A DNA stretch of 64,000 bases. Source: Opitutia bacterium. Its GTDB lineage: Bacteria; Verrucomicrobiota; Verrucomicrobiia; Opitutales; Opitutaceae. How positions within the stretch are numbered: the stretch's first letter is position 1; every line of letters begins with the position of its first letter. The notes under the pieces were generated by a model. That model did no database searches and was not told where the DNA came from. It saw only the letters and a list, made by a program, of their open reading frames with translations. Shown here piece after piece: positions 1-64,000 of the stretch. The stretch is from contig CANJVR010000005.1 in NCBI GenBank assembly GCA_947478395.1, positions 64,001 through 128,000 of the forward strand, given 5' to 3'. The position numbers and the translations under genes are program-made.

Positions 1-604
1 GCATGTGGGTGTCGACCGTGCGACTGTCGATGGGGTTTTCGTAACCCCAGACATCCTGCAACAACCGGTCGCGCGATTGCACGCGGCCGCGGCGGCGGAC
101 AAGAATTTCAAGGAGCTTGAACTCGGTTGCCGTCAAAACGAGAGGCTGGCCTGACAGGCTCACCTCATGCCGCGGCACGTCGATGTCGAGTTCGCCCAGA
201 CGCAAGCGCGATCCAACTTCCTCGGAGGCCGCCTGACTGCGCGAGAGTAATTTCTTGATCCGCAGCACGAGTTCACGCGGGCTAAACGGTTTCGTGACGT
301 AGTCGTCGGCGCCAAGTTCGAGGCCCAACACGCGATCCATCTCGGCGGCGCGAGCCGTCAGCATGATAACGGGAATCGACGCGGTGCCTGAATCGCGCCG
401 GAGGATTTTGCACACCTCGAGTCCGTCGACCTCCGGGAGCATCAGGTCGAGTACGATCAGAGCCGGACGCTCATCGCGCGCGATGGCGATGGCGCGCGCG
501 CCGTCCTTCGCGAAGAGGGGCACATAGCCGGCTTCGCGCAGCTTGAAGCCGAGGACTTCGAGCGCGTCCGGCTCGTCGTCAACGATGAGGATTTTCGACT
601 TCAT
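1..604 (-). CDS. phoB: PhoB/OmpR-family response regulator (3' end runs off the window)
   Basis: Not in the ORF track; hand translation from ATG at 604 gives MKSKILIVDDEPDALEVL...LIVLDLMLPEVDG...GADDYVTKPFSPREL...LTATEFKLL...VWGYENPIDSRTVDTHM (receiver plus winged helix). Overlaps the phoU end by 26 nt. Confidence 0.9.
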   Translation of the reverse strand, partial: MKSKILIVDDEPDALEVLGFKLREAGYVPLFAKDGARAIAIARDERPALIVLDLMLPEVDGLEVCKILRRDSGTASIPVIMLTARAAEMDRVLGLELGADDYVTKPFSPRELVLRIKKLLSRSQAASEEVGSRLRLGELDIDVPRHEVSLSGQPLVLTATEFKLLEILVRRRGRVQSRDRLLQDVWGYENPIDSRTVDTHM

Positions 605-1259
605 GGGATTTGGCAGCGGTGTGGCGAATATCCTTCGCCTCGTACAAATAGACGACTTCCTCGGCGATGTTCGTCGCGTGATCGGCGATACGCTCGAGGC
701 TCTTGGAAATCACCATCAGGTTAAGGCAGCGGGAAATGTTGGAAGGGCGCTCGACCATGTAACTCGAAAGCTCGCGGTGGAGCTGGCGGTTGAGGTTGTC
801 GACTTCCGTGTCCCGCGGCACCACGGCCCGAGCGCGCTCGGGATCGCGGTTGATGAAAGCGGTGATGCCTTCGCGCAACATCTCGAGGGCCATCGTGGCC
901 ATGCGCGGCAGATCGACGTAAGGTTTGAGCTGCGGCTCCGCGCCGAGCTCGATAGCGCGGCGGGTAATGGTCACGGCTTCGTCGCCGACGCGCTCGAGGT
1001 TCTGGGAAATTTTCATCGCGACGGTGATGAGACGGAGTTCGGTCGCGAGCGGGGCCTTCGTGAGGAGATGGATGGCCGTGTCATCGATCTCGACTTCGAA
1101 CTGGTCGAGAATCGCATCGTCCTGTTGCACCTGACGGGCCAGCGCATCATCGCGCTCGACCAAGGATCGCATCGCACGGGCCACGGCCGACTCGGCGTGG
1201 CTCGACATCGCCAAAAGACTTTCCTTCAGGCGCGTCATTTCTTCGGAGTAGTGGGTCAT
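579..1259 (-). CDS. phoU: Phosphate signalling protein PhoU
   Basis: Two PhoU repeats (LERVGDEA, LERIADHATNIAEEV); downstream of pstB. Confidence 0.96.
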   Translation of the reverse strand: MTHYSEEMTRLKESLLAMSSHAESAVARAMRSLVERDDALARQVQQDDAILDQFEVEIDDTAIHLLTKAPLATELRLITVAMKISQNLERVGDEAVTITRRAIELGAEPQLKPYVDLPRMATMALEMLREGITAFINRDPERARAVVPRDTEVDNLNRQLHRELSSYMVERPSNISRCLNLMVISKSLERIADHATNIAEEVVYLYEAKDIRHTAAKSHEVENPHR

Positions 1260-1369
1260 TGGTGAAAAGAAGTATGAAGTAACACGGATCCGCTATCAGT
1301 AAGGGATCAGTTCGAATGAGAAGGGTTCTCGGCCCTTACCACTTGTCACTTGAAACTTACCGCAGTGTT

Positions 1370-2260
1370 TTAGCCAAACCGCCCCGAGACGTAGGCCTCA
1401 GTCTGTGGATTGGCGGGATTCATGAAGATATTTCGCGTATCGGCGTATTCGATGAGTTTGCCGATGTAGAAAAACGCCGTTTTGTCAGAGCAGCGCGCGG
1501 CCTGCTGCATGTTGTGCGTCACGATCACGATGGTAAATTTCGTCCGCAGTTCCTGAATCAATTCCTCCACCTTCGCCGTGGCGATGGGATCGAGCGCCGA
1601 ACACGGCTCATCCATCAGGATGATCTCCGGCTCCACCGCAATGGCCCGAGCGATGCAGAGGCGCTGTTGCTGTCCGCCGGAGAGGCCAAGACCGGAAGTG
1701 TGCAACCGGTCCTTCACTTCCTCCCAGAGCGCGGCGCCGCGCAGGGATTTTTCGACGACCGCGTCGAGATCCGACTTGCTGTTACGACCCTGCAAGCGAA
1801 GTCCGTAGGTGATGTTTTCGTAGATCGATTTCGGGAATGGATTTGATTTCTGAAACACCATGCCGACGCGTTTGCGTAGCTCGATCACGTCGACACTCCG
1901 GTCGTAGATATCAATCCCACGGATCTTGATCGAGCCCTGCGCGACGCGCGTGCCCTCGATCAGGTCGTTCATGCGGTTGAGACAGCGGAGCAAGGTGGAC
2001 TTTCCGCAGCCGGATGGGCCGATAAAAGCCGTCACCTTTTTGTGCTCAATCTTGAGGCTGATATCATGGAGGGCCTGCGAGGCCCCGTAGAAAAAATCGA
2101 CGTGGTCGATGTCGATCAAGGTTTCGCCGACCAACGCTTCCCGCGCAGCAGGGGCCGACGCGACCGGGGCGGGCGCAACGGTGGAGCGGGCGGCGGGCGG
2201 CAGCGTGGATGTCCTGATATCCATTTTAGAAGAAGTGGCGGTCATTGACGGCGGAGGCAA
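1370..2260 (-). CDS. pstB: Phosphate ABC transporter ATPase PstB (true start may be 2245 or 2224)
   Basis: GPSGCGKST Walker [33 protein letters not shown], ends in YVSGRFG. Confidence 0.97.
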
Positions 2261-2269
2261 CCCGGGCGG

Positions 2270-3322
2270 TCACCATTTGTAGCGATTGCGAAGCTGGTTG
2301 CGGAGCACGATGGAGGCGGTGGCGATGAGCGCGACGATCATCAAAAAGACAAACGCGGTCCCGTATTGGACGCGCTCCGTGTACTCGTTCTGCGGGATCT
2401 TCGAGCTCACGACGTAAATGTGGTAAGGCAGCGCCATCACGCCCTGGAAAAAGAAATCGTTCACTGAGGTGAGGCCTTCCCACGGCAGTTTGTCCCGCAC
2501 CACGTAGGCGGCGGTGAACATGATCGGTGCCGTCTCGCCGGCGACGCGTGCGATGCCAAGAATGGACGACGTGAGGATGCCGGGCAATGCGTAGGGCAGG
2601 ACGTTCTTGCGGATCGTCTGCCACTTGGTCGCGCCAAGGGCGAGCGAACCCTCCCGAAACCCCTTGGGCACCGCCTTGAGTGATTCCTCCGAGGCGGTGA
2701 TCACCACGGGCAGGACCATGAACGCGAGCGTGAACCAGCCGGCGAGGAGCGAGACGTTCCAGCCAAAGAAAATCACGAACATGCCGAAACCGAAAAGCCC
2801 GAAGACGATTGAGGGCACCCCCGCGAGGTTGAGAATCGCCAGGCGGATGAACCGGATGAATTTTCCGTCACGGGCGTATTCGCTCAGGTAGATCGCCGCG
2901 GCCACGCCCAGGAGCAACGCGATCGTCATCGAGCCAATCACCAACAGCACGGTGCCAACGATCGCCGGAAAAATACCGCCCGCCGAGTAGACGTAGCTCT
3001 CGGATTTCACCGTGGCGACCGCCGGGTTACGCTCGAGGAAGGCACGGTAGTCCCGATCGCCGAGCTCCATTTTCTTGCCTTCGTATTCAAACACGTGGAG
3101 CGATTCGGGGGCCGAAGTCAGGAACGTGGTGTTGATGAACGGGGCTTCCTTTTTGAACAGGATCGGAGCGCCGCGGAACACGATCGTGAAAAGCACCGCG
3201 GCGCCGCACAGCAGCACAAAGTAAGTCGCGCCGCGGAACAGCCAGAACAGCACGCGCTCCCAGCTCCGGGCCGCGGACGGCTTGGTCACAAAATCGTGGG
3301 CGGTCGAAGTGGCGGGATTCAT
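2270..3322 (-). CDS. pstA: Phosphate ABC transporter permease PstA
   Basis: [37 protein letters not shown]; start taken at MNPATST. Confidence 0.95.
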
Positions 3323-3326
3323 GTGC

Positions 3327-4928
3327 TCAGCCGATGGAAATACGATAGCGACGCACCACACCCTGCGCGACGTAGTTGATGCCGAGCGAAAGGAAGAACA
3401 ACGCGATCCCGATCATGAACAGCGCGCGGTAGTGAATGCTGCCCTGCACCACTTCGCCCATTTCCTGTGCGATGATGCCGGTCATCGTGTGGACCGGCTG
3501 CGTGACGACGGCGAGTCCCGCCGTGAAATCGGGAATCGCGATCCGGTTGCCGGCGCAAAGCAGCACGACCATCGTTTCGCCGATCACCCGCCCGAGCCCT
3601 AGCAGAATAGCGGAAATAATGCCGGACAGCGACGCCGGCACGATGATCTTGATCACCGTCTGCAGCCGGGTCGCACCGAGGGCATACGAAGCTTCCTTGA
3701 ACGCCCGCGGCACGTTGTTCAGCGCGTCCTCCGCCAGTGTGAAAATCGTCGGGACCGCGAGCAGCGCGAGCAGGCAGCCCGCGGTGAGAATGTTCAGGCG
3801 CTCCGAATAGGGAAAGCCGGGGATCCAGGACAGCCACGAGATTTGGGACGCCGCGCGCAGACCCTGCCCGAGCACCGCAATTCCGAAAAATCCGAGCACG
3901 ACCGATGGAAACGCGGAAATGAACTCAATGGAGGGCTTGATAAAACTTTGCTCCGACTTCGAAGCGATCTGGTTCACATATATCGCCGCCCCCACCCCGA
4001 GCGGCACGGCAATGAGCAAAGCCACGCACGACACCATCAGCGAGCCGACAAAAAGCGGGAGGATGCCGTACCAGTCCTGCCAGGAACTCGCCGTCTGCCA
4101 TTCACGGCCAAGGAAGAATCCGGCGACTGACTGCCGCATCGGGACCTCCCGGCGGAAATCCCAGTCCGTGAGATCTCTCTCCACCGCGGAAAAGGTCTTC
4201 ACGTAGTCGCGGGTCAGCTCTTTGAACCGATCCATCCGCGCCCCTAATCCTGGCCCGGACAGCGAGGGCGCAGCTGCGAGGACCTCGTTCAGCTTGGCCG
4301 CGAACTCGGTGTTCAGCGCTTTAAACGCCGGCAGAGTTCCGACGATCGGCTTTAATTCCTCTGCGAAATTGACGGCCTGAATGGCCACTTTGCCCGCGTC
4401 ACTAGCCCGGTTTTGCGCGAGCAATTGGAGGCTCTCCTGCACCTTGTTCTCGTTGTTGGCGAATTTCTCTTTGATGGCGGTCGCGAGTTCCGTGAGCTCT
4501 GAAAGCAGGCGGCGAACCGGCACCACCGCTCCGTCATACTGTTCCGCAAAAGTATCGAAGCCCGCCAACGCGGCATTCGCGTCCTCGGCGGAAAGCTTCT
4601 TCTCGGCCGTCAGATAAACATATTGCCGCAACCGGATGTCGGACAAATAGCGCGTGAGCGCCATGTGGTCCTTCACCTCGGCGCGAATGAAGTCCACGTA
4701 TTCCAGGCCCGCCTGACGGTAGACGAGAATGTTCTGCCGGTTCTGCCCGAAAAACCCGGCGCCTTCGCGAAACAAGAAATAGGTGATCAGGGCGAGCACC
4801 ACAATTGAGATCACCGCGTTGCCGCCGAAAAAAACCTTGATGCAGTCGTCCAGCGTGAGGCCGAAGAGTTTGATTTTGCTCTTGTTCGCTAGAAAATGAG
4901 CCGGCGCGGCGGAGTCCGGTTTATTCAT
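3327..4928 (-). CDS. pstC: Phosphate ABC transporter permease PstC with a long extracytoplasmic insertion
   Basis: [39 protein letters not shown]; about 220 hydrophilic residues after the first TM helix. Confidence 0.95.
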
Positions 4929-4955
4929 CGTGCGAAGGGAGCCAGATTATTGAAG

Positions 4956-4990
4956 AAAAAGCCCGCCGACGTTCGGTCAAGCGGGCTCTT
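4956..4990 (-). terminator. Stem-loop with U tract between pstS and pstC (partial terminator or mRNA-stabilising hairpin)
   Basis: Minus strand: GCCCGC-loop-GCGGGC followed by TTTTT. Confidence 0.6.
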
Positions 4991-5016
4991 TCCAGGTGAG
5001 ATCGTGGTGACGAGCG

Positions 5017-5844
5017 TTATTCCGTCTTCGCCGTGACCGGCGCGACCATTCCGATGCTTTCGCTTTCGACAATCTTCTTCCCTTCGTCGCTCAGGGTGAA
5101 ATCGATGAACTTCTTGGCTTCACCGGTCGCTTCGCCGTTCGTGTAAAAGAAGGTTGGGCGGGCGAAGGCATATTTCTTCGTGAGCACGGTTTCCTTGCTC
5201 GGCATCACACCGTCGACGGACAACACCTTAATGCCGGCCTCGCGAATGTAAGCGAGTCCCACATAGCCGACGCCGGCCGGATTCTTGGCGACCTCGGACA
5301 CGATCTGCTCGTTGCCGGCCATCTTTTGCGACGACGAGGCGTAATCGATGCCGTTCATCGCCAGGGTGCGGAAGTCCGCGTAGGTGCCCGACGAGGTGTT
5401 ACGGGTGTAGATGGAGATCTTGCCGGCGCTGCCGCCCACTGCCGACCAATCGGTCACGCCACCCGAGAAAATCTTCTCGATCTGGGTCTTGGTCAATTTG
5501 GCGATCGGGTTGGCCGCATTGACGATGATCGCGATCCCGTCGTGGGCCACGATGATTGGCTTCAAGGTCACGCCCTTGGCCGAGGCCGCGGACACCTCGG
5601 TGGCTTTTGCACGCCGGGACGACATGCCGATCTGAGCGGTGCCATCGGTGATGGCGGCGATGCCCGTGGTCGAGCCTTCCGCGGCGATCTCAAAAGAGAC
5701 GCCTGGATTCTTCGCGACATAGGCTTCCTTGAGCAGGGGAACGAGTTTTGCGCCGAGGGTATCGGAGCCCTTGATCACGAGCTTTTGAGCGTGAGCGGCG
5801 GTGGCAAATGCGAGCGCCGCGATGATGAGAATAGATTTTTTCAT
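5017..5844 (-). CDS. pstS: Phosphate-binding protein PstS
   Basis: Signal peptide, IKGSDT, GSTTGI, IGMSSR, RNTSSGT motifs. Confidence 0.95.
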   Translation of the reverse strand: MKKSILIIAALAFATAAHAQKLVIKGSDTLGAKLVPLLKEAYVAKNPGVSFEIAAEGSTTGIAAITDGTAQIGMSSRRAKATEVSAASAKGVTLKPIIVAHDGIAIIVNAANPIAKLTKTQIEKIFSGGVTDWSAVGGSAGKISIYTRNTSSGTYADFRTLAMNGIDYASSSQKMAGNEQIVSEVAKNPAGVGYVGLAYIREAGIKVLSVDGVMPSKETVLTKKYAFARPTFFYTNGEATGEAKKFIDFTLSDEGKKIVESESIGMVAPVTAKTE

Positions 5845-5880
5845 GGTGAATGAAGATTGAGTGCGAAGGAGAGGAACGGA

Positions 5881-7194
5881 TTAGAATTTTACGACGAGAT
5901 CGACCAACAGTTCATGGGAACGGTTCATATTTCCGAGTGAGAACGCCATGTTCTTCTGGATGATTTTCGTGTCGAAATAGGTGACGTTGAAGTTGGCGAA
6001 GTCCGTCAGGTTGTAGCTGAGCGCGAGCTTGAAGCCCTTCTGGTTGAGTTTGCTGAAGCCCCAGTCGGAATCGTTGATATTGGGGTCTTCGGCGCCGATG
6101 CCGACTTCGCGGTAGTCGAGCTTGGCGCTATAGTCACCCTGGACTTTCCCGGTGCCGTAGCTGTAGCCCACGCCGCCAAGCCAAGCGGTCGCGCCCTTGC
6201 TGAATGACGCCGGATTCAGGCCGTAAACTTTGTACACCCGAGTCTCGGCTTCCGTGTTGTAGGAAGAATCCCAGTAGAATTTCAGGGCCGAACCCGGGCC
6301 GTTCAGGTTAGCCAGGTTCACTTCGCCCGCGAACGTGAAATAATTCTGCGCCCGCACCGAACCGACGTAAGCCGCGGAATTGAGCGGTGTCGCGGTGATG
6401 GTAGATTGGTTGTACGCCGAGTAACCGGGAGCGATGATCACGCTGCTGAGATTCTCCGGGCCGAACCACTTCGTGTAAACGGCCTGTTGTTCGAACAACC
6501 ATGTGTCGCGACCGGCCGGGCCAGGGGTGGCTTCGGAGCGATCTTCCATGGCGTGCTGCATCGCGCGGATTTCAAACGTGTCCTTCGCGCCGATGAAATA
6601 CTTGTAGATCTCGCTGATGCCTTGCGGACTGATGTCGGCGTCCCAGCGCATTTCGGTCGTGTAGAACGGATTCTTCTGCTTTCCGAGCACGAAGGCCCAG
6701 TTCAGATTCGGCTGCCAGCCCACGTAAGCGCGGGCGAGGAAAACGCCGTAATCATCGGCCGTGGTGACAAAAGTTTGATTGGCGGAATCGTTCGACTGAC
6801 CGCTCTCAAGCGCAAAGCCAGCGTTCCAACCTTTTTGGAGCAGCACGTCACCGTTGAAACGGAAACGGAAGCGCTGACGTGAGGTTTCGTTCACGAGCGT
6901 CGCCGCGCCAGCCGCGGTCTCAGGGACCTGGGCATTGTTTTCGTAGCGAATGCGCATGTCGCCCGAGAGCTTCAACTCAACGAGCGAAGAACTCAGGTTC
7001 ATCTTTCCCGCGGAGGTGTTGGTGGCAAAGTCCTTCGTCAGCTCGGCGCGGAGGTCTTCCGACTCCTGATCGGTGACGAGGCCCTTTTTCACGAGCAGAT
7101 TGAGGAGAGCGCCGCTATCCTGCGCGACAAGAGAGCCGGCGGACAGAACAACGCCGCCGAGAGCGGCGAGCCAGAGAGATTTCTTGAACAACAT
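5881..7194 (-). CDS. Putative outer-membrane porin, first gene of the pst operon
   Basis: Signal peptide, N-terminal LLNLLVKKGLVT helix, SGDMRIRYE, alternating beta strands, C-terminal Phe (DLVVKF). Confidence 0.8.
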   Translation of the reverse strand: MLFKKSLWLAALGGVVLSAGSLVAQDSGALLNLLVKKGLVTDQESEDLRAELTKDFATNTSAGKMNLSSSLVELKLSGDMRIRYENNAQVPETAAGAATLVNETSRQRFRFRFNGDVLLQKGWNAGFALESGQSNDSANQTFVTTADDYGVFLARAYVGWQPNLNWAFVLGKQKNPFYTTEMRWDADISPQGISEIYKYFIGAKDTFEIRAMQHAMEDRSEATPGPAGRDTWLFEQQAVYTKWFGPENLSSVIIAPGYSAYNQSTITATPLNSAAYVGSVRAQNYFTFAGEVNLANLNGPGSALKFYWDSSYNTEAETRVYKVYGLNPASFSKGATAWLGGVGYSYGTGKVQGDYSAKLDYREVGIGAEDPNINDSDWGFSKLNQKGFKLALSYNLTDFANFNVTYFDTKIIQKNMAFSLGNMNRSHELLVDLVVKF

Positions 7195-7233
7195 GATGGT
7201 CTGGATTGGAGGTTGGTTGGTTAAAACTCCGTC

Positions 7234-7278
7234 AGACTACGCCACGATTGTTACAAACACATGGCGGCCTTGTGACAA
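7234..7278 (-). promoter_or_regulatory. Triple Pho box plus -10 element for the porin-pst-phoU-phoB operon
   Basis: Minus strand TTGTCAC (7278-7272), CCGCCAT (7267-7261), TTGTAAC (7256-7250) at exact 11-bp periodicity, then 10 bp, then TAGTCT (7239-7234). Confidence 0.8.
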
Positions 7279-7392
7279 ACCAGCAAAACGGCCGCGCTCG
7301 ACCCCTCCAGGGGTCAAATGTACAGGGCCGTTGATCGCCTTCGCGCTTTCGCGCCGGAAATCAATTCAACGCCCAAACCGCAACCCGCCACT

Positions 7393-9168
7393 TCACGCCG
7401 CTGGCTTCTTGCGCTTCTCGACCAGCGCCAGCAACAGGTCGCCCTTGGCCAGGCTACCCACCAGCGTGCCATCGGGCGAAACGACCGGCAGGCGCTCCGC
7501 TTCGAAATTAAGAAAGCCACCCAGCGCGTCGCTCAACGAAGCCGTTGGCATGACCCGGGGAAAATCTTCGCGCAAAATATCCTTCGCGATCACCAGCTCG
7601 GCGAGTTCGGCTTCACCGAGGTAGGGTTTGATGTCGTGCAACGATACCGCGCCCAGAAAACGCCCGACGCCGTCGGTCACATAGAGATTGTTGACGCGCA
7701 GCGAAAGAAACAGCCCGGCAATCTCCGCAAACCGCGCGCCCGCGGGCAGCGTGGGCGGTTTGCTCTTCATGAGCTCCGCGACCGAGCCCACCTCGAAGGC
7801 CCCGCCGCCGGGCGTCTCCGCCGCCTTGCGCTTCAGCGCCTCACTGTAAAGCGAACGATCCTCGAAGCCCTTCGCCGTGTAGTACGCAATCACACTGCAC
7901 AGCATCAGGGGCAGGATGATGTCGTAGCTCAGCGTCATTTCGAACAGCATAATAACCGCCATCACGGGCGCGCGGCTCGCCGCCGAGAGAAAGGCTCCCA
8001 TCCCCACCAAGGCGAACGCGCCGGGATTCGGCGCCGCCGCCGGCCAAATCGCATGGACGCCCGTGCCAAAAAGATAACCCACACTCGCGCCCATAAACAA
8101 CGACGGCGTGAACACCCCGCCCGGTGCACCGGATCCGAACGAGGCCGCCGTCGCGAGCCACTTGCAGGCAAAGATCACGAGGAGCGCACTCCACACGATG
8201 TGCCCGTTGAGGATGTTAACGACCACCGAGTAACCGTTCCCCGTAACTTCGGGCACCTTGATCGCAAGCGCACCAACGACGAGTCCACCGAGTGTGAGCC
8301 GCGCGATCAAAGGCAGCTTCGTGGCCACGAAAAATTTTTCCGCCTGCCGCAACGACCGCAGAAACCACGGCGCCGCCACGCCCGCGATCAATCCCAGAGC
8401 CACGTAGGGCAACATCTCCCACGGTGAATTCAGTTTGAACGCCGGTACTTTGTAGAGCTGCGCCTCACTCGTCAGCACGCGCACCGTCAGCGCCGCCGCG
8501 ACCGCCGCCACCGCGAGCGGTCCCAAACTTTCCATCGCGATCGTACCGAGAATAATTTCCGCAACGAAGAAAGATCCCGCGATCGGGGCATTGTAGGCCG
8601 ATGCGATCCCCGCCGCCGCTCCGCAAGCGACCAGCAGCCGCAACTGCGGCGGCGTGAACTGCCGCCAGCGCCCGATGAATGACGCCATTACAGCGGAAAG
8701 CTGAACCATCGGACCTTCGCGACCGATCGACCCGCCCGAACCAATCGAGAAAAGTGCCGCCGTGCTTTTCACCAGACTCGCGCGAATCGGCAGATGGCCC
8801 GAGCCGATCACGATCGCCTCCATGTAGTCCGTCGAACTCTGCCCGCGCGCGATGCGTTGCCCAAGCAGGAGCACCAGGCCCGCCAGCAGTCCGCCCGCCG
8901 CCGGCAGCGCGAGCACCGCCCACCACGGCAATTGTCGCATCGACTCCACGACGCCCGCACTGGATCCGCTCAGCAAATCGTGCACGCCTTCCGCCAGACC
9001 CTGAAAAACCAGCGAGACCAAGGCACCGAGTCCTCCCACAAACGCGGCCCACAGCAGCGTGATTTGCCACTCGGTCGGCTGGAGTTTTTCCTGGATCCAC
9101 ACGCGCCAGCGCAACAATCGCAGCAGGCGCTCCACCAGGAGCTTCGCGGGATCCGTCACCGCGTTCAT
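7393..9168 (-). CDS. clcB: ClcB-like chloride channel/transporter with C-terminal CBS pair
   Basis: DYMEA, GSIGREGPMVQ, YNAPIAG, GGVFTP motifs; two CBS domains. Confidence 0.9.
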   Translation of the reverse strand: MNAVTDPAKLLVERLLRLLRWRVWIQEKLQPTEWQITLLWAAFVGGLGALVSLVFQGLAEGVHDLLSGSSAGVVESMRQLPWWAVLALPAAGGLLAGLVLLLGQRIARGQSSTDYMEAIVIGSGHLPIRASLVKSTAALFSIGSGGSIGREGPMVQLSAVMASFIGRWRQFTPPQLRLLVACGAAAGIASAYNAPIAGSFFVAEIILGTIAMESLGPLAVAAVAAALTVRVLTSEAQLYKVPAFKLNSPWEMLPYVALGLIAGVAAPWFLRSLRQAEKFFVATKLPLIARLTLGGLVVGALAIKVPEVTGNGYSVVVNILNGHIVWSALLVIFACKWLATAASFGSGAPGGVFTPSLFMGASVGYLFGTGVHAIWPAAAPNPGAFALVGMGAFLSAASRAPVMAVIMLFEMTLSYDIILPLMLCSVIAYYTAKGFEDRSLYSEALKRKAAETPGGGAFEVGSVAELMKSKPPTLPAGARFAEIAGLFLSLRVNNLYVTDGVGRFLGAVSLHDIKPYLGEAELAELVIAKDILREDFPRVMPTASLSDALGGFLNFEAERLPVVSPDGTLVGSLAKGDLLLALVEKRKKPAA

Positions 9169-9626
9169 CGCTGGAGCGCCCGCGCCAGGATGGCGCGAAA
9201 TTCATCTTCCGCGGGCGCCGCCAACAACGCCGCGCGCGTCTCCTTATTCTTTAACAAACGCGAAAGCGCCGCCACCAATTGCAAATACTCCCCAACCGCC
9301 TCCTTGGGCGTACCGACCAGGAACACCAGCCGCACCTTCGGATGCGCCGGATCAAAGGCCACGGGCGCCGCCGTCCGCGCCACCGCGAGCACAATCCGGT
9401 CAACCGCCAGGGTGCGCGCATGCGGAAGCGCCACCTCATCCGCGATGCAAACCGACGCGAGCGCCGCCCGTTCCAGCAAGTCCCGCAAAAATTGGTCGGC
9501 GTTCTTCACGTCCGGGGTCGCGGCGCGCAGCCGGTGGTGCAAGGCGCGAATGGCCTCATCCCCGCTCACCACGTCGAGGTCGAGAACCAGCACGTCCGGC
9601 GAAGCGATAAGTTCGGGCAACGACAT
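9165..9626 (-). CDS. PTS IIA domain protein (Fru/Mtl/Ntr type)
   Basis: VALPHAR phospho-His motif, VRLVFLVGTP; ATGA overlap with clcB. Confidence 0.88.
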   Translation of the reverse strand: MSLPELIASPDVLVLDLDVVSGDEAIRALHHRLRAATPDVKNADQFLRDLLERAALASVCIADEVALPHARTLAVDRIVLAVARTAAPVAFDPAHPKVRLVFLVGTPKEAVGEYLQLVAALSRLLKNKETRAALLAAPAEDEFRAILARALQR

Positions 9627-9657
9627 GGCAGCGGGAAAGTAAATGGATGTTAGCATG

Positions 9658-9688
9658 AAACAAGCCCGCGTTCGCCGGGCTTTCGTTT
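9658..9688 (-). terminator. Probable intrinsic terminator downstream of the SNF2 gene
   Basis: AAGCCC-loop-GGGCTT flanked by A/T-rich tails. Confidence 0.45.
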
Positions 9689-9707
9689 CGCTCATCGACC
9701 TTTAAAT

Positions 9708-9780
9708 GGAGGCGGGGTGCCCCACTCCGCTCGGCGTTGCAGAACCAGCGACATCGCGCACGGGGTGAGGTCACCCCGCC
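9708..9780. repeat. Degenerate REP doublet (GGCGGGGTG...CACCCCGCC family)
   Basis: Inverted pair GGCGGGGTGCCCCACTCCG / CGGGGTGAGGTCACCCCGCC; related single copies near 17247, 52418 and 61557. Confidence 0.55.
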
Positions 9781-9790
9781 CAGCTTTAAT

Positions 9791-12490
9791 TCAATCGAGC
9801 GTATAGGCCTGCTCCGGCTCGTGGTCGGTTTCCACGTTGGCCGTGAGCGTCACCAAACTCTTCAACGAACTGAAATGCTGGCTCAGATCGAAATCCCCGC
9901 CAAGGCCGCCGATCAGCTTGTCGAACAAATCCTTCTTCGACGCCTTCAACGCCTGGATCCGTTCCTCGATCGTGCCGGCGGTGACCATGCGGTAGACGAA
10001 CACCGTGTTCGTCTGGCCGATGCGATGCACGCGGTCCACGGCCTGGGCCTCAACCGCCGGATTCCACCACGGATCGAGCAGGAAAACGTAATCCGCCGCG
10101 TGCAATGTGATTCCCGTGCCCGCGGCCTTGAGCGACACCAACATCGCCGCGGCGCCGGACGCCGTCTGAAATCCATGCACCGGTTTCTGGCGATCGAGCG
10201 TCATCCCGGTCAGTTCATAACGCGGCAAGTCGGGAAAATGCGTCGCAAGCGCCGTGCGCACACGCTCGAGCAACATCACGAATTGCGAGAAGATCACGAC
10301 CTTGTGCCCGCTACCGACGATTTCCGCGAGTTTCTCCACGAGGAGGTTGATCTTGCCCGAGTCGGAAAGCGGCGATTTGAGCCACGGCAACATGTCGGGA
10401 TCGCAACACGTCTGGCGCAACCGCGTGAGCAACGCGAGAAAGCCAAATGATTTTTCCCGCATCGCCGAGCCCACGTCGTCACCGAGGCGTTCCAAGCCCT
10501 CCGTACAGATGCGAGCGTACTCCGCGCGTTGGACGTCCGTGAGCGGACACACGAGGTCGATCTCCACTTTTTGCGGCAGCTCCGTCGCCACTTCCTTTTT
10601 CGTCCGACGCAGGAGAAACGGCGCCAGCTGCGCGCGCAATCGCGTGAGCGTGCCTTCGCGATCCGTGATCAACGCCGCCTCGAACGCCGCCCGGGAGCCC
10701 AGCAAGCCGGGCAGCAAAAAGCGAAAGATACTCCAGAGATCGAGCTGACGATTCTCGAGCGGGGTTCCGGTCAGCACGATGCGATGCCGTGCCCGAACCG
10801 CGAAACAGGTCTGCGTGATTTTTGCGTCCGGGTTCTTGATGAACTGGCCCTCGTCCAACACAGCGTAACCGAACTCGACGCCTTCCAGCATTGCGCGGTG
10901 TTTGCGCAACTGCGTGTAACTCGCGAGCCAGATTGCCGGCGCCGAATGGGTCGTAAAATCGTGACCGGTCTTCAGGACTTGCACCACAAGCGCCGGGAAA
11001 AACTTGGCCATCTCCTCGCGCCAAACCGGCACCACGCTCGCCGGGCAAACGATCACGTTGGACTTGTCCAACACGGGCCGCGAGGCGAGGAGCGAAAGGA
11101 CCTGGAGGGTTTTGCCGAGGCCCATCTCGTCGGCAAGCAGCCCGTGACAGCCCACATCGCAGAGATGATGCATCCACTCCACGCCTCGGCGTTGATAGGG
11201 CCGAAGCAATTCCGGCAGCGTGGGCGTCGCCTCGGTCGGCGCCAGCACGCGCTGCCGCCACGCTTCCATCTCGGGCGAAAGGGTGACCTTTAGTTTCGCA
11301 TCGTTGAAAAGCGAAAATACGAGGTACGGCGAAAGTGTCCCGCTCGCCGCCGCCCGGGGGCCTTGCGTTTCTTCGACGTTTTTTTGCCACGCGCTGAACG
11401 AATCCCAGCGGTCCGCCGGTAAAGAGACGATGCCCAGGTTTGGCAAAATCACCGGTTGTCCGCCGCGTTTGAGCAACGTGTTCACCTCGCTGTCGGTGAG
11501 CAGGCGTTCGCCGGCGCGGAAAATCCAGCGCAGGTTCAGCGCCGTGTGGCCCGCAGCGTCGGCGCCGCCCTCGGGCGTCCCGCCGGCCCGCTCGGCTACG
11601 GCCTCGATTTCGATCGCACGTGTGCCTTTGATGAGATTCGCCGCCTTCTCGTCGAGTTCGACGCCGAACATCCGGCGCCACGCGGGGAGCGTCGTCCTTA
11701 GAAAATTTGGAATCTCCACGAGAGACTCCATCAGATAAGCCCCGTTGTCCTGATTATAGTGGAAGTGCGCTTTCCGCGCATAGGCCGCGAGCCCGATCAA
11801 CTTCGCGCGCTCGCCGGACGAGATGTGACCGTTGTTATTCGCATGCGCGTCCGGCCCGAGTGCGGCGTGGCGCGTCTTGCGATCCGCCTCCAGCCAAAAG
11901 GCCTGAAACGCAAGTCCGGCGACCTTGGTTTTGAAAACCAGCAACAGCGGTCGGGCCGTTGCGCTCAAGCGTGAAGCCGGGCTTACGCCGCCATTGACGC
12001 GCGCCATGCCATGGCCCGAAGGCTGCGTCGCAGCCGCAGCAGGCGGATGCGCACGCGGCGTCATCGCACCGGGACGGCTCGATTCAAAGCTATGGTTATG
12101 GGCATTACCATGGCCCGGAGCCGCACCCGAAGGCCGGGGGGCGTCGTCGGGCAACGGGGAAATTTCATCGGCCACCAACTCCTCGATCTCGTGCAGCCCA
12201 GCGACCGCGAGTGCATGGGCCACCTCAATATCCGTCGACGACGAGCGAACCGAAAAGCCTTCGGCGTCCCATGCGATGACGGCGTACTCGTCCTTTTTTT
12301 CCACGCGCCGATGGACGATGGCGTCACGTTCGGTCAGCTCCAGCTCGCGAACCTGACCGTCGCGATAGATCTGCCGGCCAACTTCCAACTGGGTGGAGGT
12401 GAAGCGTCCCGCCCAGTCCTGCTCGAGCTTTCCAAACCAGAACTCGAGCGAATGGGGGGTATAGACGCGCTTCGGACCGTGAGACTGCAT
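9791..12490 (-). CDS. SNF2-family DNA-dependent ATPase/helicase
   Basis: LADEMGLGKT, LDEGQFIKN, LTGTPLEN, SLKAAGTGITL, DPWWNPAVEAQAVDRVHRIGQ; start taken at MQSHGPK. Confidence 0.93.
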   Translation of the reverse strand: MQSHGPKRVYTPHSLEFWFGKLEQDWAGRFTSTQLEVGRQIYRDGQVRELELTERDAIVHRRVEKKDEYAVIAWDAEGFSVRSSSTDIEVAHALAVAGLHEIEELVADEISPLPDDAPRPSGAAPGHGNAHNHSFESSRPGAMTPRAHPPAAAATQPSGHGMARVNGGVSPASRLSATARPLLLVFKTKVAGLAFQAFWLEADRKTRHAALGPDAHANNNGHISSGERAKLIGLAAYARKAHFHYNQDNGAYLMESLVEIPNFLRTTLPAWRRMFGVELDEKAANLIKGTRAIEIEAVAERAGGTPEGGADAAGHTALNLRWIFRAGERLLTDSEVNTLLKRGGQPVILPNLGIVSLPADRWDSFSAWQKNVEETQGPRAAASGTLSPYLVFSLFNDAKLKVTLSPEMEAWRQRVLAPTEATPTLPELLRPYQRRGVEWMHHLCDVGCHGLLADEMGLGKTLQVLSLLASRPVLDKSNVIVCPASVVPVWREEMAKFFPALVVQVLKTGHDFTTHSAPAIWLASYTQLRKHRAMLEGVEFGYAVLDEGQFIKNPDAKITQTCFAVRARHRIVLTGTPLENRQLDLWSIFRFLLPGLLGSRAAFEAALITDREGTLTRLRAQLAPFLLRRTKKEVATELPQKVEIDLVCPLTDVQRAEYARICTEGLERLGDDVGSAMREKSFGFLALLTRLRQTCCDPDMLPWLKSPLSDSGKINLLVEKLAEIVGSGHKVVIFSQFVMLLERVRTALATHFPDLPRYELTGMTLDRQKPVHGFQTASGAAAMLVSLKAAGTGITLHAADYVFLLDPWWNPAVEAQAVDRVHRIGQTNTVFVYRMVTAGTIEERIQALKASKKDLFDKLIGGLGGDFDLSQHFSSLKSLVTLTANVETDHEPEQAYTLD

Positions 12491-12577
12491 TCGCGAAAAA
12501 AAACGACCGTAGAAAGCGCCGGTTGTAGCGCAACCCCGAATTACGCCGAAACGGCGCCGGTGCAGCGTTTGTCCGAA

Positions 12578-12622
12578 TTGTAACAGAGCCGCCACGCAAC
12601 CGACACGGAAAGGGGTTAGTTA
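12578..12622 (+). promoter_or_regulatory. Triple Pho box plus candidate -10 for the glycolipid operon
   Basis: TTGTAAC (12578), CCGCCAC (12589), CCGACAC (12600) at 11-bp periodicity, then 10 bp, then TAGTTA; same geometry as the pst promoter. Confidence 0.7.
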
Positions 12623-12666
12623 TTCACAATCCTAAATCCCGCGACCCCGACGCTCATCGACCTTTC

Positions 12667-13851
12667 GTGAAAATCGCCCTCGTCACTGAAACCTTCCCAC
12701 CGGAAATCAATGGCGTGGCGATGACGTTCGGCGTGATCGCGCGCGAGCTCGGCCGGCGCGGCCATCAGCTCACGGTCTACCGGCCCCGCCGCAACGACCT
12801 GCCGGCGCCCGATGCTCAAACCGGCTATCGCGTCGTGCCCCTGCCCGGCCTGCCCATCCCGGGTTATGCGCTGCTCCGACTGGGATTACCCGCCGGCGGC
12901 ACCCTGCGCCGCAACTGGCGGGCCGACCGCCCCGACCTCGTGCACGTCGCCACCGAAGGCCCGCTCGGCGCTTCCGCCGTCACCGCGGCCCGCGCCCTCG
13001 GCTTGCCCGTCACCTCAAGTTTCCACACCAACTTTCACGCCTACACCCGGCACTATGGCGTCGGCCCGCTCCAAAGCGTAGCTCTCGCCTGGCTGCGCCA
13101 CGTTCACAATCGCACGCGCCGGACTTTTGCGCCGACGACCGAACTCTGCACCGAACTGGCCGCACTTGGTTTTCGCGATCTGGCCGTGCTCTCGCGCGGC
13201 GTGGACACGACGCAATTTCGTCCGGACCGGCGCTCCGCCGAACTCCGCGCATCGTGGGGCGTCGCGCCGGATGAGCCGGTGGTCATTCACGCGGGGCGAA
13301 TGGCGGCCGAGAAAAATTATCCGCTGCTGCTTCGCGCCTTTGCCGCCATGCGCGCAGTCGAGCCGCGTTTGCGCTTCGTCCTGATCGGCGACGGTCCGTT
13401 GCGACCGTCGCTGCAGCGCCAGTTCCCCGCGGGTATCTTCACCGGCTTCATCCCGCGCGACGATCTCGCCCGGCACTACGCCTCGGCCGACATCTACATT
13501 CATGCGAGCCTCACCGAGACGTTTGGCAACGTCCTCACCGAGGCCATGGCCAGCGGGCTGGCGGTGGCGGGTTTCGACTACGCCGCCGCGCGGCAATTTA
13601 TTCGATCCGGCGAAAATGGCTTGAGCGTGCCCACGGATCAGCCCGAGGCGTTCATCGCCGCCGGTGTACGTCTGGCCACGGACGCGGCCTTGCGTCAGAG
13701 CCTCCGCACGCAAGCCCGGCTGACCGTCGAGCCGCAGTCGTGGGAAACCGTCATCAGTGATTTCGAAGCGAATCTCGCAGCCGTCGTTGCCGAACATGCA
13801 ACTCCGCCTGCGGCGCTCGGGCGTGTTCCCGCGCCGACGTTCAACGCGTAA
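12667..13851 (+). CDS. GT4 glycosyltransferase (Agt/SqdX-like glycolipid synthase)
   Basis: MKIALVTETFPPEINGVAMT, VHVATEGPLG, SSFHTNF, GRMAAEKN, ETFGNVLTEAMASG. Confidence 0.88.
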   Translation: MKIALVTETFPPEINGVAMTFGVIARELGRRGHQLTVYRPRRNDLPAPDAQTGYRVVPLPGLPIPGYALLRLGLPAGGTLRRNWRADRPDLVHVATEGPLGASAVTAARALGLPVTSSFHTNFHAYTRHYGVGPLQSVALAWLRHVHNRTRRTFAPTTELCTELAALGFRDLAVLSRGVDTTQFRPDRRSAELRASWGVAPDEPVVIHAGRMAAEKNYPLLLRAFAAMRAVEPRLRFVLIGDGPLRPSLQRQFPAGIFTGFIPRDDLARHYASADIYIHASLTETFGNVLTEAMASGLAVAGFDYAAARQFIRSGENGLSVPTDQPEAFIAAGVRLATDAALRQSLRTQARLTVEPQSWETVISDFEANLAAVVAEHATPPAALGRVPAPTFNA

Positions 13852-13867
13852 ATCTTCCCATCGACCC

Positions 13868-15304
13868 ATGTCTATCCCGGCCGAAACCTTGAGCGCCCAG
13901 CCTTCCACCTCGGACGTCCAGCGCCCGACCACCAAGCGCCCGCTTCAACTGCTCATTCTCACGGCCGGTTACGGCGAAGGTCATAACGCCGCCGCGCGTG
14001 CGATCGCCGAAGCGTGCGTTGCCAAACACGGTGCCGGTTCGGCCCGTGTGATCGATATCTTTGCGTTGTCCGCCCCGCGCCTGAATGCGGTCAGCCGCCG
14101 CGCCTATCTCGCCACGATCAACGGCGCGCCGAAAATCTGGAGCCGCCTCTACGCGTGGATCGACCGTTCGAACATCGTGCCGCGGTGCATGTGGATGCTT
14201 GGTCGCGAGCGTCGCTTGCTGGCCAAAATCATCGCCGAAGAGACTCCGGTCGCGTTGTGCAGCACGTATCCCGTTTACGCGTTTCTCATCGCGCGGCTCG
14301 CGCACGACGGCCACTCGCTGCCGCCGCACTACAACGTCGTCACCGACTCCATCAGCATCAACTCGCTGTGGTGGCGCGCGGGAGCGGCCGGCTGGTTTCT
14401 GCCGAATGAAGATTCCGCGGCAGTCCTCCGCTGCGCCGGCGTGGAGCGCGACCGATTGCACGTCAGCGGTTTTCCGGTGCCGGCTTTTTTCGGCCACAAC
14501 GCCGCCCACCTCTTTCCCCCCGACCTCACCCCGGCAACATGTCACTTAATAGGTGACATGTTGCCGGATGGGGGCCGAGTGCCCCCAACGCCCGCCGAAG
14601 CCCTGGCGAAGGCGAGCCCCCGTATTCTTTACATCATCAACTCTGGCACCCACCACGCCGGAGAAACCGCGCGCCGGCTCCTCGCCGAGTCCGATTGGGA
14701 AATCACCATTGCGGTCGGTCGCGATGAAGCCCTGCGCCAAAAACTGACCACGCTCGCCGCCGGGCGAGCACGTCCCGCCCATATTCTCGGTTGGTCCGAT
14801 CAGATCCCTCATCTGCTTATGACGCACCACGCCGTCATCAGCAAAGCCGGCGGCGCCACCACGCAAGAGGCCATCGCTGCGCGCTGCCCGATGATCGTCA
14901 ACCAAGTCGTGCCCGGTCAGGAAGAGGGGAACTACGAGCTGCTCCGCCGCCACCACGCCGGTGCGCTCGCCGAAACTCCCGATGCCGTGATGACCACGCT
15001 GCGCGGTGCCTTTGCCGACGGCGGCGCCGGCTGGCACCGCTGGCGTACCGCCCTCTCAACTCTCGTCCGGAACGACGCCGCCAGCGTAATCGTCAGCCAG
15101 ATTCTCTCCGCAACCAAAGGTGCAGCTGGCGCCGTCAACTCGCTTCCCCACCGCGACCCGCCGTCAGCCACATGTCACCTATTAAGTGACATTCCCGCCT
15201 CTTTCCCTGCAACGGTCGAAGCCGCTCCGGCTTCTATGGGGATGAGTACGGCTGCCCATGCACTCCCGCGTTCCTCCGTCGGCGGCGCTTCTTCCCTCGC
15301 ATGA
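13868..15304 (+). CDS. GT28 MGDG synthase/UgtP-like diacylglycerol glycosyltransferase with repeat-derived insertions
   Basis: TAGYGEGHNAAA, VVTD, SGFPV, ISKAGGATTQEA, VPGQEEGN. Confidence 0.88.
   Translation: MSIPAETLSAQPSTSDVQRPTTKRPLQLLILTAGYGEGHNAAARAIAEACVAKHGAGSARVIDIFALSAPRLNAVSRRAYLATINGAPKIWSRLYAWIDRSNIVPRCMWMLGRERRLLAKIIAEETPVALCSTYPVYAFLIARLAHDGHSLPPHYNVVTDSISINSLWWRAGAAGWFLPNEDSAAVLRCAGVERDRLHVSGFPVPAFFGHNAAHLFPPDLTPATCHLIGDMLPDGGRVPPTPAEALAKASPRILYIINSGTHHAGETARRLLAESDWEITIAVGRDEALRQKLTTLAAGRARPAHILGWSDQIPHLLMTHHAVISKAGGATTQEAIAARCPMIVNQVVPGQEEGNYELLRRHHAGALAETPDAVMTTLRGAFADGGAGWHRWRTALSTLVRNDAASVIVSQILSATKGAAGAVNSLPHRDPPSATCHLLSDIPASFPATVEAAPASMGMSTAAHALPRSSVGGASSLA
14531..14617. 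repeat. In-frame cluster of three hairpins inside the GT28 gene
   Basis: Perfect 15-bp inverted repeat CCGGCAACATGTCAC-N7-GTGACATGTTGCCGG (14531-14567), TGGGGGC/GCCCCCA (14569-14587) and CCGCCGAAGCCCTGGCGAAGGCG. Confidence 0.75.
15172..15192. repeat. Second copy of the TGTCAC-N7-GTGACA palindrome, opposite orientation
   Basis: ATGTCACCTATTAAGTGACAT is the exact reverse complement of the 21-nt core at 14539-14559. Confidence 0.8.
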
Positions 15305-16245
15305 AAACTCGTTTCATTTTTAACCCGCACTCCGGTCGGCACGCCCGCAACGCGCGTCTCCTGCCCCTCCTGCGCGATTTCATCGTCCGCCGCGGGCTCG
15401 ATGCCGACCTCATCGCCACCGAAGGTCCAGGTCACGCCACCGCCCTTGCGCGCGACGCGGTCAACAACGGCTGCGAGCGCGTCGTGGCCGTCGGAGGCGA
15501 CGGCACGATGAACGAAGTGGCGCAAGCGCTCCTCTACACGCCTGCCGCCTTGGGCCTCATTCCTTGTGGTTCCGGCAACGGGCTGGCGCTCCATCTCGGG
15601 CTTCCGCTCACGCCCCTCGACGCGCTCGAACTCGTGACCGCCGCCGGCAGTCGCGTCGCCGCCGTTGATACCGGCTCGGTGAACGGCATGCCTTTTTTCA
15701 ACGCCATGGGCTTCGGCCTCGATGCCGAAGTGAGCCGCCGTTTCAACCACCTCACGAAACGCGGCCTGCCCGCGTATGCGCGCACCGCATTCGCCGCATT
15801 TGCGCAACGAAAGAGCGAACTCTGCACGATCCGCACCGCGGGCCATCAGGAAAAAATCGAGGCGATGCTCATCGCCGTCGCCAATTCGGACCAATACGGC
15901 AACCGCGCCTTCATCGCGCCGGGCGCCCGCGTGGACGACGGCCAGCTCGACCTGATCGCGATTCGCCCCGTGGGACTGTTTGGGGCCGCGGTATTGGGGG
16001 CCCATCTTTTTCTCGGATCGATCGATCGCAGTCCGAAAATCCGCCGGCTGCGCGGCGCGAAGTTTGTGATCGAGCGCGCCGCCCCCGGCCTCGTCCATAC
16101 CGACGGCGAAACGCATCCGACCAGCGCGAGGGTCGAAGTGCTCGTCCATCCCCGCAGCCTCCGCGTGGTCCTGCCCGCGACCTCACGCGCCATCGCGTTT
16201 AGCGACGACCTCACCCCCGCCGGATTCGCCCTTCAGCTACCCTAA
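15301..16245 (+). CDS. Diacylglycerol kinase family lipid kinase (YegS/DagK type)
   Basis: FNPHSG, VGGDGTMNEV, IPCGSGNGLA, DDGQLD, HTDGE; ATGA overlap with GT28. Confidence 0.9.
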   Translation: MKTRFIFNPHSGRHARNARLLPLLRDFIVRRGLDADLIATEGPGHATALARDAVNNGCERVVAVGGDGTMNEVAQALLYTPAALGLIPCGSGNGLALHLGLPLTPLDALELVTAAGSRVAAVDTGSVNGMPFFNAMGFGLDAEVSRRFNHLTKRGLPAYARTAFAAFAQRKSELCTIRTAGHQEKIEAMLIAVANSDQYGNRAFIAPGARVDDGQLDLIAIRPVGLFGAAVLGAHLFLGSIDRSPKIRRLRGAKFVIERAAPGLVHTDGETHPTSARVEVLVHPRSLRVVLPATSRAIAFSDDLTPAGFALQLP

Positions 16246-16270
16246 GCCCGTAGATCCAGTTTATCCTACC

Positions 16271-17089
16271 ATGAAAAAACTTCGCGTGCGTACCGTGATT
16301 TTGTCCGACATTCATCTCGGCACCGCCGAGAGCAAGGCGGCCGAGGTGAATCATTTCCTGCGCAATGTGCGCTGCGAAAAACTTATCCTCAACGGCGACA
16401 TCATCGACGGCTGGGCACTCCAGCGCGGCGGTAGCTGGACAAAAGCACACACACGTTTCATCCGGATCGTGCTAAAAAAACTCGAGAAGCGCGACACGCA
16501 GGTCGTCTACCTGCGGGGCAATCACGACGACATCCTCGCGCAATTTCTGCCGCTCGATTTTGAAAACCTCACCGTCGTCGAGGATCACATCCACGAAACC
16601 GCGCACGGGCGCTATCTCGTGCTCCACGGCGATGTCTTCGACACGGTCACCAAAAATTTCGTCTGGCTCGCCCATCTCGGCGATTGGGGCTACCGCGCGC
16701 TCCTCAAACTGAATCGCGCCTATAACGCCTGGCGCGCTTGGCGCGGTCTCGAATACTGGTCCCTCAGCAAAGCGATCAAGGCGCGCGTCAAATCCGCGGT
16801 CAGTCACGTCTCAAATTTTGAGGAGCACATCGCCGAACTCGCGCGTTCCCGCGACTGCGTCGGCGTCATGTGCGGCCACATTCACACCGCCGCCGACAAG
16901 CAACTCGGCACGATCCGTTACCTGAATTCCGGCGACTGGGTCGAATCGCTCACCGCGCTCGTCGAGCACTGGGACGGCCGCCTCGAACTCATTAACTACA
17001 CGGATTTCATTCGTGAATTTCCGCTGCCGAGCGAAGAACCGGCGAGCGAGGAGCCAGCCGACACGGAGCTCGCCGGGGTCATCGCCTAG
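16271..17089 (+). CDS. PlcP-like metallophosphoesterase (family usually annotated UDP-2,3-diacylglucosamine hydrolase)
   Basis: SDIHLG, NGDIIDGW, GNHD, HGDVFD, YWSLS, CGHIH, YLNSGDWVESLTALVE. Confidence 0.82.
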   Translation: MKKLRVRTVILSDIHLGTAESKAAEVNHFLRNVRCEKLILNGDIIDGWALQRGGSWTKAHTRFIRIVLKKLEKRDTQVVYLRGNHDDILAQFLPLDFENLTVVEDHIHETAHGRYLVLHGDVFDTVTKNFVWLAHLGDWGYRALLKLNRAYNAWRAWRGLEYWSLSKAIKARVKSAVSHVSNFEEHIAELARSRDCVGVMCGHIHTAADKQLGTIRYLNSGDWVESLTALVEHWDGRLELINYTDFIREFPLPSEEPASEEPADTELAGVIA

Positions 17090-17227
17090 AGCGGTGTAAC
17101 CCAAAGCGTAGCCGCTAGCAGGCGTAGCGGCAGGCGTCCTTGCCTGCGGAAACGACGACGCCAAGCCGGCAGGCAGGGACGCCTGCCGCTACCCCTAAAC
17201 GGCCACGGACAAACGAAGCCCGCCCTA
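17087..17227. mobile_element. MITE-like repeat with internal GTAG REP doublet, copy 1
   Basis: Starts TAGAGCGG (TAG is the stop of the upstream gene), ends CCGCCCTA; internal GTAGCGGCAGGCGTCC...GGACGCCTGCCGCTAC at 17124-17192. Confidence 0.7.
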
Positions 17228-17444
17228 AATCGTGGTTCGAACGGCGGGCAGGGTGCGGCCACCCCGTCTAAAAAATACCGATCGCTCGGCGCCCGACCCC
17301 GCTGTCTCCGCGCAACGCTCGCGCGTTCCGCAGCGTGGCTGGAATTGCCCGCTTATTTTAATTTGCGACCGCCCGTCGTCGGATCCTTGCTCCGGCCATG
17401 CGACGTAGCCGGATTCATTTCGATCCACGGGGACGTTTGTCGCC

Positions 17445-18113
17445 ATGATCGGCCAGCTGCCGCGCTGGGTTTGGACCACCGCGTGGACGCTCTCTTTCCT
17501 CGCTGGGATGGTAAACGTGGTCGGCCTGCTGGGCTTCGAACGCCAGGCCATCACCCATCTCACCGGCACCACCTCCATGTTGGGCGCGGCGATCGCAGCG
17601 TGGGATTGGACCACAGCCTGGCATCTGGTGATGGTCGTCGGCTCGTTCGTTTTGGGTACAGCCGTCAGCGCCTTTATCATCAAGGATTCCACTTTGAAAC
17701 TCGGCCGGCCCTATGGCGTAGCACTCTTCCTTGAGTCGGTGCTCCTCGCGCTCGCGGTGCCTTTGCTGCAGCGGCAAAATCTGTCGGGCTTCTATTTGGC
17801 CTCGTGTGCTTGCGGTCTGCAAAACGCGATGACCACGACCTACAGTGGCTCCGTGGTTCGCACGACGCACGTCTCCGGCATGTTTACTGATCTCGGCATC
17901 TTCCTCGGACATACGTTGCGAGGCGTGCCAGTCGACCGGCGTCGCCTGCGGCTGTGCGGCATTATCATCTCTGGCTTCCTCGTCGGCGGCATTGCCGGCG
18001 CAGCGGGGTTTCATAGTTTCGGATACGCGACGCTTTTCGTGCCGTCCGCCGTGACCGGTACAGCGGCGATTGTCTATTCGCTCGTCCAGGCGCGGAGCCC
18101 ACGCGCGCCCTAA
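17445..18113 (+). CDS. YoaK/DUF1275 family membrane protein
   Basis: AGMVNVVG, THLTGTTS, CGLQNA, VRTTHVSGMFTDLG. Confidence 0.9.
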   Translation: MIGQLPRWVWTTAWTLSFLAGMVNVVGLLGFERQAITHLTGTTSMLGAAIAAWDWTTAWHLVMVVGSFVLGTAVSAFIIKDSTLKLGRPYGVALFLESVLLALAVPLLQRQNLSGFYLASCACGLQNAMTTTYSGSVVRTTHVSGMFTDLGIFLGHTLRGVPVDRRRLRLCGIIISGFLVGGIAGAAGFHSFGYATLFVPSAVTGTAAIVYSLVQARSPRAP

Positions 18114-18248
18114 AGCGGCTTAATTTTTTACGTGGCCGTTGTGGGTAGCAGCCGGCGTCCGCGCCTGCCGAAACGACGACGCCAAGCCGGCAGGCAGGGA
18201 CGCCTGCCGCTACGTTGTCAGCGGCTACGCTCTTGGTTACGCCCCGAA
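18111..18248. mobile_element. MITE-like repeat, copy 2 (reverse orientation)
   Basis: Starts TAAAGCGG (TAA is the yoaK stop); REP doublet at 18145-18213; 44 nt identical to copy 1. Confidence 0.7.
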
Positions 18249-19525
18249 TCCGACAGTTCTGCGCGCAATACCGCGAGCGTGCGATCGAGTGCCCCCACGT
18301 TGGCGCGATGCCATGCAAGTGCGTTCGTGCTTAGTTTCGCCCGGCGGGGATCGTCTGCGAGCAAGGTCGTGATTTCCCGCGTCAACGCGGCCACGTCCCC
18401 GACTTGCACGGCCGCATCAGCTGCGACCAAATCACGCGCCATCACCCGAAAATTGCCCATGCCGGGGCCAAAAATAATCGCGCGGCCCAAGCTCGCCGCT
18501 TCCACCGGCGTCTGGCCTTCCGTGTGCGGCGGCAAGCTTTTGCCCACGAAAACGACGTCGGCCAGCTGGGTGAACTTTCGCAACTCTCCCGTGGTGTCGC
18601 CGACCGAAACCTCGACCTCACCCGCCGCGGATCCGCGCGAGCGAAAATGATATTTCACTCCGAGCTGGACCAGCAGTCGTTCGATCTCATCACGGCGTTC
18701 GGCGTGACGCGGCACCAGCAGCAACGTCGTTGCCAAACCTTGCGACCGCGCGGTGCGCCAAGTTTCGATCAAGGCGGCTTCCTCTCCCGGCCACGTCGAC
18801 GATCCCAGCAGCACGCGGCCCGTCGCCGGCAGCCCGAGATCTCGGCGCAAGGTGGCCTTCGCCTCGTCATCGAGACGCGGAATGGCGACGTCGAGCTTGA
18901 GGTTGCCCGTCGTCAGAATTTTTTCCGCCGGCACGCCCAGCTCACGAAACCGCGCCGCATCGTGCTCCGAACACGCGAGGACGCGGTCGAGTCCGCCCGT
19001 CATTAATCGCGCCGCCGGACCGAACCATTTCATCCGCCGGTAACTCCGGTCGGAGAGCCGCGCGTTGATCGAAATCACGCGCACGCCCCGCGCCCGCGCC
19101 TGCCGCATGTGCTCCGGCCAGCGTTCCCCTTCTGTCAGGATTACGAGGTCCGGCTGGATTCGCCGCCAGACCCGCGACGAAAAGGGCTGCCAGTCCAGGG
19201 GAAAGTAACCGATCTCCGCGACAAATTGCTGGTAACGCTCATTCGCCAGCTGGTAGCCCGTGCTGGTCGTCGTCGTTAAAAAAATCTCCACCCCGTCGCC
19301 GTGCAGCGATTCCAGGAGGGGCGCAATCGCCAGCATCTCGCCCACGCTCACTGCCTGGAGCCACACCCGCTTGCGATCGCCGGACACGCGTTGCGAGCCC
19401 GCGCCGCCACCGAAACGATGCCCGAAATTCTCCGCATAGCCGCCGCGCCGGCGCATCCGCCGCAGGTAGGCGGGCGTCGCGACGAACAGCGCAAACGGAA
19501 ACAACAGGCGGTAAATCCAAATCAC
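18218..19525 (-). CDS. waaA: Kdo transferase (3-deoxy-D-manno-octulosonic acid transferase)
   Basis: VWLQAVSVGE, TTTTSTG, YFPLD, INARLSDRSY, GNLKLD, LVPRHAER; the ORF track over-extends it, real start taken at GTG 19525. Confidence 0.92.
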   Translation of the reverse strand: MIWIYRLLFPFALFVATPAYLRRMRRRGGYAENFGHRFGGGAGSQRVSGDRKRVWLQAVSVGEMLAIAPLLESLHGDGVEIFLTTTTSTGYQLANERYQQFVAEIGYFPLDWQPFSSRVWRRIQPDLVILTEGERWPEHMRQARARGVRVISINARLSDRSYRRMKWFGPAARLMTGGLDRVLACSEHDAARFRELGVPAEKILTTGNLKLDVAIPRLDDEAKATLRRDLGLPATGRVLLGSSTWPGEEAALIETWRTARSQGLATTLLLVPRHAERRDEIERLLVQLGVKYHFRSRGSAAGEVEVSVGDTTGELRKFTQLADVVFVGKSLPPHTEGQTPVEAASLGRAIIFGPGMGNFRVMARDLVAADAAVQVGDVAALTREITTLLADDPRRAKLSTNALAWHRANVGALDRTLAVLRAELSDSGRNQERSR

Positions 19526-19693
19526 CTCCAAGCACTCAGCCAAAGCTCCGCCGCGCGCAAGCGTCGGTTCAACGTACGATCGCTCGGAAACGCCCGCTCT
19601 AAAATCTTGTTTCGGAGCGGCGCGCCCGCCGGTCGGGGTGTCGCTTCGTTCTTTACGCTTCCGCCCGCCCGTAAAACTTCCACGCTTTACCCC

Positions 19694-22585
19694 ATGCTCA
19701 ACCGTCCCCGCGTCTCCCGTCTCCGGCTCGTCCAGATTTTTTTCCTCACCTTTTCGTGCACCCTCTCCGCTGCATTCGGCGCCGCCGCGCCGTTCGCCCA
19801 CGAGGCATCCGACTTGAAGCCCGACCCCACCGTCCGCTTCGGCACCCTGCCCAACGGCATGCGCTACGCCGTCATGCCAAACAAGGAGCCCAAGGGTCGC
19901 GCCTCGTTGCGCCTGCTCGTGCTCGCCGGCTCGCTCAACGAGGCGGAAAACCAGCGCGGGCTCGCGCATTTCCTCGAGCACATGGCGTTCAACGGCAGCG
20001 AACACTACAAGCCGGGCACGCTCGTCGAATTTTTCCAGCGCATGGGCATGAGCTTCGGCGGCGACACCAACGCCTCCACCGGTTTCGACCGCACCCTGTA
20101 TCTCCTCGAGTTGCCCAAGACGGACGATGCCACGATCACCGAGGGCCTGCGCGTTTTCAGCGATTACGCCGGCGGACTCCTGCTGCAGACCGATGAGCTC
20201 AACAAGGAGCGCGGCATCATCCTCAGCGAAAAACGCACCCGCGATAACGTCCAGTTCCGCGCCTTCATCGCCCAATTCGAATTCGAACTCGGCTCCACGC
20301 TTTTTCCGAAACGCATCCCGATCGGTCAGCCCGAAATCATCGAGCAGGCACCCCGCGAACGCTTCGTGGAATTCTGGAACACCTGGTACCGTCCGGAAAA
20401 AATGGCCGCCATCGTCGTGGGCGACGTCGACCCCGTCGCCGTCGAAAAAATGATCGTCGCCGCCTTTACCCCGCTTACGGCCCGCGCACCCGCCAAGCCC
20501 GATCCGGCTCTCGGCGACATCGTGACGTTCGAGGGTGTGCGCTCGTACTTCCACGCCGAACCGGAAATGCCCGTCACCGACGTCACGCTGCGCTCCATCA
20601 CGCCGTACCGCCACGAGCCTGACACCGTGGCGAACCGGTTGAAATATCTGCCGCGCCAACTCGCGATCTCGATGGTGAACCGTCGTTTCTCAGAATTAGC
20701 CAAGAAGGAAGGGGCCCCGTTTTCCCGCGCCAGTGCCGGCGTGTCGGAGGAATATAATTTCCTGCGCGACGCCTCGGTCACGGTCATCTGCAAACCCGAA
20801 CAATGGACGGCCGCGCTCGCGATCGGCGAACAGGAGCTGCGGCGCGCGCTCGAATTCGGCTTCCAGCCTTCCGAGCTCCGTGAGGTCGTCGCCAATTTCA
20901 CCAACTCGCTCGATCAATCCGTGCGGACCGCATCGACGCGGCGCTCCGGCGAACTCGCCGATGAACTCGCTGAGAGCATCCTTGATCAGGACGTTTTCAC
21001 GCATCCGGAAGCCGATCGGGCCATCTACCAGCCGGTGCTCGACAAAGTCACCGCGGCCGACTGTCTCGCCGCCCTGCGTTCGGCCTTCTCGTCGCCCGGC
21101 CGCTACGTGATGGTCACGGGCAACGCGAAAATTCCCGGCGAAGCCACCGCGGCGATTTCCGCGGCGTACGCCAGCTCTCGCGCCATCGCGGTCGTCGCGC
21201 CCGCCGTCCAAGCCGAAGCAAAATGGGGCTACACGACCTGGGGCCAACCCGGCGCGATCGCCAAGCGCAGCCACATCGACGACCTCGACATTACGCTCGT
21301 GGAATTCGCCAACGGCGTTCGCCTGAATTTAAAGAAGACGCCCTTCGAGGCCGGTCGCATCGGCATTCGGATGCGCGTCGGCAACGGCAGTATCACCCAA
21401 CCGGCAGGATTCCGCGGGCTCGATACGCTGGCGGACGGCACTTTCACTTCGGGCGGCCTCGGGCAACACAGCACCGACGACCTCCGCCGCATCAACGCCG
21501 GCAAAAATGTCGGGATCAGTTTCAACACCGGCACGGATGCCTTCGGTTTCGGCGGCAGCACGACCCCGGCCGATCTGGCACTCGAACTCCAGCTCCTCAC
21601 CGCTTATCTCACCGATCCTGGCTATCGTCCGGAATCGATCCGGCAGGCGCAGAAGGGCATTGAACAAATGTACCTCGGCTTCGAACACACCGCCAACGGC
21701 CCGATGAGCACGGAAGTGGCCAACCTCCTCGCAAACGGCGATCCGCGTTTCGGCCTGCCAAGCAAAGAAGTCATGATGGCGCGCAATCTCGCCGAAGTGC
21801 GCACGTGGCTGGCGCCGCAGTTCGCTCAAGGTGCCATGGAAATCGCGCTCGTGGGCGATCTCGACGTCGAGGCCTCCATCGCGGCCGTCGCCCAGACATT
21901 TGGCACCCTGCCCGCACGCGAGGCCAAGCCGGCGCTCGATGCGCTCAAGAAAGTTTCGTTTCCCGCGAAGCCGTTCACCAAGACCTACGTCATCGATTCG
22001 GAAATTCCGAAGGCGAACGTTTACATCTACTGGCCGTCGACCGACGGCACCGATGTAAAACGTGCGCGCCGGCTGAACCTCCTCGCGAATGTCCTCAACG
22101 ATCGCCTGCGCGTAAAAGTGCGCGAGGAGATCGGCGGCACGTACAGCCCACGCGCCGGCAGCAGCGCGAGCGATGTCTTCCCGGGCTACGGCTATTTTCA
22201 GGCCAACTGCATCGTCGATCCGGCCGTCGCGGAAAAAATCGCGGACGTCATTGTCGCCATCGGCGAAGACCTCGCGACGAACGGCGTCACCGCGGACGAA
22301 CTCGAACGTGCGCGCCAGCCGGCGCTCACCTCGATCAAGGAATCGGCCCGGACCAATGGCTACTGGATCAGCTCCGTGCTGGCGCGCGCGCAGGAAAAGC
22401 CCGAAGTACTCGACTGGGCGCGTTCGCGTGAAGCGGATGTGGGCGCGATCACGGCCGCCGAACTTTCCGCTCTCGCCAAGACGTACCTCGGACGCGACCA
22501 CGCCTCGCGCGTGACCATTTTGCCCGCGGAAAAAATGTCCACGGTCGAAAAGGCGGCGGCGGACGGTAAGCCGGTTCAGAAGTAA
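19694..22585 (+). CDS. M16 zinc protease, PqqL-like
   Basis: Signal peptide, GTLPNGMRY, GLAHFLEHMAFNGS, four-domain length. Confidence 0.92.
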   Translation: MLNRPRVSRLRLVQIFFLTFSCTLSAAFGAAAPFAHEASDLKPDPTVRFGTLPNGMRYAVMPNKEPKGRASLRLLVLAGSLNEAENQRGLAHFLEHMAFNGSEHYKPGTLVEFFQRMGMSFGGDTNASTGFDRTLYLLELPKTDDATITEGLRVFSDYAGGLLLQTDELNKERGIILSEKRTRDNVQFRAFIAQFEFELGSTLFPKRIPIGQPEIIEQAPRERFVEFWNTWYRPEKMAAIVVGDVDPVAVEKMIVAAFTPLTARAPAKPDPALGDIVTFEGVRSYFHAEPEMPVTDVTLRSITPYRHEPDTVANRLKYLPRQLAISMVNRRFSELAKKEGAPFSRASAGVSEEYNFLRDASVTVICKPEQWTAALAIGEQELRRALEFGFQPSELREVVANFTNSLDQSVRTASTRRSGELADELAESILDQDVFTHPEADRAIYQPVLDKVTAADCLAALRSAFSSPGRYVMVTGNAKIPGEATAAISAAYASSRAIAVVAPAVQAEAKWGYTTWGQPGAIAKRSHIDDLDITLVEFANGVRLNLKKTPFEAGRIGIRMRVGNGSITQPAGFRGLDTLADGTFTSGGLGQHSTDDLRRINAGKNVGISFNTGTDAFGFGGSTTPADLALELQLLTAYLTDPGYRPESIRQAQKGIEQMYLGFEHTANGPMSTEVANLLANGDPRFGLPSKEVMMARNLAEVRTWLAPQFAQGAMEIALVGDLDVEASIAAVAQTFGTLPAREAKPALDALKKVSFPAKPFTKTYVIDSEIPKANVYIYWPSTDGTDVKRARRLNLLANVLNDRLRVKVREEIGGTYSPRAGSSASDVFPGYGYFQANCIVDPAVAEKIADVIVAIGEDLATNGVTADELERARQPALTSIKESARTNGYWISSVLARAQEKPEVLDWARSREADVGAITAAELSALAKTYLGRDHASRVTILPAEKMSTVEKAAADGKPVQK

Positions 22586-22608
22586 TTTCTCAGCACGTCC
22601 CCCTTCAA

Positions 22609-22765
22609 TGGAAGTGGTGGGCGGAGTACAGTCGCCCGCGTCGAAGTCGCCGTAAGCCCCGTGATTTCGCGAACAACGGTGCGGGTGTATCCCGAGCGGC
22701 CCGTGCAGGCGTTCCTCGCGCGCGCAGAAACGCGATTGAGGCCACGCCGGCTCCGTCCACCTCCA
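22609..22765 (+). ncRNA. Candidate structured RNA, 6S-like rod
   Basis: Hand folding: 12-bp closing helix GGTGGGCGGAGT/GCTCCGTCCACC with nested helices and a central bubble; G-U pairs favour the + strand. Confidence 0.5.
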
Positions 22766-22863
22766 GTCTGTCCGCAAAAATCGATGTTTGGATCGGACGT
22801 CTTTTCTACCCTCAATCCGCCCGGTCCCCTTCGCGTCCTCCTTCCACCCTGAAGAAAATTATC

Positions 22864-24225
22864 ATGCACCGCCCCGCCCTCGTCCTCGCTGCCTTCGTCT
22901 GCGCCGCCGTTTCAGCCACGGCTCAAACCATCAAGTACGATTTCGGTCCCGGCACCGCACCGTCGGGATGGACCAAGGTCACGCCCGATCTCACTTACAC
23001 CGATGACCGCGGCTTCGGCTTCGAAGGCGTGCCAGCCAGCGGCCTCGCGACCTTCAAGACCGGCAACGATCCGCTCAAGGGCGACGGCGTGAAAGCCGAT
23101 GCCCCCTTCTTTTTTACCTTTAAGGTCCCGAGCGAGGGCAACTGGCGCGTGACCGTGACGCTGGGCGGCGATCCGGCCGCGGCCTCGCTCACGACGATCA
23201 ACGCCGAAATTCGCCGTCTCATGGTGCTGCACGCCGCGACCAAACCGGGCGAATCGAAAACCGTTTCCTTTCTCGTCAACACCCGCACGGCCAAGATTCC
23301 TGACGGCACCGTCGTCCGCCTCAAGCCGCGCGAGACCCAAGGCGAGGCGATAGCGTGGGATGACCGCATTCAGCTCGAATTCAACGACGCGCATCCCGCG
23401 ATCTCATCGCTGACCGCCGAGCGCGTGGACAACGTTCCCACGATTTATCTGATCGGCGATTCGACGATGACGGATCAACCGGGCATGCCGACGACCAGTT
23501 GGGGTCAATTTCTCCCGATCTTTTTCAAGAACACGGTCGCCATCGCCAATCACGGCGAGTCGGGCGAAGCGTACAGCGCTTTCCGCGGGGAGCGTCGCCT
23601 CGCGAAACTGCTCAGCGTGATCAAGCCGGGCGACTGGGTCATCTCACAGTTCGGTCACAACGACGAAAAAGAGCGCGAGCGCGGCGAGACGTTTGGCGCG
23701 TTCAAGAACTACGCGACCGAGATGCGCAATTACACGAATGAGATCCGGGCCAAAGGCGCCCACATCATTCTCGTCACGCCGATGCAGCGGCACTCGTTCG
23801 CCGATGGAAAAACGAAGAACACGCACGACGATTATCCGGATGCCGTTCGCGCGGTCGCGAAAGAACTCGATGTGCCGATGATCGATCTCACCGCGATGAG
23901 CGACAAGATGCTCAATGCCATGGGCGAAAAGCCCGCGTGGCTGCTCTTCTCACGCGGCTCCGATGCGACCCATCACAGCCCCTACGGCGCGTGGGAATTG
24001 GCGAAGTGTATCGCCCAGGGCATTAAGGACTCCAAGGCCGAGCCGGCCAAGTGGCTCGCCGATGACTTCAAAGGTTTCGACCCGTCGAAGCCCGATTCAA
24101 TCGAATCCTATACCGTGCCCGAGTCTCCACGCCGCGCCGGCGCGGGTGGCGCGGGGGCACCCGCGGCTGCGCCCGGTGCGCCGGCCCCCAAGGCGGATGA
24201 TGCTTCCAAGCCCTACGGGAACTGA
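22864..24225 (+). CDS. Rhamnogalacturonan acetylesterase-like SGNH hydrolase (CE12, RhgT/YesY type)
   Basis: Signal peptide, KYDFGPG, IGDSTM, SWGQ, QFGHND, DATHH. Confidence 0.88.
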   Translation: MHRPALVLAAFVCAAVSATAQTIKYDFGPGTAPSGWTKVTPDLTYTDDRGFGFEGVPASGLATFKTGNDPLKGDGVKADAPFFFTFKVPSEGNWRVTVTLGGDPAAASLTTINAEIRRLMVLHAATKPGESKTVSFLVNTRTAKIPDGTVVRLKPRETQGEAIAWDDRIQLEFNDAHPAISSLTAERVDNVPTIYLIGDSTMTDQPGMPTTSWGQFLPIFFKNTVAIANHGESGEAYSAFRGERRLAKLLSVIKPGDWVISQFGHNDEKERERGETFGAFKNYATEMRNYTNEIRAKGAHIILVTPMQRHSFADGKTKNTHDDYPDAVRAVAKELDVPMIDLTAMSDKMLNAMGEKPAWLLFSRGSDATHHSPYGAWELAKCIAQGIKDSKAEPAKWLADDFKGFDPSKPDSIESYTVPESPRRAGAGGAGAPAAAPGAPAPKADDASKPYGN

Positions 24226-24253
24226 GGAGATGATTTAATAAAGATGGTCCGCG

Positions 24254-24345
24254 GTAAGGCGGGGCATGCTTAACCCGTCGCTGCGACTCGCCTCGACGAG
24301 AGCGAGCGGAGCCAAACCGGGCGCGTTAGGCATAACGCGCCCTAC
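24254..24345. repeat. GTAG REP doublet, family B
   Basis: GTAAGGCGGGGCATGCTTAACCCG ... GGCGCGTTAGGCATAACGCGCCCTAC between convergent genes. Confidence 0.65.
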
Positions 24346-24358
24346 TCCGTTCCTCATC

Positions 24359-25279
24359 CTACGGCGCCTCCGCGTAGGCCGCGCGCACCGCGCCGGTCAC
24401 CCGGCCGCGGTCCGGATACTTTCCCTGCAACTCCGTGGTCACCATCTGCGCCGCTTCGTCGACGCTCCGTCCTTGTTTCTTTAACTCGGCGGTTCGATCC
24501 CGCACCGTGCTCAGGTACACGCGATAATCGCCGATCAGCGTCGCGTCACCCATCGGTCCGTGACTCGGAACAATCCGCTTCGGCTGCAGCTTCGCCAAGG
24601 CGTCGAGGCTTTCGAGCCAGTGTCGCATCGTCGAATAGGGACTGGCGAAGGCCGGCAGCGGCCGCATCACAATATCGCCGGAAAACAAAATGCCGTCGGG
24701 TTCGATCAGAAACACCGTGTCGCCCCGCGTGTGGTTTGCCCCCATCGCGATCACCCGCACGCGCACTCCGCCCAGATCGACCGCCTGCTCGCGCTCGAAG
24801 ACGATGTCGGCCGGGCGAAAACCCGCGTCTTTCAGAAGATCCGCCACGAACGGCGAACGCGCGCTAAACGTCCGCGCCATCTGCAGCCCAAATTCCGCGA
24901 TGTCTTTTTGCTGGTCAGTCGAGCGCAGCATTTTCGTGTTCGCCGGAAACGCCTGCGCCCCGAGGTCGTGCTCGGGATGAAAATGCGTTGTACCTAAATA
25001 GAGCTCGGCGTTGGGGCTGACCTTGGTGACTTCGCGCCACACGGCCTGCCCGTTCTTCACGCCCAGACCGGTATCAATCACGAAGGTTGCGCGCGTGCCA
25101 ACGACGAGGCCGACGTTGGGCACGAGAGGCACACTACCGTCGGGTATCACGTGCACATGCTCGGAGATTTTTTCGGTGACACCTTCGCGGACCACCGGAT
25201 TCACCGGCTGCGCCACGACGTGACCCAAGCTGCACGCAGCGCCGAGGAAGAAAACCAAACGGGGTAAGAATGCATTCAT
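24359..25279 (-). CDS. Metallo-beta-lactamase fold hydrolase, exported
   Basis: VIDTG, THFHPEHDLG, HTRGD, FSGD, VPSHG. Confidence 0.88.
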   Translation of the reverse strand: MNAFLPRLVFFLGAACSLGHVVAQPVNPVVREGVTEKISEHVHVIPDGSVPLVPNVGLVVGTRATFVIDTGLGVKNGQAVWREVTKVSPNAELYLGTTHFHPEHDLGAQAFPANTKMLRSTDQQKDIAEFGLQMARTFSARSPFVADLLKDAGFRPADIVFEREQAVDLGGVRVRVIAMGANHTRGDTVFLIEPDGILFSGDIVMRPLPAFASPYSTMRHWLESLDALAKLQPKRIVPSHGPMGDATLIGDYRVYLSTVRDRTAELKKQGRSVDEAAQMVTTELQGKYPDRGRVTGAVRAAYAEAP

Positions 25280-25436
25280 AGCGAGGGGTGATTTTTGCGG
25301 TCAGGCAGCCTCATCGCTAGCGCGAGCGCAAGTCGAAGCCCGCGACGCGCTTTACTTCGCCCGCGCCTTCTGGAAAAAATCTACCCACGCGGCCCCACGC
25401 GTTTCCCCCGCTCGATCCGCGTCCTTCCTTTGCCTT

Positions 25437-26450
25437 ATGAACCGTCGCCGTTTCCTCGCCGCCTCCACTGCGCTCGCCTCCATCGCCGCCCTGCCCCGCA
25501 CCTTCGCACAATGGCAACCGAGCCAGCGTTACCCCGATCCGTTGATTAAAATCATCGATCCGAGCTTCGCCAAATACCGGATCCCCGCGGCCAAGGTCGA
25601 ACGTATCGCCACCGGCCAGCGCTGGGCCGAGGGTCCGGTATGGTTTGGGGACGGGCGTTACCTGCTCTGGAGCGACATTCCCAACAACCGCATGATGCGC
25701 TGGGACGAGGAAACCGGCAGCGTCAGCGTTTTCCGTCAGCCGTCCAACAACTCCAACGGCAACACGCGCGATCGGCAGGGACGCCTGATCACGTGCGAGC
25801 ATCTCACGCGCCGCGTCACCCGCACCGAATACGATGGCTCGATCACGGTCATCGCGGATGGCTTCGAGGGAAAACGTTTGAATTCACCCAACGACATCGT
25901 CTGCAAATCCGATGGCTCGATCTGGTTCAGCGATCCGCCGTTCGGGGTGCTTGGCTTCTACGAAGGGGAAGTCGCCCCGCCGGAGTTGCCGACGAATGTC
26001 TATCGCTGGGACCCGTCGACGAAGCAGCTCGCCGTCGTCGCCGCCGACGTCAATCGCCCGAACGGCCTCGCGTTTTCGCCCGACGAATCGGTGCTCTATA
26101 TCATCGAAGCTGGCGTGACGCCCCGCGTCATTCGGGCCTATGACGTCGTGCAGAACGGAACGCGGATTGCGTCACCCCGAATCCACATCACGGCAGAAAT
26201 CAACGGCACGCCGGATGGCATGCGCGTGGACGTCGACGGAAACATCTGGTGCGGCTGGGGCATGGGTGCCGAAGGCCTCGACGGCGTGGCGATCTTCAAT
26301 CCCGCGGGAAAACTGATCGGCCGCATCGATCTGCCCGAACGCTGCGCCAATCTCTGTTTTGCCGGCCGGCATCGCAACCGGCTGCTCATGGCCAGCTGCA
26401 CCTCGGTCTATTCTTTGTTCGTCAATACCCAGGGCGTCGCCGGCGGCTGA
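25437..26450 (+). CDS. SMP-30/gluconolactonase family protein with Tat signal
   Basis: MNRRRFL, WAEGPVW, LNSPND, PNGLAFSPDE, PDGMRVD. Confidence 0.92.
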   Translation: MNRRRFLAASTALASIAALPRTFAQWQPSQRYPDPLIKIIDPSFAKYRIPAAKVERIATGQRWAEGPVWFGDGRYLLWSDIPNNRMMRWDEETGSVSVFRQPSNNSNGNTRDRQGRLITCEHLTRRVTRTEYDGSITVIADGFEGKRLNSPNDIVCKSDGSIWFSDPPFGVLGFYEGEVAPPELPTNVYRWDPSTKQLAVVAADVNRPNGLAFSPDESVLYIIEAGVTPRVIRAYDVVQNGTRIASPRIHITAEINGTPDGMRVDVDGNIWCGWGMGAEGLDGVAIFNPAGKLIGRIDLPERCANLCFAGRHRNRLLMASCTSVYSLFVNTQGVAGG

Positions 26451-26721
26451 GCGGCTGATTTCAAAAACGGCGGCCCCGTTCGCCGCGAGCCTCTAATCGC
26501 GGAAGGGTCGGCCACAAAGAGGCACCACCCTCTCTTCTCCCGGCGTTCCCATCGTCCACGCGCGTAGATGCGCAAAAAAGACTTCGCCGGAGCCAGCGAA
26601 ATTCTCGTGCCTTTGTGCGGCCAAGCATCCGATGGCTTTTTCGCTTTCGCGTGCGGCGGGAACGGACTGATTCCCCTCTTGGAGAGGGGCCACCATTGGT
26701 CGGGCCGCACTTGCGCCGAAC

Positions 26722-27915
26722 CTATTTCTTCAAGCCCGCGCAGAAACGGGCGAGACGCGTGACACCCTTCTGGATGATCTCGTCGCTCGTCGCGTAGCTG
26801 AGACGCAGGTAGCCCTCGGCGCCAAACGCCGAACCGGGGACTGCCGCGACTTTCTCGCTGTCGAGGAGACGTGCGCAAAATTCCGTATCCTTCAGGCCGA
26901 AGCTCGAAATATTCGGGAAAAGATAAAACGCGCCCTCGGCCAGCAGACACGTGATGCCGGGGATTTTGTTGAGCTCGGCGTGCAGGAATTTCCGGCGGCG
27001 GTCGAAAGCCACGAGCATCGTCTTCAACGCCGCCGCGGTCTTTTCCTTTTCCTTCAAGGCCGCGAGCGCACCGTATTGCGCGAACGTCGTGACATTCGAT
27101 GACATCTGGCTCTGCAGTTCCGAAATCGCCTTGGCGATCGGCGCCGGTGCCACCGTCGTGCCGATGCGCCAGCCCGTCATCGCGTAAGTCTTAGAGAAGC
27201 CGGCGACCACGATCGTGCGGGCCTCCGCTTCCTTGCTGAAGGTCGCCACGCACGAAGGCGTCGCGCCGTCGTAAACGAGATGTTCGTACATCTCGTCGGA
27301 AAGGATGTAGAGGTTGTGCTTGAGCGCGACCGCCACGATCGCCTCGAGTTCGCGGCGGGAATAAACCGCGCCAGTGGGATTCGACGGCGAATTGAGGATG
27401 AGCAGCTTTGTCTTCGGGGTGATGGCCGCTTCGAGTTGGGCGGGCGTCAGACGAAAACCGGAGCGATCGTCGGCGAGGACGATCTTCGGCACCGCACCGG
27501 CCAGTTTCACCATCTCGGGATAGCTCACCCAGAACGGCGCCGGCACGATCACTTCGTCGCCGGGCGAACACGTGGCCAAGACGCCGAGGTAGCACGAAAA
27601 TTTTCCGCCCGGACTGACGATCACCTGCGACGGCGCGACCTTCAAATTGTAATCGCTGCCGTAACGTTCGGCGATCGCTTGGCGCAACGGCTCGATTCCA
27701 GGCGTGGGCGCGTACTTCGTCTTGCCGGCCTTCAGCGCGGCGATGCAGGCGTCCTTGATGTGCTCCGGCGTATCGAAGTCGGGTTCACCCGCGGCGAAAC
27801 CGCACACGTCCTCACCGGCGGCCTGGAGGGCTTTGGCCTTGGCGTCGACCGCGAGGGTCGGTGAAGGCGCGACATTGAGAGCCCAGGCGGAGAGGGGAAG
27901 CGGCAGGTTGGACAT
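26722..27915 (-). CDS. aspC: Class I/II PLP aminotransferase (aspartate aminotransferase)
   Basis: [43 protein letters not shown]. Confidence 0.9.
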
Positions 27916-28140
27916 CGGCGTAAAGAGATGCCCAAAAAAGAACCGGCGCGAGCAAAGGCAAGCCCCGGTGCAAGCGGCAGGCGCTCTAATTAGAAATGGT
28001 CATCGCGGAGCGCGCCGTAGTCATCGAGTTGGATGGCTCCGTCGCTGCACGGCTTGTCGTAAAAAATCAAAACACGCCCCGCGCTAAGCCGGCAATTTTC
28101 CCGACGCGGCCGCCTTCGCCCCGCCGTTTTCGGCCTCCGC

Positions 28141-28473
28141 TCAGCGCGCGACTTTTTTCTTCGAGGCTCCGGCCGCTTTCACGGGCAGACTCTCGAGGGC
28201 CAGACGGATCAACTCGCCGACACTACCGTCGTTTTGGCGAGCGCAACGTTTCAGCAGCGTGCGCTGGGCGGCGCTCACTCGGACGGAAATCTGGCGATGG
28301 GGATCCCGATCGAATTCGCAGCTCGCGAAATCGAATTGCTCGATGGCCATGCGCACGACCTCACTGGCGGTCTTTAGGGCGTGACCTTTGCGGCAGGTTT
28401 CGATTTTCGCGATCAGCGACTCGGGGAGATCAAACGTGAGCGGGGCAGAGACCGGGGGTTTGCGCGAAGCCAT
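28141..28473 (-). CDS. Tandem ribbon-helix-helix (CopG-like) protein
   Basis: Two RHH units: LTFDLPESL...SEVVRMAI and ISVRVSAAQ...SVGELIRLAL. Confidence 0.75.
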   Translation of the reverse strand: MASRKPPVSAPLTFDLPESLIAKIETCRKGHALKTASEVVRMAIEQFDFASCEFDRDPHRQISVRVSAAQRTLLKRCARQNDGSVGELIRLALESLPVKAAGASKKKVAR

Positions 28474-28683
28474 GATTGGAGCAGGAGTAAAGAAAACGAA
28501 CGGACAGATAAAGCCATAGGCACCGACGGCGCGGCAATTAAAATAAGCGAAGAGAGCGCCAAGCGAATTTTCGGGGAGCGGAACGCTTGAGCGCTTCGGC
28601 TTGGATCTGGGAAAGCCCGGTTCGCCTTCGACGCCGCCAGCGGCGGGTAAACTTCATCGCTTCCGCTTCGCGGAAAATATCAT

Positions 28684-29352
28684 TCAGGACCCGGCGCCCG
28701 ACTGTAGGCGTTGCCGAACCCAAGCGTAAGCCTCGGCCGGAGCGGCCACCATCGCGGCGGCCCGACGCTCGATTTCCGCCGCGGGTGCGCGCCCGTGCGT
28801 GATGAGTAACGTGTCGACGCTCAGATGTGCGCCACCGATTACGTCGACATCGGCATCGCCCATAAAAAGCGTGTGCGCAGGCTCAACCGCGAGGATGCGC
28901 AAGATTTCACGCAAACCCGTGGGGTCGGGCTTGTGACTGGTGAAATCATCGCCGCACACCATCGCGGAGAAGAAATCTTCCAAGCCGTGCACCGCGAGCA
29001 ACGGCAGGGTGCTGGCTCGATCGCGCCCAGTCCAAATCGCTAGTTTCATTTGCTGGCGACGCAGTTCGTTCAGCAAATCCAAAGCGCCGGGAAACAATTG
29101 GATAAGTTCCGGATGATCGGCATGAAACTGCCGCAGGCGCACCATCGCCTCCGGCACGTGCTGCGGATCAGAGATAAGCATCGGAAAAATTTTTTCCGGC
29201 GGACCGCCGAGGGCCGCAAACGTCTCCATCGTGGGCCGGCCGCCAAACGGCTCGAGTGCATGCTGGAACGCGCGCAAAACCAACGGCAGGCTGTCGAACA
29301 GCGTGCCGTCGAGATCGAAGATCACCGCCTGAATCGGTCGCCCAGGGATCAT
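28684..29352 (-). CDS. HAD-family hydrolase (Gph-like phosphatase)
   Basis: FDLDGTL, WTGR, KPDP, MGDADVD. Confidence 0.9.
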   Translation of the reverse strand: MIPGRPIQAVIFDLDGTLFDSLPLVLRAFQHALEPFGGRPTMETFAALGGPPEKIFPMLISDPQHVPEAMVRLRQFHADHPELIQLFPGALDLLNELRRQQMKLAIWTGRDRASTLPLLAVHGLEDFFSAMVCGDDFTSHKPDPTGLREILRILAVEPAHTLFMGDADVDVIGGAHLSVDTLLITHGRAPAAEIERRAAAMVAAPAEAYAWVRQRLQSGAGS

Positions 29353-30236
29353 GGGCTGAACCCCTTGATCAGGTCGGCCCGCGGTGCCGCAATCTCATCG
29401 GCCAGCCGCCCCGGCTCGAAAATTACCGAACCCAGATCGAGATTCAACGCGGCCGCAGTCACAAGGAGACGGGTTTTGTCGTGCGTGACCTCGTTGCGGA
29501 AATCGACCGACTTCAACATCCACTGCTCGTCAATTTTCTTCAGTTCGCCCAGCGTCAGCGTGGCCAGCACCCGTCCGTCGATACCACGGCGTTCCGCCTG
29601 CATCATGGCGTTAAACTGCGTGTCGAGATAGGCGCGAACTGTGCTCGCTTCGGGATGGGCCTGCGCAAACGCCGGTGGCGATTGAAACACATAGGCGAAA
29701 GCCGGACGGCCGCGGACGCGTTCGAGGCGGGGAAGACCGGCATCCGTCCAATACAGATAAGGCATCAGCAGATCGAACGCAGAGATATCAACGCCCGGGA
29801 GGAGCGGAGCCAGCAGGCTGGCGTTACCGAGCGGGGCAGGCCGCCGGTTCACGAGCCCCCACGCCGCGGCCGTCAGACCATTCTGCAGCAACCAGCGCTG
29901 CGTCACGCCCGCCGCATCGACGAGATGCACGCGTGTGATTGCGCCCTGGTCATTATGGGAACCCCAGATTTGTCCCCGATACACTTTTTCTTCGCCCCGG
30001 CGCGGCAACGCATGCAGCTCAAACTCGAGGTAGTATTTTCCGGGGATCGCAGCTTCGCGAAATTTAGCCAGGATCTCCCGCGATTTCGCCGCGTCGGGTA
30101 GGCCGACTTGCGCCAGCTCAGGCGGTGCGGAGGCGTTGGGCGCCGCAGCCCACGAAACGCCAGCCGCGGTAGCCAGGATTATAAAGCAAAACGCCCGCCA
30201 GATTAAGGCGGGCGTCGATTCAAAAACCTTGGCCAT
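29349..30236 (-). CDS. Outer-membrane lipoprotein-sorting (LolA-like) exported protein
   Basis: Signal peptide, DISAFDL motif, beta-rich C-terminus (LKKIDEQW); family call by recollection. Confidence 0.6.
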   Translation of the reverse strand: MAKVFESTPALIWRAFCFIILATAAGVSWAAAPNASAPPELAQVGLPDAAKSREILAKFREAAIPGKYYLEFELHALPRRGEEKVYRGQIWGSHNDQGAITRVHLVDAAGVTQRWLLQNGLTAAAWGLVNRRPAPLGNASLLAPLLPGVDISAFDLLMPYLYWTDAGLPRLERVRGRPAFAYVFQSPPAFAQAHPEASTVRAYLDTQFNAMMQAERRGIDGRVLATLTLGELKKIDEQWMLKSVDFRNEVTHDKTRLLVTAAALNLDLGSVIFEPGRLADEIAAPRADLIKGFSP

Positions 30237-30239
30237 GGA

Positions 30240-30665
30240 TTATTTCTTCGGCGCGGGCGCTTCGCTCGACGGCGCGGGCGCGGCGGCTGAAGTTGGAGCC
30301 GCCGTGGCAGGAGCGACCGGCACGGTCATGGGCATGACCGGTATCGCGGTGACGGGAGCCGGCGCGGCGACGGGCACGTTGATCGTCGGCAGCGCGTTGT
30401 TGGAATTTACGCTCGCGTGTTTGCGTTCGTAGATGCGTCCGAGATAGAGCGCGAAGGCGAGGACGAAGAAGGCGACAGCACCATTGATGGTCGCTTTCGA
30501 AAGGACGTTGCCGGTATCCGCGCCGAACGCGGCTTCGGCCATGCCGCCGCCCATGGCCGCGCCCATGCCGCCGTCGGATTTGGCCTTCTGGGCCAGCACC
30601 ACCAGAATGAGAAACAGGGAAACGAGGATGAGGATGAACGTAAGAATACCGAGGACGATGCTCAT
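30240..30665 (-). CDS. secG: Preprotein translocase subunit SecG
   Basis: LILVVLAQKAKSDGGMGAAMGGG...FG...LSKAT; Pro/Ala-rich tail. Confidence 0.92.
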   Translation of the reverse strand: MSIVLGILTFILILVSLFLILVVLAQKAKSDGGMGAAMGGGMAEAAFGADTGNVLSKATINGAVAFFVLAFALYLGRIYERKHASVNSNNALPTINVPVAAPAPVTAIPVMPMTVPVAPATAAPTSAAAPAPSSEAPAPKK

Positions 30666-30810
30666 GGGAAAGGAAGAGTGAATTCGGCGAACGGGGGTTT
30701 TGTCAATGGCGGGCTTGGAGGGCCTGTCACACCCGTCGGTGCGCACCACCCCGCAGAAGTAGCGCGAGGCCTTGGCCCGCGGGCCGCAGCGGCGCGCTAC
30801 GGGAGAGAGC

Positions 30811-31761
30811 TCACGATTCCACGCCCAGCTTTTCGAGGAGACGCTGCAGGTCGTCGTTGCCGCGGTACTCGATCACGATGCGCCCCTTCTTGGGCGTGTG
30901 CAGCACCGCGACCCGGGCGCCCAGATGCGAGGTCAGTTTCTTCTCGATCCCCGCGACGGCGACCGCGTCCTGTGCGGGCAGTTTGCGCGCACGCGCGATC
31001 GGGAGCTTGGAGTTGCCCGTCGCCTTCGCGGTGTGCACGAGCTTCTCCGTCGCGCGGACGCTGAGGCCGTCCTCGATCACGCGGCGAACGAGGACCGTGC
31101 GCTGGGCCGGATCTTCGACGCCGAGCAAAACCTTGGCGTGGCCAACGCTGAGGAGACTTTTGGCGATGTAGCCCTGAATATCGGCGTCGAGCGACAGGAG
31201 CCGGAGCGAATTCGCCACGGAAGCGCGCCCCTTCCCCACCCGTTCAGCGGCGGTTTCCTGGGTGAGGTCAAAATCACGGATCAAGCTGGCGTAACCGTGG
31301 GCCTCCTCGATCGCGTTGAGCCCTTCGCGCTGCAGATTCTCGATCAGACCAAGCGCGGCCGCGGAGGCGTTACTCGCCTCGACGAGACGCGCCGGGATGG
31401 CCTTGATTTTGAGTTTTTGGAACGCACGCCAGCGGCGTTCGCCGGCGATGAGCTCAAATTTTTCACCGTGTTTGCGCACGACGATGGGCTGGAGCAGACC
31501 TTCCGCCCGGATGCTCTCGGCTAGCTCGTTGAGTTGTTCGATCGGAATCTCACGACGGGCCTGATACGGACTGGGCACGATCAGATGTACGGCAATTTCG
31601 TGGTAACCGGGCGCTCCGTTGGCGGCGACGGCCACTGGCGTCGTCGACGCGGGCGCAGCCGTAGCCGCGAGGGGCGAAGGTGCAGTAGGAGCAGCAGGTT
31701 TGGCGGCGGCAATGAGACCTCCGAGGCCACGACCGAGACGGGATTTGGGGGCAGCAGACAT
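30811..31761 (-). CDS. parB: ParB/Spo0J partition protein
   Basis: LGRGLGGL, PYQAR, GLLQPIVVR, IAGERRWRA, IENLQRE. Confidence 0.94.
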   Translation of the reverse strand: MSAAPKSRLGRGLGGLIAAAKPAAPTAPSPLAATAAPASTTPVAVAANGAPGYHEIAVHLIVPSPYQARREIPIEQLNELAESIRAEGLLQPIVVRKHGEKFELIAGERRWRAFQKLKIKAIPARLVEASNASAAALGLIENLQREGLNAIEEAHGYASLIRDFDLTQETAAERVGKGRASVANSLRLLSLDADIQGYIAKSLLSVGHAKVLLGVEDPAQRTVLVRRVIEDGLSVRATEKLVHTAKATGNSKLPIARARKLPAQDAVAVAGIEKKLTSHLGARVAVLHTPKKGRIVIEYRGNDDLQRLLEKLGVES

Positions 31762-31762
31762 T

Positions 31763-32365
31763 TTATTTGGCAGCAGGAGTCGGAGCAGAGACAGGGACGA
31801 TGAGGGTTTGGCCGGGCTGGATCCGCGAGGGATCGGAAATCTTGTTGGCGTTGATGATGTCCGCCTGTTTCGCGCCGGTCTTCTTGGCGATCAAGGCGAG
31901 CGAGTCACCTTTTTGCACTGTGTAACTGACGCTATCCTTGGGAAAATCATTGGTGAATGTCGGGGCCGCAGCGGGAACCGTCGGGCGGGTGGCTTGGACC
32001 TTGGCGAGGGAGTCGAGTGCGACGTTGGTCGCGTTCGCGAGCTTTTCCATCTGCACGCCGACTTGCTGCAACGTCTCGGTCTTCGAGCTGGCGATCGCGG
32101 ACTTCAGGTTGCGATTCAGATCCGCGATGGCCTCGTTGAGCTGGAAGACCGTGGCAAAATTTCTTTCGACCGACCCGGCCTTGCCGCGCAGCTCGTGGTT
32201 TTCGCGTTCGAGTTGTTCCACTTTGAGCGAAAGCGCCCCGAGGCGCTGCGAAAGATCGCGGACATCTTCCCGCAGGTTCGCCAGATCGGCCTGAGGGAAT
32301 GCGGGGGAAACGAGACCAAAAACGACTAAAACGCCGGCAAGCCGGCGGTACGAAAACAAGCGCAT
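31763..32365 (-). CDS. Coiled-coil plus LysM exported protein
   Basis: Signal peptide, coiled coil, YTVQKGDSLALIA...IQPGQTLIVP. Confidence 0.88.
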   Translation of the reverse strand: MRLFSYRRLAGVLVVFGLVSPAFPQADLANLREDVRDLSQRLGALSLKVEQLERENHELRGKAGSVERNFATVFQLNEAIADLNRNLKSAIASSKTETLQQVGVQMEKLANATNVALDSLAKVQATRPTVPAAAPTFTNDFPKDSVSYTVQKGDSLALIAKKTGAKQADIINANKISDPSRIQPGQTLIVPVSAPTPAAK

Positions 32366-32486
32366 GGGCCTAAGCTTGGAAAATGCGGGCACGAAAACAA
32401 GCGGCTTGTGCGGCCGGTCGATCGGTTCGAGCGAATACGTAGAGATTTGAGTTTTAGGCGGCGAAAATTCCTTCCACGCTCCCCGC

Positions 32487-33077
32487 ATGAACTACCCCTC
32501 GTTCGCCCGCTTCTTTGCCGTCGCTTGTGCATTGGCTGTCCGGTTAAGCGCCCAGAGTTTCACGCCGGAACCCGGATTCACCGCGCTTTTCAACGGCCGG
32601 GATCTCACCGGCTGGCACCATAAGGATCCCGCCACCTTCGTCGACGGTCCGGCGCTCGATGGCAAAAACGATCCGGGCGACGGACGTTACTCGATCAAGG
32701 ACGGCGCGCTCGTGGGCAACGATCAGAAGGCGGAAAAGGGCCGCGTGCTTCTGTGGACGACAAAAGAATTTAAGGGCAATTTTGTCGTGCGCTTTGAATT
32801 TAAGGCCGCCGAGAAAACCGACGGCGGGCTTTTCTTCAACAAGACCCAGCTCCAATGCGGCGACTACAGCAGCTACGCCTACAAAAACTGCAAAGCCTAC
32901 CGCCCGCTCGACTGGAACGCGATCGAGGTGACCGTCCAGGACGGCGTCGCCCGCGCCACGTGCAACGGCGAGCTGCTCACCGATTCCCTGAAAATCGTCG
33001 AGCCGGGCCAGCTCGGTTTCGAAAGCGATAAAGGTGCGATCAGTTATCGCAGCCTCCGGTTCAAAACACTGCCATAG
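32487..33077 (+). CDS. DUF1080 (3-keto-disaccharide hydrolase-like) protein
   Basis: GFTALFNGRDLTGW, DWNAIEV, ISYRSLRFK. Confidence 0.88.
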   Translation: MNYPSFARFFAVACALAVRLSAQSFTPEPGFTALFNGRDLTGWHHKDPATFVDGPALDGKNDPGDGRYSIKDGALVGNDQKAEKGRVLLWTTKEFKGNFVVRFEFKAAEKTDGGLFFNKTQLQCGDYSSYAYKNCKAYRPLDWNAIEVTVQDGVARATCNGELLTDSLKIVEPGQLGFESDKGAISYRSLRFKTLP

Positions 33078-33359
33078 GCGAGCGCTGCGACCCGACGATC
33101 CCGCCGGAGCCATATAATAGAGCGCATCTAAAACTTATGTTTTCAACGTAGCAGAGGCCGTGGGGTTTACCCGCCACTGGCGGCGCCAGAGACAACCATG
33201 CTTTCGGAGGATCTCCTCCGAACCGCCCCCTGTTCCGCTAGCCTAGAATTCTGATGCGGGGCTTTTGAAACTCCCTTCAACAATTCGTCGCTCCAGACTT
33301 GGCGTCGAGCAGGCGTTCGCCATGTTGGCCTCCTTAAAGTTTCTTTTCATTCCTCTATT

Positions 33360-34742
33360 ATGAAACGTTTACCCCTGTACCTGTTCTCCGCGCTTCTCGC
33401 CTCTCACGGACTCCGCGCCGTCGATAGCCCGCCGGCTCCGACCAAAGTCGACGGCTACACTTTCGTTAAAACCGTCGGCGATCTTTCCGAGTACACCCTC
33501 GATTCCAACGGGCTCAGCGTGTTGCTCATGCCCGAGCACTCGAGTCCTACGCTCACCTTCATGGTGACGTATCGCGTCGGCTCGAAAAACGAAGTCACCG
33601 GCACGACCGGATCGACCCACCTCCTCGAGCATCTGATGTTCAAGGGGACCGAGAAATTTCTTCGCTCCAAAAACACCGGGGTCGATCAGCTCTTGGAAAA
33701 AACCGGCGCGCAATACAACGCCACAACGTGGCTCGATCGCACCAATTACTACGAAAACATGGGCAGCGAACACCTCGCGCTCGCCGTTGAAATGGAGGCC
33801 GATCGCATGCGCCACCTCCTGCTCCTCGACACCGACCGCCAGCCCGAGATGACCGTCGTGCGCAACGAATTCGAACGCGGCGAAAATTCGCCGTTCCAAG
33901 CGCTCATCAAGGAAATCTTCCAGGCCGGCTTTGTCGCCCATCCGTACCACCATTCCACCATCGGCTGGCGCAGCGACATCGAGAAAGTCTCCATCGAGAA
34001 ACTCCGCGAATTCTACGATACGTTTTACTGGCCGGACAACGCCACCGTGTCGGTCATCGGCGACTTTCAGCCGGCCGACGCCCTCGGCCTGATCAAAAAA
34101 TTCTACGGCGTCTATCCCCGCGCACCGAAACCGATCCCGACGGTCTACACCGAGGAGCCCGAACAGACCGGTGCGCGTCGCGTCATCGTTAAACGCGCCG
34201 GCCAGCTGGGCGTGGTGGCCATCGGTCACAAGATTCCCGCCGCCACGCACCGCGACTACGCCGCGTATGCCATGCTCAGCGCCATTCTCGCCGACGGAAA
34301 AAACAGCCGCCTCTACAAGGCGATCACCGACAAAAATCTTTCGACCGGAGTGCAGTCGTTCGCCGGTTTCAACCACGACACCTCGATGCACATCATCTTC
34401 GTGCCGCTCGCTCCCGGCGCACTGCACGATCAAGTGGAAAAAATCGCGCTCGAGGAAATTGACCGTCTGAAAAAGGACGGTGTGACGGAAGCCGAGCTGC
34501 AGGCCGCGATCGCCAAGACCCTCGCCGACGCCGCCTTTCAACGCGACGGCTCCTTCGCCATCGCCGGCAATCTGAACGAGTGCATCGCCGCTGGCGATTG
34601 GTCGCTCTTCTACAATCTCGAAGTCGCCACGAAGAAGGTCACCGCCGCCGACGTGAAGCGCGTCGCCAACGAATTCATGAACGTCGACCAGAGCACAACC
34701 GGTTGGTTCGTTCCCACTCAGCCCGGCGCGCCCAAGAAATAA
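33360..34742 (+). CDS. M16B peptidase, catalytic subunit
   Basis: HLLEHLMFKGT, NATTWLDRTNY, HPYHHSTIGW. Confidence 0.92.
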   Translation: MKRLPLYLFSALLASHGLRAVDSPPAPTKVDGYTFVKTVGDLSEYTLDSNGLSVLLMPEHSSPTLTFMVTYRVGSKNEVTGTTGSTHLLEHLMFKGTEKFLRSKNTGVDQLLEKTGAQYNATTWLDRTNYYENMGSEHLALAVEMEADRMRHLLLLDTDRQPEMTVVRNEFERGENSPFQALIKEIFQAGFVAHPYHHSTIGWRSDIEKVSIEKLREFYDTFYWPDNATVSVIGDFQPADALGLIKKFYGVYPRAPKPIPTVYTEEPEQTGARRVIVKRAGQLGVVAIGHKIPAATHRDYAAYAMLSAILADGKNSRLYKAITDKNLSTGVQSFAGFNHDTSMHIIFVPLAPGALHDQVEKIALEEIDRLKKDGVTEAELQAAIAKTLADAAFQRDGSFAIAGNLNECIAAGDWSLFYNLEVATKKVTAADVKRVANEFMNVDQSTTGWFVPTQPGAPKK

Positions 34743-34763
34743 TTTTCAAATTCAATTCTCCCG

Positions 34764-36140
34764 ATGAAAACCGTTTTCCGCCTCTGCCTCCTCGCCGTCT
34801 GCTCCGCCGCGATTCTTTCCGCCCAACCCCAAACTCAAAATCTAAAACCCGGAACCGGCGCGAGCGGCATCGCCGCCCGCGCGATTCGCACGAAGATCGC
34901 CGGCCTCGACGTCATCGCCTACCCGACCGGCGTGAAAGAAGTCGTCACCATCAAGGCCTCGCTGCCGGCCGGCGACGCGTTCGCCGGCGAAGGCAATGTC
35001 GCCATCCCTACCCTCACGAGCATGCTGCTCGATCAGGGCACGACGAAACAGGACAAGTTCGCCATCGCGGAAAAACTCGAATCCGTCGGCGCAACGATCG
35101 ACTTCACCGTCGGCACCCAGATGGCCGAAATCAGCGCCAAGTGCCTCAAGAAGGACGTCGCCCTGGTCATTGGACTCATCGCCGAACAACTCCGGACCCC
35201 CGCGCTGACGGCCGAGGAATTCGACAAGGCCAAGAAACAATTCATCGGGGGACTGCAACGCCAGTTGGAGGACACGAACTTCCGCGCGACCGATGCTTTC
35301 ACGCGGGCCGTCTATCCGCTCGGCCATCCCAACCACAACCCGTCTCCCGCTGAGTACGTTGCCGCCGCCGAGAGCGCGAAGCTCGAAGACGTGGTCGCCT
35401 TCCATAAGAAATATTATGGCCCCGCACATTGTACGGTCGTCGTCGTCGGCGACCTCGACATCCCGCAAATCCAAAGCGAACTGGGCAAGGCATTCGCCGG
35501 CTGGACGGGAGGCGTCGCTCTCATTCGCCCCGCCAAGGCGACCACGACGGACGCGTCACGCGATCAGAATGTTTTCATGCCGGAAAAAACCAGCGTCACG
35601 GTGGTCATGGGCCAAACCAGCGGCCTGCGCTACAGCGATCCCGATTATCAAGCGCTACGTGTTGCCACCGCCATTCTAGGCAGCGGCTTTACGGGTCGCC
35701 TGATGGCGAACGTCCGCGACAAGGAAGGTCTCACCTACGGCATCAGTTCGAGTCTCGCGCATGATACGTTCAGCGACGGCGATTGGAAAATTCAGGCCAC
35801 ATTTTCCCCTGCTCTCATGGAGAAAGGCATCGCATCGACCAAGCGTCAGCTCACGAGCTGGTATGAAACCGGAGTCACGAGCGATGAAGTGGAACGCCGC
35901 AAAAGCAATCTGGTGGGCAGTTTCAAAGTCGGCCTCGCCACGACCGACGGGCTCGCCGGCGCGATGCTCAGCGCAGTCCATCGCGGCTACGATGTAAGCT
36001 GGCTCGACGAATATCCCGGGAAGGTCAACGCCCTCACCACCGACCAGGTAAACGGCGCCATCAAAAAATATCTGAAGCCGGAAAATTTCTACGTAGTCAA
36101 AGCCGGCACCGTGCCCGGCGGCGCGCCCGCAACGAAGTGA
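34764..36140 (+). CDS. M16B peptidase, non-catalytic partner subunit
   Basis: No HxxEH; RLMANVRDKEGLTY motif; adjacent to the catalytic subunit. Confidence 0.88.
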   Translation: MKTVFRLCLLAVCSAAILSAQPQTQNLKPGTGASGIAARAIRTKIAGLDVIAYPTGVKEVVTIKASLPAGDAFAGEGNVAIPTLTSMLLDQGTTKQDKFAIAEKLESVGATIDFTVGTQMAEISAKCLKKDVALVIGLIAEQLRTPALTAEEFDKAKKQFIGGLQRQLEDTNFRATDAFTRAVYPLGHPNHNPSPAEYVAAAESAKLEDVVAFHKKYYGPAHCTVVVVGDLDIPQIQSELGKAFAGWTGGVALIRPAKATTTDASRDQNVFMPEKTSVTVVMGQTSGLRYSDPDYQALRVATAILGSGFTGRLMANVRDKEGLTYGISSSLAHDTFSDGDWKIQATFSPALMEKGIASTKRQLTSWYETGVTSDEVERRKSNLVGSFKVGLATTDGLAGAMLSAVHRGYDVSWLDEYPGKVNALTTDQVNGAIKKYLKPENFYVVKAGTVPGGAPATK

Positions 36141-36651
36141 TCGTGTAAGGCCGGAGACCGGAGCCAACGGAATTTTAGCCCCCAAAAGGCCCAAAAAATC
36201 CGTCGGCTTCGGCGAACCGCCAATACGCCTAAGGGCGCGCGGTGATCAGGGGCCTAGGGCGCAAATAGTTTTGAGCCTCGGCGTGGCGAATGCTCCGAGG
36301 TTTGAATTCACGTCGGCGATTCCAAGCCCAACTCCCGCCATTCGATTTTGGCGCAGCGCGTTGTCGCGCCAAACGGGCACGGTCGCGTGCAGCTCCTGCT
36401 CCCGGGCGCGGGTCTCGACGACGAAACTTGATCGACCAGACCGAACGCGCGCATTCAACGGGGCGATTTCTTCTCCTTCATCATTGGCTCAAAAGCACGC
36501 GCCGGCAGAGCCCTTTCCATCAGACCTGGAACCGCCTCAGCACTTCGTGCGCCGCACCGAGCCTGCGCCGGGACAGGCCGTGCTCGATTGGCAAACGCTG
36601 ACCAACCATCCCGAGTTGCACTGAATTCGAATCCCGCCGAGCGAGCACAAC

Positions 36652-37974
36652 TTACACCCGGCCCACCACCAACGACGCGTTGGTGCCGCCGAAGCCAAAA
36701 CTGTTCGCCAGCGCGTAATTCACCGGCTTGGACACCGCCACGTTCGCGGTGAAGTTCAGCCCGAGCGCGGCACACGTCGGATCAATTTTTTCCAAATTGA
36801 TCGTCGGCGGAATCACGCCGTGGTGCACCGCCAGCGTGGCGGCCAGCGCTCCGAGCGCCCCCGCGCCACCGAGCAAGTGACCCGTCATCGATTTCACGCC
36901 GCTCACGTGCAGCGCGGATTTGTTTGTGGCGAAAACGGCCGCGATCGCCGCCGCCTCCTCGCCGTCGCCGCCAGGAGTCGAGGTCGCGTGCGCAGAAACA
37001 TAATCCACTTTCGCGGGAGAAACCCCGGCGTCCGCCAATGCCTGCACCATTGCCCGCCGCGAGCCTTCCGCTTCGGGCGCCAGCGCCGACAAATGATACG
37101 CATCGCCGGAGGCCGCGTAACCGCTGAGCTCGGCATAAATCCGGGCGCCACGAGCCTTCGCGTGCTCGTATTCTTCCAATACAAACGCCACCGCGCCCTC
37201 GCCAATCACGAAGCCGTCGCGATCCACATCGTAGGGCCGCGAGGCCTTTTCGGGCGCATCGTTGCGCGTCGAAAGCGCACGCATCTGCGCAAACGCGCCG
37301 ACCGAAAGCGGGCTGATCGCCGCCTCGGAACCGCCCGCGATCATCACGTCGGCCTCGCCGCGCTGGATGACGCGCAAGGATTCGCCGAGCGAATGCCCGC
37401 TGGTCGCGCAGGCCGCGGTGTTGCTCATGTTAGGCCCCCGCGCGTCGAGTAGGATGGCGAGTTGTCCCGACAGAATATTCGGCGCGACCTGCAAAATAAA
37501 AAACGGGGAAATCTTGCGAAAACCGCCCGTCTTCCAGGTGTCGTGCATCGCCTCGATTTCCGGCAGGCCGCCGAGGCCCACGCCCATGTTGATGGCCAGC
37601 CGCTCCGCGGGCATCGTCGCCCGCACGGCATCGAGACCAGAATCGACGTACGCTTCGAGTCCCGCGCCCAAACCGAGATGAGTGAAGCGACCTAGTTTTT
37701 TTACTTCCTTCGGTGAGAGCGCCGCCGTCACCGGCTCGCCCGCCGCGCCGCGGGGATGAACCGGAGTCGCGATCGGTTTTGTCGGATCAAAATTCTTCAC
37801 CTCGCCCGCGATTTGGGCCGTGCACGCGGTGGCGTCGAAACGCGTGATCCGGCCAATCCCGCTCCGCCCCGCCGTCAGAGCAGCCCACGTGTCCGCCACG
37901 GAATTTCCCACCGGCGTCACCGCGCCCAATCCCGTGATCACCACCCGACGACGATTTTGCTGTGTTGTACTCAT
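36652..37974 (-). CDS. fabF: 3-oxoacyl-ACP synthase II
   Basis: RRVVITGLGAVTP, TAACATS, SAHATST, KSMTGHLLG, NSFGFGGTN. Confidence 0.92.
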   Translation of the reverse strand: MSTTQQNRRRVVITGLGAVTPVGNSVADTWAALTAGRSGIGRITRFDATACTAQIAGEVKNFDPTKPIATPVHPRGAAGEPVTAALSPKEVKKLGRFTHLGLGAGLEAYVDSGLDAVRATMPAERLAINMGVGLGGLPEIEAMHDTWKTGGFRKISPFFILQVAPNILSGQLAILLDARGPNMSNTAACATSGHSLGESLRVIQRGEADVMIAGGSEAAISPLSVGAFAQMRALSTRNDAPEKASRPYDVDRDGFVIGEGAVAFVLEEYEHAKARGARIYAELSGYAASGDAYHLSALAPEAEGSRRAMVQALADAGVSPAKVDYVSAHATSTPGGDGEEAAAIAAVFATNKSALHVSGVKSMTGHLLGGAGALGALAATLAVHHGVIPPTINLEKIDPTCAALGLNFTANVAVSKPVNYALANSFGFGGTNASLVVGRV

Positions 37975-38004
37975 AAAATTTGCCCGCGCGGTCACGCCGC
38001 TCCG

Positions 38005-38098
38005 AGGTAGGGCGCGTTATCCTTAACGCGCCGGTTACGCTCAGCTTTTCCCGTGAACTCGAATCGCTGCGGCGGGTTAAGGATAACCCGCCCTACCT
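38005..38098. repeat. GTAG REP doublet, family B (best-preserved copy)
   Basis: GTAGGGCGCGTTATCCTTAACGCGCC ... GGCGGGTTAAGGATAACCCGCCCTAC. Confidence 0.8.
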
Positions 38099-38125
38099 TC
38101 GAATCAGTTGCTCGCGGCATCGCTT

Positions 38126-38710
38126 TCACCGGCAGAACTCCTCCCGCAACATGCGCCGGGCCGAACTCAGCAGCGCATCGCTCCGCGCCGGCGTATCGGC
38201 CGCACGCGCAAACAGCAGCGCGCCCACGAGCGAACTCATCAAATGGGTCACGAGATCGCGGTTCTTCTCCGGGTCGCGGGCGAGCCGCAGCGCCGCGCAC
38301 AAGCGATCGAGATGGCGCGCAAATCCTTTCGCGTAACCGGAGCGACCCGCACTATCGAGCCGCGCCATATCCGCGCCTACCGTCACCACGAGACAGCCCG
38401 AGCCGCGATTGTCGCGATGCCGCGCCGAAAGATAGCTATCAATCAACAGCCGCGCCCGCTTAGCGCCCGTGGGGCGCGCCGCGATCCGGTCGAGATTCTC
38501 GACCGCGGCGTCGAAGGCATCGGCACATGCCTCCGCGACCAGTTCGGCCTTGTCGCTGAAGTGCGCGTAAAATCCGCCATGCGTCAGTCCTGCCCGCCGC
38601 ATCACCTCGTCCACGCCGGTCCCCTCGACCCCCCGCTCGCGAAACGCCGCGCTCGCCGCCGCGACGATGCGGTGACGGGTGATGCGTTTATGATCGGGCG
38701 CGTAACGCAT
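38126..38710 (-). CDS. TetR/AcrR-family regulator
   Basis: AFRERGVEGTGVDEVMRRAGLTHGGFYAHFSDKAEL. Confidence 0.93.
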   Translation of the reverse strand: MRYAPDHKRITRHRIVAAASAAFRERGVEGTGVDEVMRRAGLTHGGFYAHFSDKAELVAEACADAFDAAVENLDRIAARPTGAKRARLLIDSYLSARHRDNRGSGCLVVTVGADMARLDSAGRSGYAKGFARHLDRLCAALRLARDPEKNRDLVTHLMSSLVGALLFARAADTPARSDALLSSARRMLREEFCR

Positions 38711-38733
38711 GGATTGAGGCGATCAACGTTGGC

Positions 38734-38747
38734 ATGACGCTCGTCAT
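38734..38747. promoter_or_regulatory. Candidate TetR operator
   Basis: Perfect palindrome ATGACG-CT-CGTCAT 23 bp upstream of the tetR start. Confidence 0.6.
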
Positions 38748-38871
38748 ATCAACCCAAAAGGTAGGGTGATTATCAAATCGCAGTCTCAGCGTAGCGGAAG
38801 CCGTGCGGCATTCTAAAGTCTCTCGCGCCACGCCGGCGCGTTCCGCCGCGCGAAATTCGATTCGAGGCTTT

Positions 38872-39012
38872 TAGATCGGTTAAACCAAAAACGTAGCCGC
38901 TAAATACGTAGACGCAGGCGTCCCTGACGGCCGAAACGTAGCCGCCGAATGCGGCAGGCAGAGACGCCTGCCGCTACACCATACCGCCAAGGAAAAAACT
39001 TAAACCGCTCTA
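38872..39012. mobile_element. MITE-like repeat, copy 3
   Basis: TAGATCGG ... GTAGACGCAGGCGTCC ... GACGCCTGCCGCTAC ... CCGCTCTA. Confidence 0.7.
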
Positions 39013-39084
39013 CACGCCATCGCCGCGCAGAGACGTCGCCTCGGCTTTGACATCCCGCGCTGCGCCCGCTTTCCTCCGGCACCT

Positions 39085-39594
39085 TTGAATTCGCCGCAGC
39101 AGCTTCATCCTTATTGGCGCATGGAATACATCGAGGCGCCGCGTTATCCCGCCGCGCACCGGCGCCCGTTTAGCGAACTCCCCGCGCTCGGGGACGACCG
39201 CGCGGCTCTGATCGTGCACCGCTCCGCGCTCTCCTATCTCATTCTCAACCGGTTTCCCTACAATCCCGGGCATCTGCTCGTCGTTCCGTTTCGCGAGGTG
39301 TCAGACTTGATCGAGCTCACCCCGGTCGAGCGCGCCGATCTGATGGAGGAATTGGTCTTCGGCCAAAAGCTGCTGAACGCCACCCTCAAGCCCGACGGCA
39401 TCAACTGCGGCTTCAATCTCGGCTCCGCCGCCGGTGGCAGCATCGCCCACCTTCACGGGCACCTCGTTCCCCGCTGGAACGGTGATAACAACTTCATGCC
39501 CGTCCTCGCACATACCCGCATTCTGCCGCAGGCGCTCGACGCCACGTGGGAAAGACTTGCCGCGGCGGCGGCGGCGATGACGAATGTCGAATGA
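39085..39594 (+). CDS. HIT-family nucleotide hydrolase
   Basis: WRMEYI, LNRFPYNPGHLLVVP, HLHGHLVPRWNGD. Confidence 0.92.
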   Translation: MNSPQQLHPYWRMEYIEAPRYPAAHRRPFSELPALGDDRAALIVHRSALSYLILNRFPYNPGHLLVVPFREVSDLIELTPVERADLMEELVFGQKLLNATLKPDGINCGFNLGSAAGGSIAHLHGHLVPRWNGDNNFMPVLAHTRILPQALDATWERLAAAAAAMTNVE

Positions 39595-39722
39595 TGCCGG
39601 GCCCGCTCCAGGATCAAAGCGCGTGACTCCGGCTTCCCCATTCTTGCACCCGTCCTAATTGATCAAATCCGCCTACGCCTCGCCCCACATCATTCGACAT
39701 TAGGCATTCGTTATCCGTCCCT

Positions 39723-40727
39723 TTGCCCTCGAAAACCCTGCATTTTCCCAGCGCGCGGCATCTCAGCCAGCTCTACGTCAGCGATCAGCAAAATCTGCTC
39801 CTCGTCGAACGCCTGCTCGGAGTCCGACTGATCACCCGGGAAGACTGGTTGAAAATCGAACCCGTCAGCGATGCCGTTACATCGGCCGCCGACCCGGTCG
39901 AGCTCGCCGCCGATTTTTTCAACTTTCTCCACACGGCCCGCACGCAGGGGCTGGCCCTCCGCGCCCCTGATTTCGCACGTCTGCTCGAGCAATTTGCGCG
40001 CGGCGAAGGCGCCAGTCTGCGGGCGCTGTACGAATCACCCGTCGTGATCGCGACCAACCGTAAAACGATCATTCCAAAAACGCTCGGGCAAAAACTCTAC
40101 CTCCAGTCCATCCTCAAAAACCCCGTCGTCTTCGGCATCGGTCCTGCCGGCACGGGCAAGACTTACCTGGCCATGGCGGCCGCCGTTTCCGCGCTCCTTC
40201 AAAACCAGGTTCAGCGCATCATCCTGACCCGCCCCGCCGTCGAGGCGGGCGAGGCTCTCGGCTTCCTTCCCGGCGATCTGCGCGAGAAAATTTTGCCGTA
40301 TCTCCGCCCGTTGTATGACGCGTTGCAGGACATGCTTTCGGCCGAGGATATCTCGAAGCTCACGGAAAAAGGTGTGATCGAAATCGCACCGCTCGCCTAC
40401 ATGCGCGGACGCACACTCTCCAACGCCTTCATCGTCTTGGACGAGGCGCAGAACACCACGCCCGAGCAGATGATGATGTTCCTCACGCGGCTCGGCGAGG
40501 AGTCGCGCATGGTCGTGACCGGTGACATCACGCAGATCGACCTGCCGCGCTCGAAGCAGAGCGGTCTGCTCGAGGTCCGCCAAATCCTGCGCGACATTCC
40601 TGGGATCGATTTCCACACGTTCAGCGGCACCGACGTCGTCCGCCATCCCCTCGTGCTTAAAATTATCGAAGCCTACGAAGCCTATCGCTGCCCGATCGGC
40701 AGCGAGACCAGTGAAGAAAAGCGGTAA
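39723..40727 (+). CDS. phoH: PhoH-family ATPase (YbeZ-like)
   Basis: GPAGTGKT, RPAVEAGE.LGFLPG, AYMRGRT, LDEAQN, DVVRHPLV. Confidence 0.93.
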   Translation: MPSKTLHFPSARHLSQLYVSDQQNLLLVERLLGVRLITREDWLKIEPVSDAVTSAADPVELAADFFNFLHTARTQGLALRAPDFARLLEQFARGEGASLRALYESPVVIATNRKTIIPKTLGQKLYLQSILKNPVVFGIGPAGTGKTYLAMAAAVSALLQNQVQRIILTRPAVEAGEALGFLPGDLREKILPYLRPLYDALQDMLSAEDISKLTEKGVIEIAPLAYMRGRTLSNAFIVLDEAQNTTPEQMMMFLTRLGEESRMVVTGDITQIDLPRSKQSGLLEVRQILRDIPGIDFHTFSGTDVVRHPLVLKIIEAYEAYRCPIGSETSEEKR

Positions 40728-40951
40728 GTACCGATCGGAAAAATCCGCCGTCCGTTGGCCAGCGCGCTCGTAAGCCGGCCGTCATGGGGCGTCCGCTTGG
40801 GTTTACCCCCGCGCACTATTATAGAACGAGGCCCTGCCAAAGCCGGAATCGCGCTCCTTCAAAACGCAAGAGCACCCAAATCAGGCGTTTGCGTCTGGTT
40901 CTCAATTAACGCCTGACGTTCAGTCTTTCTTTCCCCACGTTCCCTCGAGTC

Positions 40952-43381
40952 ATGTCGGTCAAAAACCAGTGGAAGCTCCTCGTTGGTGGCTTGGGGGCCC
41001 GCCGCACCCCGGCTTCGCCCGCGCATTCCGCGGCCCGAGATTTCCTCGAGCACAGCCGACTCGTCGCCGTCCTCATCTTCATCGTCACCGTCGCCGCCAT
41101 CGTGCTCATCAGCTCGGCGGGTATGACGACGCTGCATCTGCCGGTACTCCCCGGCCAGACCGCCACGGTCCGGGTGACCGCCGCTGCGCCGTTCAACTAT
41201 ATATCCACGGAAAAAACCCGTGCCGCCCGCGAACAATTTCTCGATCGCGTGCCGCCCATCTACCGTCTCGACGTCGAGGGTTTGCACCAGTTTGAAATTG
41301 CGGCCCGCGATCTGTTAAGCCGCATCGCAGCTTACGAAGCCGCCCGTCCGCCAGGCGCACCGGCAATAAATTTCCCCGCGACCGGCAGTTCGCTCGGGAG
41401 CGTCCGCAGCGATCTGGTTCAGCTTGCCGACGCTTTTAATGCGCAAGGCGCGTATCGCATCAGTCCGGAGGATCTCGCGGCGTTGCTCACGGCCGGCGAC
41501 GCCAAGACCCGCGCCGGTCTGTTCGAAAACGGCCTGGCCGCACTCCGCGAGCTCTATGCCGAGGGCATTCACGATGCCACACTCGGCAAAACCTCCAACG
41601 GTGGGGTCACGGTTTTTCAAATCGAACGACCTAACGGCGAGCTCACAGCGCGGCCGGTGCAGTCCGTCGAAGACGCCCTCACCATCCTGCGGGTCAGTCT
41701 CGCCTCCGACGGCGTGCCCCGCGCCGCCGCGCAAGCGCTCTTTCGTTTTTTCCGCACGGGCTTAGCCCCCAACATTCTCTTCGACCGGGCTGCCACGCAA
41801 CGGCGCGAAGCCGAGGCGGTCCGCGCACTTCAGCCGATCACGGTCTCCGTCATCCGCGGGCAAACGATCATCGAGGCCGGCGAGCGAGTCACGCCCGAGC
41901 AATACGAGATGTTCAATGAGCACCGTCGCTACCTGCTGGAACACGGGGACGCCGAACTGCACGAAGGCCTCGCGCTTTTCGGCCGCGTGCTGCTCGTCCT
42001 CGCGATGGTCCTAGCCTCGCTGATCTACATTCGGCTGGAAGATCCGGAGACCCTGCGCAGCAACGTGCGCTGCGGCCTCCTCGCGTTGGTTGTAATTATC
42101 AACCTCGCACTCGTCCGCGTCGTTTACTCGCTCGGTGGCGCGGAATTTTTCGTACGCGACGGTTCCTGGGCCTCGACCCTGCCTTACGTCGCGCCCACGG
42201 CGCTCGCGCCCCTGATCGTCGCTATCCTGATCGACGCCGGGTCCGCGATTTTCATGGCGCTGCTGATTTCGATTTTCACGGGTGTTATCTACGGCAACCG
42301 ACTCGATCTCCTCGTCCTCACGTTTCTCTCCTCGCTGGTCGCCATCTTTTTCTGCCGCGATGCGAGTCGGCGCGGGCGCGTTGTCCGCGCCGCCGCAGGC
42401 GGCGGTCTCACGGTCGCCGCTTTCGCCGCCCTGATCGCAATCGCGGAACAGACGCCCCTCGATACCCTCGCGCGCCAGATGTCCGCGGGCGTCATCACCG
42501 GCGTCGCCACCGGGATCGCCGTCGTCGGCCTGTTGCCCGTGCTCGAATCATTGTTTAAGCGCACGACCGACATCACCCTGCTCGAGCTGACCGACTACAA
42601 TCACCCGTTGCTCCGCCGCATGCAGCTCGAGGCGCCCGGCACTTATCACCACTCACTCGTCATCGCCCAGCTGGCCGAAAACGCCTGCAGCGCCATCGGC
42701 GCAAATCCGCTCCTCGCCCGCGTGTGCGCCCTTTTCCATGACATCGGCAAGACCGCGCATCCGTCGTTTTTCACCGAAAACCAGCGCGATCGCGTCAATC
42801 CGCACGACGAACTCACGCCCACCGCATCCGCGCAAATCATCAAGCGCCACGTCACGGACGGACTCGAACTGGCCGCGCGTCACCGTCTGCCGCGCGCCGT
42901 GCTCGACGTGATCCGCCAGCATCACGGCACCACGCTGGTCCGTTATTTTTATGCGCAAGCGCTGAGCCAATCGCAGGTGCCCTTCCCTCCGCTCACGCCG
43001 GTCCAGGGCCCACCGACCGTCACGCCCACCGCATCCCGGCCGGTGACGGTCGCCGATGCCCCATTTCGCTACGACGGTCCCACGCCGCAGTTCAAAGAAA
43101 GTGCGGTCATCTCGCTGGCCGACGGGATCGAAGCGGCCACGCGCTCCCTCCGCTCCACCACCAGCGCGCAACTCACGCAGCTGATCGAGCGCATCGTGCA
43201 GGAACGCATCAGCGAGGGCCAACTGGATCACGCCCCCCTGACTTTCGAGGATATCGCCAAGATAAAAAATAGCTTCCAATTCACCTTGCTGAATATGCTG
43301 CACGCCCGTGTCGCCTATCCCTCCGGCGTTGGCGGCGGGCCGGCGATTGAGTCCGCCGACAAAAAATTCGATGTCCGTTAA
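40952..43381 (+). CDS. 7TM-HD (HDIG) phosphohydrolase, PgpH-like
   Basis: Extracellular domain, about 7 TM helices, EAPGTYHHS, HDIGK, QHHGT, FRYDGPTP, LADGIEAA. Confidence 0.9.
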   Translation: MSVKNQWKLLVGGLGARRTPASPAHSAARDFLEHSRLVAVLIFIVTVAAIVLISSAGMTTLHLPVLPGQTATVRVTAAAPFNYISTEKTRAAREQFLDRVPPIYRLDVEGLHQFEIAARDLLSRIAAYEAARPPGAPAINFPATGSSLGSVRSDLVQLADAFNAQGAYRISPEDLAALLTAGDAKTRAGLFENGLAALRELYAEGIHDATLGKTSNGGVTVFQIERPNGELTARPVQSVEDALTILRVSLASDGVPRAAAQALFRFFRTGLAPNILFDRAATQRREAEAVRALQPITVSVIRGQTIIEAGERVTPEQYEMFNEHRRYLLEHGDAELHEGLALFGRVLLVLAMVLASLIYIRLEDPETLRSNVRCGLLALVVIINLALVRVVYSLGGAEFFVRDGSWASTLPYVAPTALAPLIVAILIDAGSAIFMALLISIFTGVIYGNRLDLLVLTFLSSLVAIFFCRDASRRGRVVRAAAGGGLTVAAFAALIAIAEQTPLDTLARQMSAGVITGVATGIAVVGLLPVLESLFKRTTDITLLELTDYNHPLLRRMQLEAPGTYHHSLVIAQLAENACSAIGANPLLARVCALFHDIGKTAHPSFFTENQRDRVNPHDELTPTASAQIIKRHVTDGLELAARHRLPRAVLDVIRQHHGTTLVRYFYAQALSQSQVPFPPLTPVQGPPTVTPTASRPVTVADAPFRYDGPTPQFKESAVISLADGIEAATRSLRSTTSAQLTQLIERIVQERISEGQLDHAPLTFEDIAKIKNSFQFTLLNMLHARVAYPSGVGGGPAIESADKKFDVR

Positions 43382-43985
43382 ACCCCGCGCGTCCAATCAT
43401 CGGCCGCGTAAGGCCGCCGTAATCGGCGCCGGCTTGTCCCGGCGTCCCAAAGAGCGCGCGCGACCTGTCGCCATCGCTAATCATCACCCGCGCTTGCGGA
43501 TGGACCGTCGCGCCCTGCTCGCCGCCATCGCGACGCTCGATACGGATTTCAATTCGTCCGCCGGCCCCGCCTCGAGACCTGGACCGCGAAACCCGAACCG
43601 GGTACGCCCCACCGCGCCGCCGGCCGGCGAGCTTTCAATCGTTTTCCTGACCGACCAGGCCCTCGCTCAACTCCACGCTCAATTCCTCGCCGATCCCTCG
43701 ACCACCGACGTGATCACCTTCGAGGGCGATCCAACCCTCGGCGTCGCAGGCGAAATCTGCGTCTCCGTCGACACCGCGGTCGCCTACGCCAAGACGAACC
43801 GGCATGATTTCTCGCGTGAACTTCTGCTCTACGTCGTGCACGGCTGGTTGCATCTTGCCGGCTACGACGATCTCCAGCCCGCGCTCAAACGCGTGATGCG
43901 CCGGGCCGAAAAACGCGCCCTCGCCCTGCTGGCGAAAACCAATCTGCCGGAAATTTTTTCGCTCAAAGACCCGGCCGCGCGCTAG
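43371..43985 (+). CDS. ybeY: rRNA maturation endoribonuclease YbeY (start uncertain)
   Basis: TDVITF, GEICVS, HGWLHLAGYDD. Confidence 0.88.
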   Translation: MSVKPRASNHRPRKAAVIGAGLSRRPKERARPVAIANHHPRLRMDRRALLAAIATLDTDFNSSAGPASRPGPRNPNRVRPTAPPAGELSIVFLTDQALAQLHAQFLADPSTTDVITFEGDPTLGVAGEICVSVDTAVAYAKTNRHDFSRELLLYVVHGWLHLAGYDDLQPALKRVMRRAEKRALALLAKTNLPEIFSLKDPAAR

Positions 43986-44144
43986 GTCCGAAGTTGGGGC
44001 GAATTAAAGCTAACGCACCCCACTACTTTTCAAACGTCATCTTCGGCTCGCGCTTTTTATGCCCAGACTTCGCGCGCTGGATTGCGCCGCGTTATTTGAC
44101 TTTTTCCGTGCATCGCCGCCCCGCCGGCGGCTAACTCTCGCGCG

Positions 44145-44795
44145 ATGTCCGAACTTCCCGTACGAGAGTCCCGCCTCATCACTTTCCGCAACGCCTTCAT
44201 CTCGGGCGCGCTGCTGCTCGCGCCGTTGATCGTCACGGTCTGGGCATTCACCCAGATTATTGCCCTGGTCGGCGGAACCGTGCGTCCGCTGTTTTTCGAC
44301 CGCCTGCCCGCGGCGTTGCGCGACCTGCCCTTCCTCCTGGACGTAGTAAGCACGGTCATCGTCATCCTCTTCGTCACGCTGCTCGGCTACATCTCGCGGT
44401 ACGTCTTCGGCAAATACTTCGTCAGCATTGGCGAGCGCTTCATGCTCAGCATTCCGGGGATCAGCGCGGTGTACAACACCGTCAAACAAATCGTCGATAC
44501 GTTTGGCACCCAGAATCGGAATCTTTTCAACCAAGTCGTCCTCGTCCAATTTCCGCGGCCGGGCGTGTGGACCATCGGTTTCCTCACCAACAAAATCCAA
44601 GGCGAGGCGCAGACCAAAGCCACCGGCGAAACGTGGACGGTCTTCGTGCCCACCACACCTAATCCCACCAGCGGATTCCTGCTGCTGCTTCCACGCGGGG
44701 AGATCGTCGAACTCGACATGACGGTCGGTGAAGGCATGAAAATGATCATTTCCGGTGGTGCCGTCGTGCCGCCGTGGCCCGCGGTCAGAAGTTAG
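44145..44795 (+). CDS. DUF502 membrane protein
   Basis: IPGISAVYNTVKQI, VFVPTTPNPTSGF, MIISGG. Confidence 0.92.
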   Translation: MSELPVRESRLITFRNAFISGALLLAPLIVTVWAFTQIIALVGGTVRPLFFDRLPAALRDLPFLLDVVSTVIVILFVTLLGYISRYVFGKYFVSIGERFMLSIPGISAVYNTVKQIVDTFGTQNRNLFNQVVLVQFPRPGVWTIGFLTNKIQGEAQTKATGETWTVFVPTTPNPTSGFLLLLPRGEIVELDMTVGEGMKMIISGGAVVPPWPAVRS

Positions 44796-44918
44796 AGCGA
44801 GTAGCCAGAGGCCCGATCTGGTCCCCGTCGCAACCATTCCCCGCTCGTCCATTTCTGATATTTGGAAGAAACCGCTCCGGCCTCCGGCCGCTTTCCCGAG
44901 CTCTTTCCCGCGATCCCG

Positions 44919-45545
44919 ATGCCCGGTCAAACGCTGCTTACCGACGCTTTCGTCCTATCGAAACGTCCGCCGGCGGATTCGTTTCAAACTTTCACCTTGT
45001 TCGCGGAGAATCACGGCCTGCTGCTCGCGCTCCAGCGGATTCCCAAAAAAACCGCGGCGAACCACCTGACGCTCGATCTGTTCGATGAAGTCTCCGTTGC
45101 GCTTGAAACATCGAACCAGGGTTCCTCGTGGTTCATCAAGGAAGCGCGCCTCCTGAGCCGTCCGGCGAATATCGGGCGCAGTTACGAAACGTTGCAGCTC
45201 GCTTCCGCCTTCGCGGCGCTGATCGTGCGCAATCCCGTGCACGAGGATAGCCGCGGGCCCGTCGCAGGCTTGCTGCGCACGGCGTTCACGGCGTTCGCAG
45301 CGTCTCCGCGCCCCGACATCGTCTATTTCAAAAGCCTCTATTGCTTCGCCCGCGATGAAGGCTATCCGGTGAAACAGCAGTGGCTCGCCACGCTTCCGGC
45401 CGATCTTCAGGCGGAAGCCGATCGTCTGCTCCGCACCCCCCTCGCCGCTTTGGCAGCGCCCGAGATGAAAAACGCAAAAGCCGAAGCCCTGGCTCACCGC
45501 CTCGAAGCGTACCTGCGCAGCCACACCGAAATCCTAATCGGCTAA
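44919..45545 (+). CDS. RecO-like DNA repair protein
   Basis: N-terminal OB-like pattern (AFVL...FTLFAENHG...LDLFDE) then helical domain with EGYP; position after ybeY. No zinc-finger cysteines. Confidence 0.55.
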   Translation: MPGQTLLTDAFVLSKRPPADSFQTFTLFAENHGLLLALQRIPKKTAANHLTLDLFDEVSVALETSNQGSSWFIKEARLLSRPANIGRSYETLQLASAFAALIVRNPVHEDSRGPVAGLLRTAFTAFAASPRPDIVYFKSLYCFARDEGYPVKQQWLATLPADLQAEADRLLRTPLAALAAPEMKNAKAEALAHRLEAYLRSHTEILIG

Positions 45546-45618
45546 AACCTCGCGCCCGCCTTGCGTCGGCCCGGCATCCCGTTCTTCCTCTTCCCACGCC
45601 TGCGGTTTTTTCTTCCTC

Positions 45619-46359
45619 GTGCCCACCGCCTCAAACTCCGCCCCTCCCGGCACATTCCGTCGTCTCGGCGCCGCCGGGCCTGTGGCGATCGTGCTCTCGT
45701 TCTGGCCTCCCGTCGGTGGACTGCTTTTGCTCACCACCCTGACCACGCTGGGGCCTTGGCTGCGCGACCACGCGGCGCTCGGGCTCGCGATTTATTTTAT
45801 TTTTGCGGGCGTGCTCGTGGGCTTTTCATTTCTACCCACGTTTTCGTGCGCCATCCTCGCCGGCTGGGCTTTCGGTTTCACCGTGGGCTGGTCGATTGCG
45901 ATGATCACGCTCACCGCGGCCTCGCTGCTCGCCTACGCGCTCGGGCGCTGGATCGCCGGCGACCGGGTGATGGCAGTAATCAAAGATAAACCAGCGTGGC
46001 AGGCCATTCACAGCGCGCTGCTCGGAAGCGAGTCGGGGCGCACGCTCTGGGTCGTGACGCTGCTGCGCATTCCGCCGGCCTCGCCGTTCGCCATCGCCAA
46101 CTTCGCGCTCGCGGCGGCGCGCGTGTCGCTCTGGGACTACACCCTCGGCACGTTTATCGGTATCGCACCACGCACCGCGGCCGCGGCATTCGCCGCCGCG
46201 AGCCTCGAACAACTGCGCTTCAAAGATGTTTCTGAACGTTGGATGGTGATCGCAGGCATTGTCGCGACGGTGATCGTTTGCGTGGTGCTCGGCATCCTTT
46301 CCAATCGGGCCCTCCGACAAATGAGCGCCGGAAACGGGTCGGCCGGAAAAACAGTTTAA
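45619..46359 (+). CDS. VTT/TVP38 (DedA superfamily) membrane protein
   Basis: LAGWAFG, LLRIPPASPFAIANF, YTLGTFIG. Confidence 0.85.
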   Translation: MPTASNSAPPGTFRRLGAAGPVAIVLSFWPPVGGLLLLTTLTTLGPWLRDHAALGLAIYFIFAGVLVGFSFLPTFSCAILAGWAFGFTVGWSIAMITLTAASLLAYALGRWIAGDRVMAVIKDKPAWQAIHSALLGSESGRTLWVVTLLRIPPASPFAIANFALAAARVSLWDYTLGTFIGIAPRTAAAAFAAASLEQLRFKDVSERWMVIAGIVATVIVCVVLGILSNRALRQMSAGNGSAGKTV

Positions 46360-46402
46360 GGTCAGCACCCATCGAGCCAGTTCGCTCGCGCGCGCGCTAG
46401 CC

Positions 46403-46540
46403 CAACGCAGATTGATTTTTCCGCGGTCGTTTTCTGGAGCGCAAGCGAGTCTGCCTGCCGGGTACGGCGCCCGCGTTTTGGCCGGCAGGAACGCCTGCCG
46501 CTACTTCGTTTGCCGGGACACATTAGGTTATACCGCTCTG
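46403..46540. mobile_element. MITE-like repeat, copy 4 (degenerate, reverse)
   Basis: GGCAGGAACGCCTGCCGCTAC arm; ends GGTTATACCGCTCTG. Confidence 0.55.
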
Positions 46541-46625
46541 AGGTGATTAAATCGGAGGACGTTTCCGCGCCGTCGCACGATTTCGGTTTTCCTTTCGTTG
46601 ATTCCGCGTGTTCCGTGAGCGCTTC

Positions 46626-49238
46626 ATGGAATTTTCCCTCGATGCCCGCACGGCCAGTTTGAGCGTCGGGGAGTTTTCCGGCTTCACGCTTGGCCCGCAC
46701 GATACGGGCGACAGCGGCATGCAGGGAGTCTGGCGCGCGCAACTGGGCACTTACTGGCACCAGCAACTTCGCGCGCAGGCCACCGCCGAATTCGCCGCGG
46801 CGGCGGCGTTCGAAGTCGCGATCAACGGCGCGGTTTTCCATCGGGGCTGGACCATCGCGCTGACCGGTCGCATCGACCAAATTCTGCGCACCGCACCTTC
46901 TGCCGAGTGTAAAGTGGTACGTGACACTCAGCCGGAGCCGGAAGTCGTCACACTGCGAGAAATCAAGACCGTGACGCGGCCCCTGCCAGCTGATGAAACT
47001 GAACTGCGTCGCGACTATCCGTCGTATTTTGCGCAGCTCGCCACCTATGCGGTACTGTATCGACTGACCCCGCCCGCCGAGAAAAACAATCTAACCCGGG
47101 CTGAAACGGCCGCGCTAAACCAGCCGCGCCTGAAGACGGAATTGATCTTCGTCGAAGTTGGATCCGGTCTGGCGCAAACCCTCGCACTCACCCCCGCCGA
47201 TGACGCCATTTTTCGCGTCCAGCTCGAGCGCGTCGCCGAATTTCTCGAGCTGCGATTGCGGGCGCGCGAACGGCTGCGTCACTTGCGCTTCAACCCGGCC
47301 TTCGCCGCGCCCCGACCCGGTCAGGAGAGCACCACGACGGAACTCACCGCCGCATTCGAGCGCCATCCCTCAGTTCTTTTTGAGGCTCCAACGGGTTTCG
47401 GCAAAACCGGCGTCCTGCTCGAGTTCGCGCTGAATCAACTGAGCTCGGGACATTTCGATCGCGCACTCTATCTTACGAGCAAGGCGACGGGACAGCTCCA
47501 AGTCGTTCGCACGCTCGGCAACATGACGGCCAGGACCTCCGGCGCCGTTGAGAGTGGAAAGTTAAAAGTTGCTGAACCGGTCCCTGCAAATCGCCCGAGT
47601 CCGGCCAACTCAAAACTAGAAACCGAAAACTCGAAACCGACGGCGACTTCCGTGGCCATCTGGCACGTGCGCAACAAAGCCGAGCACTGCGTCAATACCG
47701 TGTTCAATTGTCACCGCGACGCTTGCGGCTATCTCGCCGATCTCGAAGCGCGCTGGCCCGCGAGTGGTCTCGCGCGGTTTTATCTGCTCGAAAACGAAGC
47801 CCGCGATTTGCCTTCGCTGCGGGCCGCGGGCCGGGCTACGCGGATTTGTCCTTACGAAATCACCCGCGCGGCCCTCGCGTTCAACGACGTTTGGATCGGC
47901 GACTACAACTACGCCTTCGCTCCGGCCAATCGCACGCTCTTCTACAACCAACCGGGCTTCGAGCCCGCGCGCACGCTCCTCCTCGTCGACGAAGCGCACA
48001 ATCTGCCCGCCCGCGTGGCCGACGCCCACTCGCACACGGCCCGGGCCGCGGACGCCCACGCGCTGCTGGCGGAACTCGATCATCTCCGCGCCCCGACGTC
48101 TTTGCTGAAACCCTGGGAAAGCTGGACCCGCCTGCTCGCTGCGCTGCCCGCCTCCGATGCCCTCGATCCCGCCTTGGAAGCGGATGTGGCCGATACGCTC
48201 GCGCAACTTAACGCCGCGCTTTCCACCACGCCGCTCGATACATCGTCGCTGCCGCCCGCGCTGGCCGCGCTGCTCTGGCAAATGCCGGCGCTCAACGATT
48301 TGATGGCCAATCCACTGCTCAAAAAATTGCTGTGGTGCCCACGCGCCGCCGAGCTCGCCTTCACCTGTCTCGATGCCGCCGACGCGATCGGCGAAACGTT
48401 GCGCACTTACGGTGGCGTCGTGCTCGCGAGCGCCACGCTTAGTCCCACCACCGAGTTCACAGAATCAATCGGACTCGCTGCATCCGAACCCGAAATTCGG
48501 AACTCAAAACTCGAAACCACGGCGACCCCGACCCCGGCCGCGGCCGGGCCGGTGCTGGTCCGCGCCGCGACGCCGTGGCGCGAGGGCGTATACGACATCG
48601 CTTACGATTTGCGCGTCGACACGCGTTTCGCGCAACGCGCGCGCCACCACGCCACCACCGCTACGACCATCGCCGCGCTGCACGCGAGTGCCCGTCGCGT
48701 GCAGGCTGCGACATCGTGCGTCGCGGTTTTTTTCCCAAGCTACGCGTACGCCGAGATTATCGCGCGCGAGTTAGACCGCTCTCATCCGGGAGTACGCGCG
48801 GCGCTTCAGCCGCGGCTAAGCGACTTGGCGGCCCAGACCGCGTGGGTCGAGGAATCGCTCGCGTTGACGGATGCGCTGTTTCTCGTGCTCGGCTCAAGTT
48901 TTGCCGAGAGCATCGACCTGCTCGGCGGCCGGGTGACGCATGCGATGGTTGTCGGCCCCGCACTCCCAGAGGTCAACGCCGTGCAACGCGCGCGCCTCGC
49001 CGAATTTTCGGCCCTCGGACGCGAAGCGGCTTTTCGTCGCGTCTACCAGATTCCCGGAATGAACAAAGTGAACCAAGCCCTCGGCCGCCTCGTGCGCGCT
49101 CCGGGCCAGCGGGCGCGCGTCGTGCTGCATTGCTCGCGCTTCGGCGAACTCAGCTACGCCGAGCTGCTCGCCCACGATTATCAGTTTGGCCAGAACGTCA
49201 CCACCGACGCTGAACTGGCGGCGTGGCTGGAGAGGTAG
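46626..49238 (+). CDS. XPD/Rad3/DinG-family Fe-S helicase with N-terminal PD-(D/E)XK-like domain
   Basis: GRIDQ...EIKT...QLATY; EAPTGFGKT; four Cys (HC...C...C...CPYE); DEAHNL; SATL; FFPSY; QALGRLVR. Confidence 0.88.
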   Translation: MEFSLDARTASLSVGEFSGFTLGPHDTGDSGMQGVWRAQLGTYWHQQLRAQATAEFAAAAAFEVAINGAVFHRGWTIALTGRIDQILRTAPSAECKVVRDTQPEPEVVTLREIKTVTRPLPADETELRRDYPSYFAQLATYAVLYRLTPPAEKNNLTRAETAALNQPRLKTELIFVEVGSGLAQTLALTPADDAIFRVQLERVAEFLELRLRARERLRHLRFNPAFAAPRPGQESTTTELTAAFERHPSVLFEAPTGFGKTGVLLEFALNQLSSGHFDRALYLTSKATGQLQVVRTLGNMTARTSGAVESGKLKVAEPVPANRPSPANSKLETENSKPTATSVAIWHVRNKAEHCVNTVFNCHRDACGYLADLEARWPASGLARFYLLENEARDLPSLRAAGRATRICPYEITRAALAFNDVWIGDYNYAFAPANRTLFYNQPGFEPARTLLLVDEAHNLPARVADAHSHTARAADAHALLAELDHLRAPTSLLKPWESWTRLLAALPASDALDPALEADVADTLAQLNAALSTTPLDTSSLPPALAALLWQMPALNDLMANPLLKKLLWCPRAAELAFTCLDAADAIGETLRTYGGVVLASATLSPTTEFTESIGLAASEPEIRNSKLETTATPTPAAAGPVLVRAATPWREGVYDIAYDLRVDTRFAQRARHHATTATTIAALHASARRVQAATSCVAVFFPSYAYAEIIARELDRSHPGVRAALQPRLSDLAAQTAWVEESLALTDALFLVLGSSFAESIDLLGGRVTHAMVVGPALPEVNAVQRARLAEFSALGREAAFRRVYQIPGMNKVNQALGRLVRAPGQRARVVLHCSRFGELSYAELLAHDYQFGQNVTTDAELAAWLER

Positions 49239-49298
49239 AGTGCGTTATCCTTAAAGCGCCGGTCTGGCATTCATCCCGTACGAGCTGGTCTGGCGGGG

Positions 49299-49574
49299 TT
49301 GGTCGTTCAGTTATCCCTCCGCGGATTTTTTTCGCCGCCGCCCGTCACGATGCCCCGCGCCGCCGCCGTGTCCATCAGCCGCAACGACAACTTGGCGGGC
49401 GATTCAAACCTCATTGCGACTAGCAATGCGATGGGCGCGTTTGCTTTTCTGTCGGCCAGCAGCCTCGACGCTGCACGCGACCATAAGGGATCCGAGAATG
49501 GTCATGCGGTGAAGGTCCCCAGCGCGGGGTCGACGACCGGCGTGGCGCTCGTGGAACTTTACCAATTGCCGTAA
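49299..49574 (+). pseudogene. Degenerate remnant of the C-terminal domain shared by the two downstream secreted proteins
   Basis: RNDNLAG...MGAFAF...SSLDAA...TTGVALVELYQLP aligns by eye with SNDNWGG...VGAFQL...SSKDAV...TTGVALIEIYEVP at the end of the S8 protein. Confidence 0.65.
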
Positions 49575-49609
49575 CCGATTTGGGCCAGCAACGTCATCGA
49601 CGCCGCGTC

Positions 49610-52381
49610 ATGAATTTCCATCCCGGTCTCACGCTTCTTTCACGAACCTGGTTTTTTGCGTTCGTTCTGTCACTTGCAGTGTCCGGCTCGATTGCGCGCG
49701 CCCAAGGTGGTGGGGGTGGCGGTGGCGGCGGAGTTCCGCCCGGGGGTGGCGGCGTTAACGTTCCCGGCGGCGGCGGAGCAACTAACCCCGGCGCAGGCGG
49801 CGGCGCTGGAGGGGGCGGCGGAGCCGGAGCCGCCACCGACCCGAGCATTATAGCGGTCAGCGGCATGTTGACCGACGACACGCAGCAGGCCGCGATCGCG
49901 ATTCCCAACACCGGCACGGCGCGCCCGACCGCGACTTATCTCTGGAGCATCATCGGCGGACGCTTTCTCACCAACGACCTGACGCAAGCGACCATTGGTT
50001 TCACCGCCGTCAAAGCGGGCACGCTGACGCTGACCTGCGTCGTAACGGTCACGGGCAAGCAGCCATTCTCGGCCACCACGACGATCACCGTCATCGACCC
50101 GAGCAGCGCCGGCCTCATCACCGCGCCTGCGAACGTCGCCACGAGCGCCACATCCGCCGCCGCCAGCGTGCCGGCCGCGCAAAGCGCCGACCGTACGTTT
50201 CGCTGGACTGTGACCGGAGCCGCAGCGGGACTGCTCACCGGGCAGAATACCAATGCGATTACGTTCCGGCCCGGCGATCCCGGCGTGAAGGAACTCACCT
50301 GCGTCGTCACTTTCAACGCCATCCGGGTCAGCGTCACTCTCCGGGCTTTTGTCGTCGTGCAGGGCTCGGGTCCGCTCGTCGCGCTCACCGTCAACGGCGG
50401 CTTCGGCGGCGGGAATTATCCCGGCGGTTCCCGCGTCGATATTTTTGCCTCTACGCCTCCGGCAGGCCAGGTGTTCGATCGCTGGACCGGCGACACCACG
50501 GTATTGGGGAACGGCCCGCTGGCACCGTTCATGGCCCATACACTGATCACGCTTCCGTCCACGGCTGTGACGTTAACCGCTACCTACAAAGCCGCGGCGC
50601 CCTGGACGCCGACAACCGTCACGGCCTTCAATCCGCAAACGAACACGCCAGCCAACGGCGGCACGCCCACCACGGTGTCGACCACACTCACGTATTACAT
50701 TCCCGCCGGAGCCCAGGGCGTGGTGCTGCTGTTGCACGATAACGGCGGCGCGATTGCCGACTGGTTCACGGCGCCCGAAGCCGCGCTGCTCATGCGCGAT
50801 TTGGTCGCCGCGGGGTACGGTGTCGCCGCTCTTAACAGCGTCAATCGCAACACCCGCGCCTGGAACGGCCAAGCCACGCTCGCCGCCAATCTCGATGCCG
50901 CCAATTTCAACGCCGCGCTCGCCAAGTTCGCCACCGATGGATTGCTCGCCGCGAACAAGCCGGTGTTTCTCCTCGGCTTCGGCGCGGGCGCGGATACCGC
51001 GTCGCGATTTGGCGATCTCTTGCTCAACGCCACACCCTCGCGCCCCGTGCGCGGCGTGGTGCTATTCTGCGCCGCAGGAGTGGAAGCCGCGGCTGTCACC
51101 TCGCGCATCCCGGAGCTTTACCTTCTCGCCGCGAACGACACGACCCTCGGGACCGCAGCGGCAACCACAGCCCGCAACAACAGTCAGCTGCTCGCCGGCC
51201 GCGGCATGGCCACGGCCGTAATCAACAATGCGGCCTCGCCCGTGCATTCGGGCCGGTTTCGCGCGCTCGGGGTGACGAACGCCGGCTTCACTACGGCCGA
51301 CGCCCAAACCCTTTGGACCGCGATCAAAAACTCCGGCCTCCTCGACGAGAACAACTACGTTAAGGAAATTCCTTCGACGACCGCCCTCACCGCGGCTGTG
51401 CCCGCTGCGTACCAAACTCGCCTGTCCGACATCGGAGCCCAGCTCAACGCCGCCTACGCAGAGCAGGAATTCTTCAGCGACGCCAACGCGCGCATCGTCA
51501 ATTTCCTCAACGCGCGCGTCGCCGGTACCGCCGCGCCCGCAGCCGGCCGCCTCACCAATCTTTCGACGCGGATCAAACTCGCTGCCGCGGGCGACACGCT
51601 GACGCTCGGGTTCACCATCACCGGCACGGAAAAAGCCACGCTTCTCATTCGCGGTATCGGACCAGCCCTCGCGGCTTTCGGCGTGCCCGGCGCACTCACC
51701 GCGCCGCGGCTGGAAGTAAATTCCGGGGACAAATTGCTGGTGGCTAACGAAGGCTGGGGCCAAGCACCCAACGTTGCCGCGACGATTTCCAGTGCGGCCT
51801 CCAGCGTGGGCGCCTTTCCGTTGACCGCCGGAAGTGGTGACTGCGCGGTACTGCTCACCCTCTCGCCTGGCGGTTACACGGCCACAATCAAGGGACTCAA
51901 CGGCGCGACCGGCGATGTGCTCGCCGAAGTTTACGACGTTTCAAAAAACACCACGCGCCTCAGCAATCTCTCGACCCTCGCGCGCGTGAGCAATCCCGGC
52001 GATCTCCTCATTCCCGGCATCACGATCGCTGGCGATCAGCCGCGTACGCTCATTCTCCGCGCCGTCGGACCTGGGCTCGCCGATCTCGGTGTCCAGGGCA
52101 CGCTCGGTGACCCAAATCTGAGCGTACTCAACAGCACCAGCCAAACGGTGGATACCAACAACAACTGGAGCGTAGGCGGCAGCGGCCCAACGCTCACGGC
52201 CGCGTTTCCCACGATCGGCGCGTTTGCGTTGAAAGCCAACAGCGCCGACGCCGCGCTCGTCGACCCCCTCACGCCCGGCGGCTACACGTTGCAAGTGGGC
52301 GCAGCGACCGCCCCAGCCGGCCAACCCAGCACCGCGTCGCCGATCGGTCTGCTGCTGGTTGAAGTGTACGAGGCGCCTTGA
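49610..52381 (+). CDS. Large secreted protein: Gly-rich linker, Ig-like repeats, alpha/beta-hydrolase-like domain, duplicated C-terminal domain
   Basis: Signal peptide, poly-Gly, GQVFDRWTGD repeat, LLHDNGG and FLLGFGAGA, two RLxNLS...EVY units. Confidence 0.8.
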   Translation: MNFHPGLTLLSRTWFFAFVLSLAVSGSIARAQGGGGGGGGGVPPGGGGVNVPGGGGATNPGAGGGAGGGGGAGAATDPSIIAVSGMLTDDTQQAAIAIPNTGTARPTATYLWSIIGGRFLTNDLTQATIGFTAVKAGTLTLTCVVTVTGKQPFSATTTITVIDPSSAGLITAPANVATSATSAAASVPAAQSADRTFRWTVTGAAAGLLTGQNTNAITFRPGDPGVKELTCVVTFNAIRVSVTLRAFVVVQGSGPLVALTVNGGFGGGNYPGGSRVDIFASTPPAGQVFDRWTGDTTVLGNGPLAPFMAHTLITLPSTAVTLTATYKAAAPWTPTTVTAFNPQTNTPANGGTPTTVSTTLTYYIPAGAQGVVLLLHDNGGAIADWFTAPEAALLMRDLVAAGYGVAALNSVNRNTRAWNGQATLAANLDAANFNAALAKFATDGLLAANKPVFLLGFGAGADTASRFGDLLLNATPSRPVRGVVLFCAAGVEAAAVTSRIPELYLLAANDTTLGTAAATTARNNSQLLAGRGMATAVINNAASPVHSGRFRALGVTNAGFTTADAQTLWTAIKNSGLLDENNYVKEIPSTTALTAAVPAAYQTRLSDIGAQLNAAYAEQEFFSDANARIVNFLNARVAGTAAPAAGRLTNLSTRIKLAAAGDTLTLGFTITGTEKATLLIRGIGPALAAFGVPGALTAPRLEVNSGDKLLVANEGWGQAPNVAATISSAASSVGAFPLTAGSGDCAVLLTLSPGGYTATIKGLNGATGDVLAEVYDVSKNTTRLSNLSTLARVSNPGDLLIPGITIAGDQPRTLILRAVGPGLADLGVQGTLGDPNLSVLNSTSQTVDTNNNWSVGGSGPTLTAAFPTIGAFALKANSADAALVDPLTPGGYTLQVGAATAPAGQPSTASPIGLLLVEVYEAP

Positions 52382-52717
52382 GGTGGTCGGGCGCTGCGGT
52401 ATCAAGGCCCGTATATTGGGCCGCGCCACCCCGCCCAGCGGGCGCACCCCTTCTATAGAAGAGGACCTTTAATCTGACTAACCTCTGAAGAGGGGCGCTC
52501 GCCGAGCCGAAATCGAGGCTCAATCAAAGCCGCCTCGCAGAATTTTACGGAGTCCCGTCGCCGCGCGAAAGCGCGGCTACGTTTCGAGTTCGGCGTTCGA
52601 CGCTTGGCGTTTCGAGTTCGCGGTGGAGCCGCGCACGAGCGGCGGGTTTGGAATTCGGAGGCACACCGACGAAGCCGGGCTTGTCGTAGCGTTCAGGTCC
52701 GCTCATTTTTCACCTGC

Positions 52718-55700
52718 TTGAATTCCATTTTTCTGCGTCGCCGGTGGCGCGATTTTTTCCATTTCATCGCCGTGATTTTGTCGCTGGTTCTGCGGAATTT
52801 CGCGACGGCTGCCGGTGAATCCGACGTTAAATTTACCACGCAGGAAATCGCCCAGGGCTACCGGGAAACCGCCGTCCTCGCCCTGCCCCGCGCCACGCAC
52901 CGCGCTCTCGCCGACGCGACCGAGGCCAGCGAGGGGCGTCGCCTCCTTAATAAATTTTCCCGCTTCGATGATCTCCGCGTACTCGCGCCCGCCCCCGGCG
53001 AGACAGCCGTGCAAGCCATCGCCCGGCTTCGCGCCACCGGGCGTTATGAATTTGTCGAACCCGACTACATCCGTCACGCGGACGTTACCCCGAACGACGC
53101 AAATTTTCCCACGCAGTGGTCCTATGCCAACACCGGGCTCTCCAACGGCCTGATCGGCGCGGATATCTCCGCTGCGGCGGCCTGGGATATTTTGCCTGAT
53201 GCGCCGAACGTCATCGTCGCCCTCGTCGACTCCGGCACCCGCCTGACGCACGGCGATCTAGCGGACAATCTCTGGCGGAATTCCGCGCCCACGTTTGGCG
53301 ATCTCAACGGCGCCCGTTTCACCAGCGGCAACGGCACCGCGACCAGTGGCGATCCCACGGACGACGACGGCCACGGCACGCACGTCTCCGGCATCGTGGG
53401 CGCAATCGGCAACAACGGCACCGCCGGCGGTGGCGTTGTCGGCGTGGCGTGGAAAGTTCAGCTCATGCCGCTTAAGTTTCTCAAGCCGACGGTGGGCGGC
53501 GCGATCTCCGACGCCATCGCGTGTATCGACTACGCGATCGGACACGGCGCCAAAATCATCAACGCCTCCTACGGAGAATCCGGGGGCAATTTCTCCAGCG
53601 CCGAATTCGCCGCCATCCGTCGCGCGCGCGACGCGGGTATCATCTTCGTCGCCGCGGCGGGTAACGACGGCGCCAACCTCGACATCTCGCCGCACTACCC
53701 CGCGAGCTACGCGCTCGATAACATCCTTGCCGTCGGCAACTCCGACCGGCGCGACGCCGCGGCCGCCAGCTCCAACTACGGCGCGGCGGTCGAGCTCTTT
53801 GCCCCGGGTTCGGAAATTCTGTCGACCTATAACACCAGCGACACCGCCACCACGGTCCTCAGCGGCACCTCGATGGCCGCACCGCACGTCTCGGGCGCGC
53901 TCGCGTTGCTCAAACAAAAATTCCCCAGCGATACCTACCGCCAGCTGATCAACCGCCTGCTGCGCTCCGTCGACGCCCCCGCTTCGCTCTTCGGGAAATC
54001 CCAGACAAACGGCCGGCTCAATCTCGCCCGCGCCCTGGCCTCGACCGACAACCGACCTTACAACGATGACTTTGCCGCTCGCGCCATTCTGGCCAGCGCC
54101 AACATTTCCACCCGCGCGTCCACCGTCGGTGCCACGCGCGAATCGGGCGAGCTCGCTCCAGGCGGTGTCACCGGTGGCGGGGGTTCGATCTGGTGGCAAT
54201 GGACCAGCAGCAGCGGTGGCACGGTTACAGTGAGTACTACGCCCTCCAGCAGTATCGACACGGTGCTCGCCGTTTACACCGGCAACAGCCTGGGCGGATT
54301 GACGCCTATCGCCGCCAACGACGACGCCCCCGGCGGCGGCACCAACAGCCGCGTCAGTTTTACCGCGCAGGCGGGCGTCGCCTATCAGATTGCCGTCGAG
54401 GGAAAAAATGGCGCCGCAGGTTTCGTCCAGCTCGCGATCAGCACGATCCCCTTGAACGACTCGTTTGCGACCCCGATCGATCTCACCGGCGTCAGCGCCA
54501 CCGTCACGGCGACCAATATCGGCGCCAGTCGCGAGAGCAGTGAACCCCGCATCGTCGGCAACGCCGGCGGCAGCTCTCTTTGGTACCGCTGGACTGCGCC
54601 GAAGAGCGGCCGCTTCCAGCTCGCCGCCACCAGTTCCGATCTCGATCCGATTCTCGCCGTCTACACCGGCAGCGCTCTGAGCACCCTCACGCTCATCACC
54701 GCCAACGACGACATTCGAGCCGACTCGCTCGACACGTCCAGCCTCTGCACTTTCGACGCGGTCGCCGGCACCACCTATCGCTTCGCCCTGGACGCGAAAT
54801 CGGGCACCGGCGTCTTCACGCTCACACTCAACGATTCCCTCTGGCAGGCCGCCGCGACCGATAGCATCACCAGCTCTCCCGCCGTGGCGGCCGACGGCAC
54901 GGTCTACGTCGGGAGCATCGACAAATCCCTCTATGCGTTCACGCCCGACGGAACGCAGAAGTGGTCCTTTCTCACGGGTGGATCGCTCGACAGTTCCTCC
55001 GCCGCGGTTGGCTCCGATGGGACCGTGTACGTCGGCTCGAACGACCGAAAATTTTACGCCGTCAATCCCGACGGCTCGCAGCGCTGGGTGTACGATCTCG
55101 GGGGCGCCACCGCGGCCGCATCCAACAGCCCGGCTATCGCCGCGGATGGCACCGTCTATTTCAAAGCCGCCGATGGTTACGTTTACGCACTCAACGGCAC
55201 GGACGGCTCGCAACGCTGGCGCTACAACGTGAACGGCGCCGATGGTTCGCACTACGGCAGCCCCACGATCGCGGCCGACGGGACGATTTATCAGGGCTCG
55301 TCCGACAACCGGCTCTACGCGATCAATCCCGACGGTTCGAAGAAATGGACGTACATTCCCGCGACGGGCGATGGGGGCATTTATTCGCCGCCCGCCATCG
55401 ATGCCGCGGGCCATATCTATTTCACGTCGCTCACGGGCGGGATCTATTCCCTCACGAGTGCTGGTACGTTGCGCTGGCGTTTCGCCTCGGGCGGCAACTG
55501 CACTTCCACGCCCGCGCTCAGCGGCGACGGCTCGACGCTCTACTACGGCGGCTACGATAAAAAACTTTATGCGCTCGCGACGACGAACGGGGCCGTGCGC
55601 TGGACGTCCCCAATCGGCGACGAAGTGCGCGCGGCCTCGCCCGCCGTCGACACCAACGGCACGATCTACATCGGGTGCTATGATAAAAAAATCTACGCGA

Positions 55701-56980
55701 TTAACCCCGACGGTTCACTGAAACGCACCTGGGCCACCGGCGATTTCATCCGCTCGTCGCCGGCGATCGCGGGCACCACGCTCTACATCGGGAGCAACGA
55801 TCAGAAAATTTACGCGTTCGACCTTGGCGTCGGTTCCGCCGGTGGACCGTGGCCGCAATACCGCGCCAATGCCCGCCGGATCGGCCGCGCCGTCAGCGAC
55901 ACTACGTCCGTTCTGATCGCTCCGCTCTCCCAAATCGCAGCCATCGGCTATCCGCTCACGCTCAGCGTTTCGGCCGCGAATGCCGTTTCCTACCAATGGC
56001 AAAAAGACGGTGCCGTGATCGCCGGGGCCACCGGCTCGACGTACTCGGTCGCGAGCACAACCGCCGCCACCGCCGGAAACTACACCGTCGTCGTCAACGG
56101 CCTGAACGGCAGCGTCACGAGCGCGCCGGCCGTCGTGACCGTCGAGGCGCCTGCGATTGGCCGTCTCGTGAACCTTTCCGCCCGTACGGGCGCAGGCATC
56201 GGCGCCCAGGCTCTGATCGTCGGCTTCACGATCGGCGGTGGCACCGGAAAATCCGTCCTAATCCGCGGTATCGGCCCAAGCCTCACGGCCTTTGGCGTAG
56301 CCGGCGCGCTCAGCGATTCAACGCTCACGCTCTACAACTCGGTCGCAACGCAACTGGCGTTTAACGACAACTGGGGCGGCACCGCGACGCTGAACGCAGC
56401 CGCCACGAGCGTCGGCGCGTTCCCCCTCGACGCGGCGTCGAAGGACGCCGCTATTTTGGCGCCCGCACTCTCGGCCGGAAGCTTTACCGCCCAAATCGCG
56501 GGCGTCAGCGGGGCCACCGGTATTGCACTCGCGGAAATCTACGACGCCGATCCTGTCCCCGCCGGCGCGCAGCCGCTGACGGCGGCCTCGCGCCTGGTCA
56601 ACGTTTCAGCTCGCGCCCAAGTCAACACGGGCGGCGGCATCCTGATCACGGGTTTCACGATTTCCGGCAACGTCCCCAAAACCGTGCTGATCCGCGCCAT
56701 CGGTCCAAACCTCACGCAATTCGGGGTCAGCGGCGTGCTGGCCGATCCGCGCCTCGATCTTTATCGCGGCGCGGTGGTGATTCAGAGCAACGACAACTGG
56801 GGCGGCACGGCCGCGTTGAGCGCGGCCTTTACAAGTGTGGGCGCGTTTCAACTTTCCCCCGCCTCGAGCAAGGACGCCGTGCTGCTGGTCACGCTGCCGC
56901 CCGGGGGCTACACCGCCCAAGCCAGCGGCGTCGGCAACACGACCGGCGTGGCGCTGATCGAGATTTACGAAGTGCCCTGA
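52718..56980 (+). CDS. Secreted S8 subtilase with PPC-like domains, PQQ-type beta-propeller repeats, Ig domain and duplicated C-terminal domain (start uncertain)
   Basis: Triad VDSG / GHGTHVSG / GTSMAAPHVSG; about 8 SSPA..DGT.Y.GS.D..LYA repeats; SYQWQKDG; two RLVN.SAR units. Confidence 0.9.
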   Translation: MNSIFLRRRWRDFFHFIAVILSLVLRNFATAAGESDVKFTTQEIAQGYRETAVLALPRATHRALADATEASEGRRLLNKFSRFDDLRVLAPAPGETAVQAIARLRATGRYEFVEPDYIRHADVTPNDANFPTQWSYANTGLSNGLIGADISAAAAWDILPDAPNVIVALVDSGTRLTHGDLADNLWRNSAPTFGDLNGARFTSGNGTATSGDPTDDDGHGTHVSGIVGAIGNNGTAGGGVVGVAWKVQLMPLKFLKPTVGGAISDAIACIDYAIGHGAKIINASYGESGGNFSSAEFAAIRRARDAGIIFVAAAGNDGANLDISPHYPASYALDNILAVGNSDRRDAAAASSNYGAAVELFAPGSEILSTYNTSDTATTVLSGTSMAAPHVSGALALLKQKFPSDTYRQLINRLLRSVDAPASLFGKSQTNGRLNLARALASTDNRPYNDDFAARAILASANISTRASTVGATRESGELAPGGVTGGGGSIWWQWTSSSGGTVTVSTTPSSSIDTVLAVYTGNSLGGLTPIAANDDAPGGGTNSRVSFTAQAGVAYQIAVEGKNGAAGFVQLAISTIPLNDSFATPIDLTGVSATVTATNIGASRESSEPRIVGNAGGSSLWYRWTAPKSGRFQLAATSSDLDPILAVYTGSALSTLTLITANDDIRADSLDTSSLCTFDAVAGTTYRFALDAKSGTGVFTLTLNDSLWQAAATDSITSSPAVAADGTVYVGSIDKSLYAFTPDGTQKWSFLTGGSLDSSSAAVGSDGTVYVGSNDRKFYAVNPDGSQRWVYDLGGATAAASNSPAIAADGTVYFKAADGYVYALNGTDGSQRWRYNVNGADGSHYGSPTIAADGTIYQGSSDNRLYAINPDGSKKWTYIPATGDGGIYSPPAIDAAGHIYFTSLTGGIYSLTSAGTLRWRFASGGNCTSTPALSGDGSTLYYGGYDKKLYALATTNGAVRWTSPIGDEVRAASPAVDTNGTIYIGCYDKKIYAINPDGSLKRTWATGDFIRSSPAIAGTTLYIGSNDQKIYAFDLGVGSAGGPWPQYRANARRIGRAVSDTTSVLIAPLSQIAAIGYPLTLSVSAANAVSYQWQKDGAVIAGATGSTYSVASTTAATAGNYTVVVNGLNGSVTSAPAVVTVEAPAIGRLVNLSARTGAGIGAQALIVGFTIGGGTGKSVLIRGIGPSLTAFGVAGALSDSTLTLYNSVATQLAFNDNWGGTATLNAAATSVGAFPLDAASKDAAILAPALSAGSFTAQIAGVSGATGIALAEIYDADPVPAGAQPLTAASRLVNVSARAQVNTGGGILITGFTISGNVPKTVLIRAIGPNLTQFGVSGVLADPRLDLYRGAVVIQSNDNWGGTAALSAAFTSVGAFQLSPASSKDAVLLVTLPPGGYTAQASGVGNTTGVALIEIYEVP

Positions 56981-57074
56981 TTGAGCCGCGACGGGCGGCT
57001 CAATCGGCAATTTCGAGTTCGGGGTTTAAGGGTGCGCGTGACAAGGATCCCATGCGTCCGCTCCGCTTTCCCAC

Positions 57075-57239
57075 TCAAGCGGATTAAGTTTTCTCGTGGC
57101 CGTTTGCTGTAGCGGCCGACGTCTCTGCCTGGCGATACACGGCCGCCAAACCCGGCAGGCAGGGACGCCTGCCGCTACGCCGTGTGCGGTCCACCATGAG
57201 CGGCTGCGCGTCGGCTTACGCCGCTCTCGTTCCGCTCTA
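57075..57239. mobile_element. MITE-like repeat, copy 5 (reverse)
   Basis: TCAAGCGGATTAAGTTTTCTCGTGGCCGTTT flank, REP doublet, ends CCGCTCTA overlapping the rsmB stop. Confidence 0.7.
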
Positions 57240-58541
57240 CAATTTTCGCCGCAGCAAAAACGCCGCAGCCCCGTCGTGACCCGTCACCCAGGGCTGGCTC
57301 GCGACCTGGCCCTCAAGTTTGAACGGGCTGCCGGCGCGGCTTTCGAAAAATGTTTTGATCACGCTTTCGTTTTCTTCGCGATCAATGCTGCACGTCGAGT
57401 AAACGATCCGCCCGCCGGGCGCGACAAGCTTGGCCGCCGCGTGGAGCAACTCGAGTTGCTGCCGGCCATGTTTATGGAAATCGCCCTCCTGCAGGCGCCA
57501 CTTCACGTCGACGCGATGCCGCATCACGCCGGAGTTCGTACACGGCACGTCGATCAACACGGCGGGATATTCCGTCGGCAGCTTAACCTCGTCGAGGTGT
57601 GCAAACCCACCATGCGCGACGTCCGCCTGCACCAGCGCCACTTCGACGCCCTCGATGCGCGAAAGATTTTCCTTCAACCGGTCGATGCGCGCACCGGGCA
57701 GGTCCATTGCGACAATGCGGCCCGACTTCATCGTGTCAGCGATGAGCAAACTTTTACCCCCGGGCGCGGCACAGACGTCGAGCACGGCCTCACCGGGTTG
57801 CGGCGCCAGCAACTCGACGGCCAGGCGCGTGCCGGGATCTTGCAGATAAAGTTTCCCTTTCTTCAGCAGCGGCTCGACCGCCCCCCAGTGACCGGACTCG
57901 ACCTCGAAAAATCCGGACCACGGCGTCGGCTTCAACCAAGCCGGCGCGGGCGTGGCGGCATCGCGCCAACGGGCATAAACCGGAGCGGGCGTCTGATTCC
58001 ATTTCAACAATGCGCGAGTGTGCTCCGCGCCAAAGTCGAGCAGCCAACGTTTCACGAGCCATTCGGGATGCGAATAATATTCCGCGAGCACGCCGGCGGG
58101 CGCGAGCCGGTTGGGGGCGACCTGTCCGTGCAACGCGATCGCCAACTTACGCACCACCGCATTGACGAGCCGCCCCTCAGCGGGGCTAGAAAGGATCTTC
58201 GCCTGGTCCACGGCGTGATGGACGATTTTTGCCACCATGCCCTTGTCGGCGTGTTCGCCCTCGGCCTCGATCAGCTCGAAGCCCGCGATGAACAGAACCG
58301 CCCGGGTCGAGTAGCGCGGCGGATGCGCGATCAATTCGGCCAGCGCGTGCTCGAGCCGGCTTGCATGCCGCACCACGCCGAAGACCAGATGCTGGCAGCG
58401 CGCGCGCTCAGCCCCGGCGAGTTTGCCCGGCAGCGTGTCGAAGAGCGCGTCGATCCGCTCGCGTCGTTCCAGCCAGCGAGCGACGAGTTGGGCCGCGGCC
58501 GGCCACGCGGCCGGACGTACGATTTCAGCTAAAATGCTCAT
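57237..58541 (-). CDS. rsmB: RsmB/NOP2-family RNA m5C methyltransferase
   Basis: YSHPEWLV, LDVCAAPGGK, DVPCTNSGV, YSTCSI...ENE. Confidence 0.9.
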   Translation of the reverse strand: MSILAEIVRPAAWPAAAQLVARWLERRERIDALFDTLPGKLAGAERARCQHLVFGVVRHASRLEHALAELIAHPPRYSTRAVLFIAGFELIEAEGEHADKGMVAKIVHHAVDQAKILSSPAEGRLVNAVVRKLAIALHGQVAPNRLAPAGVLAEYYSHPEWLVKRWLLDFGAEHTRALLKWNQTPAPVYARWRDAATPAPAWLKPTPWSGFFEVESGHWGAVEPLLKKGKLYLQDPGTRLAVELLAPQPGEAVLDVCAAPGGKSLLIADTMKSGRIVAMDLPGARIDRLKENLSRIEGVEVALVQADVAHGGFAHLDEVKLPTEYPAVLIDVPCTNSGVMRHRVDVKWRLQEGDFHKHGRQQLELLHAAAKLVAPGGRIVYSTCSIDREENESVIKTFFESRAGSPFKLEGQVASQPWVTGHDGAAAFLLRRKL

Positions 58542-58624
58542 GCGATGAGGCGGCCGAGACACAGGTTGACAGGATTAGTCATTGTCCCCTCAACTCTCCC
58601 GTTCAGCCCCTCACTCACGCAATC

Positions 58625-60463
58625 ATGAATTCCGAAGCCGTCTCCGCGCTCATCGCAAAAAACCCGACGCTCAAGGCGTCCAAAGCCAAATTGGAGGCGA
58701 TGGAGCAAGGTGCATATGTGGTGCACCGCAGCTGGGGTTTCGGCCAAATCAAGCGCTACGACGAAGCGGTGCAGAAGCTGATCATCGATTTCAAGGGCAA
58801 AGCCGGCCACCCGATGGATCCGGTGTTCTGTGTAACCACGATGGACGTATTGCCCGCGAAGCATCTCCTCGTGCGCAAGGAAACCGACACGAAGAAAATC
58901 GCCGAACTGATCGCTGACAATCCTGCCCAGCTCCTTGTCGAGGCGTTGCAGGCGTACCCCAACAACGCCGCCACCGCCATCGAGATCGAGATCGTGCTCG
59001 CCCAAGTTGTCGGCGACGAAAAATTCAAGAAATGGTGGTCCGTCGCCAAGAAATCGATCGCCAAGGACGCCCGCATCGCGATTCCCGCCAAGAAAACGGA
59101 GTGTTATATCATTCGTGAAACGCCCGTTTCGGCTGAGGACGAAATCGTCGAGCAATTCAACAGCACCCGTTCCGCCCGCCGCCGGATTCTGCTCGCGGAA
59201 GAACTCGTCGATGGCGCCGAAAAGAAAGCCGACCAGGCCGCGCTCACCGCCGTGCTCGCCGGTCTCGCTGAGTCCGTGAAGGACAGCAACCAGCTTGATG
59301 CTTCCGAGCGACTCTATGGCACCGTCGTCCGCGACGACCTGGCGAAACTCGTCGGTTCGGAAACCGCCTTCGAACCCACGCAAGCTGCGCTCATCGCCAA
59401 TCCCCGCGACCTGCCTGCCATCGCGGAAAAAATCCCGGTCCATTTTCAGAGCCGTTTCCTTGAGCTGATCCTAGCCACGCATCCGATCGAGGCGCGCGAC
59501 ATCGTGTTCGGCCTGCTCAAGGTATCGCAGGGCAAGTTCACGACCGAGTGCATCAATTTCCTCATCGAGCAGGGCTACGCCGACGATCTCGCCGCCACGT
59601 TGCAACGCTGGCAGACCGAGCAGAATCTCCGCGCTCCGGTGCTGCTCTGGATCGTCAAGAACCGCCACTCGAAGAAATTCGCCAAGCTGCTCAACGACCT
59701 GATTACACCCCGCCTCTTGAGCGCGATCTTCTTCGCCATCGACTACGAGGCGCTGCAGGCCGCGAGCGCCCGCCGCATTCCACTCGGCGATATTCTCAGT
59801 GAAGACACCGACCTCATCGCTGATCTGCTTTCAACCGCCGATCCCGAGACCGCCCGCGATCTCGCGAACACGTTGATGCTAAATCAGGGCTTTGAGGAAC
59901 TGACCAAGAAATCGCTCCTGGCCCGCTTTATCAAAATCTTCCCGAAGATCCAGTCGCTCGTTGCCGCCGACGCCGAGAGCAAGGAAGAGCAGCTCCTCGT
60001 GTCCCGCCCGAGCTTCGAACGTAAGCGCACCGAGTACGAAACGATCGTCTCCAAGAAGATTCCGGAAAACTCCAAGGCCATCGCCACCGCCCGCGAGCAC
60101 GGCGATTTGAAGGAAAATTCCGAGTACAAGATGGCGAAGCAGGACCAACAGGTCCTCATGGCGCAGAAGACTCTCCTCGAAAAGGAACTGGGTCGCGCGC
60201 GCATCACCGACTTCAAGGAAGCCACGACCGCCCAGGTCAGCGTCGGCAGCATCGTCGAAATCCGCACCGGCGGTTCGACCGTGAAGTACACCTTGCTCGG
60301 CGTCTGGGACGGCGATCCTGATCAGGATATTCTCTCTTACAAAACCCCCATGGGGACCGCGCTTCTCGGCAAAAAAGTCGGCGATAGCGTGAAGGTCAAA
60401 ACGGGCAACTCCGAAGATACCTACCAGATCGTCAGCATCGGCCGCTACGCTGATACGGTCTAA
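58625..60463 (+). CDS. greA: Long GreA/GreB transcript cleavage factor with large N-terminal extension
   Basis: C-terminal AREHGDLKENSEYKMAK and SYKTPMGTALLGKKVGD. Confidence 0.88.
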   Translation: MNSEAVSALIAKNPTLKASKAKLEAMEQGAYVVHRSWGFGQIKRYDEAVQKLIIDFKGKAGHPMDPVFCVTTMDVLPAKHLLVRKETDTKKIAELIADNPAQLLVEALQAYPNNAATAIEIEIVLAQVVGDEKFKKWWSVAKKSIAKDARIAIPAKKTECYIIRETPVSAEDEIVEQFNSTRSARRRILLAEELVDGAEKKADQAALTAVLAGLAESVKDSNQLDASERLYGTVVRDDLAKLVGSETAFEPTQAALIANPRDLPAIAEKIPVHFQSRFLELILATHPIEARDIVFGLLKVSQGKFTTECINFLIEQGYADDLAATLQRWQTEQNLRAPVLLWIVKNRHSKKFAKLLNDLITPRLLSAIFFAIDYEALQAASARRIPLGDILSEDTDLIADLLSTADPETARDLANTLMLNQGFEELTKKSLLARFIKIFPKIQSLVAADAESKEEQLLVSRPSFERKRTEYETIVSKKIPENSKAIATAREHGDLKENSEYKMAKQDQQVLMAQKTLLEKELGRARITDFKEATTAQVSVGSIVEIRTGGSTVKYTLLGVWDGDPDQDILSYKTPMGTALLGKKVGDSVKVKTGNSEDTYQIVSIGRYADTV

Positions 60464-60484
60464 AAACCGCTGAAATCCCCTCTC

Positions 60485-60516
60485 AGCCCGGCCGCGTTTC
60501 GCGGCCGGGCTTTTTT
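60485..60516 (+). terminator. Intrinsic terminator after greA
   Basis: AGCCCGGCCGCG-TTT-CGCGGCCGGGCT followed by a T run. Confidence 0.9.
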
Positions 60517-60885
60517 ATGCTCAATTTTTTCGAGCGCGGGTCGACAGACGGGCAGAGGTAAAAAACCTCCCACGCAAGAGGGAAGCCCAACGGGGCCACG
60601 GCTGAGGCGTGTCAGCAAAGCAAAATTCCAAACCGAGAGGAGAAGCGCTGGTCAGATTTCCCCCACGGTGAAAATCTTTAATCGGCGGCTTCGGCTGATC
60701 GCCTGCGCATTGAAGGAGGGGCGTCTGCTCATCGCGACGATTGCGACGATTACTCCAAGTCGTAGGCGATTAGACCGCGAGTGAATCCCCCTAGCGGTTC
60801 AATCACCTCAGGAGTGTTTTTTATCCGTGTTGATCCGCACCATCCGTCGTTGAAATTCGCTTACCTCCCCGTCTCCTCCATTCCC

Positions 60886-61518
60886 GTGGATCCACTCATC
60901 AAAGGCACGATCATCGGCTTCTCGATCGCGGTACCCGTCGGGCCCGTCGGCCTGCTCTGCATTCGTCGATCACTGGAGGGCGGCCGACTCGCCGGATTTG
61001 TTTCAGGTCTGGGCGCCGCCACCGCCGACACGTTCTACGGCCTGATCGCCGCGTTCAGTCTGACGGCCCTGACCAATCTGCTCATTGCGCACCGCACAAC
61101 GCTCCAAATCGTCGGCGGTCTTTTCCTGCTCTATCTCGGCATCCATACGCTGCGGTCCCATCCGCCCTCCGCAGTGGCCGGGGCCCGGGCCCGACCCGCG
61201 CCCAGTCTCACTGCAGCTTATTTTTCCACCCTCGTGCTCACCGCCACAAGTCCGGTCACAATCCTGGCGTTCCTCGGCATCTTCGCCGGCTTAGGAGTCG
61301 GCGGCAGCGCCGGCAATGCCTTCGGCGCATTCCGGCTGGTGCTCGGTGTGTTTCTCGGCAGCGCCATCTGGTGGCTGGTTCTGAGCAGCAGCGCACAATG
61401 GCTCGGCCGCAAACTGCAGCACGGCGGCCTTCGCGCCCTCAATATCGGCGCCGGCCTCGTGATCACCGCCTTCGGCCTCTGGCAACTCGCCCAACTCGCG
61501 TTCAACTCTCGTTCCTGA
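60886..61518 (+). CDS. LysE-family exporter
   Basis: GFSIAVPVGPVGLLCIRRS, GLGAATAD, GVFLGSAIWW; start taken at GTG 60886. Confidence 0.9.
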   Translation: MDPLIKGTIIGFSIAVPVGPVGLLCIRRSLEGGRLAGFVSGLGAATADTFYGLIAAFSLTALTNLLIAHRTTLQIVGGLFLLYLGIHTLRSHPPSAVAGARARPAPSLTAAYFSTLVLTATSPVTILAFLGIFAGLGVGGSAGNAFGAFRLVLGVFLGSAIWWLVLSSSAQWLGRKLQHGGLRALNIGAGLVITAFGLWQLAQLAFNSRS

Positions 61519-61667
61519 TTTCTCGACCGGCGGATACGAGAACCGCTCTTGAAAATGTAGGCCGCGTGCCCTCACCCCGCCCACAATTGATCCCCCATTC
61601 GCGGAGACAAAAGGGTTTCTCCGAGTGAAATTGCTTTTCCGGACTCACTCCCCCAGCGTCCCACCCC

Positions 61668-62606
61668 GTGAACGCCTCGTGGGATATTCTTAAAACTCTC
61701 TCCGACCCCACCCGCCTGCGCCTACTCGCCCTCGTGCTCCGCGAGGAACTCTCGGTGGCCGAACTTCAGGAAATCCTCGGCATGGGGCAGTCGCGCATTT
61801 CTTCCCAGCTGGCATTGCTCCGTCAGGCGGGCCTCGTCTCCGACCGACGCGAGGGAAAGAAAGCGTTCTACTCCCTCCGCGCCTCCCTGCCCCCACCCAC
61901 GCTCGCCCTCTTGCGCGCGGCCGTCGAATCGGTCGCCGAGTTGCCTGACCTGAGCGAGGACCGCACCAATCTCGAACGCATTCTCCAAAAACGCCGTCGC
62001 ACCTCCGAACAGTATTTCAACCTCATCGCCGGCCGCTTCGGAAAAAATTACTGCCCGGGCCGGTCATGGGAAGCCATCGGCCATCTCGCATTGCGGCTGA
62101 CGCCCGCGATCACGATTGCCGACCTCGGCGCAGGCGAAGGTCTCATTTCGCAACTTCTCGCGCAGCGTGCGAAGCAGGTTTGGTGCATCGATAATTCCCC
62201 ACGCATGGTCGAAGTCGGCACCGAACTCGCCGCGAAGAACAAGCTCGCGAATCTCGCCTACAAGCTCGGTGACATCGAGCAGGTGCCGCTCCCGGAGAAA
62301 TCCGTCGACCTCGCCATTCTCAGCCAGGCCCTGCACCACGCCCAACACCCGCAGCGGGCCGTCGACGAAGCGTTTCGCATCCTCCGTCCCGGCGGCCAGG
62401 TCCTGATCCTCGATCTCGCCGAGCACACGTTCGAGAAAGCCCGCGAACTTTACGCCGACGTCTGGTTGGGGTTTAAGGAAAGCGCGCTTCACGCTTTTCT
62501 AAAAAAATCCGGCTTTCAACAGGTCGAAGTCACTGCCGTCGCCCGCGAATCGGCGGAGCCGCACTTCGAGACGCTCCTCGCCAGCGGAATCAAATCCGGC
62601 AAGTAA
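61668..62606 (+). CDS. ArsR HTH plus SAM-methyltransferase-fold regulator (SahR-like)
   Basis: LSDPTRLRLL...QSRISSQL; CPGRSWEA; ADLGAGEG; QALHH; LRPGG. Confidence 0.88.
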   Translation: MNASWDILKTLSDPTRLRLLALVLREELSVAELQEILGMGQSRISSQLALLRQAGLVSDRREGKKAFYSLRASLPPPTLALLRAAVESVAELPDLSEDRTNLERILQKRRRTSEQYFNLIAGRFGKNYCPGRSWEAIGHLALRLTPAITIADLGAGEGLISQLLAQRAKQVWCIDNSPRMVEVGTELAAKNKLANLAYKLGDIEQVPLPEKSVDLAILSQALHHAQHPQRAVDEAFRILRPGGQVLILDLAEHTFEKARELYADVWLGFKESALHAFLKKSGFQQVEVTAVARESAEPHFETLLASGIKSGK

Positions 62607-62709
62607 GCTTCGAAAGGTAGCGTCGGGACCTCCCGGGCCCGATCGTCCGAAAATCACCGGACCGTGAACTAGGCGCGCGCCCGGAGCTCACGGCCCTGCC
62701 TTTCTCCGC

Positions 62710-63903
62710 TTAGGGCGCCCAGACGCTGCCCTGTAAGGCCGAGCCGAAGCTTTTCGGGCTGATCGGCGTGCTCTTACCAGTCTCGGTATCGAGAATGCAG
62801 AGCACATTGGTCGACGCCGAACGCGCCGTGTACACGAGGTGTCGGCCGTCGGGCAGCCAGCTGGGCTCGACGCCGTCGAATTGGGCCTTCGACACTTTCT
62901 CGCTCGCCCGTTTTGAGAAATCGTACACCGCAATCTGATAGTTGCCGCCGTCCTTCATCGTGAACGCGATCCGGTTGGGATTGCCCCGACTCCAATCCGG
63001 CTCCGTGCAATAGCCACTGATCCCTGAAGTCAGGCGGGTGGGCGTGCCACCCGTTACCGGCATGGTGTAAAGCTGTGGACCGGGCTCGCAGGCGAAAACC
63101 AGGCGCGTGCCGTCCGGCGAAAAACAAGGAGACGATTTCACCAAGTCCGAGTGAGTGAGACGCGACCGCGCATCAATGCGACCTTGCGCGTTGGCGAGCC
63201 ATACTTCGGACGAGCCCGTCCCGGTGAGAATCATCGCGACCTGCGCTCCGCTCGGACTGTAGTGCGCCCCGCTGTTCGTCCCTTTCAAACTCAAGAAGGT
63301 CGTACGCTGCAACGTGCCGAGATCGATGGTGAAGATATCCGGATAGCCCGACTTGTAAAAACTCGTGTAGATGAGTTTTGAGCCATCGGGCGACCAGCGC
63401 GGCCCAAGCGTGATGGCGTTGTCGCGCGTAATTTGCTGCACGCCACCAAAGAGAATGTCGGCCGTGTAGATCTCCTTCTTGCCGGTCCGCTCGCTGACGA
63501 ACGCCATCTTCGAGGCAAAATAACCCCGCAGGCCGAGACCATTGGTTTTCGCGACGGCCACATCGGCGGCGCGCAGCAGCGCATTGCGAACGTTGGCACC
63601 CGTGACGACTTCAGAAACCACCGAGGCGCCGCCGGCGGTTTTAACAACATCGACGCGCACCTGCGTCGGTGTAACGGCGGAGAATTTGATGTCGTACGCA
63701 AAACCACTCGCGACAACGCGGTAGCGCCCGTGCGTGCCGAAGGCCTGCAAGGCGAGCGCATTAAGTTCGGGCGTCGTAGCGGAAACGCGCACCGGCAGGG
63801 TCTTGTTGTCCGCTATGACTTCGACGGAGCCGATGTCACGCTGCGCGATCGCGGGGACGATCAATAACGCAAGCAGCAGGGAAAAACGCAGGAGTTTTTG
63901 CAT
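62710..63903 (-). CDS. tolB: TolB-like beta-propeller protein
   Basis: Signal peptide, PD40 repeats (PRWSPDG, YSPSG, FSPDG, PSWLPDGRHLVY). Confidence 0.85.
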   Translation of the reverse strand: MQKLLRFSLLLALLIVPAIAQRDIGSVEVIADNKTLPVRVSATTPELNALALQAFGTHGRYRVVASGFAYDIKFSAVTPTQVRVDVVKTAGGASVVSEVVTGANVRNALLRAADVAVAKTNGLGLRGYFASKMAFVSERTGKKEIYTADILFGGVQQITRDNAITLGPRWSPDGSKLIYTSFYKSGYPDIFTIDLGTLQRTTFLSLKGTNSGAHYSPSGAQVAMILTGTGSSEVWLANAQGRIDARSRLTHSDLVKSSPCFSPDGTRLVFACEPGPQLYTMPVTGGTPTRLTSGISGYCTEPDWSRGNPNRIAFTMKDGGNYQIAVYDFSKRASEKVSKAQFDGVEPSWLPDGRHLVYTARSASTNVLCILDTETGKSTPISPKSFGSALQGSVWAP

Positions 63904-64000
63904 GATGGAAAAATAAATGCGGGAAAATTTTCGCGACGCGAAGGGCTTTCTATTTGCGCGCTGCTCCCGCTTAACAACTCTAATTTGTTCACAATCGCAC

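Follow-up and report, generated by a model that had tools for sequence, protein, structure and literature searches.

A predicted phosphate-responsive lipid-remodelling operon in Opitutaceae, combining two glycosyltransferases, a soluble lipid kinase and a PlcP-clade hydrolase

Introduction

The closest described counterpart of the locus considered here is the plcP-agt-dagK operon of Burkholderia cenocepacia (BCAL2364-2366), in which PlcP, a GT4 glycosyltransferase and a diacylglycerol (DAG) kinase are encoded together and are induced by phosphate depletion, the kinase having been proposed to recycle excess DAG (PMC13691135). In Pseudomonas aeruginosa a ‘Pho-boxed’ PlcP is paired with the transferase Agt1 (PA3219-PA3218), and a second transferase, Agt2 (PA0842), is encoded elsewhere; these two GT4 enzymes, from two loci, yield one neutral and one anionic glycolipid, both alpha-linked, with glucuronosyl-DAG being the product of Agt2 (PMC8528852). 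In type Ia methanotrophs, a GT28-type (UgtP-like) DAG glycosyltransferase of predicted function takes the place of agt beside plcP (PMC9239053). PlcP has also been listed for Verrucomicrobia, in a paper whose accessible parts describe neither a four-gene verrucomicrobial operon nor a Pho-box consensus (PMC4796936); the wider literature that we searched, with subscription journals lying outside its coverage, likewise held no such operon and no Opitutales Pho box, and mentioned plcP only in passing.

Here, we describe four genes from an Opitutia bacterium (assembly GCA_947478395.1), found in a 64,000-nucleotide stretch of contig CANJVR010000005.1 (‘the window’), that resemble each of these systems in part. 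As in B. cenocepacia, PlcP, a GT4 and a lipid kinase share one operon; unlike there, a GT28 has been added, plcP comes last (the order being reversed) and the GT4 sits outside the Agt1/Agt clade (PMC13691135). The kinase is of the soluble YegS/DgkB type, whereas the plcP-agt operon of Ralstonia, which matches that of Burkholderia, carries a membrane DgkA (PF01219). Two transferases accompany a Pho-boxed PlcP, as in P. aeruginosa, but here the Agt2-like GT4 is encoded together with plcP, and we predict that an inverting GT28 makes the neutral lipid. The methanotrophs likewise have a GT28 beside plcP, with its function predicted in both cases, although in our operon it is joined by a GT4 and a kinase rather than replacing agt (PMC9239053).

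An earlier note on this DNA had regarded the four-gene arrangement as uncharacterised in the phylum; we too found no description of it, but the claim has to be set against the known Burkholderia operon and the existing record of plcP in Verrucomicrobia. What is new, relative to the literature searched, is the four-gene set, the soluble kinase where Ralstonia has a membrane DgkA, and a Pho-box consensus for Opitutales. On the evidence of sequence, we think it probable that this operon, which shares the repeat of the pst promoter, is switched by PhoB to replace phospholipids with phosphorus-free glycolipids when phosphate is scarce.

Results

A tightly packed operon close to the pst genes

Four co-oriented ORFs, separated by 16, -4 and 25 bp and so as tightly packed as had been noted, make up the operon on the forward strand: a GT4 glycosyltransferase resembling Agt2 (PA0842) (12667..13851; PF13439/PF00534, motifs GRMAAEKN and SLTETFG), a UgtP/MGD1-like GT28 glycosyltransferase (13868..15304; PF06925), a soluble lipid kinase of the YegS/DgkB/BmrU family (15301..16245; PF00781 and PF19279, TIGR00147) and a PlcP-clade metallophosphoesterase that is a predicted phospholipase C (16271..17089; PF00149). 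The start of the GT28 gene is the ATG at 13868; the listed GTG at 13757 would overlap the GT4 gene. The closest named homologues of the hydrolase come from Opitutaceae, in agreement with the verrucomicrobial lineage supposed for the system. A waaA gene is found downstream of the operon.

The phosphate-uptake operon, recognised by domain and profile matches to a porin, pstS, pstC, pstA, pstB and phoU, occupies 579..7194 on the reverse strand. Past phoU, a PhoB-like response regulator on the same strand (1..604) runs off the end of the window; its best match is TIGR02154, at 243.9 bits and hence below the cut-off of 296.2, and it is followed by the gene for a PhoR-like kinase, whose best NCBIfam match is also below cut-off. 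The PhoB-like protein is likely to be the cognate regulator.

The operon and pst promoters share a triple repeat

Ahead of the GT4 gene stands a Pho-box-like array of three 7-mer half-sites with an 11-bp period (12578..12606, forward strand), reading TTGTAAC (12578), CCGCCAC (12589) and CCGACAC (12600). A matching triple site, TTGTCAC, CCGCCAT and TTGTAAC, lies 5.3 kb away on the reverse strand (7250..7278, read from 7278 to 7250), upstream of porin-pstSCAB-phoU. At both promoters a hexamer starting with TA is placed exactly 10 nt past the last half-site, TAGTCT for pst and TAGTTA (12617..12622, forward strand) for the operon; the latter is an imperfect match that we predict to be the -10 element, and a sigma-70 scan of the operon promoter found no site.

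The relationship between the two promoters was examined with motif matrices in both directions. An operon-trained half-site matrix, derived de novo as a 7-4-7 repeat from the operon promoters of 24 relatives, with this genome, every pst promoter and 9 of the 11 same-genus promoters kept out of the training set, gave the consensus YYGYMAC (N4 between copies, usually three of them). When 2422 upstream regions of this genome, defined by home-made gene calls, were ranked by their three-half-site score, the pst promoter came first and the operon second; at least 15 bits was reached by 8 regions at 11-bp spacing, versus 0, 1, 1 and 2 regions at 9, 10, 12 and 13 bp. These ranks and the excess at 11 bp argue that the triple site is not a product of chance. 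When 20 porin promoters of relatives were examined with the same matrix, each of the 19 that adjoin pstS proved to have the triple site, and the one without an adjacent pstS did not. In the other direction, a matrix learned from those 19 pstS-adjacent promoters ranked this operon third of the 2422 regions, and was significant in 23 of 33 operon promoters of relatives (p <= 0.02, 300 Markov-1 resamples; kin are not independent), among them 17 of 17 four-gene promoters; the ten that were not significant all belong to shorter, more distant operons. The three 7-mers at 11-bp spacing that the earlier note had likened to the pst promoter some 5 kb off are thus recovered reciprocally, and the absence of a conserved box at orthologues, set beforehand as a possible refutation, is not what was found.

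The box also tends to travel with its gene. Close GT4 orthologues that have been relocated (in G021, G031 and G019, the last back-to-back with the pst porin) retain it, and a divergent GT4-kinase/PlcP layout in G051 has one site per side; at distant GT4 copies its presence varies, and none of eight stand-alone kinase genes in relatives has it. Two readings of the upstream side were rejected: that the box belongs to the divergently oriented SNF2 gene, given that it is still there when the upstream neighbour is another gene (miaA, a phytase-like gene or the pst porin), and that the SNF2 ORF is a long one starting at 12595, the coding score placing its start at 12490.

Other high motif scores belong to a TonB receptor gene paired with a phosphodiesterase gene, at rank 5, and to an operon for alkaline phosphatase, at rank 14, which fit a Pho regulon; most of the remaining top-ten matches (TonB receptors, DUF1592, TPR, peptidase S9, pseudouridine synthase, GDSL) have no evident link to phosphate. 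The operon has the attributes of a Pho-regulon member, namely 7-mer repeats at an 11-bp period in common with the pst promoter, in a genome where phoBR is present, and we infer that PhoB would bind the triple site and induce the operon under phosphate starvation.

The four-gene order recurs around a GT4-PlcP core

Synteny, put forward earlier as a check, holds across relatives: among 37 of their hydrolase loci, 16 keep all four genes in the same order (11 from the same genus, 5 from other genera), one keeps it with a broken kinase, and five that are cut by contig ends are consistent with it. The shorter layouts are GT4-kinase-PlcP (4), GT4-PlcP (5), GT28-kinase-PlcP (1) and kinase-PlcP (1), alongside one divergent layout and three instances of PlcP alone. 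GT4 and hydrolase occur together in 37 of the 39 genomes that have either one (kin again not being independent), and together they are the core of the operon. GT28 is a later addition, since its matches (25 of 61 genomes, one of them weak) are confined to its own family.

Two transferases, probably acting in parallel

The GT4 is 44% identical to P. aeruginosa Agt2 over its full length (E 1e-94) and 33% identical to Agt1, the Agt2 reference being the gene after plcH-plcR, which we take to be PA0842. Agt2 is its closest characterised homologue, and the two have a Glu motif in common; in the GT4 this reads SLTETFG, with Glu where the Agt/GTcp clade has Asp. In that clade the motif is FPSXTDTFG, and the catalytic Asp of GTcp is not replaceable by Glu (PMC8231724). 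The GT4 is thus set apart from the Agt/GTcp clade by its Glu and by its exclusion from the Agt1 clade in the tree (100/99), where a sister grouping with Agt2 is without resolution. We predict that it is an Agt2-like glucuronosyl-DAG synthase, for which two NDP-sugar dehydrogenases encoded in this genome could be the source of UDP-glucuronate. Two other assignments were rejected: a SqdX sulfolipid synthase, as a single S. meliloti SqdB query of this 98.8% complete genome returned only a 27% fragment and hence no SqdB, and an N-acetylglucosaminyl-PG synthase, as the score of 149 bits falls well below the cut-off of 480 and Agt2 itself also scores 135.

The GT28 has PF06925 above cut-off, a GxGH motif and a GT-B fold that is nearest to MGD1 (TM 0.78 by target), an enzyme that uses DAG itself; its best PDB sequence matches are 9wde and 4wyi. 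UgtP and plant MGD1 are the proteins it resembles most, in sequence as in fold, yet it is no more than about 20% identical to them; its score against the UgtP equivalog (147.8 bits) is below the cut-off of 500, and it carries an in-frame linker insertion together with a disordered C-terminal extension. Its predicted role is that of a neutral beta-glycosyl-DAG synthase.

The two glycosyltransferases of the earlier note stand, but its suggestion of a mono- then di-glycosyl-DAG series is less favoured, the GT4 being Agt2-like rather than classically Agt-like. Its greater nearness to Agt2 than to Agt1 makes it more likely that the pair would work in parallel, providing one anionic and one neutral glycolipid. 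A serial variant of the same starvation remodelling, in which the GT4 would make monoglycosyl (or glucuronosyl) DAG and the GT28 would add a second sugar, is a possible but distinctly less probable alternative. It gains from the presence of a GT4 wherever a genome matches GT28 strongly (barring the limits of fragmented assemblies), from the separate GT4-GT28 pair that G021 retains behind a box, and from the precedent of Caulobacter, where a pair of PhoB-regulated transferases act one after the other on ceramide (PMC6445935); it loses from G031, where the GT28 is found with the kinase and PlcP and the GT4 elsewhere, and from the use of DAG itself by the nearest characterised GT28 enzymes, among them the Bacillus UgtP-type enzyme (PMC9239053).

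A soluble kinase that is not integral to the operon

With 122.3 bits against TIGR00147 (cut-off 118.65), and with the GGDGT and DGE motifs of the ATP site kept, the kinase belongs to the YegS/DgkB/BmrU lipid kinases, among whose known substrates are DAG, phosphatidylglycerol and ceramide (PMC10331486); here we predict that the substrate is DAG. It is the only domain of its kind in the genome. Homologues turn up in 35 of the 36 members of the family, among them five genomes in which no PlcP was found, and five GT4-PlcP loci of relatives lack the gene; this indicates that the kinase is not integral to the operon. A separate DgkA is encoded elsewhere in the genome. A DAG kinase in the operon had been proposed from the start and still seems right, but the accompanying idea that it reverses the flux on phosphate return does not hold up as well: it shares the starvation promoter, so limiting free DAG, in line with the recycling proposed for B. 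cenocepacia (PMC13691135), is more likely than waiting for phosphate to come back, and there is the separate DgkA. With its DgkA, Ralstonia seems to have arrived at the same operon design by way of an unrelated kinase.

It is improbable that the transferases, the kinase or both act on ceramide or sphingoid bases instead of DAG, in the manner of Sgt1/Sgt2 and CpgB of Caulobacter, which puts PhoB-regulated transferases and a kinase of the same superfamily on ceramide (PMC6445935, PMC10331486); Spt-like genes have also been reported in Verrucomicrobiota MAGs (PMC11334938). In keeping with this, the only oxoamine synthase of the genome best matches serine palmitoyltransferases (PDB 8guh, 3a2b), albeit with 368 bits against NF047600 (cut-off 640), and an Spt-like match is seen in 35 of 36 family members, as many as have a homologue of the kinase. 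Saying this, one query each with proteins that we take to be bCerS-like and CerR-like (both from Roseomonas) and CpgB-like gave, respectively, only a 73-residue fragment (E 0.004), generic SDR matches only, and no match to the operon kinase; the spt-like gene lies outside the top 30 motif matches, and the presence of PlcP in the operon itself indicates DAG.

The hydrolase belongs with PlcP

References for PlcP were picked by gene context: from S. meliloti the gene beside sinI/sinR, presumably SMc00171, and from P. aeruginosa the gene heading the hydrolase-GT4 pair, presumably PA3219. The hydrolase is 40% and 46% identical to these, respectively, versus 21% to E. coli LpxH; it is the only match of either PlcP query in this genome, where the LpxH query gave no match. 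A tree of 27 rows places it inside the PlcP clade with the proteobacterial enzymes, that of S. meliloti among them, apart from LpxH and Bacteroidota LpxH2-like rows (100/99). All of the metallophosphoesterase motifs (DxH, GD, GNHD, HGD, GHxH) are present. LpxH has GNRD in place of GNHD, but GNHD also occurs in the Bacteroidota LpxH2-like proteins, and so is not diagnostic of PlcP when taken alone. A PDB sequence search with the hydrolase gave no match.

Databases automatically annotate the hydrolase and its homologues as LpxH, yet the marks of that enzyme (TIGR01854/NF003743, GNRD and a need in lipid A synthesis) are missing: it scores 39.5 bits against the LpxH profile (cut-off 134), does not match TIGR01854, and LpxI is present in this genome for lipid A. 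Across 61 genomes LpxI turns up in 58 and the hydrolase in 38, the latter being the distribution expected of an accessory gene, and the neighbourhood of the hydrolase, with a Pho box and a non-phosphorus lipid gene, is that of a PlcP. We therefore uphold the earlier view of a PlcP-like enzyme that is neither grouped with LpxH nor the lipid A hydrolase of the genome, and predict phospholipase C activity for it. That it is a UDP-diacylglucosamine hydrolase (LpxH/LpxH2) of a housekeeping envelope operon, with the repeat incidental, is a largely refuted and highly improbable reading, to which the database names, waaA downstream and the shared GNHD lend some colour, but which is opposed by the profile scores, the near-universal LpxI, the tree and the motif in common with pst.

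Discussion

Synthesising these observations, we propose a model in which low phosphate would lead the neighbouring PhoB to switch on the four-gene operon via the triple repeat. The PlcP enzyme would then remove the phosphate head groups of phospholipids, releasing phosphate and DAG, onto which the Agt2-like GT4 may put glucuronic acid (and perhaps glucose as well), forming an anionic ‘stand-in’ for phosphatidylglycerol; in a parallel step, the UgtP/MGD-like GT28 may put one or more neutral hexoses on DAG to give a neutral stand-in, and the co-expressed soluble kinase would turn surplus DAG into phosphatidic acid, such that DAG does not build up. The genes, their families and orthology, the shared motif and the synteny can be read directly from the genomes; upon these the model would add PhoB binding, induction, and the activity and product of each enzyme.

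A bolder reading, which we offer tentatively and think rather unlikely, is that Opitutaceae independently assembled a one-operon ‘kit’ for making anionic glucuronosyl and plant-like beta-linked neutral glycolipids, with a soluble YegS-family kinase recruited in place of the membrane DgkA of Burkholderiaceae; in its boldest form, part of the kit would work on sphingolipids derived from the conserved serine-palmitoyltransferase-like enzyme. Were the one-operon reading true, the YegS-type kinase would gain a defined role in the cell; the operon in any case provides a context in which a kinase of this type can be tested.

Exchanging phospholipids for sugar lipids is a known strategy, here likely built from unusual parts, and our findings leave the wider understanding of how bacteria remodel their lipids unchanged. 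They do correct a widespread mis-annotation of LpxH in Opitutales, and the Pho-box consensus (YYGYMAC-N4), none having been found for the phylum in the literature searched, is usable for mapping the phosphate regulon. Above all, a well-studied phosphorus-saving pathway would be extended to Opitutales, together with a predicted set of glycolipids that can be searched for by lipidomics.

Other genes behind the repeat

Outside the operon, the Pho-box-like repeat also lies upstream of a TonB receptor with a type I phosphodiesterase (L080:5484-9547; L-numbers denote the stretches of DNA examined), and of a small gene with an alkaline phosphatase (L086:2813-5409), both of which we regard as candidate members of the Pho regulon. 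A DUF1592/DUF1552 cytochrome-like pair (L081:8074-11430; G000:C2:780073-783429 in the source genome) carries a strong triple repeat, which ranked second with the matrix trained on relatives' pst promoters; this pair has no known link to phosphate.

In a relative's genome (G019; L128:424-3311), the GT4 orthologue and the pst porin are divergent, each side having its own box, and in a 27-row tree a PlcP-like protein of Parabacteroides (L071:3977-4747) clusters with its PlcP-like counterparts from Opitutales (100/100).

Dispersed repeats

The GT28 reading frame holds two copies of a dispersed palindrome (window 14538-14563 and 15168-15190), one sitting within an in-frame linker insertion of ~25 residues that orthologues do not have, the other within a C-terminal extension; both segments are modelled with low confidence in the predicted structure. 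Genome-wide, 13 of the palindrome's 16 copies are intergenic. GTAG-type REP elements at window 17120-17195 and 18140-18200 bracket a DUF1275 gene; these elements number 123 copies across the genome, with none within called genes.

Further lipid genes

A distant second GT28, MGDG-synthase-like, lies at L089:4340-5575 (G000:C4:76339-77574), behind genes that encode an ACP-FabA fusion protein, a ketoacyl synthase and an SDR. This cluster is absent from the top motif matches in the scan of the genome's upstream regions for the repeat, and is possibly a constitutive glycolipid cluster.

Set among GT4 genes is a serine-palmitoyltransferase-like gene (L115:8288-9484; G000:C5:36287-37483), matched in 35 of the 36 Opitutaceae compared; single Roseomonas queries found no clear bCerS or CerR in the source genome. 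It is possible that members of the Opitutaceae produce sphingoid or related amino lipids.
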